From an uncultured virus (IMG/VR IMGVR_UViG_3300012267_000003) (lineage: Duplodnaviria > Heunggongvirae > Uroviricota > Caudoviricetes), in the IMG/VR virus record IMGVR_UViG_3300012267_000003: a DNA stretch of 64,000 nucleotides; one strand, given 5' to 3'. Within the stretch, counting starts at the first letter, position 1. Every line of letters begins with the position of its first letter. The translations under genes and the position numbers were made by a program. Shown here piece by piece: positions 1 through 64,000 of this stretch. The notes beneath the pieces were generated by a model, which did no database searches, was not told the origin of the DNA, and saw only the letters and a list, made by a program, of their open reading frames with translations.

Positions 1-18
1 ACCAGAGCAGATGCTCAA

Positions 19-600
19 CTAAAGTTTCCGATAGAAATCAGACACAGCCCCTCTTAGTACCGGGCCAAGAGCCATAAGAGTGGGCTGGTCGATTTTTACC
101 ACGCCAGCTCTTCCTGCAAGGCGGACTTTGTAATGCTGAGGATCTTCGATTCGATAGGCTATAGCAGCTTTGACTTCATCGTCGATCTTGATAGTAGCCA
201 TTTTTTTATCTGAATCTATTTTAATTAACGACACTTTTCGAGGTTTGTAGGGGGAGGAAAACAGATTATGTCGAAGCCATCTTAGATACAACATAAAGGC
301 TTCGTTTTCATATTCAGATACGGCAGACTTTACCGCATCTAACAGGGAGTCCTCCTGTTTGGGAGTAGGAAGCCGGATTTCCTCTTGAGCTATTGCCTGT
401 TTGGGTACGATACTTTCAAAGGAATCGGTATTAGGAAAGTACAACGTATGGAAAGTGATCCCGTGGTATCGATAAACGAGAACTTTAATTGCTTTGGTTT
501 TTTTCACCCCCTCCATCTGTAAAATCTCAATGCGGTCCCCTAGCGACGTCAAAGACACGGGGCTGAATCTCAATGTGGAGGCAAAGTAGTTTTTGAGCAT
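19..600 (-). CDS. hypothetical protein
   Basis: 193-aa ORF, co-oriented with neighbours; no recognisable motif. Confidence 0.65.
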   Translation of the reverse strand: MLKNYFASTLRFSPVSLTSLGDRIEILQMEGVKKTKAIKVLVYRYHGITFHTLYFPNTDSFESIVPKQAIAQEEIRLPTPKQEDSLLDAVKSAVSEYENEAFMLYLRWLRHNLFSSPYKPRKVSLIKIDSDKKMATIKIDDEVKAAIAYRIEDPQHYKVRLAGRAGVVKIDQPTLMALGPVLRGAVSDFYRKL

Positions 601-614
601 CGTAATATGCCTAT

Positions 615-1010
615 CTATTTGATGGTATCTATGAACTCATCTAGGTGGATTAAAGTATCCCGTGAAAGCCTTTCGGCACCGTACAGGCGGCGAACTCTCC
701 ATCCCATATTAATATTGCTTAGGAAATCAATCCTCCACCGCCCACCCCCTACAGCTCTTGGCTTTTTATCACTTCGCCACTGATATGTAACTTTCCCAGT
801 TTTGGTTTCCCAGTAAGCCGTGAAAAATTCTGATGCGGTAGGTTTGTGGAGACGAAACTCAATCTGTACCGTAGATCTGATCCTGTCTTTCAGAATACCC
901 CTTATCGTGGAAGGGACATATCCCTCATCGAAAAGTAATTGTCTTACCTCAGACTCTGGGAGAAAGCTGAAAAGCAATCCCAAAGGTAGTAAATCTACCA
1001 TGTGCGCCAT
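615..1010 (-). CDS. hypothetical protein
   Basis: 131-aa ORF with AGGAGG SD upstream on the minus strand. Confidence 0.7.
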   Translation of the reverse strand: MAHMVDLLPLGLLFSFLPESEVRQLLFDEGYVPSTIRGILKDRIRSTVQIEFRLHKPTASEFFTAYWETKTGKVTYQWRSDKKPRAVGGGRWRIDFLSNINMGWRVRRLYGAERLSRDTLIHLDEFIDTIK

Positions 1011-1109
1011 GTATTACCTCCTAGTTCCCCTGAGAATAGCACATCAAGGGGGTGGGTACAACAAAGGCCGCCAGCTTCCTGACGGCCTTCATAACGGATA
1101 CCCGAGTTC

Positions 1110-1865
1110 TCACTCGTCCTCTACACTCTCTTCCGAAGAGTCATCACCGCTAACAGGGATGTACGTACCTGTGGAATTATTCATACGGAACACAGACGTG
1201 TCCTGTACTACGTTCTCGGGAACCCCCTCTGACGCATACACAGGGCCGTTATAAGACGGCGCTTCTACTTGGGCTACCTCCCTCCGCTTCTCCTCTGTCA
1301 TAAAGGAGCGCGTACGCTCAATAGCTTCCTCGATAAGAGCCCCATCCTTGGTCGCAAAAGGGACGCCACTGGCAAATAGTTCGGAGAATACATGACGAGC
1401 TTGGTATCGGGTAAGGTCATTCTCCTGTTGGATCACGTCCACAAGAGCCTTAATACCCTCTTTAAGTTCTACACTACTCTTACTAGCCTTGGGCAGCACC
1501 TGCAAAGCACTGAGCGACTCTTTTTCCTCGTCACTTAGGTCATAGAAAAAATTAAAAGCTTCCTCAGTGGTGTACCCATTCAAGATCGCCCACTCAAAGT
1601 ATATCTCAGCAAATAGTTCCTTCCACGCTTGGAGGTTCCTCGGATATTTGTAACTCATCTTGATCACTTCGGGACCAAACGGAATAGTCACAGAAATCGT
1701 TGCCTCTTTAGAGACTATCTCAACCCCCTCAATAGTCCTCTTTGGGGAGTACCGGCTGATCTTGAACTTATCACTCTTTTGCCGGATCGCTACCCTCATT
1801 CGTAGTCGATCTCGCACTAATTTCGTGCGAACTAGACTGGTAAAACTTCTGACTTTTTTTATCAT
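1110..1865 (-). CDS. hypothetical protein
   Basis: 251-aa ORF, AGGAG SD, acidic C-terminus. Confidence 0.75.
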   Translation of the reverse strand: MIKKVRSFTSLVRTKLVRDRLRMRVAIRQKSDKFKISRYSPKRTIEGVEIVSKEATISVTIPFGPEVIKMSYKYPRNLQAWKELFAEIYFEWAILNGYTTEEAFNFFYDLSDEEKESLSALQVLPKASKSSVELKEGIKALVDVIQQENDLTRYQARHVFSELFASGVPFATKDGALIEEAIERTRSFMTEEKRREVAQVEAPSYNGPVYASEGVPENVVQDTSVFRMNNSTGTYIPVSGDDSSEESVEDE

Positions 1866-1875
1866 TTCAACTCCT

Positions 1876-1913
1876 AAAAAAGCCCCGACCCTGTACTTGC
1901 GAGGTCGGGGCTT
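1876..1913 (-). terminator. intrinsic terminator downstream of the Ro60 gene
   Basis: GCCCCGACC/GGTCGGGGC stem followed by a U6 tract on the minus strand. Confidence 0.75.
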
Positions 1914-1921
1914 CTTGTGGG

Positions 1922-3541
1922 TTAGATATTGCCTAGAACAAACTCATTGAGCAGTGTAGGTACTGAGGTATCACAGCCCACGATATCAATCATTCCGGGG
2001 TCTTTCGGGTCCGCAATGGTATTGCTGTTTGATGACATTGCTAGAACTGCCAACCGAGCATCGATATTACGCTTCTGTCGGTACTGGACAAGAGCTTGCG
2101 ACGGGTGGATGTTCCCGTAGTACGTCTCCGAATCAGTGTAGACGAAAAAAGCATCGAAGTCTAGATTGTTCTCCGTCGCCCACGTCATGGGAAGCGCACA
2201 GTCAGTCGAACCAAAGGACAGATTGGCGATTGACTTGATAACATCATCAAGGCGCTGTCGAGGACTCAGATTAAGGGGTGTAAACTGGTGTGAGAACCCC
2301 ATAATCTCGTAGTTTTCCTCTGTTCTCATGACCGTCATAGCCAGAGCGGCACTTACTTCCCGAGGTGTCAACCCAGCCAACCCAGCACAAGAGTTCCATG
2401 TCATGGAACTCGAAACATCAAGTCCCAAGCAAAGGCGCTTGCCTGTTGGTTCTACAAAATCAAATGCCTTATAGAAAGCATCATCAAGTGCATCTGTTAC
2501 TTTGGGCACAGGCCGCCACGAGAGAGATCCACGGAATCCTTCACCTCGTGCATAAACGCGCATAGCATTCAACACAGACAGGGGGTGGATCCGAGCCCGT
2601 TTGAGGTACTCCTCATCTCGAAGTCGGGATACGACCAGATTTGTGGAGTCTGACATGTTAGTCAGCAACCCTTCCGAAGTCATTTTGCCAAGATTTCGGA
2701 TCATAGCCGTAAGAGGCATCTTCTCCAAAAGAGCTTCCCATACCTTTACCTCATTGAGGAATTCGGTGGGGATACACTCACGTGGCAAATTGTAATCTGA
2801 AATGAGATTCAAAACCTCTTTCAGGTCAGAAGAGTTCTGAGCCTTCTCAAAAGCCCAAACCCGCTTCAGGGTGTCGTCAGGATGTGGGTCCGATCCGATT
2901 CCATCCCAGCCCTGAGACGCCCACTGAAACAGAGCATCTCGAACCTCATTTTGAGGCTTGACGTGAGCTTTCAAAAGGATGTCCCGGTGTGTCCATCCGT
3001 TTCGGTTCCGGTATTTAATCATCTGGTACGCCAGATTATCGTCGGACTTTCCGTTGTACCAATTCTCGAAAGCACGACGTGTTACACGACCCCAACCACC
3101 GAAGGGCTTGATGCTCTCAGCCAACGTAGTGAGGTGAGTGAAAGTACGACACACTTTTGGTACAGCTTGAGCTGCCGCTTGGCGAACTGGGATAGATTCC
3201 TCAGTTCCGTCATTGAATTTGAGCGCTAGAGCCAGAGCAAAGATTGCAGGATCATTGCGCACGGCGCGGCCAGCGTCAGAAACTTCGACGATCTTATTCA
3301 CAACCCGAACGCCATCTTCTTTGAGACACTCAACCACAGCCTTGGCGTTGTCCATTGTGAGATTTCTCTCAGAGACATAGTAGGATCCGCCCTCCGACCC
3401 AAGGATCAAAAAACGGTCCAAGCGCTGCCATTTAGTGGTAGCATATCCGTAACCACCACCATGATTCTTCACTTGGTCTTCCGACAGTGGTTCGGTCTGG
3501 GGTGTTTCCGATTTCGATTTGAAAAACTTAGAATAATTCAT
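1922..3541 (-). CDS. rsr: Ro60/Rsr-like TROVE + vWA RNA-binding protein
   Basis: Motifs NHGGGY..RLDRFLILGSEGGSYY, GGWGR, KYRNRNGWTHRD, MPLTAMIRNLGKMT, RARIHP, MIDAS LDVSSSM, TDSET and IADPKDPGMIDIVG; start moved to the ATG after a GAGAGG SD. Confidence 0.95.
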   Translation of the reverse strand: MNYSKFFKSKSETPQTEPLSEDQVKNHGGGYGYATTKWQRLDRFLILGSEGGSYYVSERNLTMDNAKAVVECLKEDGVRVVNKIVEVSDAGRAVRNDPAIFALALALKFNDGTEESIPVRQAAAQAVPKVCRTFTHLTTLAESIKPFGGWGRVTRRAFENWYNGKSDDNLAYQMIKYRNRNGWTHRDILLKAHVKPQNEVRDALFQWASQGWDGIGSDPHPDDTLKRVWAFEKAQNSSDLKEVLNLISDYNLPRECIPTEFLNEVKVWEALLEKMPLTAMIRNLGKMTSEGLLTNMSDSTNLVVSRLRDEEYLKRARIHPLSVLNAMRVYARGEGFRGSLSWRPVPKVTDALDDAFYKAFDFVEPTGKRLCLGLDVSSSMTWNSCAGLAGLTPREVSAALAMTVMRTEENYEIMGFSHQFTPLNLSPRQRLDDVIKSIANLSFGSTDCALPMTWATENNLDFDAFFVYTDSETYYGNIHPSQALVQYRQKRNIDARLAVLAMSSNSNTIADPKDPGMIDIVGCDTSVPTLLNEFVLGNI

Positions 3542-3604
3542 GGTAACCTCTCGTAAGTTGCTCACTAGGAGCGAGTACGGCCCGCAACTATTATGGGCAA
3601 ACAG

Positions 3605-3633
3605 ACCGTACCACCCTACAAGAGTGTTGTCAA
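3605..3633 (-). promoter_or_regulatory. sigma70-type promoter of the Ro60 gene
   Basis: Minus strand TTGACA-N17-TACGGT with TGG before the -10. Confidence 0.6.
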
Positions 3634-3641
3634 GATGCCTC

Positions 3642-4229
3642 TTACCAATCCATACCAGTTATTTTTCCGGCATAGATATCTTCTCGACGCGCTTTTAATT
3701 TTTTACGGACCCAACTAGGGAAAGGTAACATCCAGACATACATAGCTCCCGTAAAAGATCCTACATACCCTTCAATTAGTTCGTCAGGTATTTCCCCATA
3801 CACCTCGTAGTATCCTATCATTTCCGCAGTAAAGCCCCGTAACTCCCAGTGAGAACGCATAGTAAATATAGCAGGTAGCACCATGATATAACTGAGTGCC
3901 ATCCAGATAGGGTGTTTTTTCATATCTAGCATGTGTCGATACTCGTGCAATACCAGACGGTAGGTACGTGGTGACGTCCAATCCTCATGCCTCTTGCGAG
4001 AAGAGAGAACCATCTTACTGTACAGTCCATTACTATATCTCGTATCAAATTGATCCCGTATTTTAGGAGCGAACAAACCTATGACACGGAAAAAGGCCCA
4101 GATCACCCACAAATACCAAGCCTGTTTATACCAATCTGCATCGTCTTTATAGAGCAATTCGAAATTAGGGAAATTCTTTTCGATGTTGGCCCGAAGGTCG
4201 TCCACCTTTTTTTGTGATACTATTGACAT
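3642..4229 (-). CDS. membrane-associated HExxH (zincin-like) protein
   Basis: LVLHEYRH plus downstream ELRG..E; hydrophobic segments. Confidence 0.55.
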   Translation of the reverse strand: MSIVSQKKVDDLRANIEKNFPNFELLYKDDADWYKQAWYLWVIWAFFRVIGLFAPKIRDQFDTRYSNGLYSKMVLSSRKRHEDWTSPRTYRLVLHEYRHMLDMKKHPIWMALSYIMVLPAIFTMRSHWELRGFTAEMIGYYEVYGEIPDELIEGYVGSFTGAMYVWMLPFPSWVRKKLKARREDIYAGKITGMDW

Positions 4230-4378
4230 TTTTGACGCTCCTGTGTTAGATAGGGTATGAACCCAAGGGAGAGGATAAAGATGTTGTGTAACTATTTCTC
4301 ATTTATAGAGACGTACAAACAAATAAGTAGTGTGGGGGTGTAAAGAATAATCGTCGTATCAAAAAGGGGGACTGGTTT

Positions 4379-4696
4379 TTGGTGAGGTCTCAACGATGGT
4401 TGTCCGGGTCTTCTATATGGATCACCACAATTTATGTGGGACAGCTATCGAGAACAGAGAAAGGAGAAGTGGTACTGGCGGTAGAGGGTAAAGACATTTT
4501 CAAGTACAAGGGAGATTCTCTCGATCTTGATTCAAACTCAATACTTCCCCACACTAAAGGTCTACCTATGTCCGTAGATCCCCAAAAGCGAGGGATAAAG
4601 CTGTACCTATGGAAATCAAAATACGCGCTCAAAAAAGAGGCTAAACGACCTTTTCTATCTGAGAAGGTAGTAGGGTTGATTTTTAAGTATTTGTGA
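4379..4696 (+). CDS. hypothetical protein
   Basis: 105-aa ORF, GGGGGA SD; start uncertain. Confidence 0.5.
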   Translation: MVRSQRWLSGSSIWITTIYVGQLSRTEKGEVVLAVEGKDIFKYKGDSLDLDSNSILPHTKGLPMSVDPQKRGIKLYLWKSKYALKKEAKRPFLSEKVVGLIFKYL

Positions 4697-4752
4697 AATT
4701 GTTTTTATATAGCGTAAGGGTGTAAGAATCTCTCCTCTCGCTGGATTTTCAC

Positions 4753-5157
4753 ATGCCGCTCTACGTCCGTAAGAGCCATTATCGGTATGGAGATCCCATC
4801 CTCGCTATCGTGCAGTCCGGGTGGGAAGATAAACACGCCTATATCAAATTGGTGATCGGGCATTACGAGCCCCTACGGCTTGTTATAAGTGGCATTATGT
4901 TGCCAGCTATACAGCCGTACTGGCAGCTCGAATACCAATACCCGAACCGAACTTTAAAACTCCGGGAGACCTTCGGGAGTGAGAAAATAACAATCAGTGA
5001 CGCGGAGGGGGACGCCACCCATATAGAAGGTGTGGTGTTCGGTAGACTGGACATGGGGGACTGGTATGCGGTAAGATCATACCTCAAAAGGTGCTTGTAC
5101 CACGCCCGTAAAAAATACGAGAACGAAATATGCCTGAACTTATTAAGAAACCGCTAA
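4753..5157 (+). CDS. hypothetical protein
   Basis: 134-aa ORF overlapping the next gene. Confidence 0.6.
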   Translation: MPLYVRKSHYRYGDPILAIVQSGWEDKHAYIKLVIGHYEPLRLVISGIMLPAIQPYWQLEYQYPNRTLKLRETFGSEKITISDAEGDATHIEGVVFGRLDMGDWYAVRSYLKRCLYHARKKYENEICLNLLRNR

Positions 5158-5642
5158 CTGGTCTTGACTTATCTGAATACTACTACGATGTAGTTAAGAT
5201 TGTTCACTCAAAATTCTCAGATCAATCTACAGACACCGAGGACCTAATACAGGATATCTGTGTTAAAATCCTACGATTGAATCAAGGGTCTAGCCCCTAT
5301 GACCCGGCGAAGGCAAAACCTTCAACTTATATATACATGGTAGCTAAAGGGGTGGTGATCAAACAGTACCACCGAAAAGAGATCGAAACGGAAATGCGTG
5401 AGATCAAAGGATTTACAGACTGGAACGAAGCCGTCCTGAGCAGTTTCGAAAGCTTCTTAAAAGAGACTTTGCCCTTTGATGATATATTACCCCGGCGGGT
5501 CTTTCTTCTACTGAGGATGGGGTACACGAGAAGGGAAATAGCCTCTCTTCTAGAGGAGACGATGTATCAGATCCGAAAACAGAAACAGAGGTTAGCGGAG
5601 CTGGCGTTTCAATTTATGGATTCGTCTCCGAAAGACGGGTGA
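5130..5642 (+). CDS. ECF/sigma70-like RNA polymerase sigma factor
   Basis: Region-2-like TEDLIQDICVKIL..YDPAKAKPSTYIYMVAK and region-4 HTH GYTRREIASLL. Confidence 0.75.
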   Translation: MPELIKKPLTGLDLSEYYYDVVKIVHSKFSDQSTDTEDLIQDICVKILRLNQGSSPYDPAKAKPSTYIYMVAKGVVIKQYHRKEIETEMREIKGFTDWNEAVLSSFESFLKETLPFDDILPRRVFLLLRMGYTRREIASLLEETMYQIRKQKQRLAELAFQFMDSSPKDG

Positions 5643-6015
5643 ACACTTTTTCTAATTTTTTATCCACCAGATATTGAGGATCGGGTTTTGATGTTCGTAT
5701 GATATGTGTTCGATAATAGGAACTCCACAACAGCGTATGTGATCCTATATCCTCATCATAGCTGTCTAAAACCAGAATAAGACCCTCCCCGATCCAGTCC
5801 CTGAGAATGTTCCTAATTGATGACCAGAGGTAGGGGTATCTCGACGGGCGTAAATCCTGTAGTTCCGTATGAATCTCCTCCACATCTCGATAGGTGAAGG
5901 GGGTATCTAGAATGAACGTGTCTCGTATCCACAGAAGATACACCCCTGCATTTGGAAAATAAGGATCTCCCGCATCTTCGATCCCTTTCTCATAATCTAT
6001 CCGCGTAGGAAACAT
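5614..6015 (-). CDS. hypothetical protein
   Basis: ORF convergent with the sigma gene; start uncertain. Confidence 0.5.
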   Translation of the reverse strand: MFPTRIDYEKGIEDAGDPYFPNAGVYLLWIRDTFILDTPFTYRDVEEIHTELQDLRPSRYPYLWSSIRNILRDWIGEGLILVLDSYDEDIGSHTLLWSSYYRTHIIRTSKPDPQYLVDKKLEKVFTRLSETNP

Positions 6016-6017
6016 GA

Positions 6018-6030
6018 TAATCCTTTTATA
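6018..6030 (+). promoter_or_regulatory. conserved upstream motif (putative phage late promoter)
   Basis: TAATCCTTTTATA; near-identical motif at 11238, 18212, 24966, 51123 and 62525. Confidence 0.6.
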
Positions 6031-6075
6031 GACCAGTTCCAATGAACCCCAAGATACCGTTCTGAGGATACTTTA

Positions 6076-7134
6076 ATGTCAATAGAAAAACAACTGATCA
6101 ATTTAGGTAAAGCCCGTAAGGACCTTAGACCACATATTCGCCCCGTACTAGCTGAGCTAGAAAGAGAGAGCCTCCCCACCTCCAACGGTAAGGTAGCGCA
6201 GCATATCCGTCAGGCTCAGCGCAAAATCTACCAATCGGTACCTAAAGAATTGCGTGCTCTCCACGCGATGCTGCGAATATCTTCGGAGCCCCGAAAGAAA
6301 AAAGCCTTTTCGCAGGGAGATATCACCCGACTGATAAATCAAATGTTAGATCGAGGTGGGATCACTAAAAACCTCACAGAAGAGGGTCTTGCTATCCCTA
6401 ATATTGATTGGGGCAAACTCTTCATGGTGGCGATTAGTCAAATGTCCCACAAGCTCAATCTCAGTAATACACTACGGGAAGAGTTTCTCAACGACGTTGT
6501 GGGAGATATGGTCATGGGACAAAGCATCATGACTGTCCGGGAGACAGGACCTTGGAAACAGAACCTAATGGAGCAGATTGAGGAATGGGTCCTAGATGGG
6601 TATAACGAAAACAGGATTAAAGCCTCACTTACAAGCTGGATCAAGAATAAGATTCAGAACTTGTGGAAGCGGTGGAAAGCGCAAAGAGGACACACAGACG
6701 ATATCGGATTTGAGGTAGGATCTCCCGGCGATGATTACCAAGGAAAAGATGTCTACGAAAATCTCTTCAATATGGACGGGCTTACTGGAGGTCAAATGGG
6801 GCATTACCAGCGCCTCATCCGACAGAACCCTGTCGTTAAAGATATTGTAGATCGGATCACACGTAAACTAGAGCAGCGAGATGATACAATTGGTTACTTG
6901 TGGCAAGCCTATTTGAAAGATCCTACGGCTACCCTTGAACACCTCCTGACAATTAGCGTGGATGCTACGGTAGATGGTCGCCGTCAAAGTGTCCCTCTAT
7001 GGGAAGCAATGGGATTTGACGGTCCTAATGAGTCTCGGCAGAAAGTAAATTACCACGTCAAAAAGCTTAGAAAGCACCTCAAAACCATGTGGCCCGATAT
7101 CGATGATATTCTCAGAGATCTTAAAGGAATCTAA
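6076..7134 (+). CDS. protein with shared N-terminal tag; possibly a divergent sigma-like factor
   Basis: N-terminus nearly identical to that of 18280; LTSWIKNKIQNLW and SRQKVNYHVKKLRKHL resemble sigma regions 2 and 4. Confidence 0.6.
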   Translation: MSIEKQLINLGKARKDLRPHIRPVLAELERESLPTSNGKVAQHIRQAQRKIYQSVPKELRALHAMLRISSEPRKKKAFSQGDITRLINQMLDRGGITKNLTEEGLAIPNIDWGKLFMVAISQMSHKLNLSNTLREEFLNDVVGDMVMGQSIMTVRETGPWKQNLMEQIEEWVLDGYNENRIKASLTSWIKNKIQNLWKRWKAQRGHTDDIGFEVGSPGDDYQGKDVYENLFNMDGLTGGQMGHYQRLIRQNPVVKDIVDRITRKLEQRDDTIGYLWQAYLKDPTATLEHLLTISVDATVDGRRQSVPLWEAMGFDGPNESRQKVNYHVKKLRKHLKTMWPDIDDILRDLKGI

Positions 7135-7151
7135 ATGACTTCATTAAAGCT

Positions 7152-7430
7152 GTGATTGCCGGTCTGTCTAAACTGCCTTGGGGGGATATACCCCCGGAAT
7201 TAGCAGAAGAGGCGGCAAAAGTGGCTTCAATTGAACTTTCCAAAAAAGCTGTCGGACTGACAATGGGAGATATCACCCCGGCTCTATCCCGTGTGGAAAG
7301 CTATGCCAAGCAAACTGAGGATCGCCAGCTCTTGTCTCAAGTAGCTACGATCCGAAAAAAGTATAGAAACGCAGCTAAAGAGCTTGAAAACATGGCCAAG
7401 GAATTAGGCGACATCGCTCGAAGATTATAA
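7152..7430 (+). CDS. hypothetical helical protein
   Basis: 92-aa ORF; start uncertain. Confidence 0.55.
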   Translation: MIAGLSKLPWGDIPPELAEEAAKVASIELSKKAVGLTMGDITPALSRVESYAKQTEDRQLLSQVATIRKKYRNAAKELENMAKELGDIARRL

Positions 7431-7455
7431 TAAAGCCAAGGTTTGTAAAGGAGTT

Positions 7456-7496
7456 AGCCTCCGTTTCTATCTCAGAAGCGGGGGCTTTTTTCTTTT
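7456..7496 (+). terminator. intrinsic terminator
   Basis: AGCCTCCGTTTCT/AGAAGCGGGGGCT stem followed by a T-rich tail. Confidence 0.75.
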
Positions 7497-7669
7497 GACG
7501 GACCTTAACAACTGTGGCATAAAAAGGAAAGCAGCGTCGTGAGGATGACCGAGGCCGGGTGCGAGAGAAGCTGCAAAGGGTTTGACCGATAAGACTCTCT
7601 TATAGTAGGGTACCCCTTCAGTTGACCTTGTAAAAGGTCTGAGGTATTCACAATCATGAAGAGGTGTAC

Positions 7670-8089
7670 ATGGCAGAACCAACTATTAACGAAGTTCTTG
7701 AAGAGGGCATCCGGATTAATCGGGAGCTTAATGAGAAGAAAAATCGTTTGAACGAAATCAAAGATATACTGAGAGAAGAAGCAACAGCTCAGAGAACGGG
7801 TACCCAAAGCCCCGTCGAACTCACAACAGAGGATGGCGAGCATACGGTCTCCGTAAGTTTCCCAACCGACTCATACAAGATCAAGGCCGACATTGACAAA
7901 ATGTACACCATCAAAGCCGATGTGGGCGAGCTGCTTTTTGCTATGTTCTTCAAAGAAAACACGAAGTTCTCCGTCGATTCGGATTTCGAGGAAAACGTCG
8001 TCAAGGTTTCAGATCCCCTCCAGAGGCAAGCTCTAGAGGGCGTGGTGGAAAGGAAACCCGGAACACCACGTATCACTTTCCCGAAGTAA
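7670..8089 (+). CDS. hypothetical protein
   Basis: GAGG SD; N-terminal coiled coil; several TTGAC hexamers upstream. Confidence 0.75.
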   Translation: MAEPTINEVLEEGIRINRELNEKKNRLNEIKDILREEATAQRTGTQSPVELTTEDGEHTVSVSFPTDSYKIKADIDKMYTIKADVGELLFAMFFKENTKFSVDSDFEENVVKVSDPLQRQALEGVVERKPGTPRITFPK

Positions 8090-8146
8090 AGTTTGGGAAA
8101 CCGGACCACTACAGGTCCATTCAATAGCGTCGTCTCCATGTCGCTA

Positions 8147-8190
8147 AATTAACCCCCGGTGCCTTATAAGGTTTCGGGGGTTAATTGTTT
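8147..8190 (+). terminator. probable terminator hairpin
   Basis: AATTAACCCCCGG/TCGGGGGTTAATT inverted repeat followed by GTTT. Confidence 0.65.
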
Positions 8191-8374
8191 CTAGGCTAAC
8201 CCCCTGAGAAGCCCCACAAAGCACCCTGTACTTTCCTGTGTGAATCGGAGTAGTACCAGATACGATTAAAAAAGAAATCCTTTACAAAAGCTCTACGAGC
8301 CTTATATGGTACTAGAAGATCGTAATGTCGGATCTGTCTCTGGAGATTTTTCGAAATTTATTTTTCGTGCCTGA

Positions 8375-8950
8375 GCCGATACGTGATTACTATCGGTATT
8401 CCCCCACAAAAGGGGAAGATTACATAGACGGGTTAACAACCGTCGCCGGTGCTGAATTTTGGTATCTCACCAAGATTATAGTGGTTAGCTGGTAGAGGTC
8501 TCCGTGCTCCCTCACCATAAAGAGCATTAACACAGAGGATCGAAAACCACGTTCCCCGACAAGGGAATTTTAGTTCGATGACTCCGGTAGGTATCACCTG
8601 CCACCAAGAGATCCCTAATAAGATCTCTAGAGCGTATGGATGATCCAATGGCTTCCTGAGTCGGATCATGACCGCTGGTAAGAATTGTCCCCTATGGACT
8701 CTTCAATGGCTTCCTGAGCCGAAGAGTGACTGGGACCCGCCCACTGGGGCGGTTAGTCCTGTTAAATAGCTCCTGTGGCTTCTGAGAAGCTCCTAGCTAC
8801 TAATACGAGTCGAGAACTAACCACCCATAATTCCTATCGAGGCAAGTAACCACTGAAAGCCTATGGATTCCTCAATGACTTCCTGAGTCGAGGAAAGACC
8901 GCTAAGCAGTTGATACCTAGTTCGGTACGCAAGGCAAGAGGTTTTAGAAG
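8375..8950 (+). ncRNA. candidate large structured non-coding RNA (or structured DNA element)
   Basis: No credible ORF; dense run of hairpins; three covarying repeat hairpins; candidate promoter TTTACA-N18-TATGGT at 8281-8310; strand inferred from a single G-U pair. Confidence 0.5.
8631..8903 (+). repeat. three copies of a ~45-nt hairpin motif (8631-8676, 8687-8736, 8858-8903)
   Basis: TATGGA-[6-bp stem]-AAT-GRCT-TCCTG-AGYC-[stem']-WGAC, with stems TGATCC/GGATCA, CTCTTC/GAAGAG and TTCCTC/GAGGAA. Confidence 0.9.
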
Positions 8951-9057
8951 GTAGGTAGTTAATGAATAATATCAGAGATTATATAGATATACTCTATAGT
9001 TCTTCTCTATTTACCTTTCTATAATCAGTCTTCACCTTTGTAAGATTAATACAGATA

Positions 9058-9144
9058 CAGTAATAGAAACTATAGAAATAGCAGCAACAGCAGTAGCAGA
9101 TACAGTAGTACGAGTAGAACGAGTAGTAGAAGTAGCAATAGCAC
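9058..9144 (+). repeat. in-phase NAN trinucleotide array (TAG/CAG-rich) next to an AT-rich tract
   Basis: 27 of 29 consecutive triplets have a central A. Confidence 0.75.
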
Positions 9145-9416
9145 CGAATACGACAGATGTAGAAGATGATGCTTAATAAGAGATAGCTGTACCGCAGGTG
9201 AAAAAGCATAGCTTATAAGGCTGTGTTTATAGGGTCCGCTATGGGCTTGGTGGGGGATGGGTTTCAAGAACAGGATCTTGTTTTTATGAGATGCTTTTTA
9301 GGGAGATCTATAACTTTTCGACCGCTCTGCCCGGTTTTTGGGTATAATATAGTGAGTCCCTCTGATTTAGAGGGTGATCACGACCAAAAACAAGCAATAC
9401 CCCGAGGAGTTATTAC

Positions 9417-9680
9417 ATGCTTTACACGAACGAAGAAGACGGACCCAATATTGATGAGCTTCTGGAAGATTTTATCTGCGCTCTAGTATCTTCACCCGAA
9501 GATGTGGTGATTGATCGCGTAGAAACAAATTCTACCTTAATCTATACGATCGATGTGATCAGTGATGATCGAGGTAAAATTATTGGTAGAGGAGGTACGA
9601 TTATTAACAGCCTCAAAACCATTTTCAGGGCTCTTGGTTGTAAGCACGGCAAAAAAGTTCATCTAGAAATACAGGAATAA
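9417..9680 (+). CDS. KhpA-like single KH-domain RNA-binding protein
   Basis: LVSSPEDV..DDRGKIIGRGGTIINSLKTI..KKVHLEI; GAGGAG SD; TATAAT at 9343. Confidence 0.85.
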   Translation: MLYTNEEDGPNIDELLEDFICALVSSPEDVVIDRVETNSTLIYTIDVISDDRGKIIGRGGTIINSLKTIFRALGCKHGKKVHLEIQE

Positions 9681-9683
9681 ACT

Positions 9684-10268
9684 ATGGCTGATCAACGAGA
9701 GTTGGACGAATTAGTAGCCTATTTCGGAGCCGATAGTTTAGAGGGAGAGGGGGGTCAGAGATCGGAGGAAGAGATTCGACAGCGGCTTGAAGAGGTAGGA
9801 GTTGATCCTGATAATTTTGATTATATATGGGATCAACTAGAGTACTCATCTCTTGATGAGTCTCCAGAAGATCTGGATATTCTAGATTTTGATGGGTTAG
9901 AATCCGATGATTTTGACATGGCTCCCAGCTACTCTCAGTTTAAGTTTGAACTGGGGTGTAGGTTTGTGAATCGTGGAAATCCAGACGATGCTGTTATTGA
10001 GCAGAGATGGGAAGAGTTTGAGGAATTGGTGGTAGATGATCTTGCAGGTCATAAGTATTTCTTAGCTCATTTTTCTGAGCAAGACTTTGACTGGAATACG
10101 GCACTCATCGCTTTTTTGAACCACCAAGCTACTTTAGCTAGGGAAGCAGAGGTACACAGGACGTTGCTTGAGCAGCAACAGGAATCGGTTACCAGCGTAT
10201 CCATTAAAAAGATGGAGTTACCCTCCTCCTCTACTATGCGAATAACAGAAGAGGATCTTGATGAGTAA
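9684..10268 (+). CDS. acidic hypothetical protein
   Basis: 194-aa ORF in operon. Confidence 0.75.
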   Translation: MADQRELDELVAYFGADSLEGEGGQRSEEEIRQRLEEVGVDPDNFDYIWDQLEYSSLDESPEDLDILDFDGLESDDFDMAPSYSQFKFELGCRFVNRGNPDDAVIEQRWEEFEELVVDDLAGHKYFLAHFSEQDFDWNTALIAFLNHQATLAREAEVHRTLLEQQQESVTSVSIKKMELPSSSTMRITEEDLDE

Positions 10269-10530
10269 TGGCCTTCTCAAAACGGAACTACTTTGCTTTT
10301 CTTTATGGGATGGGGATATGAAAATACAGCTACCCTTCATGCCCGAAGGGCGAATGTTCTATCTCCATTTCACGATGCCCACTAAAGCTCGTATAGAGGG
10401 CCTTTTCCTTATTGAGAAGAGACTTGATATGTATGATACGAGAGAGGGCGGATATGTTCAGCGCTTACGTATCAAGCCTTATGAAGAGGAAAACTCTGAC
10501 GAAGAAACGCTCGATGGAGAAAAGGGCTAG
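10258..10530 (+). CDS. hypothetical protein
   Basis: 90-aa ORF overlapping the upstream gene. Confidence 0.65.
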   Translation: MMSNGLLKTELLCFSLWDGDMKIQLPFMPEGRMFYLHFTMPTKARIEGLFLIEKRLDMYDTREGGYVQRLRIKPYEEENSDEETLDGEKG

Positions 10531-10533
10531 GTC

Positions 10534-11229
10534 ATGTTAGTACTCACCGAGGATCGGCTAGCTGTTTTGGTGTCGTATTTCCTATCGCAGAGAATGGGGT
10601 ATCATTCTAGCGTATCTGAGGTCTTGGCGGGTCGTATTGAGGGAGAGCACCCTGCCGTTTTTAGTGACGTTAGAGATCGCTATGTGGAGCAAGATGTTCT
10701 GGATGTCTTAAATTACCTTTCGAGCTGTCCCAAAAAAGGGCATAAATGGGTTCCAGCTTATGAAGGTTGTTATTCAGCTACGAGAGAAGGTCAGGTTTTT
10801 TCTTGGTACCGGGATAAGAGGGCTTCGGTCAAAAGAGAGATCAAAAGCCACATGAAACAGTTGGGTGGTCGGTATTATGTGACCCCCTCTTTTCGGGGCA
10901 AGGGTTTCTCGATGCCCCGGTGCCGGGTTATTTTGTGGACCTTTGTAGGACCACCTCCTGACGACCAAGAGGACGCCTGTTACATTGATGGGGATTCGAC
11001 TAATGATCGACTGGATAATCTGAAATGGGTATCTCGCAGTGAGAATATCCACAATGCAATCCGAACTCAGGACAGCTCAGGAAAGCGCCGTGCCAAATTC
11101 CTCCCTCACCAAAAAGAGCGGATGGTGGAGCTATATAAAACCGGTGACTATTTCCAACAGGACATTGCCGAGATGTATGGTTGCACACAAGCCGCCGTCT
11201 CCTACATTATCAGTAAATACGACAAATAG
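10534..11229 (+). CDS. NUMOD4/HNH homing-endonuclease-like protein with C-terminal HTH, catalytic His apparently lost
   Basis: WVPAYEGCYSATREGQVFS (NUMOD4-like), TFVGPPP..ACYIDGDSTNDRLDNLKWVSRSEN, QQDIAEMYGCTQAAVSYI. Confidence 0.75.
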   Translation: MLVLTEDRLAVLVSYFLSQRMGYHSSVSEVLAGRIEGEHPAVFSDVRDRYVEQDVLDVLNYLSSCPKKGHKWVPAYEGCYSATREGQVFSWYRDKRASVKREIKSHMKQLGGRYYVTPSFRGKGFSMPRCRVILWTFVGPPPDDQEDACYIDGDSTNDRLDNLKWVSRSENIHNAIRTQDSSGKRRAKFLPHQKERMVELYKTGDYFQQDIAEMYGCTQAAVSYIISKYDK

Positions 11230-11237
11230 AGCCTCAC

Positions 11238-11250
11238 TAATCCTTTTGTA
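11238..11250 (+). promoter_or_regulatory. putative late-promoter motif
   Basis: TAATCCTTTTGTA upstream of 11296. Confidence 0.55.
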
Positions 11251-11295
11251 GATCACTATGAGTGATATACCCACTACAATTTTTTTGAGGTTTCT

Positions 11296-11784
11296 ATGTC
11301 TGATTTCAATCGATTAAAGCAGATCTTACGTAATCGCCCTTCTATAGGACGTCGAAAATCTCAACGTTTTGGTTATTCAGGACGACGGCGTAGGGTGGGT
11401 AAATACTCTTGGCAAAAGCAGTTGGCTAAACATTCCGATGAGTCTGCCAAAGCTTGTCAAAAAATACTGAGAAAAGTACCCGGCCTTACCGCACATCGAA
11501 TTACTGAGGGGGACGGATCTGAGAGTATCACTATCAAAAGTGATCGCCGAAAAGCCGAGGTTAAAATCGGAATTGACGCCTGTGATATCAAGAATATGAA
11601 ACACATCTGTACTATTATAGTAGATGGTGAAGAGGTGAAGAGAGAAGAGTACCCTATTGAGATGGAGGAGGCGGAGCTAGGAGAAGCTGCCGCTGATCTA
11701 TTACTAGCTGAGCTTCATTTAGCAGAGCCAGAAGAGGTAGAAGAGTTCGGTGAGGCTAGGGTTTTTTCATGGGCTAAGAGATGA
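11296..11784 (+). CDS. hypothetical protein (basic N-terminus, acidic C-terminus)
   Basis: GAGG SD, 162 aa. Confidence 0.75.
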   Translation: MSDFNRLKQILRNRPSIGRRKSQRFGYSGRRRRVGKYSWQKQLAKHSDESAKACQKILRKVPGLTAHRITEGDGSESITIKSDRRKAEVKIGIDACDIKNMKHICTIIVDGEEVKREEYPIEMEEAELGEAAADLLLAELHLAEPEEVEEFGEARVFSWAKR

Positions 11785-12290
11785 GTGATACGGAGTATCC
11801 TCAGTTTAGGGTGGCGAATTCCAGTCCAGAAGAGGATGGGGAGCTAGATTCTAAATGGAACGAGAAGCCTAATGCTCTTGATGTATTCAAATCAGTACCC
11901 GATGGTACCGTCCCACAGTACCGTTCTACAGGGTCTTATCCGCTGCGGTCTATGTCGACAGCGGAAGCCCTAAATACTATCCCCATTCTGGCTGTTTTGT
12001 TCTCTAAGGATCGGGTAAAGGTCCGGCCAGTTCCAGAAGGGGTACAAATTTCGGTTACGGATCACCACTTATATAGCAAGGGGCTTCGTGCAGCGTCTTC
12101 TACAAGACGCCAGTTTCAGAAGACCCTGAACCTTGATGATTGGGGTAGGGTTCGGTCAATCCTTGAAGATCCTGAGTATGCTGCTATACTAGGAAAGCTA
12201 CCGGGTGATCTGAGTAATCTCACCGTCGAAATGCAAAAATATCTCAGCCTATTAGAGGCGAGAATTGTCTCAATTTACGAAACAGAGTAA
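11781..12290 (+). CDS. hypothetical protein
   Basis: ATGA overlap with the upstream gene. Confidence 0.75.
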   Translation: MSDTEYPQFRVANSSPEEDGELDSKWNEKPNALDVFKSVPDGTVPQYRSTGSYPLRSMSTAEALNTIPILAVLFSKDRVKVRPVPEGVQISVTDHHLYSKGLRAASSTRRQFQKTLNLDDWGRVRSILEDPEYAAILGKLPGDLSNLTVEMQKYLSLLEARIVSIYETE

Positions 12291-12301
12291 CGGAGTACTA
12301 T

Positions 12302-12619
12302 ATGGCTGAAAAAAAGAATGACCCTCTAAATCCGGAAAAAGAGGTTCTGGATCCGGAAGAGATCGAGAAGGCGCTCAAAGCTGTGGAAGACGGCAAAGAG
12401 GCTCGGGAAGTTAATATAAGCTGCCGTCGTACCAGTCATGTAGAAGGTCGCCCCGGCGCTGCTACAAACTCCGATGCGGATATAGTAGGACCTAAATGCG
12501 ACTCTAATAGGGCCGTAGTGATTAGTGATCTCATGCCCAATGTAAGCCAGACAATGTACCGCTGCGTAGATTGTGGGTACTCTTGGGGTGTGAGTATGGG
12601 CGGTTATTTCCCTTACTAA
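12302..12619 (+). CDS. small zinc-ribbon-like protein
   Basis: C..C pair plus YRCVDCGYSW; GGAG SD. Confidence 0.65.
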   Translation: MAEKKNDPLNPEKEVLDPEEIEKALKAVEDGKEAREVNISCRRTSHVEGRPGAATNSDADIVGPKCDSNRAVVISDLMPNVSQTMYRCVDCGYSWGVSMGGYFPY

Positions 12620-12631
12620 AAGAGATTATAC

Positions 12632-12660
12632 TTGACCTATTGATCGAGCTATTATAGGGT
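12632..12660 (+). promoter_or_regulatory. sigma70-type promoter
   Basis: TTGACC-N17-TAGGGT. Confidence 0.45.
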
Positions 12661-12712
12661 TCGGTCAACGGGCATTCTGTATTACCACCACCTTTACCAC
12701 CACCACCATTAT

Positions 12713-13681
12713 ATGCTCTCAAACGTAAAAGGCCACAAACGGGTTATTTCCTATTTCAGGGAAACCCTAGCTACCCAAGGCGAGTTTCCTACTTGCCTTC
12801 TATTTCATGGTCCAGATGGGGTGGGTAAGCATACTCTGGCGGTATCGCTCGCTAAAGTGCTGAATTGCTCCAGGGATAAATCAGCATCCTGTGAGTGTTT
12901 GTCCTGTCGTAAAATTGATGGCGGTCACCATCTGGATGTTTTACAGTATGAGCCGGATGGAAACACGTTCAAAATTGATCAGGTGCGGGACCTTTTGGTA
13001 GAGGCGGATCAGAATAGAAAGGAAGGGGAGTATCGCATTTTCATTTTGGATGATATCCACCTCTTAAACGCTCAGTCGGCAGATGCTTTGTTGAAGACGC
13101 TGGAGGATGGCAGGCCCGATACTGTTTTCATTTTGCTAGCTACTTCTAGGTCTGAGATTGTCCCAACACTGCTCAGTAGGTCATTGGATTTTTATATGGG
13201 ACGGCTTTCTTATGAAGAGGTGCTGTCTGTATTATCTATGAAAGGGCACCGGGGCGTGACCGCACAGGAGGCGGCGCGGCTGTCCTCTGGGTCCGTATCA
13301 ACGGCTCTTTTTTACTTAGACGGGCCGGGTTTTGAGATACGCAATGACGCACTGTCCCTTTTGCAGGATTACCCGAAGGTTAATGATTTTCAGGTAATCA
13401 TGAAACTCAATGATTACGAGGGTGATCGCCTGTACGAACTGATAGATGCCGTCTATGTTTTACTGTCTGATCTATGCGTAGCACAACGGGGCCTCACCTT
13501 GTTTATACAAAATCAAGACCAAGAGCAACGGATCTGCGCACTTTCGGATCGGTTAGGTCCACAATGTTTTAATGCTTTCTGTGAGGTACGTGATTTACGT
13601 CAAAGGCGCGCGGAGTCCGTGGCATTTGCACACCATGCAAAGGCTACTTTACTGAATCTCAAAGATGTGTTTCGAGCATGA
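12713..13681 (+). CDS. holB: DNA polymerase III clamp-loader delta' subunit
   Basis: LLFHGPDGVGK, Zn motif C..CECLSCRK, HLDV, IDQVRDL, ADALLKTLE, TLLSRS. Confidence 0.85.
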   Translation: MLSNVKGHKRVISYFRETLATQGEFPTCLLFHGPDGVGKHTLAVSLAKVLNCSRDKSASCECLSCRKIDGGHHLDVLQYEPDGNTFKIDQVRDLLVEADQNRKEGEYRIFILDDIHLLNAQSADALLKTLEDGRPDTVFILLATSRSEIVPTLLSRSLDFYMGRLSYEEVLSVLSMKGHRGVTAQEAARLSSGSVSTALFYLDGPGFEIRNDALSLLQDYPKVNDFQVIMKLNDYEGDRLYELIDAVYVLLSDLCVAQRGLTLFIQNQDQEQRICALSDRLGPQCFNAFCEVRDLRQRRAESVAFAHHAKATLLNLKDVFRA

Positions 13682-14637
13682 AAACTCCTACTATAGAATG
13701 GGCTTCTGAGCCTAACGTGGTCATCCTAGACGGGAGTGAGGAGTATTTCAAAGACCAGCAGATCCGGTACGCCAGATCTACGATGGATGATTACAGATAT
13801 ATCCTTCACTGGGCAGGTATAGACTCCGATGCAGCAATTGCGAATCAGCTTTTTGAGGGATCATTTATCCCGGTCAAAAAGCTGATTGTTATTCGTGACG
13901 CAAACAAAGTCGCTAAAAAAGATATGCTGGTTGATTACTGCGAGTCACCTAACCCAGATAGTGTGGTGGTATTAGTTGCCTCTACGGGTCGGAAACCTAA
14001 GTGGTTTACGTCGTTGAAATGTGACGAGAAAGCTAAATGTGATAAGCCGAAGTCTTGGGAGATTAAAGACTGGTTGGTAGAGTATTGTAGGGGCCAAGGG
14101 TATACGTTGCAGTCCTCATACGCGGATGCGTTGCAGTCTAATGTGGGGGATGATCTGTATGCGCTCACAAATGAGCTGGAAAAAGTGTTCCTGACCATGA
14201 GAGAGGGTAGGACTACGATCGGTCCTTCTGATATCACGTCGGTACTGGTACAGCATAAGCCGATCAACCCTTTCAATGTGCTGGAGGCGTGGTGCCTACA
14301 AGACTCCACGCAGGCACTTCGTATGGCCTCTATTTATTTCCACCAGTCGTCGGATCAGTATGCGTGCTTGCCCTTGATCTCGATGTTTTTAGGTCAGATC
14401 GAAAAAATGATTTTATTCGAGTCTTACTCGAAGAATGAGTTCAAGAAAAACGACGTGTGCAGCATGATGAGTATTTCTCATTATGTGTACGACAAGCTCC
14501 AGAGACAAACCATGCACTGGTCATTAGTGGATCTTCGCAAAGCCTATATTGATATGTGCGAGATCGAGTCTCAGACGAAACGTGGAAGTAACGGAACCCT
14601 TTTGATTAACTGGTTTTTAAGCCAAGATTTTAGCTAA
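13678..14637 (+). CDS. holA: DNA polymerase III clamp-loader delta subunit
   Basis: VILDGSEEYF, KKLIVIRDA, VGDDLYALTNELEKV, ITSV. Confidence 0.75.
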   Translation: MKTPTIEWASEPNVVILDGSEEYFKDQQIRYARSTMDDYRYILHWAGIDSDAAIANQLFEGSFIPVKKLIVIRDANKVAKKDMLVDYCESPNPDSVVVLVASTGRKPKWFTSLKCDEKAKCDKPKSWEIKDWLVEYCRGQGYTLQSSYADALQSNVGDDLYALTNELEKVFLTMREGRTTIGPSDITSVLVQHKPINPFNVLEAWCLQDSTQALRMASIYFHQSSDQYACLPLISMFLGQIEKMILFESYSKNEFKKNDVCSMMSISHYVYDKLQRQTMHWSLVDLRKAYIDMCEIESQTKRGSNGTLLINWFLSQDFS

Positions 14638-14647
14638 AAGAAGCGAT

Positions 14648-15898
14648 ATGATAAAAGTACAAAAGAGAGACGGGTCCTTTGAGGACTTTAATACTCAGAA
14701 GATTAAAATAGCAGTTGAGAACACCATGAGGGAGGTGGGACCCCCTCACGTAGATCCTGATGTGTCGGCTAAACTATCTGATCAAGTGTATCTACATTTC
14801 ACCGACAGTGTAGAGGTGGGGGGCATACTAAGTGTGGATGATATCCACGTGATGGTGGAGAACACCCTCATGGATATGAAGCTCTTTGAGGTGGCACGAA
14901 AGTATATCACCTACCGTGATCGAAATAAGCCCGATATTTTGCGGAAACGAGAGCTTTACAAGCCTTTCGAGTATCCAGAACTAAACAAATATTTGGATGC
15001 GATTCAGGAATCCTACTGGATTCATACAGAGTTCAATTACAACGGGGATATTCAGGATTTTAAAGTGAATCTGGAGCCACACCAGCGGGAATGTATCCGC
15101 CGGTGTATGTTGGCCATCTCCACCGTTGAGGTGAAGGTTAAAGACCTCTGGGCCAAGATAGGGGATCGTTTCCCAAAGCCAGAGATTGCAGAAGTAGGAA
15201 TCACCTTTGGGGAGAGTGAAGTACGGCACGCCAGAGCCTATTCGAAGCTTCTGGAGTTGTTGGGCTTGAATAGTGACTTTGAAGAGGTGTGGGAGGTACC
15301 TGCGATCAAAAAGCGTATGGAGTACCTCGGCAAAGCTATGGCAGGGACGAATTCCGATAGTATCGAAGACTATATCGAAACCCTTCTATACTTCACCCTG
15401 TTCGTGGAGAATGTGTCTCTCTTTAGTCAGTTTTTGATTATCTCTGCGTTCAACAAAGAAGATGGGGTCCTTAAAGGGATGTCGAATGCTATCAGTGCTA
15501 CGTCTTTGGAGGAGAACCTCCATGCGATGTTTGGCGCAGACCTTATTAACGTTCTTAGAGAGGAGCGGCCTAGTATCTTTACGGAAGAGCTTGGTGATCG
15601 GGTTCGGCAGATGACGATGCAATCTTTTGCAGCGGAGTCCGCTATCATTGATTGGATTTTTGAGAAAGGGGATGATGGTAGGAAAGGTGAAGTACTGGAG
15701 TATATTAAAAATCGGTATAACACAGGACTGGAAAGTTGTGGTTTCGATTCCTGTTTTGAAGTTGATTCCGAGCTATTAAAAGCTACGGGTTGGTTTGATC
15801 TGCAAGTAAGTGCGACGTCGCACTTCGATTTCTTTGCGAAACGGTCTACCAACTACACCAAAAAATCTCAGTCCTTCACCGGGGACGACCTGTTTTAA
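14648..15898 (+). CDS. nrdB: class I ribonucleotide reductase beta subunit with N-terminal ATP-cone
   Basis: VQKRDGSFEDFNTQKI ATP-cone; ESEVRHARAY, VENVSLFSQF, EENLH; DFFAKRSTNY. Confidence 0.93.
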   Translation: MIKVQKRDGSFEDFNTQKIKIAVENTMREVGPPHVDPDVSAKLSDQVYLHFTDSVEVGGILSVDDIHVMVENTLMDMKLFEVARKYITYRDRNKPDILRKRELYKPFEYPELNKYLDAIQESYWIHTEFNYNGDIQDFKVNLEPHQRECIRRCMLAISTVEVKVKDLWAKIGDRFPKPEIAEVGITFGESEVRHARAYSKLLELLGLNSDFEEVWEVPAIKKRMEYLGKAMAGTNSDSIEDYIETLLYFTLFVENVSLFSQFLIISAFNKEDGVLKGMSNAISATSLEENLHAMFGADLINVLREERPSIFTEELGDRVRQMTMQSFAAESAIIDWIFEKGDDGRKGEVLEYIKNRYNTGLESCGFDSCFEVDSELLKATGWFDLQVSATSHFDFFAKRSTNYTKKSQSFTGDDLF

Positions 15899-15911
15899 TC
15901 TAGGAGCTAGA

Positions 15912-17594
15912 ATGTCATTTGAATGGTTAAATAAAAACTCCCGTAAATTCCTTATTAATGGATACCTTTCCGAGGGAGAAACTCCCGAAGGTCGTGTGCG
16001 GGATATTGCAGAACATGCCGAAAAACTTTTAGGCATCGAAGGCTTTGCTGATAAGTTCTACAGCTACGCCAGCAAGGGCTGGTACAGTTTTAGTAGCCCA
16101 GTGTGGGGCAACTACGGAAAAGAGCGGGGACTCCCTGTGAGTTGCTTTGGGTCGTGGATTGGGGATAGCATTGGAGAGATCCTATATGCACAGTCCGAAG
16201 TTGGTATGATGAGTAAGATGGGCGGTGGTACGAGTGGTTATTTCGGGGACATCCGTCCAAGAGGTAGTCAGATCACGGACAACGGGAAAACGTCCGGGTC
16301 CGTCCATTTCATGGAACTCTTTGACAAGATTACTGACGTTATTTCTCAGGGTAATATGCGCCGGGGCCGAATGGCACCTTACCTTCCCGTAGAGCACGCA
16401 GATATTGAGGAGTTTTTGCAAGTGGGTACGGAAGGCCATCCCATTCAGTCTATGACCACCGGTGTTACCGTAACCGACGCATGGCTCCAAGATATGATTG
16501 ATGGAGATCTGGAAAAGAGGCAGGTCTGGGCTAAGGTGTTGCAGTCTAGGAGTGAGATAGGCTATCCTTATGTAATGTTTAAGGATAATGCCAACCGAAA
16601 CAAACCGGACGTGTATCAAGATAAAGGTATGGAAATAGTGGCATCCAACCTTTGTACTGAAATTATGCTTCCGGAAAGGGCGGACGAGTCCTTTGTGTGC
16701 GTGCTCTCTTCCATAAACGCTCTCCACTATGATGAGTGGAAAGACACGGATGCTGTCGAGACAATGATCTACTTTCTGGATACGGTAGTAACCGAGCTGC
16801 TCAATAAGCTCGAAGCTTACCGTGACTCAGAAGACGGAGAGGATCAGATCGTCTTTGAATTTATGAAAAGGGCCTACCGGTTCGCCAAGAGACATCGGGC
16901 TCTTGGGGCTGGTATTCTAGGTCTACATTCTTTATATCAGTCTCGGATGCTTCCCTTTGACTCTAAAGAGGCCGCCAAGTTGAACTATGAGGTTTTTCGT
17001 ACTCTAAACGAAAAGTCCTACGCAGCTTCTCGGGAACTAGCTACCAAGTTTGGAGAGCCAGAAGTTTTAGAGGGGTATGGCCGAAGGAACACTACACTAA
17101 ATGCTGTAGCCCCTACGACAAGCTCTAGCTTTATACTGGGGCAGGTGTCGCAGTCTATCGAGCCTTTTATGAGCAACTATTACATTAAAGACCTTGCGAA
17201 GCTGAAAGCGGAGATCAAGAACCCTTTTCTAGAGAAGATTCTAGAGGAGAAGGGTAATAATATTACCGAAATATGGCAGAGTATCGCAGAGCGGGACGGT
17301 AGTGTACAACATCTTGATTTTTTAACCGACCATGAGAAGGAAGTTTTTCGCACTTTCAAAGAGATCAATCCCACGGCTATTCTCAATCAGGCTGGTGTCC
17401 GTCAGGAGTATCTTGACCAGACGCAATCCCTAAACCTTATGATCTCTTCGGATTACAGCGTTAAGGAGATCAATCAATTGATGATTCTGGCCTGGGCGCT
17501 AGGGCTTCCTACGTTGTACTACCAGCACAGTGTTAACGCAGCACAAGATTTTGCTCGTAGTCGACTTATGGAGTGTAAAGCCTGTGAAGCTTAA
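15912..17594 (+). CDS. nrdA: class I ribonucleotide reductase alpha subunit (no ATP-cone)
   Basis: PVSCF, GGGTS, SNLCTEI, VCVLSS, APTTSSS, LYY, C-terminal CKAC; start at the ATG after an AGGAG SD. Confidence 0.95.
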   Translation: MSFEWLNKNSRKFLINGYLSEGETPEGRVRDIAEHAEKLLGIEGFADKFYSYASKGWYSFSSPVWGNYGKERGLPVSCFGSWIGDSIGEILYAQSEVGMMSKMGGGTSGYFGDIRPRGSQITDNGKTSGSVHFMELFDKITDVISQGNMRRGRMAPYLPVEHADIEEFLQVGTEGHPIQSMTTGVTVTDAWLQDMIDGDLEKRQVWAKVLQSRSEIGYPYVMFKDNANRNKPDVYQDKGMEIVASNLCTEIMLPERADESFVCVLSSINALHYDEWKDTDAVETMIYFLDTVVTELLNKLEAYRDSEDGEDQIVFEFMKRAYRFAKRHRALGAGILGLHSLYQSRMLPFDSKEAAKLNYEVFRTLNEKSYAASRELATKFGEPEVLEGYGRRNTTLNAVAPTTSSSFILGQVSQSIEPFMSNYYIKDLAKLKAEIKNPFLEKILEEKGNNITEIWQSIAERDGSVQHLDFLTDHEKEVFRTFKEINPTAILNQAGVRQEYLDQTQSLNLMISSDYSVKEINQLMILAWALGLPTLYYQHSVNAAQDFARSRLMECKACEA

Positions 17595-17619
17595 TCCAAC
17601 CTGAATTTAGGAGAAGACG

Positions 17620-18201
17620 ATGACTTTTAAAGAAGAGCTGAATAAGCTAGCTGCAAAAAACCCGGATATAGAGGGTTCCTTTTCTAGAGTGGCAGCCGTA
17701 ATTGAGGAGATGAGGCGGGCGGAAGATGAAGAGGAGTATGTTAGTGGGGATTACGATTCTCGTCCAGATACTTATGCTCATATCCAAACGGTACAGAAAT
17801 ACATGAATGTCTGTGTCCAAGATCTTATGGATAGGGCTTTGGTACACGATCAGTCTAAATTGAAGTCTCCCGAGAGAGAAATTTTCGATGAATACACTCC
17901 CAAACTTCGGGACTCCACTTATGGGTCTGACGAGTATGAGGGTTTTCGGGAAGGCATGGGAGAGGCTCTAGATCACCATTATGCTAATAATAGCCACCAC
18001 CCTGAATTCTATGAAAATGGGATTGAGGATATGTCACTTATGGATGTAGTAGAAATGCTATGCGACTGGAAGGCGGCTACTGAGAGACATGAGGACGGCG
18101 ACTTGATGTCGTCTATTGAGATCAATCAAGAGAGATTTGGTTATTCAGATGAGATGAAAGCTATTCTCATTAACACAGCAGAATGGTTAGAATCTCAGTA
18201 A
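17620..18201 (+). CDS. DUF5662-like HD-superfamily protein with an extra N-terminal segment
   Basis: HI..V..HDQSKL..E..HHYANNSHHPE..DM..EMLCDW. Confidence 0.7.
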   Translation: MTFKEELNKLAAKNPDIEGSFSRVAAVIEEMRRAEDEEEYVSGDYDSRPDTYAHIQTVQKYMNVCVQDLMDRALVHDQSKLKSPEREIFDEYTPKLRDSTYGSDEYEGFREGMGEALDHHYANNSHHPEFYENGIEDMSLMDVVEMLCDWKAATERHEDGDLMSSIEINQERFGYSDEMKAILINTAEWLESQ

Positions 18202-18211
18202 GTTTCGATGG

Positions 18212-18261
18212 TAATCTTTTGATAAGCCCGTGGATTAGACCCGTCCACGGGCTTTTTCTTT
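18212..18261 (+). promoter_or_regulatory. late-promoter motif abutting an intrinsic terminator
   Basis: TAATCTTTTGATA, then AAGCCCGTGGA/TCCACGGGCTT stem with a T-tail. Confidence 0.6.
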
Positions 18262-18279
18262 AGAACTTCGGAGAGACAA

Positions 18280-18582
18280 ATGAGCATTGTAAAACAGCTA
18301 GTCAGATTAGGGAAGGTTCGTAAGGACCTTAGACATCACATCCGTCCCGTACTCGCAGAGTTGAAAACTGCCGGTGCTTTATATAATTACGACCAACTCG
18401 TAGAATCTCTCTCGATGGTAGCTCGAAACGAAGGTCGGTTCTATTCCAATCGAGATGCTAAAGGTGCTGTGGACGCTGCCGCAAAGCAGATCCAGTCCAC
18501 TTTTCTCAAAGACGTTAGAGATGCTAAGAGAGATGCGGTACGAGATGTAGATCGAGTATGGAGTCAGTGGGACGGTGAGTGA
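18280..18582 (+). CDS. small protein with shared N-terminal tag
   Basis: MSIVKQLVRLGKVRKDLRHHIRPVLAELKTA. Confidence 0.8.
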   Translation: MSIVKQLVRLGKVRKDLRHHIRPVLAELKTAGALYNYDQLVESLSMVARNEGRFYSNRDAKGAVDAAAKQIQSTFLKDVRDAKRDAVRDVDRVWSQWDGE

Positions 18583-18629
18583 TGTTAGTATAGGGGGGTT
18601 ATTTCAGTAAGTTACGGGAGTTAAGTATT

Positions 18630-18887
18630 ATGTCTAAGATTGGTTTTGACGATAATCTCAGTTTAGGGTATATTCTGGAGGGTGTCCTTCGTAAAAATAA
18701 GAAGGGTACGTGGTTCATAGAGAAACACGACGGCTCTCTGGAACGTCTGGGGGATGCACTAGATCGGTATAAGAACAAAGAGATTCGCCTGACAATGGTG
18801 GATCTTATGGAAGCTGAGTATTTGCAGGATATACTACAACAACGAGGAAACGAAGATGACGATGGAAGAGACGGGACGGATAAGTGA
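18630..18887 (+). CDS. hypothetical protein
   Basis: GGGAG SD, 85 aa. Confidence 0.7.
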   Translation: MSKIGFDDNLSLGYILEGVLRKNKKGTWFIEKHDGSLERLGDALDRYKNKEIRLTMVDLMEAEYLQDILQQRGNEDDDGRDGTDK

Positions 18888-20772
18888 GCTAGTCTCACAG
18901 CTACGAGAATACAAAAACGCCTATTACAACGGTGACCCTCTCGTAGCGGATGAGGTTTATGACGCTCTCGAAGATGATCTTCGTAAACTTTCCCCCACCC
19001 ATCCATTCCTTTCCGAAGTTGGGGCTTCCCCTACCAAAATGAAGTGGGAGAAAAAGACCCACCTAATGCCGATGACCAGCTTAAACAAGGTCAATTCGAT
19101 AGCGGGTGTTCGGCAGTGGGTATCTTCGGTATCACCCAACCCGGAAAGCCCAACTCTCAGTTGGTCTGAAAAGCTTGATGGAATAAGCATTTGTTTGAAT
19201 TATGAGAAGGGGGAGCTTCAAAGCGCTATCACTCGTGGTGATGGTACTGTAGGAGAGGATATTATGGCCAACGTGGTCATGATGCGGGGTGTGTTAAGGA
19301 GTCTACGTCAGCCTTATACGGGGAGTATTCGGGGAGAGATTGTCTTGACCCATGATATGTGGAAGACTTATTTCCCTGACTACGCTAATCCCCGTAATGC
19401 AGCATCCGGTATCGCTAAAAGAGAGAGCCGAGATAAGGCTCAAGCCTGCCAGCACCTTACCATCATGTGTTACGACGCTGTGTCTGAGCGCGTAGAGTTT
19501 GCCTCAGAGGCTGAGAAGTTCGTTTATCTCAAAGGGCTGGGGTTAAAGACTCCGAATCACGGTTTTCAAAAGGACGTCCTCGATTTAGAGGCTCTCTATG
19601 TGGAGTATGATTCTTCTTTACGGGAAGAGCTTAATTACGATATCGACGGTTTGGTAATTCGCATTGAACACCAAAGTCTTTTCGAGAGGGCGGGACAGCG
19701 TGGAGGTAATCCCCACGGTGCGGTAGCTCTCAAATTCGCAGCGGAAGGCTCTGTGACTACCCTACGAGACGTGGAGTGGCAGACAGGTAATACCGGGCGA
19801 ATCACACCGGTGGCCATATTCGACCCGGTTAATCTTGTAGGGGCCGAAGTTCGGCGGGCGACTCTACATAACCAGAGTTATATCGAAAATCTAGGGATGG
19901 GAATTGGGGATGATATTTTGGTCGTTAGAGCCAACGATGTGATCCCACAGGTGAAACGTGTCGTGTCTTCACATAGTACCAGTCCTATTGAGATTCCTTC
20001 TCAGTGCCCAGAATGCAGCAATCCCACAGAAAAAGATGGTGAGTATCTGGTATGTACAGGTGGTACGGAATGCCCTGCCAACCGTGCAGGACTTATTAAA
20101 CAGTGGATAGCTGCACTGGGGGTTTTGGATTGGGGAGACTTTATCATTGAGGAGCTGGTAGCGCAGGGTCTAGTTAATGATATCCCGGATCTGTATAAGT
20201 TGGACCCAAAAGACATTGCTAATCTTCGTAACTCCAACGATGCGGTGGTAGGGACATCCACGGCGGAGAAGATTATGCAGCAACTCAAAGAAGGGTCAGA
20301 GGCTACTCTTGAACAGTTAGTAGGGGGCTTGGGAATTTCCAGCATTCGAAAGAGTAGCTCTCGTAAAATCATTGCGGCGGGGTATGATACTCCCACAAAA
20401 CTTATGGAGGTTTCTGTTTCCGATGTGGAAAGTATCCCCGGTTTTGGTAACACCAAAGCGGTGGCTTTCGTAGAGGGTATGAAAGAGAGAAGGCACGTGT
20501 TAGAGGAGCTGATTATCCATCGACACGTTTCCTTAAAGAGTGCCTCTGGGAGTTTGGAAGGGAAGACTTTCTGTCTTACCGGGTCTATGTCAAGAGGTCG
20601 GAAAGAGATTAAGCGTGACATTGAGGACCAAGGTGGTATAGTGAAGGGGATGTCACAGTCCGTAACCTATCTGGTGACCTCCAATCCTGACTCAACCTCG
20701 GGCAAAGCGAAAAAAGCGCGGGATTATGGGATCCCCATTATTAGTGAAGAGCAACTATACGACCTTATGTAG
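18856..20772 (+). CDS. ligA: NAD-dependent DNA ligase
   Basis: YYNGDPLVADEVYD, EKLDG, TRGDG, NPRNAASG, IDGLV, Zn finger, HhH and BRCT. Confidence 0.96.
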   Translation: MTMEETGRISELVSQLREYKNAYYNGDPLVADEVYDALEDDLRKLSPTHPFLSEVGASPTKMKWEKKTHLMPMTSLNKVNSIAGVRQWVSSVSPNPESPTLSWSEKLDGISICLNYEKGELQSAITRGDGTVGEDIMANVVMMRGVLRSLRQPYTGSIRGEIVLTHDMWKTYFPDYANPRNAASGIAKRESRDKAQACQHLTIMCYDAVSERVEFASEAEKFVYLKGLGLKTPNHGFQKDVLDLEALYVEYDSSLREELNYDIDGLVIRIEHQSLFERAGQRGGNPHGAVALKFAAEGSVTTLRDVEWQTGNTGRITPVAIFDPVNLVGAEVRRATLHNQSYIENLGMGIGDDILVVRANDVIPQVKRVVSSHSTSPIEIPSQCPECSNPTEKDGEYLVCTGGTECPANRAGLIKQWIAALGVLDWGDFIIEELVAQGLVNDIPDLYKLDPKDIANLRNSNDAVVGTSTAEKIMQQLKEGSEATLEQLVGGLGISSIRKSSSRKIIAAGYDTPTKLMEVSVSDVESIPGFGNTKAVAFVEGMKERRHVLEELIIHRHVSLKSASGSLEGKTFCLTGSMSRGRKEIKRDIEDQGGIVKGMSQSVTYLVTSNPDSTSGKAKKARDYGIPIISEEQLYDLM

Positions 20773-20780
20773 GATGTAAA

Positions 20781-22970
20781 ATGGAATTACGAGGAACCGT
20801 AACTCGAATTATTTACTCGAACCCAGACTCGAACTATTATGTTTTCGTTCTGGAAGATGCAGCGGACGGTCGTCAGGCAAAAAAGGCGAAAGGGAATTTT
20901 CTAATAGAGACTCCCTACCCCGGTCAAGAGGTGGTACTCAGTGGTGAGTGGGAACAGACCAAGTACGGACCCACTTTCGATACCACTTCCTTTTCTCCGG
21001 GAGCTTTGGACACTACGGAAGGGATTCAGAAATACCTCATCAATTACGTCAAGAACGTAGGTGAGGTGACCGCTAAGAGATTGGTGGACCATTTTGGTAC
21101 TGATACCCTTGACGTGTTATCAAACTCCCCTGAGCGCTTAGAAGAGGTCACGAACTTAAATAAAGTGCAGCGAGCCAGTCTGTCTGAGGAGTGGTCGAAG
21201 TACAATGAGTATCGAGACATCGCAGTACATCTTCTGAATCTGGATCTTCCTAATTCCGTAGTCAAGAGGGTGTATGATGTGTGGGGGTCAGAATCTTTGC
21301 ATCGAATTGAAGAGAACCCCTATGCCTTGATGGAGATCCGGGGAGTGGGGTTTGTTATAGCTGATCGGGTAGCATTGGCACAGGGGGTAGAGCCGGACTC
21401 CCCTTTTCGAATTGGAGCATGTATTGAGTATGCTCTAAAAAGCGCTTCCAATGGTCCGGGTCATTTGTACATGGAAGCTCCCCAGCTCATCAACGAAGTG
21501 TACCGGCTCATAAAGCGGAATGAGATTACCGATTTCGGTCGGAAGTTGAACACAGGCGATGTGCGGGCCGCTCTGAAAGACCTTCGAGTTCGAGAGCGAA
21601 TCGTGATGGAAGATGGGGCTATTTACCTGTCAGAGCATCATTTTTATGAGGCACAGTCCGCTGCTTTACTCTCCGAATTCATGGGGGATCATAATAAATT
21701 TCCGGTAGATACCGTTGATTTTATTAGATCGTATGAGGAAAATCATAAAATTGATTTTTCGGAAGAGCAGAGAGAGGCTATTCGGGCGTTACAGAATAAC
21801 AAGGTGTTACTTGTAACCGGTCTTCCGGGGACAGGTAAGACGACCGTGACAAAGGCTCTGGTGGAGTTGTTCCTTACACAGAACCTCCAGTACCAGTTGA
21901 TGTCTCCTACAGGTATTGCAGCCAAGCGACTTTCTAACGTTGTAGGGGATCAGGCTGCTACTATCCACCGTGCTTTGGGCTATAAGGGTCCGGGCCAGCC
22001 GTGGGTATTCAACGAGAGTAACAAGCTCCCTGTAGAAGCCATTATCGTCGACGAATTTAGTATGGTGGACCAACAGGTCATGTACCGCCTCTTGTCCGCT
22101 TTGAAAAAAGAGACGATTCTAGTTTTTGTGGGGGATCACGCGCAGTTGCCTTCTGTGGGTGCCGGTAATGTATTACACGAACTGATCCGATCCAAGAAAA
22201 TCACACAGGTGCATCTGTCTCAGATTTTCCGACAGGAAGAGGCGAGCGACATTATCCTCAACGCACACCGCATCAATGCAGGAATAGATCCTGTATTGGG
22301 GGATCCTACCGCAAAGACCACGGATTTCCGTTTTATCCCTCGCAATAGTGATTCAGAGATAATCGAGGGGATTTTGAAGGTCGTGAAAGGTCTTCAGAAA
22401 AAGGCCGATAAAATGGCCACTTTTCAGGTTCTTAGTCCCCGGTGGAGAGGGGATCTAGGTGTTACGAACCTCAACAAAGAGATTCGCGAAGTCTTGAACC
22501 CTAAGACGACTCAACAGGAGAGGGGATTTAAAGGGGGTATGAGGCTTCGGGAAGGTGATCGGGTTATCATCACTTCTAATGATTATGAGAAGGGTGTGTT
22601 TAACGGGGAGATCGGTACAGTTACCTCGTTGGACACGAAAAATAGCGAGGTCAATATACGTATCAGGGATATGGGATCCGCCAAGCTGGTGAATATCCCT
22701 TTCAATGAGGTTCCTGATATCCTCAATTTGGCTTTCTGTATCACTATCCACAAGTCTCAGGGGCTCCAGTACGACTACGTTATCATGCCCTTTGTCGAGA
22801 AGTTCTCCATTCAGTTGCAACGCAACCTTATGTACACGGCTGTCACACGAGCAGCTAGAAAGGTGTTCATTTTTGGAGATTGGACCGCCATTCAAAAGGC
22901 TGTCAGCAACAATGAGGTGCAGAATCGTAACACCGTATTGGCGGAAAGGATTAGTGGTGCCCTTGAGTAG
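20781..22970 (+). CDS. recD2: RecD2-family SF1B helicase
   Basis: N-terminal HhH region, GLPGTGKT, VDEFSM, GDHAQLPSV, TIHKSQG, YTAVTRA. Confidence 0.93.
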   Translation: MELRGTVTRIIYSNPDSNYYVFVLEDAADGRQAKKAKGNFLIETPYPGQEVVLSGEWEQTKYGPTFDTTSFSPGALDTTEGIQKYLINYVKNVGEVTAKRLVDHFGTDTLDVLSNSPERLEEVTNLNKVQRASLSEEWSKYNEYRDIAVHLLNLDLPNSVVKRVYDVWGSESLHRIEENPYALMEIRGVGFVIADRVALAQGVEPDSPFRIGACIEYALKSASNGPGHLYMEAPQLINEVYRLIKRNEITDFGRKLNTGDVRAALKDLRVRERIVMEDGAIYLSEHHFYEAQSAALLSEFMGDHNKFPVDTVDFIRSYEENHKIDFSEEQREAIRALQNNKVLLVTGLPGTGKTTVTKALVELFLTQNLQYQLMSPTGIAAKRLSNVVGDQAATIHRALGYKGPGQPWVFNESNKLPVEAIIVDEFSMVDQQVMYRLLSALKKETILVFVGDHAQLPSVGAGNVLHELIRSKKITQVHLSQIFRQEEASDIILNAHRINAGIDPVLGDPTAKTTDFRFIPRNSDSEIIEGILKVVKGLQKKADKMATFQVLSPRWRGDLGVTNLNKEIREVLNPKTTQQERGFKGGMRLREGDRVIITSNDYEKGVFNGEIGTVTSLDTKNSEVNIRIRDMGSAKLVNIPFNEVPDILNLAFCITIHKSQGLQYDYVIMPFVEKFSIQLQRNLMYTAVTRAARKVFIFGDWTAIQKAVSNNEVQNRNTVLAERISGALE

Positions 22971-23700
22971 TATAGCTTCCGAACTGGACGAGGGAACTTT
23001 TGTGCTCCTGCGATGTACTAGTGGGCAGAAAGTGGATGTGCTTGGGTTCATAATGCGGCGTAAGGGGATCTCTCTGCGAGATTGCCTTGTATATCAGACT
23101 CCCGAGGGTACCGAATTTTTGTGGGTTGGGCAGGTACCCACAGATCAAACATTTGTTGAGGGAGTGGTACGAGGGTCTAATTCAGCTATTCACGTGGATG
23201 CTGTTCGAATTAGTGCCGGTAAGGATTATGAGAATGCAGGGTTTGGAGCCCGATATGGGGAGAGTGCTATGCCTCAGATGGGGCGACACCAGACAAGAGA
23301 CTGGGTTCAAGACCGAATCGCAAAAGGGGAGCCTGTGAAAGTTACAAAGCCTCACGACGGAGGCAGGTTTCCTACCAACATGATCTTGAAGCATGACCAC
23401 GACTGTTATGTGGAGGGTACCGAAGAATTGCCTAACTGGATCTGTGGTCCAGACTGTCCTGTGAGAATCTTGAACACACAAAGTGGTGTGCTGGTCAGTG
23501 GTACGGGTGCTATTAAAAAGCATAGCAGTAAGGATCAGAGGGGGAATAGGGGATCTGCTTACGGAGCGGAAAGTAGAGCGGAAGGGACGGAGATGATTTC
23601 TTATGGAGACGAAGGTGGTGCTTCCCGTTTTTTCAAGCAGGTACAGACAGAAGAAGAGCTAGATTCATACCTCAACCAGTTGATTAGAGGCGTGCAGTAA
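22957..23700 (+). CDS. degenerate DNA methyltransferase-like protein
   Basis: GGRFPTNMIL..WICGPDCPV..GGASRFF resembles the middle of phage N4/N6 MTases; no DPPY or FxGxG motif. Confidence 0.5.
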   Translation: MPLSSIASELDEGTFVLLRCTSGQKVDVLGFIMRRKGISLRDCLVYQTPEGTEFLWVGQVPTDQTFVEGVVRGSNSAIHVDAVRISAGKDYENAGFGARYGESAMPQMGRHQTRDWVQDRIAKGEPVKVTKPHDGGRFPTNMILKHDHDCYVEGTEELPNWICGPDCPVRILNTQSGVLVSGTGAIKKHSSKDQRGNRGSAYGAESRAEGTEMISYGDEGGASRFFKQVQTEEELDSYLNQLIRGVQ

Positions 23701-23707
23701 GGGACGC

Positions 23708-23736
23708 TTGACACTTGATCTGCTGATAGCTATGGT
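23708..23736 (+). promoter_or_regulatory. sigma70-type promoter
   Basis: TTGACA-N17-TATGGT. Confidence 0.65.
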
Positions 23737-23777
23737 CGTATGCGGTTCCTAATATAACCACTACGAGGATATACACG

Positions 23778-24158
23778 ATGAGTCAAAGAACGGAAGAGGA
23801 ACTCCAAAGAAGTATTAGGATTGATAAGGTCACATCTTCTTACTCTTTAGAGGGCAGAAGCCCCAAGGGGATTAAGACTTCCTCATTTTTATCCTATACT
23901 GCCAAATGTAATTCAGGGGAAGGTTGGTCTATGGAAGAGGCGCGCTACGTAGAAGCCTGTGTGGCTCAGCAAGTGGTAGAGGACTTATATACCGATGCTT
24001 TTGCACGTCAACAGATTACGAAACAGAATCGACAGGAACAGGTAGAAAGGCTTTCCCCTATGTATGAGGCACTACAGCGCTCACGCATGGCGAGACTTCA
24101 AGAGGAACCTTCTACCGCCGCCCGCGAAGTTCTTCGGAATCCGGTCGCACAATCTTAA
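23778..24158 (+). CDS. hypothetical protein
   Basis: GAGGA SD, 126 aa. Confidence 0.75.
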   Translation: MSQRTEEELQRSIRIDKVTSSYSLEGRSPKGIKTSSFLSYTAKCNSGEGWSMEEARYVEACVAQQVVEDLYTDAFARQQITKQNRQEQVERLSPMYEALQRSRMARLQEEPSTAAREVLRNPVAQS

Positions 24159-24173
24159 TAGGAGGATCTCCAT

Positions 24174-24941
24174 ATGGATGATGAAAGAGTAGATGAAGTT
24201 TTTGCAAGGCTAGCTGAGATCGATATTGAGCTGGATTACGACCCCATTGAGCGTGGTCCAAAGTTTCTCAATAACATGGTGGCTTCCTGTCGTAATTATA
24301 CCACTGAGGTACAGCGGTATATGCGGGAATGTCAGATGTACATACGCACCATTGAGCGCCAACTTAGAACGGCAGAGGCTAGGTATGAGCTGGAGTACAA
24401 CGACATTATGTCCAATGACCCCGACATCATTAAGATGCGGGCGCATTCTAAAGCCGATCGTGAGTCTTTGACCAAAATGAAGCTGCAAGATCTTGTAGGG
24501 GAGATTACAAACCTTGAGATGTCGGTGACTGATGCTCGTCATGTAGAAACAGTCATTGATTCCAAATTACGGGAGTTACGGGATATTAACCGTGACATCC
24601 GACTACAGAAGCGCTTGATCGAGGATGAAATACAGACCGGAGCTTTTTGGGGTAATGATCAGGGGTCTGATACGAAACACATGGATGAGTCTGATATGGA
24701 CTTAGATGTGGGGGACGTATTTGAAGTTCCAGATGAGGATGAAGAATCTGAACCGGATTACGGAGAGTTTTTCGTAGAAGATACTGAGAAAGATCTTGAC
24801 ACAGCAGCTCAAGATGTTACCATAGAGGACGAATCTGATACGTCAGATCAACAGAAGTCCCTAGAGTCTGAGACGACTGCCTTTGATGAGGAGTCTTTCG
24901 AAGACCTCGATTTTGAAGCTGCTTTAAGTAGTCTAGGGTGA
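24174..24941 (+). CDS. coiled-coil protein with acidic tail (possibly a UvsY-like recombination mediator)
   Basis: Helical heptads, position near SSB and RecA; family call weak. Confidence 0.55.
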   Translation: MDDERVDEVFARLAEIDIELDYDPIERGPKFLNNMVASCRNYTTEVQRYMRECQMYIRTIERQLRTAEARYELEYNDIMSNDPDIIKMRAHSKADRESLTKMKLQDLVGEITNLEMSVTDARHVETVIDSKLRELRDINRDIRLQKRLIEDEIQTGAFWGNDQGSDTKHMDESDMDLDVGDVFEVPDEDEESEPDYGEFFVEDTEKDLDTAAQDVTIEDESDTSDQQKSLESETTAFDEESFEDLDFEAALSSLG

Positions 24942-25019
24942 TGATTTTTACGGGAAAAATCCCGGTAATCTTTTGATAATTTTCCCTATATAGGGAAGCC
25001 AAGGTAATGGAGGTTTTAC

Positions 25020-25280
25020 ATGGCCGAAAGCTCATATGAAGAACTGATTGAAGCACTCAAATCAACAGAAGAAGACGTTGTGAAAGCCTACGGTGGAAAC
25101 CGTGCAGCAGCAACACGAGCTAGAAAAACGCTTCTAGTCGCTCGGGAAACATTGAACGAGTGTCGCCGCGAGCTTCTTGCTTGTGGTAAAGGCCCCGACA
25201 AAGATGGTGGAGCACCTCCTCGTGAAGTGACCGCCCAGTTGGTAACTGCCGATTGTGATCAAGAAGATTGTGATCAATAA
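25020..25280 (+). CDS. histone H1-like (Hc1-family) small protein
   Basis: EEDVVKAYGGNRAAATRARKTL; TAATCTTTTGATA motif upstream at 24966. Confidence 0.7.
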   Translation: MAESSYEELIEALKSTEEDVVKAYGGNRAAATRARKTLLVARETLNECRRELLACGKGPDKDGGAPPREVTAQLVTADCDQEDCDQ

Positions 25281-25488
25281 GTAGTATGTGAATAGAGTGG
25301 TGGTTCTAACCTAACTTACCTTTCCACACTGCTCTTTTCCTACCTCTAACTTCCCTGTGCCTCGTCAAATGGTTTGGCGACGGTGTATACACACAATATG
25401 ACGATGCTAAAGCGCAAAGACCATAGCACCAATTGGATGCCAAAGTAGTCCCCGCGCTTGTAGGTCGTCCGAACGAAGAGGACATACC

Positions 25489-26181
25489 ATGTCTGATGCA
25501 GAACAGTTTATTGGGTTTGGACAAGACGATAAGAAGGTCATGACTGGAGGCCGCGCAGAGCGGTACAAAGGTAAAAAGAACCAGACAGATCGAATCTCGA
25601 TGGTCTGGTTTTATAAAGATGACGAAGGTAATCCCCGCATGGCGGATGAGGATACTCCTAAGTTTAAGATGGCCAATTATCACTGGGCACCCGGCCTCGG
25701 GTATGTCGCCGCTAAAGGCGAGTATACGGTACAGAAGTTTGGTCCTCCAAAGCGGAGAATCGGAACGTTTGTAATCCGGTACATGACCGATCGAAATGGT
25801 GCTCTCAAAAAGGGAAATGATGGGAAGCCTATCCTCGATTTTGAGGTATTGGAATGGCAGTTTGGAGAGGACAAGTATCGTCTTCTTGCTACCATCCATG
25901 ACGAGTTTCCTCTCAGCCACCACGACGTTAAAGTTACCTGTACCGACGATCAGTACCAGAAGCTGTCGTTTACTGCTTGCAACGGCCAAGCGCTGTGGCA
26001 ACGGAGTGATAAACTCAAGGCACAAGTTCTGGAGCAGGTTGCAGAGCTGGAACACCAGCTTTCGCTGTGCCGCGATCTCAGCGTTCAAGAGATCAAAGAG
26101 CATTACGGTGAGGCCGAAGATGCTGTTCCCGATGTATCTTCCGACATCGATTACGACGATCTGATCGAAGATATTGATTGA
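25489..26181 (+). CDS. phage single-stranded DNA-binding protein (gp32-like)
   Basis: Aromatic beta-rich core, DVKVTCTDDQYQKLSF, acidic tail DIDYDDLIEDID, replication context. Confidence 0.65.
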   Translation: MSDAEQFIGFGQDDKKVMTGGRAERYKGKKNQTDRISMVWFYKDDEGNPRMADEDTPKFKMANYHWAPGLGYVAAKGEYTVQKFGPPKRRIGTFVIRYMTDRNGALKKGNDGKPILDFEVLEWQFGEDKYRLLATIHDEFPLSHHDVKVTCTDDQYQKLSFTACNGQALWQRSDKLKAQVLEQVAELEHQLSLCRDLSVQEIKEHYGEAEDAVPDVSSDIDYDDLIEDID

Positions 26182-26193
26182 TCAGTTGTAATC

Positions 26194-26226
26194 AAAAAGG
26201 GGGCCTTACGGCTCCCTTTTGTTTTT
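26194..26226 (+). terminator. intrinsic terminator
   Basis: AAAAGGGGGCC-TTAC-GGCTCCCTTTT. Confidence 0.7.
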
Positions 26227-26242
26227 CCTCAACTGGACCGAA

Positions 26243-26911
26243 ATGATTGTATTAGGACTTGATCCATCGTTAACTGGGTATGGGTGGTGTTTAATAGACA
26301 CTGAAAAAGAGGGTAGGGCGCAAGTCCTAGACTACGGGGTACTTAAAACTACCGCTAAAACCTATATGCCTAGTAGATACAGGTACTTAGCAGATTCTTT
26401 GGATGCAATTATAAAAGACTGCGGGTATGACATTGACTGGGTAGGGGTAGAGCACCCTCCTTTCAATGCGAGTTACTCCCTCGGGCTGTACGCCTTGTTT
26501 ATGTACACGTGGGAGATCTTGATGGACCATAGATTGAGCTATGTATGGTTCCTTCCAACACAGCTAAAAGCGTATGTCAGATCTGTTCTTGACGACACAG
26601 GAAAAATGTTCAAGAGCGATATGAAAGACGCTATGAAGCTACTTCTGAACGATGAGTGGAAGGGGCGATTAAATGACAACGTGGCTGACGCTTACCTAGT
26701 AGCGTATCATGCGGCTAGGTTTAAGCAGCTAGTGGACGGGGATCTAGAGGAATCTGATCTTACTGAAAAGGAAGCTCAGTCTTGGACTAAAACAATCAAA
26801 CGGCGAAAGACAGGCAAAATCGACAAGGTGGGGATGCTCTATAATCCGGGCGATAAATGGTTCGATATCTCCACCCCTGATTATGATTACCTGTATGAGG
26901 ATGACGAGTAG
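26243..26911 (+). CDS. ruvC: RuvC-like Holliday junction resolvase
   Basis: IVLGLDPSLTGYGW, VGVEH, PTQLK, DNVADAY. Confidence 0.85.
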   Translation: MIVLGLDPSLTGYGWCLIDTEKEGRAQVLDYGVLKTTAKTYMPSRYRYLADSLDAIIKDCGYDIDWVGVEHPPFNASYSLGLYALFMYTWEILMDHRLSYVWFLPTQLKAYVRSVLDDTGKMFKSDMKDAMKLLLNDEWKGRLNDNVADAYLVAYHAARFKQLVDGDLEESDLTEKEAQSWTKTIKRRKTGKIDKVGMLYNPGDKWFDISTPDYDYLYEDDE

Positions 26912-26972
26912 AAAGCCCGTCTCAGGTTTCAGTAGGAGCTTGGGACATAACGACAATGATGCGAGGTAACAC

Positions 26973-28091
26973 ATGTCAAATCTAGCTAAAGCGCGTAAAG
27001 CGCTCAAAAAAAATAAATCCATTGACTTCACGAATAGAGTGGAGTTGGATCCCGATAATACGGAACCGGTGGCTGCTATTTCCACAGGTTCTTTGGTTTT
27101 GAATTTCCTTATTGGGGGTAACAAGCTACCTAACGGTATGGCTCAGTGCCCCGGAATCCCCCGTGGCCGGATTACAGAGATCTATGGTAACGAGGGTGCT
27201 GGTAAAACTACAGTAGCTCTAGAGGCCGCTGTACAGTGTCAGAAAGATGGTGGGTCTGTGTGCTTTCTCGACTATGAGAATGCGATTGCACCGGCTTACG
27301 CTCAGGCACTAGGGGTTGATTTCAGTGAAGATAAATGGGATCTGTACTCTCCTCACACATGGGAAGAGGGAGTGGAGATTATCAAAATCATGGTCAATGC
27401 AGGGGTGGACCTGATTATCGTAGACTCGGTTTCCTCTATGGTTCCGCAAGCTACTTTCGATAAAGACCCCTCCGAAGGGGCGCAGATTGGTCTATTGGCT
27501 AGACTTCAAAGCAGGTTCTTACCAAGTCTGGTACATGACCTTAGAGAGTCTGGTACATCTTTGATCTACCTTAATCAGGTTCGAAGCCGGATTAAGACAA
27601 GCAAATATGATCCCGGCCCCGATGAAACGACCAGTGGTGGTCGTGCCTTGAAGTTTTACTGCTCCCTGCGGTTGAAGCTTAAACGGGTTCGAGTAGAGGT
27701 AGATACGTTGGAGAATGAGCTTACCGGTGCTAAAGGTAAGCAGCCAGTTTGTAATATTGTCCGCGCCGAGTGTGTAAAAAACAAAGTTTCAATGCACCAA
27801 GGCCACAGTACTGATTTTGTGCTTCGATATGGTGAGGGTATTGATAATATCCGTTCTATTATGGACATTGCGGAAAACCGTAAACTGATCAATAGAGCAG
27901 GTGCTTGGTATAAAGTAGTGGACACTTCTGGGGAAGAGCAGAGTCTTCAGGGGAAAGAAAACCTCCGATCTTATTTTCTAGAAAACGAGGACCAGTTCAT
28001 GCACCTCGTTAACCAGATCTCTTCCTTTTCTTCTGCAACCGCATCCGCTATCGCCAGTGGTGGTACTGATGAAGGGGAGGAAGGGGAATGA
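26973..28091 (+). CDS. recA: RecA recombinase
   Basis: ISTGS, GIPRGRITEIYGNEGAGKTT, LDYENA, IVDSV, NQVR, TTSGGRALKFY, VKNKV. Confidence 0.96.
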   Translation: MSNLAKARKALKKNKSIDFTNRVELDPDNTEPVAAISTGSLVLNFLIGGNKLPNGMAQCPGIPRGRITEIYGNEGAGKTTVALEAAVQCQKDGGSVCFLDYENAIAPAYAQALGVDFSEDKWDLYSPHTWEEGVEIIKIMVNAGVDLIIVDSVSSMVPQATFDKDPSEGAQIGLLARLQSRFLPSLVHDLRESGTSLIYLNQVRSRIKTSKYDPGPDETTSGGRALKFYCSLRLKLKRVRVEVDTLENELTGAKGKQPVCNIVRAECVKNKVSMHQGHSTDFVLRYGEGIDNIRSIMDIAENRKLINRAGAWYKVVDTSGEEQSLQGKENLRSYFLENEDQFMHLVNQISSFSSATASAIASGGTDEGEEGE

Positions 28092-28959
28092 TGGATGCTA
28101 TTTCAACAGGGTCTGTGTCTCTAGATCACCTAATAAGGGGCCACAGCTCTTATACAGGTAAGCCTCAGTGTCCCGGTATTCCGAGAGGAAGAATTACTGA
28201 GATCTATGGTGAGGAGAATACAGGCAAAACTACCGTAGCTCTTTCTACAGCAGCTAAATGTCAGGAGTCGGGGGGCTCCGTCTGTTACTTAGACTTCAAC
28301 TGCGCTCTCGATCCTTCCTATGTTCAGAAATTGGGTGTAGAGACTGCGGGAGATAATTGGCATTATTTTATGCCGACCACTTGGGAACAGGGCGCTGAAA
28401 TTATAAAAGTGATGGTGAAAAAGGGTGTAGATCTAATTGTTGTAGATTCTGTCCCTTCTATGATGACTGAGAAGGGTTTAAATACTAGACTTCTGGGGGG
28501 AGATTTTCAAGAGCAAGTAAAAGAACTTGCAAGATTGCAAAGTGAATTTTTACCGTTTTTAACTGAGGAGCTATATCAGTCCAACACTGCGGTGGTTTAT
28601 CTTAACGAATTACGGGATTGGTTAGATCAAGGTGCGATGGTGACTTGTACAAAATACCACTAAGTACTACTATAATGGCTCGGGGTGTGAAGAATATGGT
28701 GTCTTCTCACGGGGGCCATACCGCCCCCTTTGTGTTGCGTCATTGTGAGGGGATAGACAACCTATCCACTGTTATGACTATAGCAGAAAATCGAGAGATC
28801 ATCCGCAAGGTGAATGGACACTTTGTTTTTGAAGATGCGAATGGAAACTCTCAATCTTTCCCAAGCCTTGAAAATCTTCGTGCTTATTTCTTAGAACATA
28901 CCACACGGTTCAAGAGCTTTACTGAGCAGGTATCCTCTTCTAAAGCGTCGACTTCCTGA
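28088..28959 (+). pseudogene. second, degenerate RecA split into two ORFs (28088-28663 and 28618-28959)
   Basis: Collinear similarity to the upstream RecA; catalytic E>N and Q>E changes, L2 region deleted, frame change near 28610-28660. Confidence 0.8.
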
Positions 28960-28968
28960 TAACGAGAA

Positions 28969-30258
28969 ATGACTATGAAAGTACATATCAAGAATTTCCA
29001 GTCGGCTGCCGACGTGGAGTTGGAGATAAAAGGTTTTACGACGGTTGTAGGTAAGTCTAACATTGGGAAGTCTGCTCTTATTAGAGCTATCCAAGGGGCT
29101 CTCACTAACCGGGAAGGGGATAATTTTGTTACGAATGGGGAGAGTCACACAGAGGTGACTTTAGATTGTCCTGCGCTCAATCTCACTTGGAAAAAAGGTG
29201 GGGGGTACAACGATTACCTAATTGGCGACAAGAAACTGGAGAGTGTAGGGCGTGGAAACCCACCACAAGTGGAGAAGGCTGGTTTTGGGGAGTTGAAGGT
29301 GGGGCGCGACTCAATCAGTGTACAAATTGCGGATCAGTTTCATCCCCTTTTTCTACTAGATGCTACAGGGTCTTTGGCCGCTGAAGCTATTTCAGATGTA
29401 GGCCGCCTGACTGATATACAGACGGCCCTACGGAATTGTGACAAAGACCGCAGGTCAGTTCGAAGTACTCGCAAAGTCCGTCAGGAAGATCTTGACGAGA
29501 CGCGAGAGGAACTTAACCGCTACGAGAATTACGACGACGATATGGAGCAAATAAAGGAAGTTAGAGGTTATCACAAAAGTATTACGGCTCTGAGTAGGGT
29601 CCTAGATGTTCTGGAAAGGATGGAAACAAAAAGGTCCCTTACTACATCTCAGATTCAGAGCCTCGACGGGGTTCTAGAGGTCGGAGTTCCCGAGATAGAG
29701 GTAACCTCTTTTGTTCGTGAGCTAGAGCTATTGGAACGTTTTGAGGTCCGCCTTAAACGGGGCGTAGTCACTCTTAAAAGGTATAGGGGGGTCGATAAGA
29801 TCGAAGTCCCCGCTATCAGTGTAGATGGAATTCTCTTGTCAGTTAAGGATCTCGAATCACTAGCGACCAAAGCTAGTAAAATCCAAAGGGATTTGACTCG
29901 GTATAGTGGGGTTGAAGAGGTTGAGGTTCTAGATGTAGACACAGAAAACCTCTTATCCGAGGTCAAGATTCTAGAGACTATAGCCACTAAGAGCACCAAG
30001 ATTAAAAAGGATCTTAACGTGTTTGAGGGCTTGGGAGATCTGGAAATACCGGAGATGGAAGATTTGACCGAAGACCTGTCTGAGTATGAGGAGTTGGCTG
30101 CGTTAGGAGAGTCGTGGGATCGCTTGTTTGCTGCTATTCCGGCGCTTAAAACTGAGGTTAAAGATTTAGGTGAGGATATTGATAGTTTGAAAGAGGAACT
30201 ACACGAGGTTCTTCACGAAGCAGGATCCTGCCCTACTTGTGAAAGAGATGTCCTATGA
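28969..30258 (+). CDS. SbcC/Rad50-like ATPase, N-terminal half ending at the zinc hook
   Basis: IKNFQS, GKSNIGKS, Q-loop ADQF, coiled coil, terminal CPTC; no Walker B. Confidence 0.85.
   Translation: MTMKVHIKNFQSAADVELEIKGFTTVVGKSNIGKSALIRAIQGALTNREGDNFVTNGESHTEVTLDCPALNLTWKKGGGYNDYLIGDKKLESVGRGNPPQVEKAGFGELKVGRDSISVQIADQFHPLFLLDATGSLAAEAISDVGRLTDIQTALRNCDKDRRSVRSTRKVRQEDLDETREELNRYENYDDDMEQIKEVRGYHKSITALSRVLDVLERMETKRSLTTSQIQSLDGVLEVGVPEIEVTSFVRELELLERFEVRLKRGVVTLKRYRGVDKIEVPAISVDGILLSVKDLESLATKASKIQRDLTRYSGVEEVEVLDVDTENLLSEVKILETIATKSTKIKKDLNVFEGLGDLEIPEMEDLTEDLSEYEELAALGESWDRLFAAIPALKTEVKDLGEDIDSLKEELHEVLHEAGSCPTCERDVL
29602..30085 (+). repeat. four ~40-aa tandem repeats in the SbcC-N arm
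   Basis: LDVLERM..GVLEVGVPEI / LELLERF..GVDKIEVPAI / VKDLESL..GVEEVEVLDV / VKILETI..GLGDLEIPEM. Confidence 0.75.
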
Positions 30259-30283
30259 CAACCCCACACGAAGAGAATTACAC

Positions 30284-31252
30284 ATGATTAGCTTTATCAC
30301 TAGAACAGATGTACACCTCAATGACAGGCCCCCTGAGAGCCGCTGTGACGATTACCGTGAGACAATGCTAGGTAAGCTCAGGCAAGTAGGAGAGATTGCC
30401 CGTGAGAGGAAGGTGAACGCCGTACTAGATAACGGGGACTTTTTTCACAATAAGGCGGCTTCTCGAAATAGTCATTTGCTAGTCCGGAAGGTGGCGGATC
30501 TACATAGGTCCTATCCGTGTCCTGTATATGAAAATCCCGGAAATCATGATTTTCCTTATGCCAATGTGGAGTACATAGAGAAGCAGCCACTTGGTGTGCT
30601 GTTTGCCACCGGCATTTTTGAGCGCATGGGTGATATTCGTTTCGAAGATGATGATGGTCTGGTGGTGCGTGTGGTAGGGTTGCCGTACAAGATGGAGTTT
30701 GACGTATTTGACTTCGAGATTGAACGGGGCGATGAGGATGTGCTGATATGTGCCGCCCACACCTATGCTTCCCCCACAGGAACTGAGAGCTTTGGTAGGG
30801 AACATTTTCTATCCTATCAGGCTCTTGCAGAATGTACTCCTGACGTTTTTATTTTTGGTCACTATCACATTGACCAAGGTATTCAGGAAGTTTTGGGGAA
30901 GCCTTTTATAAATCTAGGCTCGCTGTCAAGGGGTTCACTGACTAATGACAATCTGAAACGAGTTCCAAGAATAGGTTATATTCGGGTTGAAAAAGGTGAG
31001 GATGGTGTAATCATTCACACAGAGGCAATCGAGATCGAGGTACAGCCTGCTTCTGAGGTTTTCGATCTTGAAAAGCATGATCGTTTAAAGCAAGAGCGTA
31101 AAGATATTGATCAATTCATAGAGACCCTTTCTAGGTCTGCGTCCGTGAACGAAGAAGATAACATCCAAGCTGCTATAGAAGGTTTGGATGAATTCGATCA
31201 CGAGGTAAAGAGTCGGGCGTTGCATTACCTTGAAAAAGCAGCGTCAGGATAG
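30284..31252 (+). CDS. SbcD/Mre11-like metallophosphoesterase nuclease
   Basis: TDVH, GDFFH, GNHD, GHYH, NLGSL.R. Confidence 0.9.
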   Translation: MISFITRTDVHLNDRPPESRCDDYRETMLGKLRQVGEIARERKVNAVLDNGDFFHNKAASRNSHLLVRKVADLHRSYPCPVYENPGNHDFPYANVEYIEKQPLGVLFATGIFERMGDIRFEDDDGLVVRVVGLPYKMEFDVFDFEIERGDEDVLICAAHTYASPTGTESFGREHFLSYQALAECTPDVFIFGHYHIDQGIQEVLGKPFINLGSLSRGSLTNDNLKRVPRIGYIRVEKGEDGVIIHTEAIEIEVQPASEVFDLEKHDRLKQERKDIDQFIETLSRSASVNEEDNIQAAIEGLDEFDHEVKSRALHYLEKAASG

Positions 31253-31255
31253 AGT

Positions 31256-32188
31256 ATGAAGAAACGGCAGTACTGGTTATCGTGGTCGGGTTTTGCTACC
31301 TACCAAGAGTGTCCCAAAAAATACCGCTTGAAGAAGGTAGATAAGGCGGATCCCCCGGAGCCCGACTCTAAGCATAATGCTGTGGTCGGGTCTGTAGTGC
31401 AGCGAGTCTACGAAGATTTTTATAATGACGAGCTGTGGAGACTGGGTAGTCGTACTTCGGATAAGCTGATGGAGCTTACTCCTAAGTATTTCTATGAGTT
31501 TCTAGACAAGGAACATGTAGATTTCGATCATATATCCTGTCGAGTTACCCCGCTAGATCTTCTTAATACTTGTCAGGAAATTGTGCCGCAGATCTTGGAA
31601 GGGATCAAAAGGGAAAAGTTGCTTGGTCCTTACGCTCGATCAGAGGTAAAGCTCCGTGCTCATTTGCAGGGTAGCTATTTCCTCTTTGGTCTTGCAGACT
31701 TTATCATCCGGCGCGAGAGTGGCGAGTTACTTCTCCTAGATGGTAAGGCTTCTAAGCACCGGGAGAAGTATGTTGACGAAAGACAGCTTCTGTTTTACGC
31801 CTTGGCTTTTAAGCTCATTCACGGTAAGTTACCTCATCGTTTGGGATTCTATTATTATCGTTTTGCCGAAGATTCCGAAAAGGCATTTGATTGGAGCAAG
31901 CCTGATCTCCAAAAAATAGAAGAGTTACGACAGGATTTGGTAGAGGCGTTTACCAACATACAGAAAATGAGGTTCAAAGCTACACCAAGTTCACAGGCAT
32001 GTAAGTACTGCCCGTGGGAGACTGTATGTGAGGAGCGGCAAAAGGAAAAAGCTATTCGCCGGGAGAAGCGGAGGTGGAAGCGTGTAGAGAGGGGAGAGGA
32101 GGTTTTACCTTCACTCTCGCAATCTAACACAGGATCTGCTATGATAGGCTTTGGAGGCCATTTTGAGCAGCTTGACGACGAAGAATAA
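31256..32188 (+). CDS. PD-(D/E)XK (AddB/Cas4-like) nuclease
   Basis: LSWS..ECPKKY, GLADFI, LLDGK, QLLFYA, CKYCPWETVC. Confidence 0.85.
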   Translation: MKKRQYWLSWSGFATYQECPKKYRLKKVDKADPPEPDSKHNAVVGSVVQRVYEDFYNDELWRLGSRTSDKLMELTPKYFYEFLDKEHVDFDHISCRVTPLDLLNTCQEIVPQILEGIKREKLLGPYARSEVKLRAHLQGSYFLFGLADFIIRRESGELLLLDGKASKHREKYVDERQLLFYALAFKLIHGKLPHRLGFYYYRFAEDSEKAFDWSKPDLQKIEELRQDLVEAFTNIQKMRFKATPSSQACKYCPWETVCEERQKEKAIRREKRRWKRVERGEEVLPSLSQSNTGSAMIGFGGHFEQLDDEE

Positions 32189-32203
32189 TACAGGAGGTTT
32201 ACC

Positions 32204-32470
32204 ATGAGTACTGAAGATTTTGAAACCCGTATAAAGACCATTAAATCTCGCCGGGAACAGGTCGTAAACAAAAAGGCAGAGAAGGTAGCTCGTTTGAAGA
32301 GCGCACAAGAGGAGCTTAAAGCCTTGAAAGAGGAGGCAACTGAGAAGGGGTATGAGTTAAAAGAGATCCCTGAACTCCTACCTCAGAAAAGAAAAGAGCT
32401 AAATGGTAAGATAGCGCTACTGGAAGCCGCTCTAGATGAGGCGGAAGAGAAATTGGCCCAGTACGATTGA
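32204..32470 (+). CDS. small coiled-coil protein
   Basis: AGGAGG SD; continuous heptads. Confidence 0.75.
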   Translation: MSTEDFETRIKTIKSRREQVVNKKAEKVARLKSAQEELKALKEEATEKGYELKEIPELLPQKRKELNGKIALLEAALDEAEEKLAQYD

Positions 32471-32509
32471 AATAATTAGGCCCCGGCCTACACGAACACA
32501 GGACATACT

Positions 32510-33751
32510 ATGCGATTTAGCATTCAGAAAGATCTACTCAAAAGCGCAATGGACGTAGCCATTTTGGCAGTGGATAAAAAAGAGCAGGATATTCGATCAA
32601 CTTTTCTCTTCGATGTTCGGAGTGAGGATGAGTTGGTCTTATGGTCAACAGACCGGAAGATGATGACTAAGGTCCCTACGACGTTGGTTGCCGATACTCT
32701 ACAAGGTCAGGGTAAATTTACCGTAGAGGCAGGGCGTCTACAGGAGTGGATTAAAAACGTCAAAGAGGACGTTATTGATGTGGAGGTAGAAGATCAGACC
32801 ATCACAATGCACTGTGGAAAAGCTAAGGGGCATTTTGCTTCAAGGGATCCCGCAGAGTTTCCCGATTTTCAGCGACAGTTAGATTCCCCTACGAAGCTTT
32901 TTACGGGGAACCCGACCACGTTCTCTAACGCCCTGAGTTTTGTCGCTCCTTTCATTGGGGAGGGTACGACAAACAACAAAACTGCCAACAATATGCAGGT
33001 CACAGAATTGCGTGGAAGAGAGATGGTGGCTACCGATTCATTATCTGTTTCTCTCTTTGTGGTGGCCCCTACAGAAGAGGGGTCGGATTCATTGGACGCT
33101 TATGCGGAGATGCTGGAGTCTTTGGGGGACCAACCCGCCGATATCAAAAAGCGTCAGAAGTTGACGTTCAAGGTCGGTCGTGACGAGATCAAAAGTCTCA
33201 TTAAATTCCTCAACAAGACGTGTACCAGCGAGTTCACCGTTTCCAAAAACGATATGATTCTTGTAGAGTCTGACGACGGTGCCGCTTTTGGGTACACGTC
33301 ATCCATTTACAACTTGCCCAAGATCGGTGGTCTTCCTAAAGCACTGGAAGAACCTGAAATTTGGAAAGTCAATAAGGCTAACCTTAGTGATGCTGTGTCG
33401 GCTCTTGCGGCTACCGCAGACCCCGAGGATATGGCACTAACTGTCAAAGTGACGGGTGCCGAGGGTGAGGATGGTGTGCTAGAGCTGAGCATGAAAGACG
33501 CCTTAGATCGTAACGAGTCCACCTATAAGATTCCCGTTTTTAGGGAGAAGGTAGCTCAGGAGGAGCTGTCTTTTATTGTCAATCGGGACCTTCTAGTGAG
33601 CCCTCTATCTCTGTATGATGGAGATGAGATTAGCGTTGGGGTTAGCGCACATGATGGTGCTAGCAACAAATACGTCAAATACGTCAAATACCATGAGGTT
33701 ACCGAGCAAAATGACGTTCGAGTTTGTCTTGTAATCCTACGGATGAGATAA
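32510..33751 (+). CDS. dnaN: DNA polymerase III beta sliding clamp
   Basis: MRFSIQKDLL, LWSTD, DPAEFPDF, MVATDS; three-domain length. Confidence 0.8.
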   Translation: MRFSIQKDLLKSAMDVAILAVDKKEQDIRSTFLFDVRSEDELVLWSTDRKMMTKVPTTLVADTLQGQGKFTVEAGRLQEWIKNVKEDVIDVEVEDQTITMHCGKAKGHFASRDPAEFPDFQRQLDSPTKLFTGNPTTFSNALSFVAPFIGEGTTNNKTANNMQVTELRGREMVATDSLSVSLFVVAPTEEGSDSLDAYAEMLESLGDQPADIKKRQKLTFKVGRDEIKSLIKFLNKTCTSEFTVSKNDMILVESDDGAAFGYTSSIYNLPKIGGLPKALEEPEIWKVNKANLSDAVSALAATADPEDMALTVKVTGAEGEDGVLELSMKDALDRNESTYKIPVFREKVAQEELSFIVNRDLLVSPLSLYDGDEISVGVSAHDGASNKYVKYVKYHEVTEQNDVRVCLVILRMR

Positions 33752-34380
33752 TGACCCCTGAAACTTCACAAAGATTTGAAGATCTCATTGAGAAGGCTCG
33801 TAGGGTAGAAACCGCTCACACTATGCTACAAGAGCAAGAGGTTAATCTACAGACCAAAATTGAGGAGTTGCACCACGAAGACGTTTTATTGGAGAAAGTC
33901 TCCGCTTTGTTCAAACATCTTCTCAACAAGTACGTGTATGAGTACGCGGAGTCTTTTAGTCAGATCATCACAGAAGGTCTTCAAAGTATTTACCACGACC
34001 AAGATGTTCGTTTCGATATCGAAGTGGAGCAGAAGCGGGGTAAAGTTTCCGTTAACTTTGTCGTAGAAGAGAATGGTGTACGGGCAAACCCCCTAGAAGC
34101 TTTTGGAGGGGGTGTAGCGTCCGTTGTGAGCCTTCTCATGCGGGTATTAGTGGTACTCAAAGCAGACATGGCCCGCTACCTTATTCTGGACGAGTCACTG
34201 GCTTCCCTGTCAGAGGAATATGTAGAGCCCTGCGGGGATTTCCTTAGAAAGCTGTGTTCGGAGCTTGGTGTGAACATATTGCTGGTTACACATAATGCGG
34301 CTTTTGTGGACCAATGTGATAATGCCTATATGGGATCTACCGACGTTAACGAGCGGCTACAACTTAAAAAGATAAGATGA
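33751..34380 (+). CDS. SbcC/Rad50-like ATPase, C-terminal half
   Basis: Signature-like FGGG, Walker B LILDES, H-loop LLVTH; TAATG coupling to the clamp gene. Confidence 0.85.
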   Translation: MTPETSQRFEDLIEKARRVETAHTMLQEQEVNLQTKIEELHHEDVLLEKVSALFKHLLNKYVYEYAESFSQIITEGLQSIYHDQDVRFDIEVEQKRGKVSVNFVVEENGVRANPLEAFGGGVASVVSLLMRVLVVLKADMARYLILDESLASLSEEYVEPCGDFLRKLCSELGVNILLVTHNAAFVDQCDNAYMGSTDVNERLQLKKIR

Positions 34381-34392
34381 TTGGGATATGGT

Positions 34393-34797
34393 ATGAAGGA
34401 TGAATCTGAGGTAAGGAAAAAATTAGGAGAGGCTAGGTATCGCTACCTGCGCCGGTATCTCCAGCCTCGACCTTGTAACTGTGTCCACAATCACAGGCAC
34501 GAGACGGCAGAGGGGTCAGCCCAGTTATGTATGCTAGGGTCCGATGATCCTGAAAATTGGCCCGGCAATATCTGCGACACCGTGGAGAACGTTCGTACCT
34601 GCCCATTTTATAAAAACCGATATGACAAGTCGCAGCTCAAAGAAGACTTTGATGAGCTTCTTCAAGACCCTGACGTGCTCTATAATGAGTACAGGGATAT
34701 TGCGATGCTGTTATGGACTTTGGAGGAAGACTCCGAGGTAGCTACTACTACATTGACGTGGTGGCAAAAAATCAAATTATGGTTTGTTAGGAGTTGA
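34393..34797 (+). CDS. Cys/His-rich hypothetical protein
   Basis: PCNCVHNH..LC..IC..CP. Confidence 0.7.
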   Translation: MKDESEVRKKLGEARYRYLRRYLQPRPCNCVHNHRHETAEGSAQLCMLGSDDPENWPGNICDTVENVRTCPFYKNRYDKSQLKEDFDELLQDPDVLYNEYRDIAMLLWTLEEDSEVATTTLTWWQKIKLWFVRS

Positions 34798-34798
34798 T

Positions 34799-35533
34799 AT
34801 GTCGTCCCTCACCAAATTTCTACACGTTGACCGTAAACGACGTCATATAGCCGAAAAAGGGGGTCTTAAAACCCCGGTTATGATAACCTACCCGGTTCCT
34901 GAGAGTTTCGAGACTTCCTGTATCAGTTTACGTACTGGAGAGTATCATACGGTTAGGGTGCGGCCACAGCGGCCTACTAGATCCGGATTCTTCAATTTAG
35001 ACGTTGAAGAGGAGGACGGTGCTTTTGCAACCCTCATCTCCTATTTGTTTGAGGAGAGTGCTAAGGGGGAGTGGGGGAATTCCTCTGAGGTATTTCCAGT
35101 AACCGATGAGGTCTTAACGGGTGTCTGGTCTTATTTTAATGCCTATGACAACCAATGCCATCAATGCTTTGTGGGTCTTGTGGGTTTTGCTGCACTGGTT
35201 ACTGGGGACTTTATTAAACTCCCAGAAGAGGTGGAAGATCCTAGTGCTATCACAGAAGCGCACTTATTGGGCTGGATGTCAGAGTACCTGCATATAGGTC
35301 GCGTGGGTGATGATGTTCCCGTGTTTTACAATCCACATCTTGGGTCCAACCTTATATTTTCTGCGGATCCTAAAGAGGTTGGGGTCATGACTCGGGTTGG
35401 AGATTATGTTAGCATTTTGGTACACAACGCTGAGCGAAGTGTAATTATACTACGAGTAGGACTTACGAATGACGATTCTGGATCAGATACTGAAAGCAGC
35501 ACAGAAGAACGTCCAGAACCCGAAGGCTCATAA
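34799..35533 (+). CDS. hypothetical protein, C-terminus resembling the capsid protein
   Basis: AGGAG SD; see finding. Confidence 0.6.
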   Translation: MSSLTKFLHVDRKRRHIAEKGGLKTPVMITYPVPESFETSCISLRTGEYHTVRVRPQRPTRSGFFNLDVEEEDGAFATLISYLFEESAKGEWGNSSEVFPVTDEVLTGVWSYFNAYDNQCHQCFVGLVGFAALVTGDFIKLPEEVEDPSAITEAHLLGWMSEYLHIGRVGDDVPVFYNPHLGSNLIFSADPKEVGVMTRVGDYVSILVHNAERSVIILRVGLTNDDSGSDTESSTEERPEPEGS

Positions 35534-36170
35534 TTATTTGAGGAGTCGGGGAGTTTCGGACGCTCAGGTACGTGATATTGGTATTGGCTATTTTCCCGAT
35601 GGGATTTGGCCTCCTTATATGTCCGGGGAAAGTGAGGACCTTCTGAGTTATTTGGAATGGTCATCTAAAGGGTACCGGTTACGAGGGAAACTGGTCTTCC
35701 CTATGCGAAACCCTTTGGGCTTGTTACGGGGGATTCAGATTAGGTCCCCGGACCCTGCCCAGAAAGATTACTCGAAGTTCTATTTGTCCCGGTCTAAGGT
35801 CGATGCTATATTCTTCGGGATACGGCCAGCGATGCCTACTATCTGGGAGAGACGAGAGGTATACCTTTGCGAAGGTCTTTTCGATTATTTCCCTTTGCAG
35901 CGGGCATTCCCAAATACCGTTTGCACAGGAACTGCTAATGTTAGTAAGCGTCAGATCGAATTTCTCTGTCGCTTTGTGGATCATGTCTATGTGGTATTTG
36001 ATTCTGACTGGGGAGGTAATCAATTCTGGAAGAGATTTGAGAGGGATTACGGGTCCGAATTTAAGTCAGTGCAACGTATAGAGGTCCGTGGGAAAGACGT
36101 ATCCGATATGTGGTTGGCGATGGGAGAGAAGAGATTTCAACGAAGTATCAGCTCTCACGTTCTATTTTAA
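35469..36170 (+). CDS. DnaG-type primase catalytic (TOPRIM) domain without zinc-binding domain
   Basis: YLRSRG, IGY, LVFPM, CEGLFD, VFDSDWGG, GKDVSD. Confidence 0.85.
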   Translation: MTILDQILKAAQKNVQNPKAHNYLRSRGVSDAQVRDIGIGYFPDGIWPPYMSGESEDLLSYLEWSSKGYRLRGKLVFPMRNPLGLLRGIQIRSPDPAQKDYSKFYLSRSKVDAIFFGIRPAMPTIWERREVYLCEGLFDYFPLQRAFPNTVCTGTANVSKRQIEFLCRFVDHVYVVFDSDWGGNQFWKRFERDYGSEFKSVQRIEVRGKDVSDMWLAMGEKRFQRSISSHVLF

Positions 36171-36267
36171 GTGCCCTTGACGTATTGCCGATCAAATGGT
36201 AGCAATAGTGTAGCCCGCTGTGTCGGGCAAAGCAGTAGACCAACAACGAAAAACTAGGAGATCAAGT

Positions 36268-36780
36268 ATGGATTATTGGAAAGCAGATGAGCCCGAAAAA
36301 CTCGCAAATGATTACCTGAAATATCACCCTGACCTTTCGGGAGCCCAGATTGCTTGGCTTTTCAAAGAGAAGGCGACATGCTCAGATGGGCGTCCCATCG
36401 TAGGAAAGCCTTTCAAGATTCCGGCCAAGTATCAGCCCATCATGGAAGAGAACGATACCGGAGATCGTGGGTATGACTTCATGATTGTTATCGGAGCAGA
36501 CGTGTGGACGGAGCTTCGTAATGACCAGAAGGAAGCTTGGGTAGATTACCTTCTGGAACAGTGCTACGGGGAAGAGAACGAAAGCAATGGCGAAATGAAA
36601 TGGAAGATCCGAAAGCCGGAAGTACAAGCTTTCCCGGTCATTCTATCTCGTCACGGCACCAACTGGGACGCCGGAGTGAACAAGCTGTCTGTAATTGATA
36701 TGTCGAACAAGCCAAAGGTGAAAGAGCCTGAAGTACGTTCGTCGGAAAGCCAAGACACCAACGTGTCTGTTAACTCGTAA
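36268..36780 (+). CDS. phage metallopeptidase-like protein, HExxH degenerate
   Basis: YHPDL..IAWLF..YDFMIVI..W..QKEAWVDYLLEQC..IRKPEVQAF..RHG. Confidence 0.6.
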   Translation: MDYWKADEPEKLANDYLKYHPDLSGAQIAWLFKEKATCSDGRPIVGKPFKIPAKYQPIMEENDTGDRGYDFMIVIGADVWTELRNDQKEAWVDYLLEQCYGEENESNGEMKWKIRKPEVQAFPVILSRHGTNWDAGVNKLSVIDMSNKPKVKEPEVRSSESQDTNVSVNS

Positions 36781-36804
36781 GACTGATAAGGACCTCACCG
36801 CAAT

Positions 36805-38223
36805 ATGGCTTTTGATACCAAATACAGACCGGATAGGTTTGCCGATGTGATCGGGCAAGATAGTACGATAGACATCTTAAAAGAGCTGTTGAATCGCGGT
36901 GAGGTCTTCCAGAAGAGCTATGTTTTTGCCGGACCTTCTGGTACGGGTAAAACTACTACAGCACGTATTCTAGCACGTGCAATGCTTTGTCAGGATGTGG
37001 ATCCCCATACCTTTGAGCCCTGCAATGAGTGCTCTTCCTGTAAAGAGATTTTAGATAGAGGGGAGAGCCCCGCTTTTAAGGAAATGGATGCTGCCAACCA
37101 TACGGGGGCGGACAATATCCGCAAAATTGTCGAGGGGTTAGATTATTATACCCTTGACGGAGGGGACAGAAAGATCTATCTTATTGATGAGTGTCATCGT
37201 CTGTCTAAGCAGGCGATGGATGCTCTCCTAAAACCGATGGAAGATACGGTTAAGGGATCTAGGGACAAACGCCTCGTATGTCTTTTTTGTACTACGGAGC
37301 CTCAGAAACTGAGAGGAACCATCAAAGGCCGTTGTATGGTCTTTGGTATAAAAGAGCCGTCGAGGGATGATGTGGTGTCTCGTTTGCGTTATATCTGTGC
37401 TCAGGAGCAGATTGAATATAACCCCGAAGCTTTGGATTTAATTTTCAATTATGGCAAGGGGCACCTGAGAGATATGGTGAATGCATTGGAGAGGGTTAGT
37501 CGGGTGGGTCCCGTAAATCCTGATTCAGTGCGGCAACAGCTTGGGTTAGATGTTATTTCCCAGCAGTACGAAATTCTTTTACACCTTCGGGATGATCCCG
37601 AACAAAGCATGGCGCTATTGATGGAAGCTCTTTCACAGACAGACCCTGATTCAATTTATGAGGGTATAGCAGACGCGGCCATGTCGTCTTACCGTCTGTC
37701 TAAGGGCATTACTATCGGTCTGAGTTATGTGGAGAAGGATCTGGCAGATCAGATCAGCTCTACCTACGCGGACGACATACTACTTACGATATCGCATCGA
37801 ATTTTGAATGCGAACCGGAAAATGGACCGGAATGCTCTGGTGTGTGAGTTATTACTACTCCAGAGTCAGTTGGTAGCAGGCACGGTGCATGTTAGCACTC
37901 AGGGTCCTACCATCATTCAGCAAGTCCAACAGCCACAGGAAACCTCTCAGGCTTCAAATGAAGCTCCCGAGGTACCCGCTGACCAAAGTTCCGAAGATAG
38001 GAACTTTGAGAAAGAGAATGAACGGTATGCAGATGAGGCATTCCTTTACGGAGGAAAAGCTGCTCTGAAAAAACCTGTGAATTCTACAGCGAAAGAAGAT
38101 CCTTTAGCTACCCACCGGGGAGGTAAGCGACCAATGAGTTTACCTCCTACTCCACTCAACCACAATCCTAAAAGTGTAGATTACGAAGAAGCGAGCAACC
38201 TTTTCAAAGATTCCGATGAGTGA
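36805..38223 (+). CDS. dnaX: DNA polymerase III gamma/tau clamp-loader ATPase
   Basis: KYRP..DVIGQ, GPSGTGKTT, PCNECSSC, EMDAA, IDECH, GRC, GHLRD. Confidence 0.93.
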   Translation: MAFDTKYRPDRFADVIGQDSTIDILKELLNRGEVFQKSYVFAGPSGTGKTTTARILARAMLCQDVDPHTFEPCNECSSCKEILDRGESPAFKEMDAANHTGADNIRKIVEGLDYYTLDGGDRKIYLIDECHRLSKQAMDALLKPMEDTVKGSRDKRLVCLFCTTEPQKLRGTIKGRCMVFGIKEPSRDDVVSRLRYICAQEQIEYNPEALDLIFNYGKGHLRDMVNALERVSRVGPVNPDSVRQQLGLDVISQQYEILLHLRDDPEQSMALLMEALSQTDPDSIYEGIADAAMSSYRLSKGITIGLSYVEKDLADQISSTYADDILLTISHRILNANRKMDRNALVCELLLLQSQLVAGTVHVSTQGPTIIQQVQQPQETSQASNEAPEVPADQSSEDRNFEKENERYADEAFLYGGKAALKKPVNSTAKEDPLATHRGGKRPMSLPPTPLNHNPKSVDYEEASNLFKDSDE

Positions 38224-38755
38224 TCCTAAGAAGTGGGTAGTACTAGAACTCAGCCATCACGGCGAAAAGAAGACTCATAAAGAGCTTCTTACCCTGATGC
38301 AAGAGGAAGTCGGGGAGGGTGTGGAAATTTTCATCCCTTCTATCACTTTCTCCCGCAGGGACAGTGTTCTAACAATATGCTTGATGGAGGGCTATTTTTT
38401 CATAGAGGCCGCTTTGCCTCCATCTTCCTATTTTGCCTTAGAGGAGCTGGCATATGTCCAGAGGGTCTTGACCCGTGATGACTCAGGTCGTCGCTACCTC
38501 TATTACGTAGAGCAAAATACCATTGATGAGCTTCAATCGAAGCTTAAAAAACAGGCACGAAGAGATATTAAGGTGGGGGATTATGTACAGGTGTGTGAAG
38601 GGGCCTACTCCGAGTTGAAGGGGAAAATCCTAGAAGTTTTTCCTGAGAACAAACGGGCTTCAATTCACGTAGTGGATCTGAAAAGTATGAAGGTGATCGT
38701 GGAACTTCCGTTCCAATTTTTTGAACTTATAGACGAGGATAGCGACAATGACTAG
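38216..38755 (+). CDS. NusG/RfaH-family transcription factor
   Basis: NGN-like WVVLE..IFIP..LMEGYFFI and KOW VGDYVQVCEGAYSELKGKI. Confidence 0.8.
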   Translation: MSDPKKWVVLELSHHGEKKTHKELLTLMQEEVGEGVEIFIPSITFSRRDSVLTICLMEGYFFIEAALPPSSYFALEELAYVQRVLTRDDSGRRYLYYVEQNTIDELQSKLKKQARRDIKVGDYVQVCEGAYSELKGKILEVFPENKRASIHVVDLKSMKVIVELPFQFFELIDEDSDND

Positions 38756-39734
38756 TACGAAAACCAATGTGATCGTGGACGGAATGAACATCGCCTTTCG
38801 TTGTGCTTTTATTTATGACCAGCGACAGGGGTTGCAAAACGAGGCTGGCGACCCTACAGGAACCATCTATGGGTTTGTCCGTCATATGGTTAAACTAAGA
38901 GATCGATTTCCTTCTGCAACCTATTATGTAGCGTGGGAGGGCCTCAGAAGTCATGAGGAACGTCAGAACATCTATGCGGAGTACAAAGCCACTCGAAAGT
39001 CTTCGGAGCCTTCTGAGGCGGATGGGGATGCTTCAGACGATCCTCGTAGTACTCTTTACAGTCAATTAGAAGCGTTGCAAGGTCTGTTAACTGTGATGGG
39101 GATTCACCAAGTTAAGGCCGATGGTTATGAAGCCGATGATATGATCGCCACTCTTGTTCGAGAAAATCTTAGTGGTTCTGATCATAAAAATATCATCGTC
39201 AGTAGTGATCGTGACTTATTGCAACTAGTAGGGGATGGCACAGTGATGATGACCCCTCATCCAGAGAAGTTTTATGACGAGTTTAAAGTCCAAGAGGAGT
39301 ATGGCGTCCCCCCAAGACTGCTATTGTCTTATCGAACGTTTGATGGGGACAAAAGTGACAATATGCCGGGAATGTACAGGTTCCCCCGGAAAAAGATAGC
39401 TTCTATCGTCAATGAGCATGATGGAGATCTGGAATCTATTTATACAGAATGTGAAGTGAGGCTCACCGATTTCCAAAGCAAGACCATGACCGAGTTTGAA
39501 GAACAGGCTTATATTAACCACCAAGTTATGACGCTACGCACGGTAGACGATTACGAAGAGCTTGTGGGTACACACGAAAAAGACACCATTGAGCAATTTT
39601 GTGATCAGTTAGATTTTGGATCCATCCGTGCCGATTTACTCTCGTTTTCGGCTGAGACTGGGTTCGCCAAAACAGGAGATACCGATGTCGGCATATTACA
39701 TTCAGCCGCTAGATCCACAGGAACTGGCGAGTAG
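38748..39734 (+). CDS. 5'-3' exonuclease / flap endonuclease (PolA N-terminal type)
   Basis: IVDGMN, YKATR, YEADD, SSDRDL, GDKSDN. Confidence 0.92.
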   Translation: MTSTKTNVIVDGMNIAFRCAFIYDQRQGLQNEAGDPTGTIYGFVRHMVKLRDRFPSATYYVAWEGLRSHEERQNIYAEYKATRKSSEPSEADGDASDDPRSTLYSQLEALQGLLTVMGIHQVKADGYEADDMIATLVRENLSGSDHKNIIVSSDRDLLQLVGDGTVMMTPHPEKFYDEFKVQEEYGVPPRLLLSYRTFDGDKSDNMPGMYRFPRKKIASIVNEHDGDLESIYTECEVRLTDFQSKTMTEFEEQAYINHQVMTLRTVDDYEELVGTHEKDTIEQFCDQLDFGSIRADLLSFSAETGFAKTGDTDVGILHSAARSTGTGE

Positions 39735-40476
39735 ATTTTCAACAGAAGACACTTTTGCCCCTTTGCCCCGACCGGATGATGATTGGAAAGAACTTCATCT
39801 GGAGAAAATCAAAGAGGTTTTAGATCGTCTACCAGATCGAGAGGCGGATTTGATTCGCCTCTATTTTTTCAAGAGCAAGCGGCAGACCGACATAGCGGAG
39901 ATATTTAATATTACTCAGGCGGCGGTCTCTTACCGGCTTAAAAGGGCTCTTGACCGGATTCGATTTTTGATTGAGATACCGGAAGTCACGAAGCAAGAGC
40001 TTTATGAAGACCTTCTTCCTGTGATGCCTACGAAGCTGGACGCCCGAATTTTTTCCGAAATGTTCGAGTCCACGTGTCAGTCCGAAGTAGCAGAGATTTT
40101 AAGTATTAGTCAGGGGCGGGTAAGACACCGATTTATAGCCAATCTAGCTAGGATGGGTGATATTTTATCAGATAAAATATATGCATGGGTCCAGAAAAGC
40201 GATAGCGAGCTTTCGGAAGTGTTAAATATTTCGGAAGGGATAGCCTCCTATAAAGATCTTAGAGACACCGATGATATCGAGGCGGAGGAGCTAGAGAATT
40301 TATTGAAGGGGGTTGTAGGAGATCTCGAAGAAATCCCCGAAGATTTACAAGATGAAGAGTTACTTCTTTTTTCTCAGTATTACAAGACCTTTGTGAAGAT
40401 CCGGTACAATTTCAACATTCTTCGGGAAATCAAGTTGCCGAAATGGTCGGATAGGCCCGCTTTCACTATCTCTTGA
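39685..40476 (+). CDS. sigma70 region-4 HTH protein (candidate late transcription factor)
   Basis: LDRLPDREADLIRLYFF..QTDIAEIFNITQAAVSYRLKRA and a second HTH QSEVAEILSISQGRVR. Confidence 0.75.
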   Translation: MSAYYIQPLDPQELASRFSTEDTFAPLPRPDDDWKELHLEKIKEVLDRLPDREADLIRLYFFKSKRQTDIAEIFNITQAAVSYRLKRALDRIRFLIEIPEVTKQELYEDLLPVMPTKLDARIFSEMFESTCQSEVAEILSISQGRVRHRFIANLARMGDILSDKIYAWVQKSDSELSEVLNISEGIASYKDLRDTDDIEAEELENLLKGVVGDLEEIPEDLQDEELLLFSQYYKTFVKIRYNFNILREIKLPKWSDRPAFTIS

Positions 40477-40567
40477 TTCAGTATTCTGTTTATATACTAC
40501 CGTTTTAGGAATCATGCATCTATAACCTCAGTGTTACACAATGAAAAGCTGTCTGCGAAAAGTGATC

Positions 40568-40813
40568 ATGTCGAAGAAAGTGGCGGCCTCGTATCTCGAT
40601 AAGGTACTAGAGGCATCGTCCACTCTCACCGTTTATTTCACAAATGAACAGCACCTATCACGGTTCACTACTGAGGTCCAGCAATCTCACGGTGAGAAGG
40701 TATCGTGTAGGAGGGGCTTCGATTATGTCCTCTTCATTTCAACGGACCACACGGTAGTAGATACTATTCAAGCTAAAGCTAAAAATACTGGCCTAGATTA
40801 TTCGGGCCTCTAA
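40568..40813 (+). CDS. hypothetical protein
   Basis: Starts MSKKVAASYL; variant late motif TATTCTGTTTATA at 40482. Confidence 0.65.
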   Translation: MSKKVAASYLDKVLEASSTLTVYFTNEQHLSRFTTEVQQSHGEKVSCRRGFDYVLFISTDHTVVDTIQAKAKNTGLDYSGL

Positions 40814-40823
40814 AAGGATCGTC

Positions 40824-41132
40824 ATGGGTTACAAAGATTTTGATATGGGGTCGGTGGTTATGCAGTCTTCTGGAATGGACTCTTTTTTGTCCGACTCAGA
40901 TGACGTAGAACCTGTCCAAGATCTGCGTGATTTGGTATCTTCTGATACAGGGGATACTCCGCGCAAAATGCGTGTTTCGAGCGTAGATCAGCTAGCGGGC
41001 TTTACTCGTGTGGCCAGTGATACATTAATTCGCAAATCGGAAAGAGACCTGTGGTCGCTTACTCAGTCCGATGCTGGTGAGTGGGTTATCGAGCGCCTTT
41101 TTGATGAAGACGGCAATCCCTTAAAGGTGTGA
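40824..41132 (+). CDS. hypothetical protein
   Basis: AAGGA SD, 102 aa. Confidence 0.75.
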   Translation: MGYKDFDMGSVVMQSSGMDSFLSDSDDVEPVQDLRDLVSSDTGDTPRKMRVSSVDQLAGFTRVASDTLIRKSERDLWSLTQSDAGEWVIERLFDEDGNPLKV

Positions 41133-41135
41133 GAT

Positions 41136-41705
41136 ATGAGTGAATGGTCTTCAGACAGGCGTCATCGTCTGGTAAAAAGAGTCGCCTCAGAATATATGAG
41201 GCAAAAAACGGGTAGTATGCTCCGCACGGCGGGTGAAGTTCGTTTCGTCAAAGATTATGGCCCCGACGAAGAAGCACGGGATATCACTGACGATTACAAA
41301 TTCAACCCGAAAGCGAAAAAGCCCTTAGCCAAAGTGCTCTGGTCTATTTCGTGTGCTCTGGGGCATTTAGTGTCTGCCTACGGCACTTTCACCAAAATCA
41401 AATCTTCTAATATCAGTCCGGACGGTAAACTTGGAGGTAAAGGTTACGTCCAAGATATTTCGGATATGAGGGAGGGATTTAATGAGTGTATAAGTGCTCT
41501 TTCTGCCATTCAGGACACCATTAATGATGAGATAAGTGCCCCGCACTGGGATCCCGATGAAGTTGGTACAGATGAAAGAGATGAAGCTGATATTGAAGAA
41601 ATGATGTCGGACTCAGAGGATATTGCAGAGGATCCCGAAGGCTTTGTTGATGAAGAGTATGAAGAAAAAGTCAAAAAAGATGTGGATGAGTCTTTAGGTA
41701 AATAA
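41136..41705 (+). CDS. hypothetical, probable virion protein
   Basis: KRVASEY..LRTAG N-terminus, acidic tail. Confidence 0.7.
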   Translation: MSEWSSDRRHRLVKRVASEYMRQKTGSMLRTAGEVRFVKDYGPDEEARDITDDYKFNPKAKKPLAKVLWSISCALGHLVSAYGTFTKIKSSNISPDGKLGGKGYVQDISDMREGFNECISALSAIQDTINDEISAPHWDPDEVGTDERDEADIEEMMSDSEDIAEDPEGFVDEEYEEKVKKDVDESLGK

Positions 41706-41847
41706 AGTATTCTGGCCTCCTCCACTGGGAGTGGGTTTTGCAATTCAGGTAGTGTGCAAGTCTGGAAGATCTGGATAGTATTTTAGTATTGAAATCTGGA
41801 CTTTTGGAACTAGGACAGTAAGGCTGTCCTCAAATTGGAGATCGTAT

Positions 41848-44535
41848 ATGTCAGATCTAGGAGACATTGGGGACATCATCAACGCTAAGCCGCTGGCGGA
41901 TTTAGATTGGCTGGAGGTTGATGAAGAGGAATATAGAGCCCTTGATACTTTGCCCGAACCTGAGCACAACTCCATACCAGAATTGGAAGCTCAGTGGGGA
42001 GATTTTTCTGAGGGAGATCAGTATAACCTGTCCCCGGTTAATCAAGACCTACACACTTCCTCTTTTAGTGCTGAACCCCTGACGGCAAAAGATGCTTCGG
42101 AAAAAGCAGCTACAATTGAGATTGTTGAGAAATTCTCTAAGCGCCATCTACAGGCGGGGGTAAAGGGAAAGGATCTGATTAAGATCCTAAAGCGCAATTT
42201 CGATTCGGATGTGCTTGCTATTTCAAAAGAGGCGGTGCGGAATGTACTCACGGAGCGGGGCCTTCTTGGTTCCGTATATGTGGACTCTAGCCTGTCGGAA
42301 GATTGTTACAAGGGTGGGGTAGTCAAAGGATTGACTGCTAATACCAAAAAAGCCAAATACGTTCTCGCCAAGAATAAGTGTTCGGGTTGTATCCATAATC
42401 TAGAGGGTCGATGCTCTGTTTTCCAAAAAGAGCTGGTTTTCGATGTAGTCGATTACACCCAAGACCTTTGGGAAGAGTACGAGGATAGACTCCAGATTGA
42501 AGGTAAAGACCTCCAACCCTTTGCGAACCTTCCCATAAAGGCTCGTCTACAGAAAGCGATTCTAGCGGCACCTAAGCCCTCTCAGAAGCCCTTGGATGGT
42601 AAGCCGGTAATGCCAGACCCAACGGCGGGCGTTACTTATGAGGAGGCGGTAGCTAAACTTCGTTCGTCGAATATCAAACAAGAGATTGTTGCTGACGTTC
42701 GTAAACAGCATAAAGTTTGCCGAATTGCACAGGAGATGATGCGGGGGAACCACGGTCCTAACGTACAAGAGCTGGTAGAGATGGACCCTGTGTTAGCTTC
42801 TCTCAAAAGCGAATCTTATCTACTAGGCAACCTCTATCTTGACCTGTCTTATTTTCCGACCTACAAGGTAGCTTCGGAATTCATGTCGGATCTTGGTACT
42901 GTTCCTCCAATTGTAGTAGGGATACCGTTTGAAGAGGTGGAGTTAGATAACCGATTTGCACAGGCGGCTCAATTTGATATCCGATCTGATACAGCTTTGA
43001 CCCATGTAGTCAGTCGTTATTTTGTGTCCAAGTTTGGGCATGAGATGACTGCTAAGAAGAAAAAGCAGTTCGAACGGCTATTCGCTCGTCTACAGAAGAC
43101 CTCTGATACCAAGGTACGACGCTTCGCACAGGGAGTTTATAAAAATCCTCTCCCACATAAGGCCCGTCAGTACGCTGCACAGGTTATTTATGATCCGACT
43201 AAAGGTATTACCTCCAAAGAGGCGGACCAGAGGTTACAAGAGGTCAATAAGCACGAAAGAATGGTAGTACAAAACCCCTCTGAGGTTGCGTACCGAAAAT
43301 CGATGGTAGCCCGTATGTTGCGTGGTGATCACAGTTCTCGGGTAGCCTCTTTCGTAGCCGAAGATTCTGATTTAGCAGAGCACCTACACTTACTAGGTCG
43401 CTTGTATGTCTCAACTAGTTTAGCTTCTCCCAAAGAGATCGAGGCAGCAACAGCCTCCAATCCTGAACTGTCAGACCTACCGCTATTGACTCCTAACAAC
43501 CAAGGTCAGTTTTTCAGCAATCCAGAAGTCCATTTCAGGATTGCACAAAAGGTGGCGGCGGTGAAGGGTTATGTAGGGTCGGACCGTAATGAGACGATCC
43601 GGGATGTAATCTCCGCATTGTCTGGTTCTGGTTCTGATGAGGTACGAGCATTTGCTAAAAAGGTGTTTGCTCTTCCTGATAAGTACACCGAGTCGGTATA
43701 TAGTGGTTCGGTAAAACCTGCGGATAAGATAAAGAAGGCTCTACCTTCCGTACGAGCTTCGGAAGCAACCTCAATGACTTGCTTACGTAGCGTATTCTCC
43801 TCTCCTGTAGGAGAAGACTTTCTGCGGGTACTAGCCGCTAAAATAGGACTAGATCGCCTTCGTAGGGTGTATCTGTCCGGAGAAGGTAAAGTAGCCACCA
43901 ACCTGCGTGCGTCTAATACGGCCAAAGAAGATGCCCGTGAGATTCTATCAGCCGTCCTGTCAGGGAATTATAAGCCTTCGGGAATTATGGCTCCCACGGC
44001 AGAAATGCTACGAACCAAAATGGGAAGGTTTCTTCGAGATCGTTTACTGGAAGGCAGCCGTGGGCAAAAGTTAGCATCGGAACTGAAAGACGAATTCTCT
44101 TACGCCCAACTCCTAGAGTATGCTCCCGTTATTATAGCTTTCCGAGAATCGGAAGGTCATTATGGTGAGGCATATATTACGGCAGATAGTTTTGACGACT
44201 GCTCTGAGGGGACTCGCAAAGTAGGGTCGTCCGTGAAGGAAATTGTGCGAGCATCTAAATGCAGTGGCTGTGTTTATGACAAAACTGACCGTTGCCTTCT
44301 ATATGCCCGCAATCTGGTAAAGGCCCGCTCCAGTAAACAAAAGACTGCCAATACAAAGGTAGCTTTGGACTCTATTAGTCTGTCACCTGACATTGCGGCT
44401 TCTGGAGATGAGCTAATGGTAGATTTTGACATGGCTCCTATAGCGCAGGATGGGGATCTTGCTGAGATTGATTTTCATGGTAAGCGTAAACCCGCTATGG
44501 ATATAAATTTTGGTGGCGGTCTAATTCTTGAGTGA
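41848..44535 (+). CDS. large protein with internal repeats and two Cys clusters (probable head-associated)
   Basis: KCSGC..RC occurs twice; DPT.G.T..EA..MRG.H..LLG.LY occurs twice. Confidence 0.8.
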   Translation: MSDLGDIGDIINAKPLADLDWLEVDEEEYRALDTLPEPEHNSIPELEAQWGDFSEGDQYNLSPVNQDLHTSSFSAEPLTAKDASEKAATIEIVEKFSKRHLQAGVKGKDLIKILKRNFDSDVLAISKEAVRNVLTERGLLGSVYVDSSLSEDCYKGGVVKGLTANTKKAKYVLAKNKCSGCIHNLEGRCSVFQKELVFDVVDYTQDLWEEYEDRLQIEGKDLQPFANLPIKARLQKAILAAPKPSQKPLDGKPVMPDPTAGVTYEEAVAKLRSSNIKQEIVADVRKQHKVCRIAQEMMRGNHGPNVQELVEMDPVLASLKSESYLLGNLYLDLSYFPTYKVASEFMSDLGTVPPIVVGIPFEEVELDNRFAQAAQFDIRSDTALTHVVSRYFVSKFGHEMTAKKKKQFERLFARLQKTSDTKVRRFAQGVYKNPLPHKARQYAAQVIYDPTKGITSKEADQRLQEVNKHERMVVQNPSEVAYRKSMVARMLRGDHSSRVASFVAEDSDLAEHLHLLGRLYVSTSLASPKEIEAATASNPELSDLPLLTPNNQGQFFSNPEVHFRIAQKVAAVKGYVGSDRNETIRDVISALSGSGSDEVRAFAKKVFALPDKYTESVYSGSVKPADKIKKALPSVRASEATSMTCLRSVFSSPVGEDFLRVLAAKIGLDRLRRVYLSGEGKVATNLRASNTAKEDAREILSAVLSGNYKPSGIMAPTAEMLRTKMGRFLRDRLLEGSRGQKLASELKDEFSYAQLLEYAPVIIAFRESEGHYGEAYITADSFDDCSEGTRKVGSSVKEIVRASKCSGCVYDKTDRCLLYARNLVKARSSKQKTANTKVALDSISLSPDIAASGDELMVDFDMAPIAQDGDLAEIDFHGKRKPAMDINFGGGLILE

Positions 44536-44546
44536 TTGGAGTTGGT

Positions 44547-45101
44547 ATGAGTAATACAAAAGAGTTGCAGGTGCAGGTCATCACTTTGGAGAAAAAGGAA
44601 AAGAGCCGTGGTCGTGGGCGGCCTCCTAAGATCCCTATTAAGCCAACGAGCCCAGAAGTGGCTCAGTTGATGAAGAATAAAAAAAAGCATCAAGATAATC
44701 ACCCCCTTCTTAAACAGGTACGTGGGGATGCGGATAGTCTGGATGTTCTAGACATTGCGATGCAGGAGCTTGCGAAAGAAAGTGCTTCTTTGGACTTTGA
44801 GCGGGGTGAGGCTGAGCGTAAGGGGAAGGATACCGCTTCTCTATCCTCCAAGAAGATCAACGCTACCAAGGCACTGATTGATACCTACTTTCGAAAGAGA
44901 GATGCGGTTGTCAATGAGAATTTTGACCTAAAGAGTAAGAATTTCCAAAAGCTTTTTGAGTTCATTGTGAGCAAATTTCGGCTGTGCTGTGATAAATCGG
45001 GTATGCCGGAAGAGCAAGCGCAAAAGTTAATGCAAATTGCAGGAGAAGAATTTGAGGGTTGGGAAGATGAGGCCCTCAAATATATCAAAAGTTCGATGTA
45101 A
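44547..45101 (+). CDS. candidate terminase small subunit with AT-hook
   Basis: RGRGRPPK AT-hook, helical body, directly upstream of TerL. Confidence 0.5.
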   Translation: MSNTKELQVQVITLEKKEKSRGRGRPPKIPIKPTSPEVAQLMKNKKKHQDNHPLLKQVRGDADSLDVLDIAMQELAKESASLDFERGEAERKGKDTASLSSKKINATKALIDTYFRKRDAVVNENFDLKSKNFQKLFEFIVSKFRLCCDKSGMPEEQAQKLMQIAGEEFEGWEDEALKYIKSSM

Positions 45102-45159
45102 TCACCCACCAGACTATCACACTACCATGATCGGGGTTCACATGATTTAGGAGTCACTG

Positions 45160-47151
45160 ATGTCTATGTCAGATCTCTTTCGTCAAGTAGGGCGCAAGTC
45201 TTCTGACGGATACAGTTCCGGTAAAGTGCTCAACATTATTGAGTATGTAGAGTCCCCTTTCGGTCTTGGGTTCAGCCAAGAGCTGTGTGGGATGTCTTTG
45301 TTTCCCGTCCAAAAATTCATTCTCAAATGCTTCTATAATCTCCCCCTTGATGATCAGGTACGCAACATCAAGGTGCCTAAGTCATGGAGATATGCACAGA
45401 GTGCTAAGCCGGAGCACTACCACACCTTCACCGAAGTAGAGTACATGAAGTACCTCTACAACGAAGGGCGTTGTAATATCAAAGAGCAGGATCACGACAG
45501 GCACGAACTGATTCTACCTATTGGACGTAGAAGTGGTAAATCTCTAATCTCGTCTATGATTGCCTCCTATGAGATTTACAGACTTCTTAGGAAAGGCAAC
45601 CCCCAGCGGTATTATGGGGTTCAAGACGGCGCTGAGATTACCATTTCAATGGTCGCTCCCACTAAGGATCAATCCAAGATCCTCTACAATGCTACCCGAA
45701 ACAATTTCCAAAATTGTGATTTCTTCACTCCCTATCTCAGCCGGGACACACAGAGCTACGTGCGGTTCCAAACACCCCAAGACCTTGACCAGACTGGGGC
45801 AGCAAAAGACGGTGGACGAGATTCTGTACAGGTAATGTTTTTCTCCTCTGTCTCCAGCGGTATTCGTGGTCTGTCTAATATCGTAATCATTCTGGATGAG
45901 GTTGCTTTCTTCAAAGATAAGGGAGCTTCCAGTGCAGATGCGGTGTACCAAGCCGCCGCTCCCTCTACGGCTACCTTTGCCCCTCTAGACCCTAACGGAA
46001 CGCAAGAGACTTTGCATCGGGATTCTGAGGGACGTATTATTATGATCTCCTCCCCTTTCAATAAAGACGGATTGTTTTACGATAAGTATGAGCAATCAAA
46101 AGTGGGTGGTGCGGCTTCACGAGATATCCTAATGGTACAGGCTCCTACGTGGGAAGTTAACCCCCAAGTGCCTATTGGATTCTTAGAGAATCACCACGGA
46201 AAAGATCCAGTAGCTTTCGCTACAGAGTTCGGGGCTGAATTCACTGACCGGGTAATGGCGTGGATTGAGAGAGAAAAAGACCTTATGGTCTGTTTGGATA
46301 CAGATCTACGTCCCTCCGTTAAAGGTAAGCCCCGTGTCCCACATAGTTTAGGGCTTGACTTGGCGGTTAAAGGTGACCGTACCTCTGTGGCTCTTACACG
46401 ACCCGATGGCGACAAAATTCGGCTGGTTTATCATGAGGAGTGGCAAGCCGGGAAGAGTTGGTACGATCTAAATCCACATCTGGAGGAGCCGATTATTCCG
46501 TACGCAAAGGAATTGCATAATACGGACATGTTGGACTTTGATGCCTTAGCGGAGTGGATACAGGCTCTCTCAAAGCGGTTTTATATTGTAGATGGTGTGT
46601 TTGACCAATGGCAAGGGATCAGTTTTCAGCAAACACTAGATAAGATGGGCTTGAAACAGATCGAGTCTAAGCAATTTACCCGAGATGAATCGTCTAGGAT
46701 GTTTGATGCTTTCAAGACTTTGATGTATCATGGTCGCCTACTACTATACGATTATGCGATCAGGGAAGTCGAAGACGACGACGATGAGGGAGATCTGGAG
46801 AACTCTGTCCTTAGTGAAGGTGCAGTTAAACACGCCCCCTATATCAAGCAGTTACTAGAATTGAGAGCTGAAAAGAAGTCAAAAAAAGTGGTGCTAGTCG
46901 AGGCCCCTAACGGTCCTAATAAATACGATGACTTTGCCGACGCATTAGTACGTAGTGTGTGGCTTACTCTTCACCGGGTAGGGAACACTAATTATATTGC
47001 CGGATCTGGAAAGACTGGGGATATTGCGGAAGCTCACGGCGCGCAACATAAATCTATTTCAGCTCGATCTTATCAAAGACGAAGACAGAGGAAGCATAAT
47101 TACCAAGGGAAACGGTCTATAGATCTTGTTCCGGGCTGGAGTAGAAGATGA
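45160..47151 (+). CDS. terL: terminase large subunit
   Basis: GRRSGKS, VAPTKDQS, ILDEVAF, ISSP, GLDLA, FDQW, DDFADA. Confidence 0.93.
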   Translation: MSMSDLFRQVGRKSSDGYSSGKVLNIIEYVESPFGLGFSQELCGMSLFPVQKFILKCFYNLPLDDQVRNIKVPKSWRYAQSAKPEHYHTFTEVEYMKYLYNEGRCNIKEQDHDRHELILPIGRRSGKSLISSMIASYEIYRLLRKGNPQRYYGVQDGAEITISMVAPTKDQSKILYNATRNNFQNCDFFTPYLSRDTQSYVRFQTPQDLDQTGAAKDGGRDSVQVMFFSSVSSGIRGLSNIVIILDEVAFFKDKGASSADAVYQAAAPSTATFAPLDPNGTQETLHRDSEGRIIMISSPFNKDGLFYDKYEQSKVGGAASRDILMVQAPTWEVNPQVPIGFLENHHGKDPVAFATEFGAEFTDRVMAWIEREKDLMVCLDTDLRPSVKGKPRVPHSLGLDLAVKGDRTSVALTRPDGDKIRLVYHEEWQAGKSWYDLNPHLEEPIIPYAKELHNTDMLDFDALAEWIQALSKRFYIVDGVFDQWQGISFQQTLDKMGLKQIESKQFTRDESSRMFDAFKTLMYHGRLLLYDYAIREVEDDDDEGDLENSVLSEGAVKHAPYIKQLLELRAEKKSKKVVLVEAPNGPNKYDDFADALVRSVWLTLHRVGNTNYIAGSGKTGDIAEAHGAQHKSISARSYQRRRQRKHNYQGKRSIDLVPGWSRR

Positions 47152-47393
47152 CCAAGCACGTCTCAGACCGCTTCTGGGAGACTTGTGTCTTGCAGGTGTT
47201 GCGTAAGATCAATAAAGGGTTCAAACCTTCTGAGGTTGATCTCACAGTGATTGGAGCCCTGTATGAGCGGGCTGAAGGGTCATGGGTGGCGCTAGCGTCT
47301 GGGGACACTGACAGTTGGGGCCTATTACGCCAATGCGCTAAAGTTTATTTACGACGAAAACTTACAAAGGATGAAGATCATGGAGATGGGTGA
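47148..47393 (+). CDS. hypothetical protein
   Basis: ATGA overlap with terL. Confidence 0.65.
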   Translation: MTKHVSDRFWETCVLQVLRKINKGFKPSEVDLTVIGALYERAEGSWVALASGDTDSWGLLRQCAKVYLRRKLTKDEDHGDG

Positions 47394-47742
47394 CCTTTCA
47401 AAAGTTGAATCATATCTATCAGAAATGGATGAGTCTATTCGACACATTCAGGTTCAGATCCGTAATCTAAATCGGACAGCACAGGCTTTGGAGTCGGTAT
47501 GTCAAGATGATTCGGATTTGCAAAGTTTGGTTAGAAGAGAGGCAAGGTACCTGAGTCAATTGCGTAGTATGGTAGATAATTTCCCTATGTCTAGGATGGT
47601 ACGACGTAGGCTTCCCGATGTTGAAGGTCGGATACAGCAACGTGAATTAGAACAAGAGTATGAAGACGCAGCCGTTATGCAGCAGGCCAGTGAGGTCCGG
47701 GAGTCTTTAGAGGATCTTTTGGGCAAGTTTCTACAGAAGTAA
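47371..47742 (+). CDS. hypothetical coiled-coil protein
   Basis: 123-aa ORF in operon. Confidence 0.7.
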   Translation: MKIMEMGDLSKVESYLSEMDESIRHIQVQIRNLNRTAQALESVCQDDSDLQSLVRREARYLSQLRSMVDNFPMSRMVRRRLPDVEGRIQQRELEQEYEDAAVMQQASEVRESLEDLLGKFLQK

Positions 47743-47754
47743 TGGAGTTAAGTA

Positions 47755-49524
47755 ATGCCAATAGGAAGTAAAATGCGAGAGCAAGACGAGGATTCAGTGG
47801 TCGTATCTAGTGTGTCACAAGTACAAAATATGATGAGCCGCAGAAGATCTGCTACCACTTCCAAGATACGCCCTCAAAGTCGTAAAATTACAAGTAGCAC
47901 CGGCTTTTTTGGGGGATCCGTAGGGTCTAGTGGAATGGGAGCTTTTAATAATGGTGGTGCAGCTATGGGCACGGCTACTAATGTGTACAGCCCCCACCTG
48001 TCTACTGATTTCCTAGAACTTCCTCAGACTCTTTCAGAACAGAGATCTTACTACCGATTTTTCTACAACAACGACCCTTTTGTCGGTCAAGCTATTGATC
48101 TACACACAGAATTGCCCCTATCAAAACTGAGGCTGACGCTTCCGAAAGGGTCTAATCCAGATCGCAACAGGGAGATCCTTCGATTTTTTGAGGATATGTC
48201 TAAGCGGACAAGGCTGCTCGACGTCCTGATTGATGCCACCCGTGAGTATTACGTGATTGGAGAGGCATTCATCTTTGCGGAAGATAGCGATGTGGAGGTC
48301 CCAGAATACGTGTACCTTGAGAGGGTAAACCGGTGGGATGCTGATACTGGAGAAACAACGACCACTTTGGAGCGTAGAGAAAATGCTGATTTGCTGATAG
48401 AGCAGTATAAGCAGAACAACTACAAAGGGTGGGATCGGATTATCCTCCTACCTCCTGATCAAGTGAATATAGAGTCGTTCCAGTATAGTAATAAAATACG
48501 AGTAGAGCTGGTACCCGATGAAAAAATCAAGTCGCTGGTACAAGCGGCGGCGATGGGAGATCAACAAGCTGCGGAATCTCTAGAAGACGTACCAGAAGAG
48601 ATTATCGAATTTATCGCTAATGCAGAGAATCTACCACTGGGGACCGACCCTTTTGAAGGGTCTTTCGTCTTTCAACTGTCTCGTAAAAAGCCCCCCGGTG
48701 AGGATCACGGTACTAGTATACTCCAGCGATGTCTCAGGACTCTAGTTTATCGAGACAAGCTCAGGCAGACCCAAACATCTATTGCTTCCCGAGCTATGAC
48801 GCCTAAACGTCTGGTGTGGGCAGAGGATATGGATGAGTACGATGTAGAGGATCTCCGGGAGCAGGTTGATATGGCACTGTTAGATCCTGACTACAGTATT
48901 ATCACGAACTTCAACGTAAACTGGGAAGAGATCTCTGCGAGGGACCGCCTTTTGGATCTCCGGGGAGAGTACGACATCACGAATGCGCAGTTGTTTGCCG
49001 GTCTTGGGGTGACTGAAAGTATGCTGACTGGAGACTCTCATGGGTACGCAGGTGAGAAGATCAATATTGAGGTGATCAACACTCGGTATATGCTTTATAG
49101 AGAACGTATACAGACTTATGTAGAGGAGCACTTGTTTAAGCCGGTGGCAGAGAAGAAGGGGTTTTTCGAATACGATGAATTTAATAACCGCATTCTTCTA
49201 TATCCCCGTCTTAGTTTCACTCGATTGGCACTCCGGGATAACCGAGATACTTTTGATGCGATGTTTAATCTGTATCAAAAAGGTTCGTTGTCTGTCGATT
49301 ACATCCTCGAATTGTTCAACCTAGACCCTCAAGCTGTAGAAGAGCGGCTGCGCGGGAACTTGATGACAGTAAACGATGCTATGTTCAACGAGATAATCCG
49401 ATCTGCTTATAGTGAGGTCGGTCGGGAAATGAAAGATCGATCGGATATGGTCGAACGAATCGTACAATACCTTGGCTTGCGGTATATCCCACCCGCAGAA
49501 GACGATGATGGTGGCAGATGGTAA
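47755..49524 (+). CDS. portal protein
   Basis: FYNNDPFVGQAIDLH, YYVIGEAF, HGTSILQRC, LFAGLGV; position after terL. Confidence 0.85.
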   Translation: MPIGSKMREQDEDSVVVSSVSQVQNMMSRRRSATTSKIRPQSRKITSSTGFFGGSVGSSGMGAFNNGGAAMGTATNVYSPHLSTDFLELPQTLSEQRSYYRFFYNNDPFVGQAIDLHTELPLSKLRLTLPKGSNPDRNREILRFFEDMSKRTRLLDVLIDATREYYVIGEAFIFAEDSDVEVPEYVYLERVNRWDADTGETTTTLERRENADLLIEQYKQNNYKGWDRIILLPPDQVNIESFQYSNKIRVELVPDEKIKSLVQAAAMGDQQAAESLEDVPEEIIEFIANAENLPLGTDPFEGSFVFQLSRKKPPGEDHGTSILQRCLRTLVYRDKLRQTQTSIASRAMTPKRLVWAEDMDEYDVEDLREQVDMALLDPDYSIITNFNVNWEEISARDRLLDLRGEYDITNAQLFAGLGVTESMLTGDSHGYAGEKINIEVINTRYMLYRERIQTYVEEHLFKPVAEKKGFFEYDEFNNRILLYPRLSFTRLALRDNRDTFDAMFNLYQKGSLSVDYILELFNLDPQAVEERLRGNLMTVNDAMFNEIIRSAYSEVGREMKDRSDMVERIVQYLGLRYIPPAEDDDGGRW

Positions 49525-51125
49525 TCTTATCGAAAAAAGATCCTTCGGAGAAGGAAGAGGAAGAGGTGGAGCGCCTCGTTCGGAAATCTCCAACTGAAAA
49601 GGCCCCCCGCCCTGACAAAGAGAGGGAGAGGATCCGTTTGGAGGATGAGGATGTAGATAAGGATGATAAGGATCTATCAATGAACTACAAAGACATTGGT
49701 GGGACCGTAGTCATGGCAATGTATGTAGCCTCTACTTATATGAAGAGAGCTATGGATTTCCCTTCTGAGCCCGCTTTCAAGGGATATATGGAGGAACACC
49801 CTGACGCCGACCCTTCTAACCACACCATCGACGGTGAGTCCTCTGACAAGGTATTAAACAAAGCCCCTGAGCCTACTAAAAAGCCTAAAAAGGAATCTGA
49901 ACCTGCTCCCAAACCTGCCCCCAAGAAAAAGGAACCTTCTGGTGAGGTTAGTAGAGAGCTTGAAACCGAGGCTCTTTATGATGCGGCGGAGAACGGTACT
50001 GAGGAAGAGCGCGATGCGGCGATGAAAATTATCCAAGAGCGTAAGAAGCCTTTACCTCCTGATATGCCTGATTCCTCAAAGTTTAAGGGGGAGCTGGGAG
50101 AAAAAGCTGTAGAGAGTCTCAAAAAACAGATCAAGAGCTGGGACGCACTGGATTATAGTCAGAATATGTTTGAGCTGGAGACAGATAAGCATATGGCTAT
50201 GATGGCGGGTAATGATCGAGATCGAGATTATTTTCAGTCAATTATGGAGGTGTATGAGGACTCTTCCGCTGCGGTCAGAACTGTGGATCTTCGGGAAGTA
50301 GATAGCCCCGAGGAGCTACTAGACATTGAAGACCCAGATGGTGCTTTTGGGGAGGACGACGCTCGGGATCTCCAGAAAAAGAAAAAAGACTGGTACCAGT
50401 CCTCTATGTTCTCCCCCCTAAATACCGTGGGAGGTCAGCTTACTAAGACACAGGATTTACTGGAAAAGGTAGATCCTGATTCTAAAAAGGGAGCCTATCT
50501 AAAAGAGATGGCTTCTGTATTAGAAGATGTAAGAGATCGTAAAATGTTGGATAAAAATTCAACGGCAGATAGGCTACTGATTGGCATTAGAGATTCAGAT
50601 TCTGAGGCCCTAAAGGACCTTGACCCCGGCGAATATGATTTTACCAACCCGCAGGAGATAGGAGATTTTGTAGGTAAAGTCGAATCTCTTAGCTCCGCTG
50701 ATTTGGCTCAGTTGGTAAAAGATGAGCCCCTGTACCGAATGCATTTTAGTTTTGGAGAGGGAGACAACCCTGACGAGGTGTCTATTACGGATAGGGAACG
50801 CAGATCGTTTGTAGACTCCCTTCGTGAAGACCTGAGCGTTAGGGGGACTTTCGAGCAGGTTAGGTTTCATGATGATGATACAAATAGCATGTTCGATAAA
50901 GGTTCATTGTTGGCATATAGAGATAAAGCGCTCAAAGATCTACAGGATCAAGGTTTCGACTTGACATCCCCCGAAAATTCCCATGCCAAGCCTTTTTGGG
51001 ATACCTTTTTTGATTGGATGTCTGATATGGGATCGAAAATGAGTCATGTTGATAATGCTCGTGCAGTACAGGCAGGCATTCAAAGTGCCTTCCAGAAAGC
51101 AGGTTTGTCTCAGGTTAGTCGCTAA
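49518..51125 (+). CDS. hypothetical head-associated protein
   Basis: Charged, low complexity; VASTYMKRA. Confidence 0.75.
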   Translation: MVILSKKDPSEKEEEEVERLVRKSPTEKAPRPDKERERIRLEDEDVDKDDKDLSMNYKDIGGTVVMAMYVASTYMKRAMDFPSEPAFKGYMEEHPDADPSNHTIDGESSDKVLNKAPEPTKKPKKESEPAPKPAPKKKEPSGEVSRELETEALYDAAENGTEEERDAAMKIIQERKKPLPPDMPDSSKFKGELGEKAVESLKKQIKSWDALDYSQNMFELETDKHMAMMAGNDRDRDYFQSIMEVYEDSSAAVRTVDLREVDSPEELLDIEDPDGAFGEDDARDLQKKKKDWYQSSMFSPLNTVGGQLTKTQDLLEKVDPDSKKGAYLKEMASVLEDVRDRKMLDKNSTADRLLIGIRDSDSEALKDLDPGEYDFTNPQEIGDFVGKVESLSSADLAQLVKDEPLYRMHFSFGEGDNPDEVSITDRERRSFVDSLREDLSVRGTFEQVRFHDDDTNSMFDKGSLLAYRDKALKDLQDQGFDLTSPENSHAKPFWDTFFDWMSDMGSKMSHVDNARAVQAGIQSAFQKAGLSQVSR

Positions 51126-51135
51126 TCCTTTTATA
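51123..51135 (+). promoter_or_regulatory. putative late-promoter motif
   Basis: TAATCCTTTTATA. Confidence 0.6.
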
Positions 51136-51210
51136 CTTCGTGACCAGTAGCGTGGAGCAATCCCATTTCACTTGGTCATAACCCGTTTAACCCCCATTAG
51201 GGAGATTGAT

Positions 51211-51672
51211 ATGTTGAATCGTAAACAAGCACAAGCCCTCACAAGACGTCTAGACAAGATCTCAAATCATGTTGAGAGTCGTTATGCAGAAATTGGTCTG
51301 TCTGAAAAAGAGGCGTACAACTTTTGTCTCTATTTGGATCAGACTTCTGATCTACTTGAAAGATCCTCTGAGGATCACGGTGATGAGCAGGAAGACGAAG
51401 ATGAAGAGGTAGACGCTGCTACGCTCCAGCGTGACATGGACGAGCAGTACATGGATACGTTTGATAGTCCTCACCAGCCTCACCAGATGGACGCAGATGA
51501 GCCTTATATGCGTCAGTTTGAGAACGATCCCTCACAGATTATGGACGATAATGATCTGTCCCCTGTAAATGATGGTGACTGGGACGTTTCTGCCAGTGGA
51601 GAAGATAACTGGTATACCCGGTCTACTAGATCCGCCAGCGAAAGCAATTGGTACACTCGGGGCCAACGATAA
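51211..51672 (+). CDS. acidic hypothetical protein with short repeats
   Basis: GGGAG SD; D.DE.YM..F twice and NWYTR twice. Confidence 0.75.
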   Translation: MLNRKQAQALTRRLDKISNHVESRYAEIGLSEKEAYNFCLYLDQTSDLLERSSEDHGDEQEDEDEEVDAATLQRDMDEQYMDTFDSPHQPHQMDADEPYMRQFENDPSQIMDDNDLSPVNDGDWDVSASGEDNWYTRSTRSASESNWYTRGQR

Positions 51673-51684
51673 GGTAGGTGCCTT

Positions 51685-52317
51685 GTGCCTCTTTTTTCTA
51701 CAACTCCAGCTTCTTCTCGTGAGGTAGTAGGACAGTCTACTACGTTAGGGACAGTAGTCTTTGATGAAGAGCAGCATATTACTCGTCTTGTACGGGAACG
51801 TACGGACGTTGATTGGGTTGTAGATGAAGAGGATCCCCGCTGGGATAGTGGGGTTGAAAACCACGCTCAGGCATTGAGTGATTTTAAACAGCTCAATGAT
51901 AGAATTTTTAGAGTGATGAAAGAAGCCGCTCAAAAATTTCAGGCATTTTTGTCGGGGGCGGTAAGGGAGTTAGAGCCTTATGGGCTAGAAGTTCTTACCT
52001 ACCGTCCTCGATTATTGTCTCCAAACCCAGAAGAGTGGGTATCACCTGAGTTTATAATAGCCACAGAAGTAAAGGATGCAAGGGCCTCTCTGTTTGCGCA
52101 ACCAACCGAAGGGCTTTTCCGCTTTAGAGTAGATGTCAGGAGGCCCGTAGTTATTAAGGAAGAGCTACACGACGTCTCTTTTATGGCCTACTCTGATCGA
52201 GATAATCACCTTACTCCCGGCAACATGCTTATTCAAGCGCTATATCCCCTGACTCATTTTGAGTCTGAGGATTTTGAAGAGTGGCGCAGAAACCGTTTGG
52301 AGACAATCAATGGGTGA
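51685..52317 (+). CDS. hypothetical protein
   Basis: 210-aa ORF in operon. Confidence 0.7.
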   Translation: MPLFSTTPASSREVVGQSTTLGTVVFDEEQHITRLVRERTDVDWVVDEEDPRWDSGVENHAQALSDFKQLNDRIFRVMKEAAQKFQAFLSGAVRELEPYGLEVLTYRPRLLSPNPEEWVSPEFIIATEVKDARASLFAQPTEGLFRFRVDVRRPVVIKEELHDVSFMAYSDRDNHLTPGNMLIQALYPLTHFESEDFEEWRRNRLETING

Positions 52318-52795
52318 TAAAATGAAAAATCTCGTAGCTTCAAAATACCAAAAAAGAATCTATCCGTTGTATAGGGATGCAAGTCATTTCTGTGATCGTG
52401 GGATCGCGGAGATGGACGCATATGAGATGCTGTATGATCACCACCGCCCTAATTTTTCTGACTTTGAAGTGAAGGCTGCCATCACAGTAGCTTATAGCAA
52501 TTCAAATGAGGTACGAGAGGCGATGTACTGGAAAGACAAAGGTCGCCAGTATTGCCCCTCTAAGTCAGAGCTGGACTGCGGTGAGTTTCACTGTCCAAGA
52601 TGTAAGACAGAACTTAAAAAAACCATCTATAAAAAATGGACGAAGCTATATGCCTGTCCAGACTGTTTGTTCCTGATCGCTCCCGGAGATATTCTCGATT
52701 CTATGGGACAGGATGAACAAGAAGAGGCGGCAGAACAATACGGATGGGATCCTGTTATTAAGGACCCTTCTGAAGCCTTCAATGAATGGCTATAA
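52310..52795 (+). CDS. zinc-ribbon protein
   Basis: CPRCK..CPDCL. Confidence 0.7.
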   Translation: MGDKMKNLVASKYQKRIYPLYRDASHFCDRGIAEMDAYEMLYDHHRPNFSDFEVKAAITVAYSNSNEVREAMYWKDKGRQYCPSKSELDCGEFHCPRCKTELKKTIYKKWTKLYACPDCLFLIAPGDILDSMGQDEQEEAAEQYGWDPVIKDPSEAFNEWL

Positions 52796-52810
52796 TTTTA
52801 ACTGAGATAG

Positions 52811-54334
52811 GTGGCCCAAATGGCCTTTTCCAAGTTTGCTAAAGCTGTTGTACAAACACCCCGTGTAGGACTTGACGGATGGAATTCCTATCGAAGGAAG
52901 ATGGCCCATGCTGGGCTGGGTAGTGTAGATTTCGCCAACCGTGCGTCTTCTATTACTATTGAGAATTACAGCCCGGACAAGTACCTTCTTACTCACTGTA
53001 CTATTATCGCTTCTGTCGACGTAGAAGATACGTCAGGTAAGACCGGTAGTGATGTGGTTATCGCAGATGGTAGTAAGGTTAATCGGCCACATGCTGATTA
53101 TCTCATCAAGCCTGACTGCTCCAAATATATCAATCAGAATGGGGATGCTTGGGAGAGGAAGCTTCTCCTAGCTACCTATAAGACTTTCATTGGGGCGGAG
53201 AACTATGTAGAGCACATCCAGATCCCGGAGCTGTCTAAGGGTAAAATCATAGACGCTGTGGCTCGTGATCTGGGCGAAACGGTGTATGTAGACATTCTAG
53301 TAGCTACGGATCGTAAACACAAAGATCTCGTAGCACGGATCGAATCAGGGGATCTCAACACCCTGTCTATGGGATGCACGATCTCGTATTCCATCTGCAC
53401 CAAGTGTGGAAATCAGGCGATTGATGAGCCCCAACTGTGTAACCATGTCAAGTATGAGAAGGGTAACAAGTTCGTAGGACCCGATGGAAAGATCCGGGTT
53501 GTTGCAGAACTTTGTGGTCACTACACGGACCCAGAGTCTGTAAAGTTTATCGAAGCCTCTTGGGTCGGCAACCCCGCCTTTAAGGGAGCGGTAATGAGGA
53601 ATATCCTCAATTTGACGAACACCAAAGAGCCTACCCCCTATGAGCATGATAAATTACAGGACATGATCCAAGAGGCTCATATTAAATCCAATATGGCCCC
53701 GACCGAAGATTGGACTCAGTTCTTTTTGAAAACAGCTTCGCAGCTACAGGATATTCAAACTGGAATGTCTCAGGCATTGAAGTCCGGAAACTGGGATGAA
53801 GGGGGAGAGGAAGAGGAAAAAGAAGCTCCTCCGGCGGAAGAGAATCCGGGTCTAGTTGATGATGTGGCCGATGAGATCAAAGAAAAGATACGAAGGAAGC
53901 TCGTAGAGGATTTGCGAGAGGAATTGGGGGAAGAAGGTGGGCCTAAAAAGGTGACACCCGAGTCTGAGATTGCACCTAATGATTCCATTCACAAGTCGTA
54001 TCAGATTTTTGCTTCCCGGTATGCACGTGAACTTGGCGAGAAAACGAAACCCGTTTTCGACGTATTAAGCTTACTGGAGAGCAACAACCTATTTCTTGCT
54101 CATAAGCATACTCTATCCAATAGGGACATCATAACGGCCATGTATATTCATGATCGGGATGGTAAAAAAGAAACCCTTCCTACAAACATGTATGTATGTT
54201 TGCAAAAAATAGGGTCGGCTAAGAAGTACGGGTCTCTACGGCGCTTTTTAGTGGCTTGTTCAAAACAGATGGGTAAAAAACTATCACGTGGAGAAGCTGT
54301 TATATTGCTCGAAAGAGCAAAAATACTCAATTAA
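52811..54334 (+). CDS. prohead maturation protease with Zn-finger insert
   Basis: NQNGD, NYVEH, KGKIIDA, LSMGC..CTKCG..C.H, FIEASWVGNPAF. Confidence 0.8.
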   Translation: MAQMAFSKFAKAVVQTPRVGLDGWNSYRRKMAHAGLGSVDFANRASSITIENYSPDKYLLTHCTIIASVDVEDTSGKTGSDVVIADGSKVNRPHADYLIKPDCSKYINQNGDAWERKLLLATYKTFIGAENYVEHIQIPELSKGKIIDAVARDLGETVYVDILVATDRKHKDLVARIESGDLNTLSMGCTISYSICTKCGNQAIDEPQLCNHVKYEKGNKFVGPDGKIRVVAELCGHYTDPESVKFIEASWVGNPAFKGAVMRNILNLTNTKEPTPYEHDKLQDMIQEAHIKSNMAPTEDWTQFFLKTASQLQDIQTGMSQALKSGNWDEGGEEEEKEAPPAEENPGLVDDVADEIKEKIRRKLVEDLREELGEEGGPKKVTPESEIAPNDSIHKSYQIFASRYARELGEKTKPVFDVLSLLESNNLFLAHKHTLSNRDIITAMYIHDRDGKKETLPTNMYVCLQKIGSAKKYGSLRRFLVACSKQMGKKLSRGEAVILLERAKILN

Positions 54335-54528
54335 TATGCCCTTTTCTTTAATAATGCACTTATAGAGGGGGTGTATTAGCACGTCTGTACAGGGGTGTGT
54401 TTCATCTCATTATGATGGAGCCCATCTGACTGCAATTTATGTCTTCACAGAGACATGTGTAAGACAGTTTAGAAAGATAAGAAGATATCGCAAACCGGCA
54501 CCGGAAAAGTTTACTGGAGGTTCCATCA

Positions 54529-55545
54529 ATGAGTAGAAGAAAGCGTCTATCTTGGAAGACCAAAGAATCCAAGCGCCGTAACCGCAAAACGGCTGACCCC
54601 TATACAATGAATCAGGATCGAACTCATGTACCCGTTGAGGAGTATATGGTAGGAGATCCTTCCGAATGGGCTGAAGATCCCGTTGATGATCTGTCCCACA
54701 TGGACGGTACTGACCGGAATGAGATCGGAATGCCCGAAATGTTGCCCGAGAATCGTAGTGCTCGTTCTGTCCGTGAGGCCAGAATGCAGATTGCGAAAAT
54801 GGAGCAGCATTTCGAGAAAAAGGCTCTTCAATGTGTCCGCATCGCAGAAGCACTTCTTCCCGGTGCAGGCGAAGATGTTATCGCGGCACAAGCTCTCGAT
54901 CTAATGCCCCTTCCCGATGAGTCTGTAATGGACACATCGATCCGCCTTACAGATCTTGGTGTTCTTGCCTCGGAAGAGGAAGAAGAGGAAGAGGAAGAGG
55001 AGAAAGAGGCTTCCAAACTAAGCTCCGCTGAAATGCTTCGAATTATGAAAGCAGAAGAAGGCGAAGAGGAAGAGGAAGATGAAGCCAAAGAAGATGGCGA
55101 CGACGAAGACGATGAAGACGACGAAGATGAAGCCAAAGAAGCTGGCGACGACGACGCCGATGAAGATGGCGACGATGCCAAAGAGGAAGATGGCGAAGAA
55201 AGCGACAAAGAAGCCAGTGCATATCTGGACGAAGATCTTGACGCTATGCTCGCTGATATGGAAACCGATATGGGTGGCGACATGGGTACCGCAGAATTGG
55301 GTATCGATATGGAGCCCCAGCTCGATCTCCTAGACCACGAAGCGCTTCTGGAAGAGAGCGATGATGCATTGCAATCTCTTATGAACCAGAACTACGGGGT
55401 TGAAGCTACACAGAATAGCCGACAGGCTAACATTCGCAAAAAAGTCAATCAACTTGGGCGGGTGAAAGAAGCAGGTTCCACAGCTACAGATCCACTTTCA
55501 GGTCTGTGGGACAGTGCTCCCGACGTTTCCAACGTCTTTTCGTAA
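54529..55545 (+). CDS. capsid scaffolding protein (acidic)
   Basis: Long D/E tracts, repeated KEA, located between protease and capsid genes. Confidence 0.65.
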   Translation: MSRRKRLSWKTKESKRRNRKTADPYTMNQDRTHVPVEEYMVGDPSEWAEDPVDDLSHMDGTDRNEIGMPEMLPENRSARSVREARMQIAKMEQHFEKKALQCVRIAEALLPGAGEDVIAAQALDLMPLPDESVMDTSIRLTDLGVLASEEEEEEEEEEKEASKLSSAEMLRIMKAEEGEEEEEDEAKEDGDDEDDEDDEDEAKEAGDDDADEDGDDAKEEDGEESDKEASAYLDEDLDAMLADMETDMGGDMGTAELGIDMEPQLDLLDHEALLEESDDALQSLMNQNYGVEATQNSRQANIRKKVNQLGRVKEAGSTATDPLSGLWDSAPDVSNVFS

Positions 55546-55553
55546 GATGGACG

Positions 55554-55574
55554 GGGCCTCTTTTGGAGGCCCCT
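55554..55574 (+). terminator. GC hairpin after the scaffold gene
   Basis: GGGGCCTC-TTTTG-GAGGCCCC; weak U-tail. Confidence 0.45.
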
Positions 55575-55646
55575 TGGAGACGACTCCGCTTTCACTTATT
55601 TGAAGTTCGTCGTCAATCAATCAAGCAAACTCTTTAGGAGGCTATA

Positions 55647-56243
55647 ATGGCTCTTCCCGGACAAGCAAGCGGTGATTTCACCGAAAGCTCCTCTGCGCTA
55701 CGGATCATGTATGTAGGGATCCGAAACACAGCAGGTGCTAAACTCACAACGGATGCATTCGTCCAAACGAATCCACCCGCTCTACCCACAACTAATGTAA
55801 CGGAAACCCTTCCATCCGCTCCCAAACGTGGAGTTCTAGGTGGGTCCGTATGTTTCACTCGTCCCGACGCTGGTAACGGTATGGTCGGAGGCCCCGCCGA
55901 TGCCCGCACTGGAATCGTTCCCCTTGGTGTCTTCATCAATGACGCCGCAGGTAATGCGTATGAAAATACGCCCGGTCCTGCTTCCGGACAAGGCCCGTAC
56001 ATGTCTGGTCAGGGAACCTACGGCAACCGTCTCTATGAGACAAGCATTCTTGCTGGAACAGGCGCAGGTGATGCTCTCACTTATGCGGTTGGTGATTCCC
56101 TGTATGCCAGTGTCAATGGCTACCTAACCAATCTTGTAGATAGCGACAACACAGTTGGTGGAGCAGACGCAATTGTTATCGGTGTCCTCAAGATCGCGCC
56201 GGATTCCGTTCACGCTGAGATGGTCTACGACCAGCGCATCTAA
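55647..56243 (+). CDS. capsid decoration / cement protein
   Basis: Gly-rich beta protein (PLGVFIND, Y.VGD.LYAS..G.LT) directly before the MCP; AGGAGG SD. Confidence 0.7.
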   Translation: MALPGQASGDFTESSSALRIMYVGIRNTAGAKLTTDAFVQTNPPALPTTNVTETLPSAPKRGVLGGSVCFTRPDAGNGMVGGPADARTGIVPLGVFINDAAGNAYENTPGPASGQGPYMSGQGTYGNRLYETSILAGTGAGDALTYAVGDSLYASVNGYLTNLVDSDNTVGGADAIVIGVLKIAPDSVHAEMVYDQRI

Positions 56244-56266
56244 GTGCCAACCAAAGGAGACTGAAT

Positions 56267-57154
56267 ATGTCTGACCAAACAACCCAGCTAGACAACGCGG
56301 CAAAGCAAGAGCTTATCAGCCGTCACATCACGAGCGCCGCAGGGCGAGCGAGATTGGCAGCTTCGATGACTCAACCGCTTCGATCCCGCAGAGATTATTC
56401 TGCTGTAGGACGCCGTACCTTCCTCGTAGAGCAGCTTCCTGACGGAGCGCTGCCCGTGTACGACAAAGATCCCGACGTCACCGCCTATGTGGTTGGTGAA
56501 GAGGGTGAAAATATCCTTGCCGTGCAGAAGCCAAAGCGTGTGATCTTCCCCTTGTTCGAGATTGCCTCGAACCCGGAGATCCCGATCACTCAGATCAAAG
56601 AGCGTCGTTTCGACCTCATTGCTCGATCGCAGCAGCTTGCGCAGGCAGCCATTCAAGCCGCCGAAGATGAACGTGTCTTTGCCGTACTTGATTCGATTGC
56701 GACAAACGGATTCGATTCCGTTCCCGGTAGCGTCAACCCTGATCTTCAGGTAGTTGCCCCCATTTCCTCGGCTGTACTTGCCGATGCGTTTGCTGAGATC
56801 GAACGACACGACCTTCGTGTTGCTCGTATCTACATGAACTCTAAAGATTACGCGGACATTCGTAAGTTTGGCCGTGAAATCTTGGATGTGAACAGCCAAG
56901 CCGAATTGCTGAAAACTGGTCTGCAATCCACCCTTTGGGGTGCTCAGATCATCACCAGCCGTTTGGTTCCCGCCGGATTCGTCTACGTATGTGGCGAGCC
57001 CGAGATGTTTGGACGTATCCCCGTCCGAACTGAGTTGACCGTTCTTAGCGCGGACAATCCGCGAGCTAGAATGATAGGTTTTTCCTGCTTCGAAAACTTA
57101 GGTATCGGAGCGTTTAATCCTCGTGCCCTTGTCCGACTTGTCGTACAGCGATAA
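56267..57154 (+). CDS. major capsid protein (HK97 fold)
   Basis: VEQLPDGALPVYDKD, FEIASNP, AAEDERVF, LWGAQI, FNPRAL; strong SD and downstream terminator. Confidence 0.88.
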   Translation: MSDQTTQLDNAAKQELISRHITSAAGRARLAASMTQPLRSRRDYSAVGRRTFLVEQLPDGALPVYDKDPDVTAYVVGEEGENILAVQKPKRVIFPLFEIASNPEIPITQIKERRFDLIARSQQLAQAAIQAAEDERVFAVLDSIATNGFDSVPGSVNPDLQVVAPISSAVLADAFAEIERHDLRVARIYMNSKDYADIRKFGREILDVNSQAELLKTGLQSTLWGAQIITSRLVPAGFVYVCGEPEMFGRIPVRTELTVLSADNPRARMIGFSCFENLGIGAFNPRALVRLVVQR

Positions 57155-57186
57155 GCATAAACCCTTGAAATAACAGGGTTTTATTG

Positions 57187-57217
57187 ACCCCCGGTTCGCA
57201 AGAGCCGGGGGTTTTTT
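57187..57217 (+). terminator. intrinsic terminator after the MCP
   Basis: ACCCCCGGTTC-GCAA-GAGCCGGGGGT-TTTTT. Confidence 0.85.
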
Positions 57218-57228
57218 AATGGCCGGAG

Positions 57229-57257
57229 TTGCTCTGTGGTGGGTGTAGTGGTATGGT
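57229..57257 (+). promoter_or_regulatory. sigma70-type promoter for MCP paralogue 1
   Basis: TTGCTC-N17-TATGGT with an extended TG. Confidence 0.5.
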
Positions 57258-57318
57258 TGTGGGTAACATGACCAAAGAATCTAGGTTGTAATATAACGTG
57301 ATGGTGTAGAGGGAAATT

Positions 57319-57957
57319 ATGAGTCAAACAGAAGATATGAGTAGGATGGATGAGTCTTTCGCCCGCAAGGTATTACACGCCGAAGAAGTCGCACGGACCA
57401 TCTATGATAAAGACGTAGACGCCCCTGCTTACATCATCGGAGAAGAGGGCCAGAGGATATTACAGGTGAATACGGGTGGCAAGGTGATAGTGCCAACTTT
57501 CCCCTATAAGTCGAGCCCACGGGTTTTTGGACCTACGAAGGCCACCAAGGATCGAATCCGTCAGGAAGAGGAATTGGTTATGCGTCTAGTCTTTTCGGCA
57601 TCTGATACGACGGCACACGGTCGGCTATCTGGAGAACTACTTATGTCTGCCCGCAAAGAGGTAGAGGCTTTCGATCTGGAGGCGAAGACGCTGGTCATTT
57701 CTCCAGACGATATGCCGCAGTTCGAGTCTGAGCTGTCTATGTCTTTTACCGAGGATGATACCTACTCATTGGTAGAGGCTACGGGACAGGTCTTGGGTCT
57801 GGACGTGTATGCACACCCCAGATGTCCACAAGGACATGCCTACCTGCTACAAGAAGCGCTGTATCTGGGCAGGGTATGCCTCTCGCAAGACAAGCCTCAT
57901 AAATGTGGAATGGCAATATTCAATCCACGACCCGTTGTGCATCTCTCATTTGAGTGA
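57319..57957 (+). CDS. truncated major capsid protein paralogue 1
   Basis: IYDKDVDAPAYIIGEEGQRILQV vs MCP VYDKDPDVTAYVVGEEGENILAV; GMAIFNPRPVV vs GIGAFNPRALV. Confidence 0.85.
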   Translation: MSQTEDMSRMDESFARKVLHAEEVARTIYDKDVDAPAYIIGEEGQRILQVNTGGKVIVPTFPYKSSPRVFGPTKATKDRIRQEEELVMRLVFSASDTTAHGRLSGELLMSARKEVEAFDLEAKTLVISPDDMPQFESELSMSFTEDDTYSLVEATGQVLGLDVYAHPRCPQGHAYLLQEALYLGRVCLSQDKPHKCGMAIFNPRPVVHLSFE

Positions 57958-58685
57958 TACATGAAGATCTGGAAATGCGTAGTACGAATACGAGAAGAGG
58001 TGTAGTAGTGGGTCTGAACTTTGGAAAGCTATCAGATGTTATGGGTTCGTTGGAGTCCAGTACGGGTAAATTGGTGGTGTTATCCTGTTTATGTACGGGG
58101 TGGACTCTACTTTTGTTGGACCCCCCAGAAACCTATGTGTTTTGGCTATCTACAATAACCTTTTTACTATCTTATTGGATAGCCTTCGGGGTTGTTTTTA
58201 AGCGCCCAGTTCTGAGACTAATTTGGAAGCTGAAACCACAGGTGCGTAATTTTCAAGATGTGTTGCGACTACTACCCGAAGACATGCGATGTTTTTTACT
58301 GTATTGTGTGTGTTTAGGTACTCCCCATTTTAAAAAGTTTTGGGGTTCTGGGCAACCTGTTCCTCCTGTTCTAGGCAAACTGGTCCGCCGGGATATGGTT
58401 TTAGTTCACCCCGATTCCGATAACTCGTATTATACGATTGATGGAGATTTTTGGGAATTTATTCGGAGTCATGAAGATGCGCTGTTTAATATCCCACCAT
58501 TAGCTGGGGATATTTTTGATGCGTATTCTTTTGTGTCGGATTACAGAGACTACCTTGGATCTTGGTCCGAGCCCTATACGCCTTTTCCACATCCATTGCT
58601 GAGCTATATTAAAACGGAACCCACCACAGGATCCCCATCCAACAAACCCAGCCCCCACGACCTACCACAAAGCTCTTCCTATTGA
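57954..58685 (+). CDS. two-TM membrane protein, SieB (superinfection exclusion B)-like
   Basis: Two hydrophobic helices then LRLLPEDMRCFL..LGKLVRRDMV..YTIDGDFWEFI, a winged-helix-like pattern. Confidence 0.45.
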   Translation: MIHEDLEMRSTNTRRGVVVGLNFGKLSDVMGSLESSTGKLVVLSCLCTGWTLLLLDPPETYVFWLSTITFLLSYWIAFGVVFKRPVLRLIWKLKPQVRNFQDVLRLLPEDMRCFLLYCVCLGTPHFKKFWGSGQPVPPVLGKLVRRDMVLVHPDSDNSYYTIDGDFWEFIRSHEDALFNIPPLAGDIFDAYSFVSDYRDYLGSWSEPYTPFPHPLLSYIKTEPTTGSPSNKPSPHDLPQSSSY

Positions 58686-58739
58686 CGAGTATGCACTGGT
58701 ATGGTAATGAGAATTATTCTACATCAGCCAAGGAAAAAT

Positions 58740-59351
58740 ATGTATGAAGATATGACAGGGATGGATCAGTCGTTTGCTCATACTGTACTGGAAGTAGACC
58801 AACTTTGGTATGCTTCTAGTATATATGACAAGGATGAGGATGCTCCCGCTTGTATTATAGGAAGGGAAGGGGATCAGATTTTACGAGTAGACAAAGGTCG
58901 TAGGGTTATAGTACCTAGTTTCCCCTACAAGTCGAGTCCTCTAGAGATCAAAAATCGTATTCGACAGGAAGAAGAGCTTGTTATATCTCTTTTAGACGCG
59001 ATAACTTGGGACGCCGCGTTACCTCGTAGGGAGGGCAAACTGTCACAAGAGTTGCTGGTTTCAGCTCTTACTGATATCGAGTCTTTGGATTTGAGGGCTT
59101 CCACGTTAATTATTTCTCCGGATGACGTACCTCTTTATGCGTCGGAACTATCCGTAGGGTTTCCCGAGTTCCGAGATACTTTTACGACTGAGGAGTTACG
59201 GGATAACCCTGATATGGTGATGAGCGCTTCCAATAGAGCCCATATTACCGTCATTGATGAGGAGGGTAATATTCGTATGTCTATAGGCTCTATCCCCTCC
59301 ACCAATAAAGTACAACACCACCGATGGCCGGATTCTCACCCTAAAAAGTAA
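58740..59351 (+). CDS. truncated major capsid protein paralogue 2
   Basis: IYDKDEDAPACIIGREGDQILRV, VPSFPYKSSP, RIRQEEELV; AAGGA SD; C-terminus unrelated to the MCP. Confidence 0.85.
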   Translation: MYEDMTGMDQSFAHTVLEVDQLWYASSIYDKDEDAPACIIGREGDQILRVDKGRRVIVPSFPYKSSPLEIKNRIRQEEELVISLLDAITWDAALPRREGKLSQELLVSALTDIESLDLRASTLIISPDDVPLYASELSVGFPEFRDTFTTEELRDNPDMVMSASNRAHITVIDEEGNIRMSIGSIPSTNKVQHHRWPDSHPKK

Positions 59352-59407
59352 AGAATGGTTATCCTTTTGTATTTACCTTTGGTTGGAATATACCAAAGGA
59401 ATTTAAC

Positions 59408-59911
59408 ATGAAGAAAACTTCCGCAATCCTGTCCTCTCTCAGAGCATTGCCCCAGCGGGGGTCCGTGGTAGAGTCCGTCCGCTTAAATAGTGAGGCGATG
59501 ATGGTACGTTTTGACGATGGTACTGGCATTTCTATGCCCATAACAGATTTTGAGGGGATCAGAGACGATGAGCATCTGGAAAATGCCATCTCTTGGTGTG
59601 AGACACTTTTCAATATGAAAAGGGCGCACGGGGTCGGAGGAGTTTTCCGCCGGGAAGAGTTAGAAATTCTAGTAGAGAAGGTGGTAGAAGATCCGCTTAT
59701 TGCAGATGCAGATAATCTTCGAGAACTTATTTTTCGTGCGACGATGCCGGACGAGGCTTTTACGGTAGGGGAGACGAAGACTACCTATAATAGTCCCGGT
59801 AGTCAGCCTCTATTACAAGAGCTACATTCGCAGTCGTTTTCAGATAAGATCTCTTCTGTGGCCCGGAAAGTAGCTTCCCGCTACATGGACCTTCTAAATT
59901 CTCACAAATAA
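59408..59911 (+). CDS. hypothetical protein
   Basis: AAGGA SD; TTATCCTTTTGTA motif at 59359; RKVASRY near the C-terminus. Confidence 0.75.
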   Translation: MKKTSAILSSLRALPQRGSVVESVRLNSEAMMVRFDDGTGISMPITDFEGIRDDEHLENAISWCETLFNMKRAHGVGGVFRREELEILVEKVVEDPLIADADNLRELIFRATMPDEAFTVGETKTTYNSPGSQPLLQELHSQSFSDKISSVARKVASRYMDLLNSHK

Positions 59912-59936
59912 TTGAACATATAGCCCGGTCTTATTC

Positions 59937-60137
59937 ATGCCTAAAATTGATTTCAATGCTCTGAATCTCAAAATCAGTCCCTTACAAGGGGGGAGTCTTA
60001 TTGAGGTAGGAGCCTTTAATAATAACGATCTGGCCAATTTTCAGACGATAGAAAATAATGACCGACAAGTACAATCAGCGCCGCTAGACGGTGCCAACCC
60101 ATCTGTTGGTACTTCAGAAGCAACCGAGGACGTATAA
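59937..60137 (+). CDS. hypothetical small protein
   Basis: TAATG coupling to the next gene. Confidence 0.55.
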   Translation: MPKIDFNALNLKISPLQGGSLIEVGAFNNNDLANFQTIENNDRQVQSAPLDGANPSVGTSEATEDV

Positions 60138-61177
60138 TGAGATATTCAGCAATTTGGACATCGAAGGGTCGACAGACTATTTCAATTCACGAAGATACCG
60201 TAGAGAAATTAAGAGATGATTTAAGATCATCTTTGGCTGCATCGAGTTTTGTTGTTTCTGACATAGCAAAATATTCTGGTAGTGACCCGGACAGCGATGG
60301 GTACGCTTTTATTGTCAAAAATGGGGCGAGGGAATGGCTTATTATGACCCCCCATAGCACTGACCCTAATAACTATATAGGGCGTATATTCACTGGTTCC
60401 ACAAATTCTGGGAATGTAGATGACTATTTCAAAAATTATGATGCCTCTTCTGCGAGTTGGTCTGAAGAGTCTAAGGTGTTGGTTCATTATAATTGCGGAA
60501 ATGAAAGCTATGGGATGGGGTTTGACGATGCCACTGCTTTGACCTACACGGGTGGCGATTTTTCTGCCCCTCTACACAACCCAGCATCCGCAGCTTATAC
60601 AGATTTCATGCCCGCTACAGAATGCCTACCGGGATATTACATGGATATCACATGGGACCGGTTCGATCGAATTCTCTTTGTGTTTGACGAGGACTCACCC
60701 AGCTTGGCTGTGTATTTAACCGATGGTTATGGTTTTGCAGCTTGCGGTCTTATGATGTTGGGGTCTATGACTGTTAATACAGATGGTGCGGATACAAATA
60801 CAGAGGCAACTCTATGTTTAGAGCTTGATTATGATGGTAGTCTTAAATGGGGTAGCATAGAGGCTGATCAAGCATACGCTTACAACTTGACCGGCGATGT
60901 GGAGCTTTTTGATTTATCATATACACAGGATCATTACACTTATGAGAATTCTCTTAATACATCTGGTGAGTACAAGTGGAAATCTATAACACTGGCAAGC
61001 GTAAGTTATGAAAAAGGAATTCTAGATACTAACTTAGTCAGACAATACGGTGCTTTTGCAAATTCGGCTCAGTATGGGAAAATAGTCAGTGGTCCCAATG
61101 GTCCGTTCTTAAAAACTACTTACAGTCTAGGGTTTCCGTACACTTTAAATACAGAGCGGTTTCCGTGGCCTGAATGA
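60137..61177 (+). CDS. probable virion structural protein
   Basis: S/T/G/Y/D-rich beta-type composition. Confidence 0.65.
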   Translation: MRYSAIWTSKGRQTISIHEDTVEKLRDDLRSSLAASSFVVSDIAKYSGSDPDSDGYAFIVKNGAREWLIMTPHSTDPNNYIGRIFTGSTNSGNVDDYFKNYDASSASWSEESKVLVHYNCGNESYGMGFDDATALTYTGGDFSAPLHNPASAAYTDFMPATECLPGYYMDITWDRFDRILFVFDEDSPSLAVYLTDGYGFAACGLMMLGSMTVNTDGADTNTEATLCLELDYDGSLKWGSIEADQAYAYNLTGDVELFDLSYTQDHYTYENSLNTSGEYKWKSITLASVSYEKGILDTNLVRQYGAFANSAQYGKIVSGPNGPFLKTTYSLGFPYTLNTERFPWPE

Positions 61178-61228
61178 GTTTGAAGTCTAAGATATCGTTT
61201 TACTGCATACAGAAAAAGGAGTAGTACT

Positions 61229-61660
61229 ATGGGCAAATATAAACAGAGCAGGTTAGTAGAGAATCTTATTCGGATCGGGGCGGATATTCCAAATTTGCAA
61301 GAGCACTTACGCCCTGTTTTGGATCATCTCAAGACGGCTTCTCAAAAGTTAGACTCTAGTGAGCGGAGAAGTGCGAATGCTGCTCTCCAAAGAGCAGGCT
61401 TTGACGGTAATGGTCGGTACCGTTCTGTAGGCACTGCCATCACAAAAGCCTTTCGAGTGTTAGAGGACTTTGGCATAGAGCCTGACGAGGTGTTTTCAGC
61501 TTTTGCCTATCAGAAGCCCGAAGGCACGGTCCCAATGAGTATTGCTTTTTCAAACCCGTCAGATCCGTTTAGCCCGGAGGCTATCTCCAACTCGGTCCTT
61601 CACTTTAGCTGGACCGAGCTAAGGCCCGACCACTTTGAAGTGGTCGCTTACCTCTCCTAA
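61229..61660 (+). CDS. protein with shared N-terminal tag
   Basis: LVENLIRIGADIPNLQEHLRPVLDHLKTAS; AAGGAG SD. Confidence 0.75.
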   Translation: MGKYKQSRLVENLIRIGADIPNLQEHLRPVLDHLKTASQKLDSSERRSANAALQRAGFDGNGRYRSVGTAITKAFRVLEDFGIEPDEVFSAFAYQKPEGTVPMSIAFSNPSDPFSPEAISNSVLHFSWTELRPDHFEVVAYLS

Positions 61661-61950
61661 GACCGGGTAGGGGCTAGTAGTTCATAGAGGTCGGGAGTCT
61701 GGTCCAAGGCTTCCTCGCAGATCTCAGACCCATCAAATGACAGCTCTTCCCAGTCCCCCGATGCTTCGATTTCCTCGACGTTTCCGAAACTGTCAGCCTC
61801 CGAGATATCATTGCAGAGGTCAAGAGCGTTTCCGTATTCATGGCATCGGTCATAATGTGCAAATTGCCGCTCGGGATTGTTGTAGTCAAATGCGGAGACG
61901 AAATGCATCCCCTCGTCGTCGGTAGAAATTTCGTAGGCTATAAAATTCAT
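61657..61950 (-). CDS. acidic hypothetical protein
   Basis: Likely start MNFIAYE after AAGGA. Confidence 0.55.
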   Translation of the reverse strand: MNFIAYEISTDDEGMHFVSAFDYNNPERQFAHYDRCHEYGNALDLCNDISEADSFGNVEEIEASGDWEELSFDGSEICEEALDQTPDLYELLAPTRS

Positions 61951-61987
61951 TAGGTACCATCCTTGGTAAAGCATTAAGGGGGATTTT

Positions 61988-62419
61988 TTACTCTTCGTCG
62001 CGTGTCGGCACTTCCGGGATAAGCATCCAGTACTCGTTGTTGGTGACCCGTCTCGAAATATCAGCTCGTAGGGCCACTTTATCTCCAAAGGCTTTGGCTT
62101 TATCTTCTGTATCGAACTCATAGAAGTGCATGAAGGTCGCCTCGGCATCGTCGTAACCACAGTGTCCGATGGTTAACAGAAGTTGATACACCGGAACCTG
62201 TTCCCCATTTTCCACCTTTGAAACTAAAACCACTTCGGGGAGCGCGTACTCATCGCTTTCGGGATGCCGCTGTCCCGCAAAGTGACGGGGACATTTGTGT
62301 TGCGTATCAAAGGGGCTGGATATCCATCCATAACCCCTACAAGGGCAATCAGAAGCCTCATCACGGGCAATAAGGCCCAGATTATTTCGAAAAGTATCAT
62401 ATGCGTATTGGAGGCTCAT
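61988..62419 (-). CDS. hypothetical protein with Cys/His motif
   Basis: CPCRGYGW..D..HKCPRH; AAGGA SD. Confidence 0.7.
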   Translation of the reverse strand: MSLQYAYDTFRNNLGLIARDEASDCPCRGYGWISSPFDTQHKCPRHFAGQRHPESDEYALPEVVLVSKVENGEQVPVYQLLLTIGHCGYDDAEATFMHFYEFDTEDKAKAFGDKVALRADISRRVTNNEYWMLIPEVPTRDEE

Positions 62420-62468
62420 GTCGTTTCCTTTCGTTCTTTAGTTGTTGTCATTTCGTCATGCTCACTTA

Positions 62469-62497
62469 ACTATACCCCAAGGTAGGACCCTCGTCAA
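62469..62497 (-). promoter_or_regulatory. sigma70-type promoter
   Basis: Minus strand TTGACG-N17-TATAGT. Confidence 0.65.
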
Positions 62498-62524
62498 AAA
62501 TGTTTTTTATCGACGCAAAAGCGG

Positions 62525-62537
62525 TAATCCTTTTATG
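62525..62537 (+). promoter_or_regulatory. putative late-promoter motif
   Basis: TAATCCTTTTATG. Confidence 0.6.
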
Positions 62538-62615
62538 AGATCTATAGGTATATCATTACCCGTGGCTTAGGGCGGCGGGTGTTTAGGAACCAATCTGGTA
62601 TGAGGAGTTGAAGGT

Positions 62616-63722
62616 ATGGCGAATAAAGAGTTTAGAAGTTATGTGGCTGCTGCAAAGATCAACATCGGTGTAGACAAGGAAACGAGCATCGCCGTTGATA
62701 AAGGCACGGTCGTAGAGTATAACGGTACAGTGGCTATTATTGAGGGAGAAGAGTACAATTTCCCGAAACTGAGTTCCGCGATCAAAGCCCGTTGGTTGGT
62801 AGATACGGAGGAGTTGGGCATTAATACAGCAGGTCCGTACCAGCCTCAGTCTGCTCATATTACTATGAGTGCGGCCACTCCCCAACAGAAAGATGTAGTG
62901 GCGTCCCGTGCTACTATTGCCGAGGAAGATCGGGAAGTAAGTAGCGTACAGGCTTTTCGTAGTGGAGAGCAACGAGATGCACAACAGCATCATGTACAGC
63001 AACAACAGCAACAACAGCAACAGGTACCGCAACATCGTCCGCCTTCCGCTGGGTTTCGAAATCAGATGGTTCTGGAACCTCAAGGTGGGGAAGAGGTTAG
63101 AGGTGTGAGTTTTACGACCAAAGCAGGATCCGAATCCCTTAAAGATTCGTTCCGAACAGATCAAGTAAGCCAAAATGCTACGCAGGAAGGCAACAGCAAT
63201 GCAAAGTTGGCGCAGTTCCAAGAGCTTGAACGGCAGAAAATGGAACGTGAGATTGCAGCATTGAAACAGCAGCTACAACAGCAAGCTCCGCAAGAGCAGG
63301 TACAGGTCCGTGAAGGTATTCAGTTCCGAACTGAGGGTATTTCAGAGAATGCTGCGGGCACAACACCTCAAACAGCGTCAAACCTTCCTGAAGGGATTTG
63401 GGACGGTCATGGTGCCGATGTAGTTGGGCAAGTAACAAAACAGGCTCAGGCTCAGGCCCCTCAACAGGCTCCACAGGTTCCACAGGCTCCTGAGTATGTG
63501 ACTCCTGAGATCTCTGTAGAAGATAAAGAATCTCGACTGGCATTTGCCCGGCAGATGATGCCCAATTTCGATTGGGATTTTGGACAGCACTGGAAGACCA
63601 AGCTCAAATCTTTGGAAACGAATGCCAATCCTCTATTTGTATGCACTGTGTATGCAGTAGAGTCTGATGCGATGAAAGTACATATTGCATCTCAGTTCCC
63701 GGATCTGAACCTTGGCGGTTAA
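62616..63722 (+). CDS. Gln-rich, largely disordered protein
   Basis: GAGGAG SD; poly-Q and QAP repeats between folded-looking ends. Confidence 0.8.
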   Translation: MANKEFRSYVAAAKINIGVDKETSIAVDKGTVVEYNGTVAIIEGEEYNFPKLSSAIKARWLVDTEELGINTAGPYQPQSAHITMSAATPQQKDVVASRATIAEEDREVSSVQAFRSGEQRDAQQHHVQQQQQQQQQVPQHRPPSAGFRNQMVLEPQGGEEVRGVSFTTKAGSESLKDSFRTDQVSQNATQEGNSNAKLAQFQELERQKMEREIAALKQQLQQQAPQEQVQVREGIQFRTEGISENAAGTTPQTASNLPEGIWDGHGADVVGQVTKQAQAQAPQQAPQVPQAPEYVTPEISVEDKESRLAFARQMMPNFDWDFGQHWKTKLKSLETNANPLFVCTVYAVESDAMKVHIASQFPDLNLGG

Positions 63723-63729
63723 TTGTCAG

Positions 63730-63752
63730 AGGGGGATCCGAAAGGGTCCCCT
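63730..63752 (+). other. GNRA-capped hairpin
   Basis: GGGGATCC-GAAA-GGGTCCCC. Confidence 0.55.
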
Positions 63753-63767
63753 TCATAGGTATGTGAT

Positions 63768-64000
63768 ATGCACAAGAGAATTGCCAAAAAACATATGTCT
63801 CGCATCTTGTGTGATTACCTCTTAAAAGCCGTTTCTACCGTAAGGGTAGACCTATCTAAAATTCAGGGGCTTACGGAAAGGGCGGTTGATCTTATTGACA
63901 GCTCCGAGTACCAAGAGGAAATCTACAAAGATGGTGGTGATATGATTTATACGTATCAGACCACCCTCGATCGAATGTTTGAGCAGATGGCTGTGGTTTC
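63768..64000 (+). CDS. hypothetical protein, truncated by the window end
   Basis: Open frame MHKRIAKKHMSRIL... to the window edge. Confidence 0.55.
   Translation, partial: MHKRIAKKHMSRILCDYLLKAVSTVRVDLSKIQGLTERAVDLIDSSEYQEEIYKDGGDMIYTYQTTLDRMFEQMAVV

Follow-up and report, generated by a model that had tools for sequence, protein, structure and literature searches.

Large noncoding RNAs with an intricate fold are, to our knowledge, rare, and few phage-borne examples are known, namely GOLLD and ROOL. Sponge RNAs are strings of simple hairpins, and those of the CsrB/RsmZ type are rich in GGA motifs, most of which lie in apical loops or in single-stranded parts. In HIV TAR and the coat-protein operators of PP7 and MS2, each a single site in the viral RNA of an unrelated system, a 5'-side bulge of 3 nt (or 1 nt) is combined with a 4-bp stem and a loop of 5-6 nt; the identity of bulge and loop is fixed in these sites, while the lower stem is free. 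For GOLLD and ROOL, the published account (10.1101/2024.12.08.627333) gives the function as unknown and describes the conserved loops as mostly RNA-RNA contact points. Bacterial Y RNAs, according to PMC4201824, measure 80-130 nt, lie within about 2 kb of Ro60 and bear a GNCGAAN0-1G Rsr-binding motif near the 5' end; they act as tethers between Ro60 and PNPase, which touches the RNA through its S1/KH domains, the KH domains being named as contacts of Yrn1. Finally, according to PMC8121710 and PMC9272787, Hfq recognises an A-R-N repeat and CrcZ sequesters Hfq/Crc; the former source describes the distal-face site of Hfq as runs of adenine-purine-any triplets.

The locus studied here lies in a window of 64,000 nucleotides, the whole stretch of viral DNA that was analysed. 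A sequence-only reading had pointed out three copies of a hairpin motif and treated them as free-standing. Instead, these hairpins are paralogous side arms of a structured noncoding RNA of about 615 nt, previously undescribed and closed by covarying long-range helices (Table 1). The phages that carry this RNA form a small group; they are very large, encode Ro60 and come from metagenomes of lakes and salt lakes.

Table 1. Coordinates of the RNA, its structural elements and neighbouring features in the window
Feature	Position	Strand	Description
Ro60/Rsr homologue	1922..3565	-	Pfam TROVE + vWA_Ro60; NCBIfam Rsr, 507 bits
Terminator-like hairpin	8147..8186	+	From fold; follows upstream gene 7664-8089
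Conserved structured core	8427..9041	+	P1 hairpin to 3' closing strand; homologous blocks in 3 lineages
P1 hairpin	8427..8444	+	GACGG-GUUAACAA-CCGUC; opens the block conserved in all lineages
Core-closing helix	8532..8538 (ACAGAGG) with 9035..9041 (CCUUUGU)	+	2 compensatory pairs
Long-range helix around all three arms	8584..8595 with 8912..8925	+	12 pairs, 4 compensatory
Arm H1	8631..8676	+	Outer stem AGCG/CGCU; basal loop UAUGG/GAC; 7-bp stem; AAU bulge; tip GGCU-UCCUG-AGUC
10-bp long-range helix	8677..8686 with 8829..8838	+	10 pairs, 2 compensatory
Arm H2	8687..8736	+	Outer stem GUCCCC/UGGGAC; remainder designed as in H1
Arm H3	8851..8911	+	Outer stem CACUG/CAGUU; remainder designed as in H1
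Invariant 16-mer	9024..9039	+	AUCAGUCUUCACCUUU; 3/3 lineages
(A-R-N)n tract	9050..9169	+	About 120 nt, predicted unpaired, directly 3' of core
Promoter-like site	9318..9348	+	TTCGACC-N17-TGGGTATAAT; ahead of KH gene; conserved in 3 lineages
KhpA-like KH-domain protein gene, 87 aa	9417..9680	+	Pfam KH_KhpA-B, E 2.2e-16

A regular expression of the exact 38-nt layout recovered the three copies of the sequence-only reading; on the + strand, they occupy 8635-8672, 8693-8730 and 8862-8899. The same three copies, and no others in the 64 kb, were returned when up to three mismatches were allowed, against a mean of 0.00 in 100 shuffles. The 6-bp stems, which differ by copy (TGATCC/GGATCA, CTCTTC/GAAGAG and TTCCTC/GAGGAA), and the G-U pair held by copy 1 (GGCT/AGTC) are likewise present as claimed. 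Folded alone, each copy adopts the same arrangement of an outer stem, a 5+3 internal loop, a 7-bp stem, the AAU bulge and a tip of 4-5 bp with a CCU/UCCUG loop, the minimum free energies of copies 1, 2 and 3 being -16.1, -19.1 and -12.7 kcal/mol. Two partial echoes of the motif that had been proposed proved weak: that near 8368 has only the 8-mer CCTGAGCC in common and does not fold (z -0.24), and that near 8777 is a separate 6-bp hairpin within an insertion exclusive to the lineage of the window. At E<=10, the hairpin covariance model recovered neither. Furthermore, the arm hairpin has no additional copy in the 64-kb window, in 304 kb of contigs G001-G003 or in 485 kb of LR745208.1. An arrangement of operator plus sponge, in which phage mRNAs would carry this hairpin too, was rejected, as no extra copy occurs in any DNA searched.

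Homologues were sought in sequence collections by pattern scans. Eight copies of the RNA were found, corresponding to three distinct sequences, together with a trace of a fourth lineage; their sources are IMG/VR and metagenomes of lakes or salt lakes. Covariation was assessed on the three distinct sequences, those of the window, of L010 (lineage B) and of L045 (lineage C). In IMG/VR, the exact motif layout and one of five conserved-block patterns gave no matches, a relaxed tip pattern gave 17 loci, two of them true, and the other four block patterns gave true loci in 2/2, 2/20, 1/4 and 2/30 cases, only on the lineage B contigs G002 and G003. The metagenome scan returned eight loci, five true and three due to chance (without stem pairing), and both loci from the genome collection were chance matches. 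A blastn search with 8400-8960 found no match among 50,697 GenBank phages, and a search of IMG/VR for the KH-protein locus led to the same contigs and one weak partial match, with nothing else. In six supplement files of Fremin et al. 2023 (PMC10690425), the two IMG/VR sample numbers, Ro60 and TROVE are absent; the RNA may figure among the candidates in supplement files 1, 2 and 4, outside these six.

Across the lineages the core measures 536-616 nt. Its consensus fold comprises 114 pairs, 35 of which are compensatory, a count that none of 500 shuffles attained and that compares with 4-9 in slid controls; an extended consensus reaches 140 pairs with 38 compensatory. The fold z-score is -5.97. 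Several of the helices connect distant segments. For instance, the 5' strand of the 10-bp helix begins immediately after H1, and this helix encloses H2. In the closing helix, the two compensatory pairs are A-U and C-G in the window and G-C and U-A in both L010 and L045. For the halves of the invariant 16-mer two pairings are possible, one with 8930-8935 and 8532-8538, the other with AAGAGGU at 8936-8942. No conserved ORF runs across the core. At its left, the hairpin that follows the upstream gene marks the edge of the noncoding region, and the terminator scan made no call there.

The motif had been reported as unrecognised, and the comparison with Rfam 15, whose families take in GOLLD, ROOL, Y_RNA, CsrB/RsmY/RsmZ, ribozymes and riboswitches, agrees: no match reached the gathering threshold in the window, none appeared at E<=10 inside 8100-9100, and at E<=5 no family was found in the whole window or inside the L010 and L045 RNAs. 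ARAGORN detected no tRNA gene in the 64 kb, and GTTCRANNC is present in 0/3 RNAs; tRNA-like T/D arms were not found by either search. The segments of 8480-8560 form ordinary covarying helices, for which reason this stretch was rejected as a tRNA-like element. The T-loop-like segment GGAUCGAAAACC belongs to a covarying 6-bp helix.

The RNA is probably encoded on the + strand, which the modelled folds favour but leave unproven. The consensus fold energy is -111.8 kcal/mol for the + strand against -94.5 kcal/mol for the - strand, where the consensus is thus 17 kcal/mol worse and tip pairs are broken into A-C. On the other hand, among the 83 pairs that the predictions for the two strands share, the margin of G-U over A-C is only 10 to 6, and the single-sequence fold energy is equal between strands for two of the three sequences. 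The earlier preference for the + strand stands, with less weight than the single G-U pair cited for it implied.

The arms were aligned as seven full copies from the three phage lineages. Their stems are paired in 94/98 cells, and 10 of the 14 pairs have changed on both sides with pairing kept, which 0/500 shuffles matched and for which slid controls gave 0-4 such pairs. Together with the compensatory pairs of the core, this bears out the earlier claim that structure is under selection. Each arm consists of two modules, a basal asymmetric loop and a distal bulged hairpin. The purine-rich 5+3 basal loop (NAUGG/GAM) is present at all nine arm positions of the three lineages, and the distal hairpin, with its AAU bulge, GRCU stem and UCCUG loop, is letter-identical at seven of them. 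The number of complete tips is three in the window, two in L010 and two in L045, all arm bases being retained: the H2 tip is absent in lineage B and the H3 tip in lineage C, and the shortened forms score 17.9 and 12.8 bits, respectively, with the hairpin covariance model. In all seven full copies the AAU bulge and the GRCU-UCCUG-AGYC tip are unchanged and the stem below covaries. Such fixed bulge, tip stem and loop next to variable stems suggest base-specific recognition. In addition, variation in tip number with retention of the arm bases is the pattern expected of redundant binding sites. The basal loop may serve as a structural elbow. In a kink-turn, tandem sheared G-A and A-G pairs come immediately after a 3-nt bulge, and the basal loop resembles such a turn without carrying this signature (5' NAUGGA / 3' NGAM, from reading the sequences), since the 2b position is G where it should be A and the 3' strand has an extra nucleotide.

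Directly downstream of the core, the tract is conserved among lineages in pattern and not in sequence. A-R-N triplets account for 28/40, 34/40 and 24/40 positions in the three lineages, compared with 14.8 on average and at most 21 in tract shuffles; as a control, a Glu-rich coding stretch at 54974 scores 25/40. The tract itself was rejected as a coding sequence, as it contains two in-frame stops in the window and the ORFs of L010 and L045 are not significantly similar (E 0.032). Coding is further disfavoured by triplet usage, the window tract using AGY for 14/14 Ser-like and AGR for 9/9 Arg-like triplets where the phage ORFs do so at 30% and 29%. The tract follows the sequence pattern of the (A-R-N)n site of the Hfq distal face, and by analogy this unpaired tail may offer a single-strand landing pad of the Hfq distal-face type.

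Both proteins that the sequence-only reading had placed nearby, Ro60 and a KH protein, are indeed encoded there. The KH protein matches KH families of NCBIfam below their cut-offs, and, with 2 of 50,697 records, GenBank phages very rarely carry a KhpA-like gene. Order and orientation of RNA, tract and KH gene are the same in the three lineages, with synteny of the KH gene at 69-75% identity, although the upstream gene differs in lineage C. Since the KH gene lies behind the RNA in all three lineages, its product is, by position only, the best ligand candidate; this adjacency may also be plain synteny among relatives. About 380 nt separate the core from the KH start, tract included, and a promoter-like site of its own precedes the KH gene. 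In the window, no promoter was assignable to the RNA; in L045, a TTGACT-17-TATGCT site, read by eye, immediately precedes P1. The Ro60 gene lies on the opposite strand, at a distance from the RNA of 4.9 kb in the window and of 12.9 kb in G002 (lineage B); copies 72% identical to that of the window occur in G002 and G003.

We tentatively read the arms as repeated protein docking sites on an RNA scaffold, a view to which we would give somewhat less than an even chance. A rigid core would display two or three identical distal modules to one trans-acting partner, most likely a protein, so that the RNA would act as a multivalent scaffold or decoy; the candidate partners would be first the phage KhpA-like KH protein and second Ro60. 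Besides the fixed tips and their variable number, pointers to a partner in trans are the lack of a conserved complement of the loop at matching positions and of further hairpin copies in the DNA searched; Y RNAs, in tethering Ro60 to PNPase, set a precedent (PMC4201824). Because the conserved loops of ROOL and GOLLD are mostly RNA-RNA contacts, invariant loops alone are no pointer to a protein, and the tips could instead dock within the RNA or onto neighbouring copies, building a compact or multimeric RNA-only particle as do ROOL and GOLLD. This explanation, a close rival that we rate only a little lower, fits a large, ornate and phage-borne RNA with multi-way junctions and long-range helices, its fold z-score, and arm loops that are invariant and stem lengths that are fixed in 7/7 full copies. 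Against it, no conserved complement of the loop was found at matching positions of the three RNAs (Watson-Crick and G-U pairing only), UCCUG is incapable of pairing with itself, one tip has been lost in each of two lineages with its arm base kept, and neither proximity to tRNA genes nor a match to the ROOL or GOLLD models was found. An extension of the docking-site reading, speculative and distinctly unlikely in our estimate, is that the RNA organises a phage-built ribonucleoprotein that seizes host RNA metabolism, as a giant multivalent analogue of Y RNA: the arms would dock the KH protein (or Ro60), and the (A-R-N)n tail would absorb host Hfq in the manner of CrcZ.

Ro60 had also been proposed as a ligand, and the RNA could be its giant Y-RNA-like partner, with arms or basal loops binding Ro60 and the RNA tethering another factor. 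The phages do encode Ro60, in the window as in G002 and G003, no canonical YrlA-like RNA was seen in terms of a tRNA-like element or an Rfam match, and Y RNAs are modular tethers (PMC4201824). We nevertheless consider this improbable, given that the Rsr motif GNCGAAN0-1G is not conserved: GCCGAAG occurs in two of the three RNAs at non-matching places, as part of the H2 stem in that of the window and of a variable hairpin in that of L010; L045 has none, and GGUCCGA is found in 0/3 RNAs. The distance to Ro60, which lies on the opposite strand, likewise disagrees with the 2-kb proximity given in that source, and the RNA has neither the 80-130 nt size of Y RNAs nor the tRNA-like T and D arms of YrlA. 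It is very improbable that the locus acts in cis, either as a long 5' leader by which the KH protein would bind and control its own gene or through repeats working in DNA. Although the shared order and orientation of RNA, tract and KH gene and the lack of an assignable promoter for the RNA in the window would suit a leader, a conserved promoter-like site and a gap of about 380 nt intervene, and G-U-tolerant compensatory change at 35 pairs is a signature of RNA, not of DNA. The suggestion that CsrA/RsmA is titrated, with dimers on AUGGA of the + strand or on CAGGA apical loops of the - strand, fares worst and seems to us most improbable. Each full tip read on the - strand does show GGA in a 5-nt apical loop (three CAGGA loops in the window), and GGA in the window is somewhat above expectation there (15 vs 8.9, with 17/1000 shuffles as high); overall the enrichment is weak, L010 (12 vs 10.0) and L045 (13 vs 8.7) included, and the - strand consensus has the poorer energy and the A-C tip pairs noted above. 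On the + strand, GGA is at expectation, with counts of 8, 13 and 11 in the three RNAs against 8.6, 9.3 and 8.5 expected, and the GGA of the motif sits in an internal, not an apical, loop. There is no Rfam match to CsrB, RsmY or RsmZ, and an invariant bulge and tip stem within a closed architecture of 600 nt exceed what a Csr sponge is known to need.

The RNA represents a further class of large phage RNA, and an unusually readable one, in that it combines three identical arms with a single-stranded A-R-N tail and has fixed RNA-binding neighbours, namely the KH protein and, within these genomes, Ro60. Should the arms bind either of these two proteins, the RNA would be the first such scaffold among phage RNAs and would broaden the Y-RNA concept, in which proteins that handle RNA are tethered by an RNA. 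Should it self-assemble, it would provide a third natural RNA architecture to set beside ROOL and GOLLD.

Among known RNAs, TAR and the PP7/MS2 operators share with the arms a likeness of layout only, without sequence similarity. As in CsrB/RsmZ and CrcZ, a short element is repeated on one RNA and its copy number differs between relatives, and the 3' tract carries the A-R-N repeat recognised by Hfq (PMC8121710, PMC9272787); unlike in sponge RNAs, the repeats are arms of a closed fold of about 600 nt without an Rfam match. Like YrlA and Yrn1, the RNA sits in a Ro60-encoding genome, where a modular tether logic is plausible, but it is five times larger and lies 4.9-12.9 kb from Ro60. It resembles GOLLD and ROOL, as described in 10.1101/2024.12.08.627333, in being a phage-borne noncoding RNA of several hundred nucleotides, rich in helices, that has multi-way junctions and long-range pairings, loops that do not vary and a stretch without structure. 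Those RNAs, borne by phages or prophages, often lie beside tRNA genes, of which none was detected in the 64 kb, and the present RNA differs further in matching neither of their Rfam models and in combining three repeated identical arms with an (A-R-N)n tail.

The three hairpins are not a stand-alone element; they are arms (H1, H2 and H3) of a large RNA with covarying long-range helices. Eight copies of the region were recovered when IMG/VR, JGI metagenomes and GTDB genomes were scanned with patterns, and they fall into three groups (the window and L050; L010, L013, L044 and L048; L045 and L046, the L-numbers being metagenome or IMG/VR loci); the remaining matches of all patterns were due to chance, without stem pairing or context. 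Only three of the sequences are distinct (613, 616 and 536 nt from the opening hairpin P1 to an invariant 16-mer); they represent the window's own lineage, lineage B (L010 and contigs G002/G003) and lineage C (L045). Their pairwise identity is 60-67.5%, and they share long identical blocks, e.g. GACGGGUUAACAACCGUCGCCGGUGCU, with variable stretches in between. Comparison of these sequences shows an RNA of about 615 nt that is conserved and covaries, with three arms carrying an invariant bulged tip.

Selection on structure, claimed in the sequence-only reading for the hairpins, extends to the whole core. Its consensus fold contains 114 pairs, with 306/330 cells paired (92.7%), and 35 pairs show compensatory changes on both sides. 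When the partner was slid by 1-3 columns, only 4-9 such pairs were obtained, and none of 500 shuffles reached 35. The 851-nt region also folds well below shuffles on both strands (z -5.97 on the + strand, -4.55 on the - strand).

Features of the RNA and its surroundings (window coordinates unless a locus is named)
Feature	Position	Strand	Remark
Ro60 gene	1922-3565	-	other strand from hairpins
Upstream gene (a terminator-like hairpin follows it)	7664-8089		fold
P1 hairpin	8427-8444	+	consensus fold
Hairpin	8504-8527	+	consensus fold
Hairpin with inner hairpin	8539-8579	+	consensus fold
Long-range helix enclosing all three arms	8584-8595/8912-8925	+	consensus fold
Hairpin motif copy 1	8635-8672	+	exact layout match
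Long-range helix, begins directly 3' of H1, encloses H2	8677-8686/8829-8838	+	consensus fold
Hairpin motif copy 2	8693-8730	+	exact layout match
Hairpin motif copy 3	8862-8899	+	exact layout match
16-mer AUCAGUCUUCACCUUU	9024-9039	+	identical in all lineages
(A-R-N)n tract, ~120 nt	~9050-9169; L010 ~1911-2030; L045 ~1841-1960	+	directly 3' of core
KH promoter-like site TTCGACC-N17-TGGGTATAAT, extended -10, then GUGAG	9318-9348; L055 1295-1330; L045 2250-2285		
KhpA-like KH gene	9417-9680		

The three motif copies in 8631-8903 were recovered with the predicted layout by a pattern search of the window; allowing up to three mismatches still gave three copies in 64 kb, and 100 dinucleotide-preserving shuffles gave none. 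Folded alone, each copy has the same architecture: above the outer stem come an asymmetric internal loop with 5 nt on one side and 3 nt on the other, a 7-bp stem, the AAU bulge and finally a tip of 4-5 bp whose loop is UCCUG (or CCU, with U-G closing); the three folds have minimum free energies of -16.1, -19.1 and -12.7 kcal/mol. Both suggested echoes are weak: the one at 8368 has no more than an 8-mer in common with the motif and does not fold (z -0.24), the one at 8777 is a different 6-bp hairpin within an insertion unique to the window's lineage, and neither is detected by the hairpin covariance model at E<=10. This model found no further copy in the 64-kb window, in contigs G001-G003 (304 kb) or in the phage LR745208.1 (485 kb), and the tip pattern, used for the genome collection, gave chance matches only; therefore, the motif is confined to this RNA.

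Alignment of the seven complete arms (48 columns) confirmed the covariation of the stems, since 10/14 pairs change on both sides and 94/98 cells are paired, and left 22 invariant columns: GGA, the AAU bulge, GA and almost the entire tip. The tip is present at 7/9 arm positions, being lost from H2 in lineage B and from H3 in lineage C (17.9 and 12.8 bits for the truncated forms). Since these tip-less arms still have their outer stem and basal loop, together with a short hairpin, the arm can be divided into two modules, tip and base. The base, with the loop 5'-NAUGG-3'/5'-GAM-3', occurs at 9/9 positions. This loop resembles a kink-turn but has G as second purine and an extra 3' nucleotide, whereas the kink-turn signature has A and no such nucleotide; it is treated here as an unclassified purine-rich elbow. 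An additional H2-like hairpin occurs in a 380-nt DNA contig from a further lake sequencing run, with 3 differences in 34 nt when aligned to window 8697-8730. Its outer stem (GCUGC/GCAGC) is wholly different with complementarity kept, its 5' basal loop reads CACAGA versus UAUGGA, and a P8-like hairpin follows 3'. This contig is a trace of a fourth lineage.

In the extended alignment, the core ends with CCUUUGU (9035-9041), which overlaps the 16-mer and pairs with ACAGAGG (8532-8538), two pairs of this helix having both-side changes between lineages. The ACCUUU of the 16-mer has another partner, AAGAGGU (8936-8942), and its GUCUUC competes with GUCUCC (8498-8503) for GGAGGC (8930-8935). Since these alternative pairings are all invariant, they are unrankable; having mutually exclusive partners, the 16-mer may act as a conformational switch. 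A further resemblance, of AAGAGGU/CACCUUU, is to a Shine-Dalgarno/anti-Shine-Dalgarno duplex. In lineage C, a promoter-like site (TTGACT-17-TATGCT) lies directly before P1, and a perfect hairpin of about 23 bp just 5' of the RNA (L045 1156-1243) gave a spurious match to an Rfam miRNA precursor (E 2.8e-05, below gathering).

The + strand, preferred in the sequence-only reading from one G-U pair, is favoured but not established. The consensus energy is -111.8 kcal/mol on the + strand versus -94.5 on the - strand, the + structure has 37 G-U versus 8 A-C cells and several invariant G-U pairs, and the two tips that contain a G-U or U-G pair would be disrupted on the - strand. The family-matched long ORFs, all on + from 4379 onward, and the A-R-N tract are also consistent with this orientation. 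On the other hand, the 83 pairs common to both predictions include only 10 G-U versus 6 A-C, and single-sequence energies are equal between strands for two of the three RNAs. Overall, the RNA is quite probably on the + strand.

The tract following the core keeps its pattern but not its sequence across lineages, the conserved column being A. A-R-N triplets number 28/40 in the window, 34/40 in L010 and 24/40 in L045, whereas same-letter shuffles average 14.8 and never exceed 21; a Glu-rich coding stretch at 54974 taken as control has 25/40, so that the raw count, taken by itself, is not unique. ORFs with a start codon run through the 16-mer and the tract in L010 (1788-2105) and L045 (1799-2035), predicting a Ser/Asn/Arg-rich peptide. 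A coding function was nevertheless rejected: these ORFs have no significant similarity to each other (E 0.032), the window tract has two in-frame TAA stops, and the Ser-like triplets are all AGY (14/14) and the Arg-like all AGR (9/9), against 30% and 29% in the genes of this phage. Together with the pattern-only conservation, this indicates constraint on nucleotides and not on protein. According to two reports, the Hfq distal face recognises A-R-N repeats and CrcZ sequesters Hfq/Crc (PMC8121710, PMC9272787); the tract may be an Hfq-type single-strand platform.

The invariant tips would be read base by base by some partner. A 3-nt bulge, a 4-bp stem and a small loop make up the classic layout of a protein-binding hairpin, which favours a protein, as do the variable number of tips between lineages and their orientation away from the junctions. 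The main rival, held to be somewhat less likely, is that the tips make tertiary or quaternary RNA contacts, as conserved ROOL and GOLLD loops do (10.1101/2024.12.08.627333). The three RNAs show no conserved complement to the tip at matching positions, which again favours a protein. Tentatively, the favoured reading is that the arms are protein-partner sites on a multivalent scaffold.

Among the proposed ligands, the KH protein would come first and Ro60 second, both being encoded nearby as the sequence-only reading stated. Each of the three lineages has the KH gene 3' of the RNA (69-75% protein identity), whereas on the 5' side lineage C carries another gene than the other two. Its promoter-like site is strong and conserved, with one other such site in 64 kb (62476, - strand), and KhpA-like genes occur in 2 of 50,697 GenBank phage records (tblastn), both short fragments. 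The KH protein is a candidate by position only. CsrA is disfavoured on the + strand, where GGA is at chance (8/13/11 versus 8.6/9.3/8.5 expected in the three RNAs) and the GGA of the motif belongs to an internal loop; the CAGGA apical loops of the - strand are indeed CsrA-like, but overall enrichment there is weak and that strand is itself disfavoured.

The window is part of a very large phage. The roughly 0.8 kb around the hairpins, between the terminator-like hairpin and the KH gene, contains no credible gene. The window encodes a clamp loader, beta clamp, RecA, RecD2-like helicase, NAD ligase, ribonucleotide reductase, sigma factor and an HK97-type capsid protein, the latter 78% identical to that of the uncultured 485-kb phage LR745208.1 and 40% to that of Bacillus phage G. 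Judged by capsid, LR745208.1 is the closest relative that has been sequenced; since Ro60, the KH gene, a 194-aa neighbour and the hairpin are all missing from it together, the whole block is accessory in this huge-phage group. Amid small unknown genes, an HNH endonuclease that also has a helix-turn-helix domain (10534-11229) is missing from the corresponding place in G002 and is, therefore, probably a mobile homing endonuclease.

Nothing similar to 8400-8960 was found by blastn among 50,697 GenBank phages, and Rfam 15 gave no match to this RNA, no family reaching gathering score or E<=10 in the region. The window has no tRNA or tmRNA gene, a full-text literature search returned no description of this RNA, and the searched supplements of an IMG/VR structured-RNA survey, three files excepted, contain nothing on it. 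The window shares Ro60 with G002/G003 at 72% identity, and the gene is separated from the RNA by 4.9 kb in the window and by 12.9 kb in G002; lineage C is known from 3 kb only. In the RNA, neither the published Rsr motif GNCGAAN0-1G (PMC4201824) nor the vertebrate GGUCCGA is conserved. It also differs from YrlA in having neither a T nor a D arm, and in its size and its distance from Ro60. The RNA is a new class among the large structured phage RNAs, and its features make this class unusually testable.

Follow-up and report, generated by a model that had tools for sequence, protein, structure and literature searches.

Why should a phage carry, immediately behind its capsid gene, two shortened relatives of that gene with a further small gene between them? 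We met this arrangement in a 64,000-nucleotide stretch of DNA (hereafter, the window) from a phage-G-like megaphage of lake water, in which the genes in question form a cassette directly 3' of the gene for the major capsid protein (MCP). The original prediction had given the order behind the MCP gene and its terminator as par1, a two-TM ORF and par2, and the ORF coordinates confirm it. The cassette is accessory and optional and belongs to a variable island after the MCP gene; the features are as follows:

56267–57154, + strand: MCP gene, 295 aa, the full-length parent type for both paralogues
57163–57219, + strand: intrinsic terminator at the end of the head operon, formed by two hairpins, of which the second has a 12-bp stem and leads into a T-run
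57220–62530, no strand assigned: variable island, from the MCP terminator to a conserved 368-aa gene at 62616, with the cassette as its first part
57319–57957, + strand: par1, a mini-MCP of 212 aa
57631–59341, no strand assigned: strain-variable segment of 1,711 bp, precisely missing in contigs L004, L005 and L009
57954–58685, + strand: middle ORF, a two-TM ORFan, either 243 aa (start at GTG 57954, with an overlap at the stop of par1) or 225 aa (start at GTG 58008)
58701–59351, + strand: par2, a mini-MCP of 216 aa, more likely 203 aa from ATG 58740
59361–59370, + strand: phage promoter-type motif ATCCTTTTGT, which opens the next transcription unit and bounds the cassette on its 3' side

The terminator after the MCP gene is as strong as had been claimed: its second hairpin, at 57186–57213, comprises 12 pairs, eight of them GC, the T-run reaches 57219, and the folding has a minimum free energy of −31.5 kcal/mol (z −4.0). 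The phage promoter motif ATCCTTTTRT is matched exactly at five places in the window, where 0.51 would be expected; every one is intergenic and lies on the + strand. None precedes par1, the middle ORF or par2, in agreement with the claim that the phage's own motif is absent ahead of the paralogues, and the next one, at 59361, lies just past par2; the cassette is thus placed between two transcription units, with the MCP terminator on one side and the next phage promoter motif on the other. The host-type promoter candidates that had also been proposed at the cassette did not hold up. A consensus scan gave no sigma-70-like site on the + strand ahead of either paralogue, such sites in the whole region numbered eight, not above the 10.8 expected from shuffles, and the TTGCTC at 57229 matches only three of six consensus positions. 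The early expression proposed for the paralogues thus depends on promoter candidates at chance level. The word GGTATGGT, common to upstream regions, was not enriched either (five matches, 3.1 expected). Shine-Dalgarno-like sequences are present for all three cassette ORFs, with GAGGG preceding the start of par1, and late, low-level expression by read-through of the MCP terminator is an equally possible mode.

The MCP itself is an HK97-type capsid protein (PF05065, E = 2.7e-7; phrog_2522, E = 2.7e-50), 78% identical to the MCP of the uncultured phage LR745208, 48% to that of Tunturi_5 and 40% to phage G gp27. At lower coordinates lie the genes for a protease (52811–54334) and an acidic scaffold-like protein (54529–55545). 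par1 aligns with it over its whole length, including the C-terminal FNPR strand (BLASTP, E = 6e-15), and is about 80 residues shorter than the MCP type. MCP residues 4–37 (the N-arm), 107–122, 146–158 and 258–274 have no counterpart in par1, which bears out the predicted truncation at the N-terminus and in the shortened IKERRFDLIARS segment; the latter corresponds to MCP 107–122, the 16 residues with which the spine-helix segment begins. Also missing from par1 are an A-domain loop and a P-domain hairpin. In an alignment of 13 short and seven full-length family members, the four losses are coherent, and the gaps at 4–37, 107–122 and 258–274 recur in other short forms, leaving the lattice-forming set incomplete.

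What par1 retains is unevenly conserved. Its E-loop region (residues 26–62) shares 18 of 37 residues (49%) with the phage's own MCP, as compared with 6/24, 10/40, 7/45 and 15/62 (16–25%) in the four other regions, and the mini-MCPs as a whole share only about 25% identity with the full-length MCPs aligned, that of the phage itself included. Because the codon is the same in only 7 of those 18 identical residues, the E-loop likeness is kept at the protein level and does not reflect recent gene conversion.

Structure prediction placed par1 firmly in the HK97 fold. The AlphaFold2 model is compact and confident (pLDDT 92.6, pTM 0.88) and aligns with HK97 by VIA-align over 182 residues (Z 14.2, rmsd 3.8). 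All of its Foldseek matches in the PDB are capsids or encapsulins (E = 3.9e-7 to 1e-5), and the top match in BFVD is phage G gp27 (E = 3.5e-16, TM 0.68). The fold matches include 1yue, which we take to be T4 gp24, and 9gyi, presumably the Ccm of a capsid-forming PICI (cf-PICI), with Z 12.7 each. Searching the ESM Atlas with par1 returned capsid-type neighbours only and no named cluster of mini forms. Family models respond weakly at most: PF05065 gave no match for either paralogue at E <= 0.1, phrog_2522 matched par1 over residues 97–185 only (E = 3.6e-5) and par2 not at all, and the NCBIfam model NF042927 (capsid_Caudo_2) scored 15.4 bits for par1 and 10.7 for par2, below its curated cut-off of 80. 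par1 has the same fold as, and a clear common ancestry with, the gp27-type MCPs (PF05065, phrog_2522) but differs from them in being shorter, devoid of lattice elements, under the cut-offs of the capsid models and dispensable.

The second paralogue diverges further. par2 matches the MCP over MCP residues 64–194 only (BLASTP, E = 2e-11) and is 52% identical to par1 over about 155 residues (E = 2e-46). Its start is most likely ATG 58740, giving 203 aa, because this codon is preceded by AAGGA, aligns with the N-terminus of par1 and equals the library form P0005. A family profile built without par2 matches its residues 17–158 (E = 1.3e-41) and does not align with the last ~58 residues, and no remnant of the family C-terminus was found in another frame. 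With the tail outside the family profile and no remnant in other frames, the C-terminal swap that had been proposed for par2 is real. A weak match (E = 0.22) had suggested the tail as a second copy of the E-loop; we rejected this, as the par2-free profile scores it at −1.3 bits. The unrelated tail may mean that par2 is partly degenerate.

Mini-MCPs occur beyond this phage. Two full-length homologues of par1 (210–213 aa, 96% coverage), P0002 and P0003, are 59% and 51% identical to it; they are encoded on contigs of 2.7 and 1.9 kb, respectively. Searching 1.84 billion representatives with the family profile gave 38 matches at E <= 1e-3, among them further short forms of 190–249 aa without the N-arm, and par1-type proteins in other lineages, at 45–59% identity, are of full length and share the internal deletions of par1. 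In the tree, nine short forms make up a core clade that is not strongly supported (86/90), and 4 of the 13 short forms are placed among full-length MCPs. Between par1 and par2, over 143 codons, pS is 0.897 and pN 0.268, with synonymous sites saturated. Judged by these comparisons, the mini-MCPs are old duplicates kept by purifying selection and not neutral debris, and the neutral decay that the original prediction had named as a refuting outcome is not what we found. Searches of viral contigs for related loci, with the family alignment, P0006 and P0007, returned the phage's own lineage or nothing; metagenome contigs gave its own lineage only and genome contigs gave nothing.

The gene between the two paralogues had been described as encoding a SieB-like membrane protein, and here the evidence divides. 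Its two hydrophobic segments (residues 36–58 and 60–83) are followed by a soluble C-terminal part, the layout of SieB of P22 and lambda (PF14163), for which the same hydropathy window places the segments of the P22 protein at residues of about 12–47 and 51–78. P22 SieB is reported to halt macromolecular synthesis midway in the lytic growth of superinfecting P22-like phages. The middle ORF differs from SieB in being some 50 residues longer and in residing in a presumably lytic megaphage rather than a prophage. Its start may lie at GTG 58008 rather than at 57954, since AGAGG precedes the former and the product matches the library form P0004. The ESM Atlas places SieB clusters nearest to the middle ORF (score 0.93, with 202 of 256 features in common), and its ten best named matches fall in one family or clan, as do those of a third of shuffled proteins. 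Comparison with a SieB structure gave a TM of 0.39–0.43 on a model of pLDDT 0.59, and the AlphaFold2 model made without an alignment (pLDDT 39.7) was too poor for a fold search.

Sequence tests did not support the SieB assignment: PF14163 (cut-off 26 bits) gave no match at E <= 10 for any of three choices of start and segment, the best BLASTP alignment with P22 SieB had E = 1.8 over nine residues, and Pfam, PHROG and PADLOC returned no match. A PF14163 search of the deletion strain G001 found nothing, as expected. The protein thus resembles SieB in its two-TM layout and, less clearly, in its language-model features, but not by Pfam or BLASTP. The codon-usage score of the middle ORF is 0.767 in frame and 0.778 out of frame, and its three strain-level SNPs comprise two non-synonymous changes and one synonymous change. 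A complex prediction for par1 with residues 86–243 of the middle ORF, its soluble part, scored 0.00 and weighs neither way. The only library match to this protein is its own near-identical copy, so the three-gene "system" is known from one phage lineage only.

Natural variation within that lineage bears directly on what the cassette can be doing. Contigs L004, L005 and L009, which are 99.5–99.7% identical to the window on both flanks, carry a clean 1,711-bp deletion through which par1 shrinks to 104 aa and both the middle ORF and par2 are lost. Both forms coexist in one sample, run X2, where a contig joining 57630 to 59342 has a depth of 6.6 and cassette pieces are present at depths of 2.4–3.8, the deletion variant being the more abundant. 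The full cassette was found in run X1 and contig L008. The deletion form is known from two IMG/VR contigs, of which one has a JGI record as well, and predominates in run X2. The junction shows no microhomology. A repeat search found the par1/par2 homology and short two-copy words only, with no terminal repeats marking a mobile element, and no integrase-type match was obtained among the island ORFs scanned. The flanks of the cassette are colinear with phage contigs, placing it inside the phage head/late region, and codon usage does not separate it from the rest of the phage, a result that is silent on foreign origin. Strains with and without the cassette differ in the MCP at two positions, T22A and S192A; we considered these as bypass-type changes and found the idea unsupported, A192 being also the state in LR745208.

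More distant relatives are without the cassette. None of three complete genomes (LR745208, Tunturi_5 and phage G) has a second MCP-like gene, each giving one match, and the genes that follow the MCP gene in phage G (gp28) and Tunturi_5 (gp335) are unrelated to par1 (E = 52 and 0.19). In LR745208, the closest of the complete relatives, the equivalent region is occupied by other genes, including a 1,229-aa ORF, and tblastn (E <= 1e-3) recovered there none of the nine ORFs between 57319 and 62419, the stretch at 57.3–62.5 kb as a whole having no counterpart in that phage. Because the three complete relatives have no second MCP-like gene and near-identical strains carry the deletion, the paralogues are not essential virion parts. 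The cassette is dispensable, the abundance of the genomes that lack it speaking for their viability.

We propose, with a probability of roughly 0.3, that the mini-MCPs mimic capsomers without being able to form a lattice and serve in conflict between phages. A role as shell bricks is improbable, because in the modelled anatomy the E-loop, the C-terminal half of the spine helix and the A-domain, which supply the contacts inside a pentamer or hexamer, are kept, and the N-arm and the distal P-domain end, which connect capsomers with one another and with the scaffold, are lost. The original prediction of a non-assembling capsid mimic is in this respect a fair reading of the anatomy, an HK97 fold with the linking parts missing, while the failure to assemble is something we infer. 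Mini-MCPs would bind full-length capsid subunits, or another partner of the conserved E-loop region; once bound, they could not extend the lattice and would act as capsomer caps or mimics, interfering with capsid assembly in co-infecting related phages. The SieB-like membrane protein would supply a second, possibly independent, exclusion function. Binding to the MCP, interference and its target, any tie to the membrane protein, and when the cassette is expressed are all elements that we infer. Against caps, the mini-MCPs are only about 25% identical to the full-length MCPs, nothing explains how the phage's own shell would be spared and a competitor's targeted, and the deletion form, being the commoner in run X2, points to no obvious advantage of the cassette there. 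The restriction of the middle ORF to one lineage, the unrelated tail of par2 and the modest support for the clade of short forms weigh on the same side.

A close precedent in conflict is the satellite protein Ccm of capsid-forming PICIs, likewise an HK97-fold MCP homologue encoded as an accessory gene. Ccm serves in conflict over capsid assembly, and proteins of its type are complete shell formers encoded on satellites. The mini-MCPs differ in having about 210 aa and no lattice-forming parts and in being encoded within the late region of the phage itself, where satellite genes are not in evidence. A more ambitious version of our proposal, which we regard as doubtful, would make the mini-MCPs a new accessory class of HK97-fold capsomer caps that either poison rival heads as dominant-negative subunits or serve as bait reporting foreign capsid protein to a SieB-like effector, with gain and loss of the cassette in the lake reflecting such conflict.

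More doubtful again, and in our view unlikely, is a place in the virion, where the mini-MCPs would be optional minor proteins at pentons or portal-proximal sites, made in low amounts by read-through of the MCP terminator. T4 gp24 is the vertex paralogue of gp23, and dedicated vertex or penton proteins of this kind (T4 gp24, Jabs MCPp) resemble the mini-MCPs in being shorter HK97 paralogues encoded directly 3' of the MCP gene on the same strand. In mycobacteriophage Jabs, hexons are built by ORF72 (594 aa) and pentons by the adjacent ORF73 (257 aa). A low copy number would agree with a cassette that follows a terminator and has no promoter motif, and the conserved likeness to the MCP in the E-loop region also favours this reading. 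Vertex paralogues are needed for the shell, however, whereas the mini-MCPs are missing in all three complete relatives, including phage G and the phage with the 78% identical MCP, and sister strains have lost par2 and half of par1 in a deletion that is the major form in one sample. The mini-MCPs are also without the elements that hold capsomers together, the N-arm and the P-domain tip, by which a penton would need to grip the surrounding hexons, and they occur as a diverged pair with a membrane protein between them.

That the genes are functionless remnants of old capsid-gene duplications, now being lost, we likewise consider unlikely. Decay would account for the presence/absence polymorphism and the commonness of the deletion form, the unrelated tail of par2, the lack of a recognisable promoter and the absence of the cassette from relatives, as well as for an ORFan middle ORF with its codon score no higher in frame than out of frame and its two non-synonymous SNPs to one synonymous. 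It is hard to square with par1-type lengths and internal deletions maintained at 45–59% identity in other lineages, with a pN of 0.27 at saturated synonymous sites between par1 and par2, with the confident, compact model of par1, or with the Shine-Dalgarno-like sequences at all three ORFs.

Still less likely is a role against host immunity, in which the mini-MCPs, as soluble likenesses of the MCP, would be decoys or antagonists occupying capsid-recognising host sensors. Defences that sense capsids include CapRel, Lit and PifA, and anti-defence genes are typically accessory and strain-variable, as the cassette is; the part of the mini-MCPs best conserved with the MCP is, moreover, a surface hairpin region. 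Known capsid sensors, however, are switched on when capsid protein binds, and a binder that blocked one without activating it would be mechanistically awkward. None of the three cassette proteins matches the PADLOC models, which cover host defence proteins only, and a search of literature listings found no MCP-derived decoys. A self-directed assembly helper, that is, a capsomer-level chaperone or regulator for solubility of the phage's own MCP or for nucleation of a very large head, would agree with the adjoining head genes, the conserved E-loop region and the very large heads built by relatives such as phage G but is highly improbable given that near-identical strains dispense with the cassette and that three complete relatives, including the ~0.5-Mb phages G and LR745208, lack it.

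Extra copies of the capsid protein are known either as bricks for special positions, such as T4 gp24 and Jabs MCPp, or as complete rival shells of satellites, such as Ccm. Our search of literature listings found no description of an HK97 derivative that is dispensable, selectively kept and devoid of the parts that join the lattice. The finding would be an ordinary one should the mini-MCPs turn out to be relics or optional vertex proteins. If they act on capsid assembly or capsid sensing, they would be a simple, portable tool against other phages or host immunity, and would also provide a defined reagent for separating the parts of the HK97 fold that suffice for capsomer contacts from those that suffice for lattice contacts. 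The natural presence/absence polymorphism supplies paired genomes in which the effect of the cassette can be tested.

All ORFs named in the original prediction are present, and the two outer ones proved to be paralogues of the major capsid protein (MCP), as it had proposed. The first, par1, aligns over its whole length with the MCP (25% identity, E 6e-15), the second, par2, aligns with MCP residues 64–194 (E 2e-11), and the two are 52% identical to each other across ~155 residues (E 2e-46). A six-frame survey of 685 ORFs of at least 40 aa found these three as the only MCP-like sequences in the window. Par1 and par2, hereafter mini-MCPs, flank a middle ORF next to a head module, and the plus strand carries almost every large ORF of the window beyond ~5 kb:

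47755–49524, portal (phrog_16240, E 1.2e-29)
52811–54334, protease (phrog_18299, E 2.5e-15)
54529–55545, acidic scaffold-like protein
55647–56243, 198-aa decoration-like protein, 52% identical to its LR745208 counterpart and positioned like the phage G decoration gene gp26
56267–57154, MCP, 295 aa (PF05065, E 2.7e-7; phrog_2522, E 2.7e-50)
57319–57957, plus strand, par1, 212 aa
57954–58685, plus strand, middle ORF, 243 aa
58701–59351, plus strand, par2, 216 aa

The window MCP shows 78% identity to the MCP of LR745208, a 485-kb uncultured phage and the closest complete relative, 48% to that of Tunturiibacter phage Tunturi_5, and 40% to Bacillus phage G gp27, identities that mark the source, as judged from sequence, as a phage-G-like megaphage. 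Megablast returned no close phage record for the window, and the public runs containing the region are labelled lake-water metagenome.

A word-indexed search yielded two homologues among 264 candidates, P0002 and P0003, of 213 and 210 aa, which are 59% and 51% identical to par1 at 96% coverage. A profile built from these two and the mini-MCPs matched 38 proteins among 1.84 billion representatives at E <= 1e-3 (nine at <= 1e-10, five at <= 1e-30), many of them full-length MCPs, fragments or frameshifted calls. We aligned 11 short and 6 full-length proteins from these matches with the three window proteins. The short forms (190–249 aa) all start without the N-arm and have internal gaps in common, with some variation in the outliers P0007, P0012, P0013 and P0032; such shared internal gaps cannot arise from contig ends. 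Maximum-likelihood phylogeny clustered par1 and par2 with seven other short forms (support 86/90, not starred) and placed the four outliers among full-length MCPs, a topology that makes a single origin likely for the core group of nine only. Across 143 codons, par1 and par2 differ by a saturated pS of 0.897 and a pN of 0.268, values that indicate purifying selection on both for most of their history and that argue, at least for residues 1–150, against the neutral decay that the original prediction had named as an alternative.

AF2 modelling of par1, with 13 short members of the family aligned as input, gave a mean pLDDT of 92.6 and a pTM of 0.88. The model matched HK97-type capsids and encapsulins in the PDB (Foldseek, best E 3.9e-7), aligned with HK97 prohead I over 182 residues (VIA-align, Z 14.2), and ranked phage G gp27 first in BFVD (E 3.5e-16, TM 0.68). 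The expected truncation was also found: relative to the window's own MCP, par1 lacks residues 4–37, which we take to be the N-arm, 107–122 (the beginning of the spine helix), 146–158 (a loop in the A-domain) and 258–274 (the long hairpin of the P-domain), an assignment made from the alignment and model secondary structure rather than from superposition. Three of the four losses take away the N-arm and the distal P-domain end, parts with which, in the HK97 fold, a subunit extends beneath or towards adjacent capsomers; par1 keeps the E-loop hairpin, the A-domain and the remainder of the spine helix. The E-loop region (par1 residues 26–62) is identical to the MCP at 18 of 37 residues, compared with 6/24, 10/40, 7/45 and 15/62 elsewhere. 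Gene conversion was considered as the source of this likeness and rejected, since the codons agree at just 7 of those 18 positions; the likeness therefore reflects conservation at the protein level. At the site of the lost P-domain hairpin, par1 residues 166–199 (57814–57915) carry a His/Cys pattern (HP.CP.G ... GR.C ... KCG) that is common to par1, P0002 and P0003, partly to P0006 and P0008, and is missing there from full-length MCPs; these residues could form a metal site or a disulfide.

The C-terminus of par2 is indeed swapped: its last ~58 residues have no match to a family profile built without par2, and other frames at par2 hold no remnant of the family C-terminus. The probable start of par2 is 58740, and 58008 is a possible start for the middle ORF.

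The middle ORF, predicted to be a SieB-like protein with two transmembrane segments, has the two hydrophobic segments, and the SieB claim stood in part. P22 SieB (192 aa) likewise has two N-terminal hydrophobic segments but shows no sequence similarity to the middle ORF (E 1.8), which is therefore SieB-like in layout and not a family member. Its sole library match among 460 candidates was its own copy with one substitution, and 23 shorter candidates were all rejected. Pfam, PHROGs and PADLOC yielded zero matches, tblastn against 50,697 phage records nothing below E 2, and NCBIfam only a match far below threshold (16.3 bits, where the cut-off is 170). SieB clusters were nearest in the ESM Atlas (score 0.93, 202 of 256 features shared), where the ten best named matches belong to one family or clan, as they do, according to the Atlas's own statistics, for a third of shuffled proteins; a SieB cluster was again the top row by structure, at TM 0.39–0.43 on a weak model. 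P22 SieB is described as halting macromolecular synthesis when P22-like phages that superinfect are midway through their lytic cycle (PMC10883804).

A strong terminator follows the MCP, as predicted, but the host-type promoters assigned to the mini-MCPs were not recovered: a consensus scan placed no plus-strand sigma-70 site upstream of either, and the region holds 8 sigma-70-like sites against 10.8 expected. A different element is overrepresented, with five copies against 0.51 expected (reached in 0 of 100 shuffles):

6020, 11240, 51125, 59361 and 62527, plus strand, ATCCTTTTRT, intergenic, each upstream of a plus-strand gene

Often preceded by TA or TT, it is probably, from its position, a phage-specific promoter element of the megaphage. 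One copy opens the unit running from 51172 to the MCP, which the terminator closes, and the next lies 10 bases past the par2 stop. From these positions, the cassette lies between one unit and the next, without a signal that can be recognised as its own; it could be expressed by read-through of the MCP transcript or from an unrecognised promoter. A 14-nt word, TG.A.TGGTATGGT, occurs upstream of par1 (57244–57257) and par2 (58692–58705); the window holds 5 copies of its core where 3.1 are expected, which is no enrichment, and the word may be a duplication leftover or chance.

The cassette is variably present. A profile of the short forms matched the MCP and no other protein in all three records examined, LR745208, Tunturi_5 and phage G, and the genes after the MCP of the latter two are unrelated to par1. 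Between the MCP and a conserved 360-aa gene, LR745208 carries other ORFs, and the nine window ORFs of 57319–62419 have zero matches in that stretch; the position just past the MCP terminator is apparently a hot spot for insertions. One of the LR745208 ORFs, of 1,229 aa (9077–12766 of L001), lies directly 3' of its MCP gene at the cassette-equivalent position. Two IMG/VR contigs (one also a JGI record), 99.5–99.7% identical to the window on both flanks, lack exactly 57631–59341, so that par1 runs straight into a stop after residue 104; the junction shows no microhomology. Another contig, L008, is 99.97% identical with the cassette intact. Among Logan contigs of four runs, one run (X1), possibly the source sample, has the intact form only (3,278-nt contig, depth 19.6), and another (X2) has both a 57630/59342 junction contig at depth 6.6 and four short cassette pieces at depth 2.4–3.8, from which the two alleles appear to occur together in that run. 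Since diverged lineages have full-length homologues, we infer that the short form arose by deletion from an ancestral intact form.

Between cassette-plus and cassette-minus strains, the MCP has only two nucleotide differences, both non-synonymous (T22A, S192A; LR745208 also has A192). The decoration-like gene shows a substitution cluster and small indels at 55904–56161 in run X2 and the deletion-strain contigs, including a one-residue length difference, and the protease gene zero differences. A 346-aa ORF (60137–61177, plus strand), with zero family matches, has 15 nucleotide differences and 13 amino-acid changes between strains otherwise 99.5% identical, with a cluster at residues 104–110. 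Contigs of three runs break off at 60163, all with one and the same alternative sequence, and the ORF has the look of a surface or receptor-binding protein under diversification. Two overlapping minus-strand ORFs at 61657–62419 (167 and 143 aa, zero family matches), the only sizeable reverse genes of the late region, have a sigma-70-like site on their own strand at 62497–62469 (10 of 12 matches) and resemble an insert of the moron type.

The mini-MCPs are folded, conserved proteins that are under selection and dispensable, and they have kept intra-capsomer parts while losing inter-capsomer ones. A mini-MCP might sit in or on a capsomer, or bind a partner of the conserved E-loop region, and would be unable to propagate the shell; its use would then be interference in conflicts over capsid assembly. 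We hold this reading tentatively, at a probability of about 0.3, as the most parsimonious purpose that an optional gene of this type, in a variable island beside a SieB-like protein, could serve. Its main weakness is specificity, the mini-MCPs being about equally distant from their own and relatives' MCPs. An optional vertex protein, for which T4 gp24 and phage Jabs offer good precedents, is about half as probable: it is hard to square with strains that carry the deletion, with relatives that lack the cassette and with the loss of lattice contacts. Equally doubtful is a relic of duplication, which would explain the presence/absence polymorphism and the par2 tail but not the selection signal. 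A decoy, one of the two roles proposed in the original idea of early capsid mimics, is slightly less likely again, an assembly helper is improbable, and some other role takes the remaining weight.

Vertex paralogues are described in the literature covered, in which subscription journals are few, and so are satellite capsid proteins; an accessory MCP derivative lacking N-arm and P-tip is not, though one may have been reported elsewhere. MCP paralogues as such are already known; the mini-MCPs have a real chance of being a new functional class.
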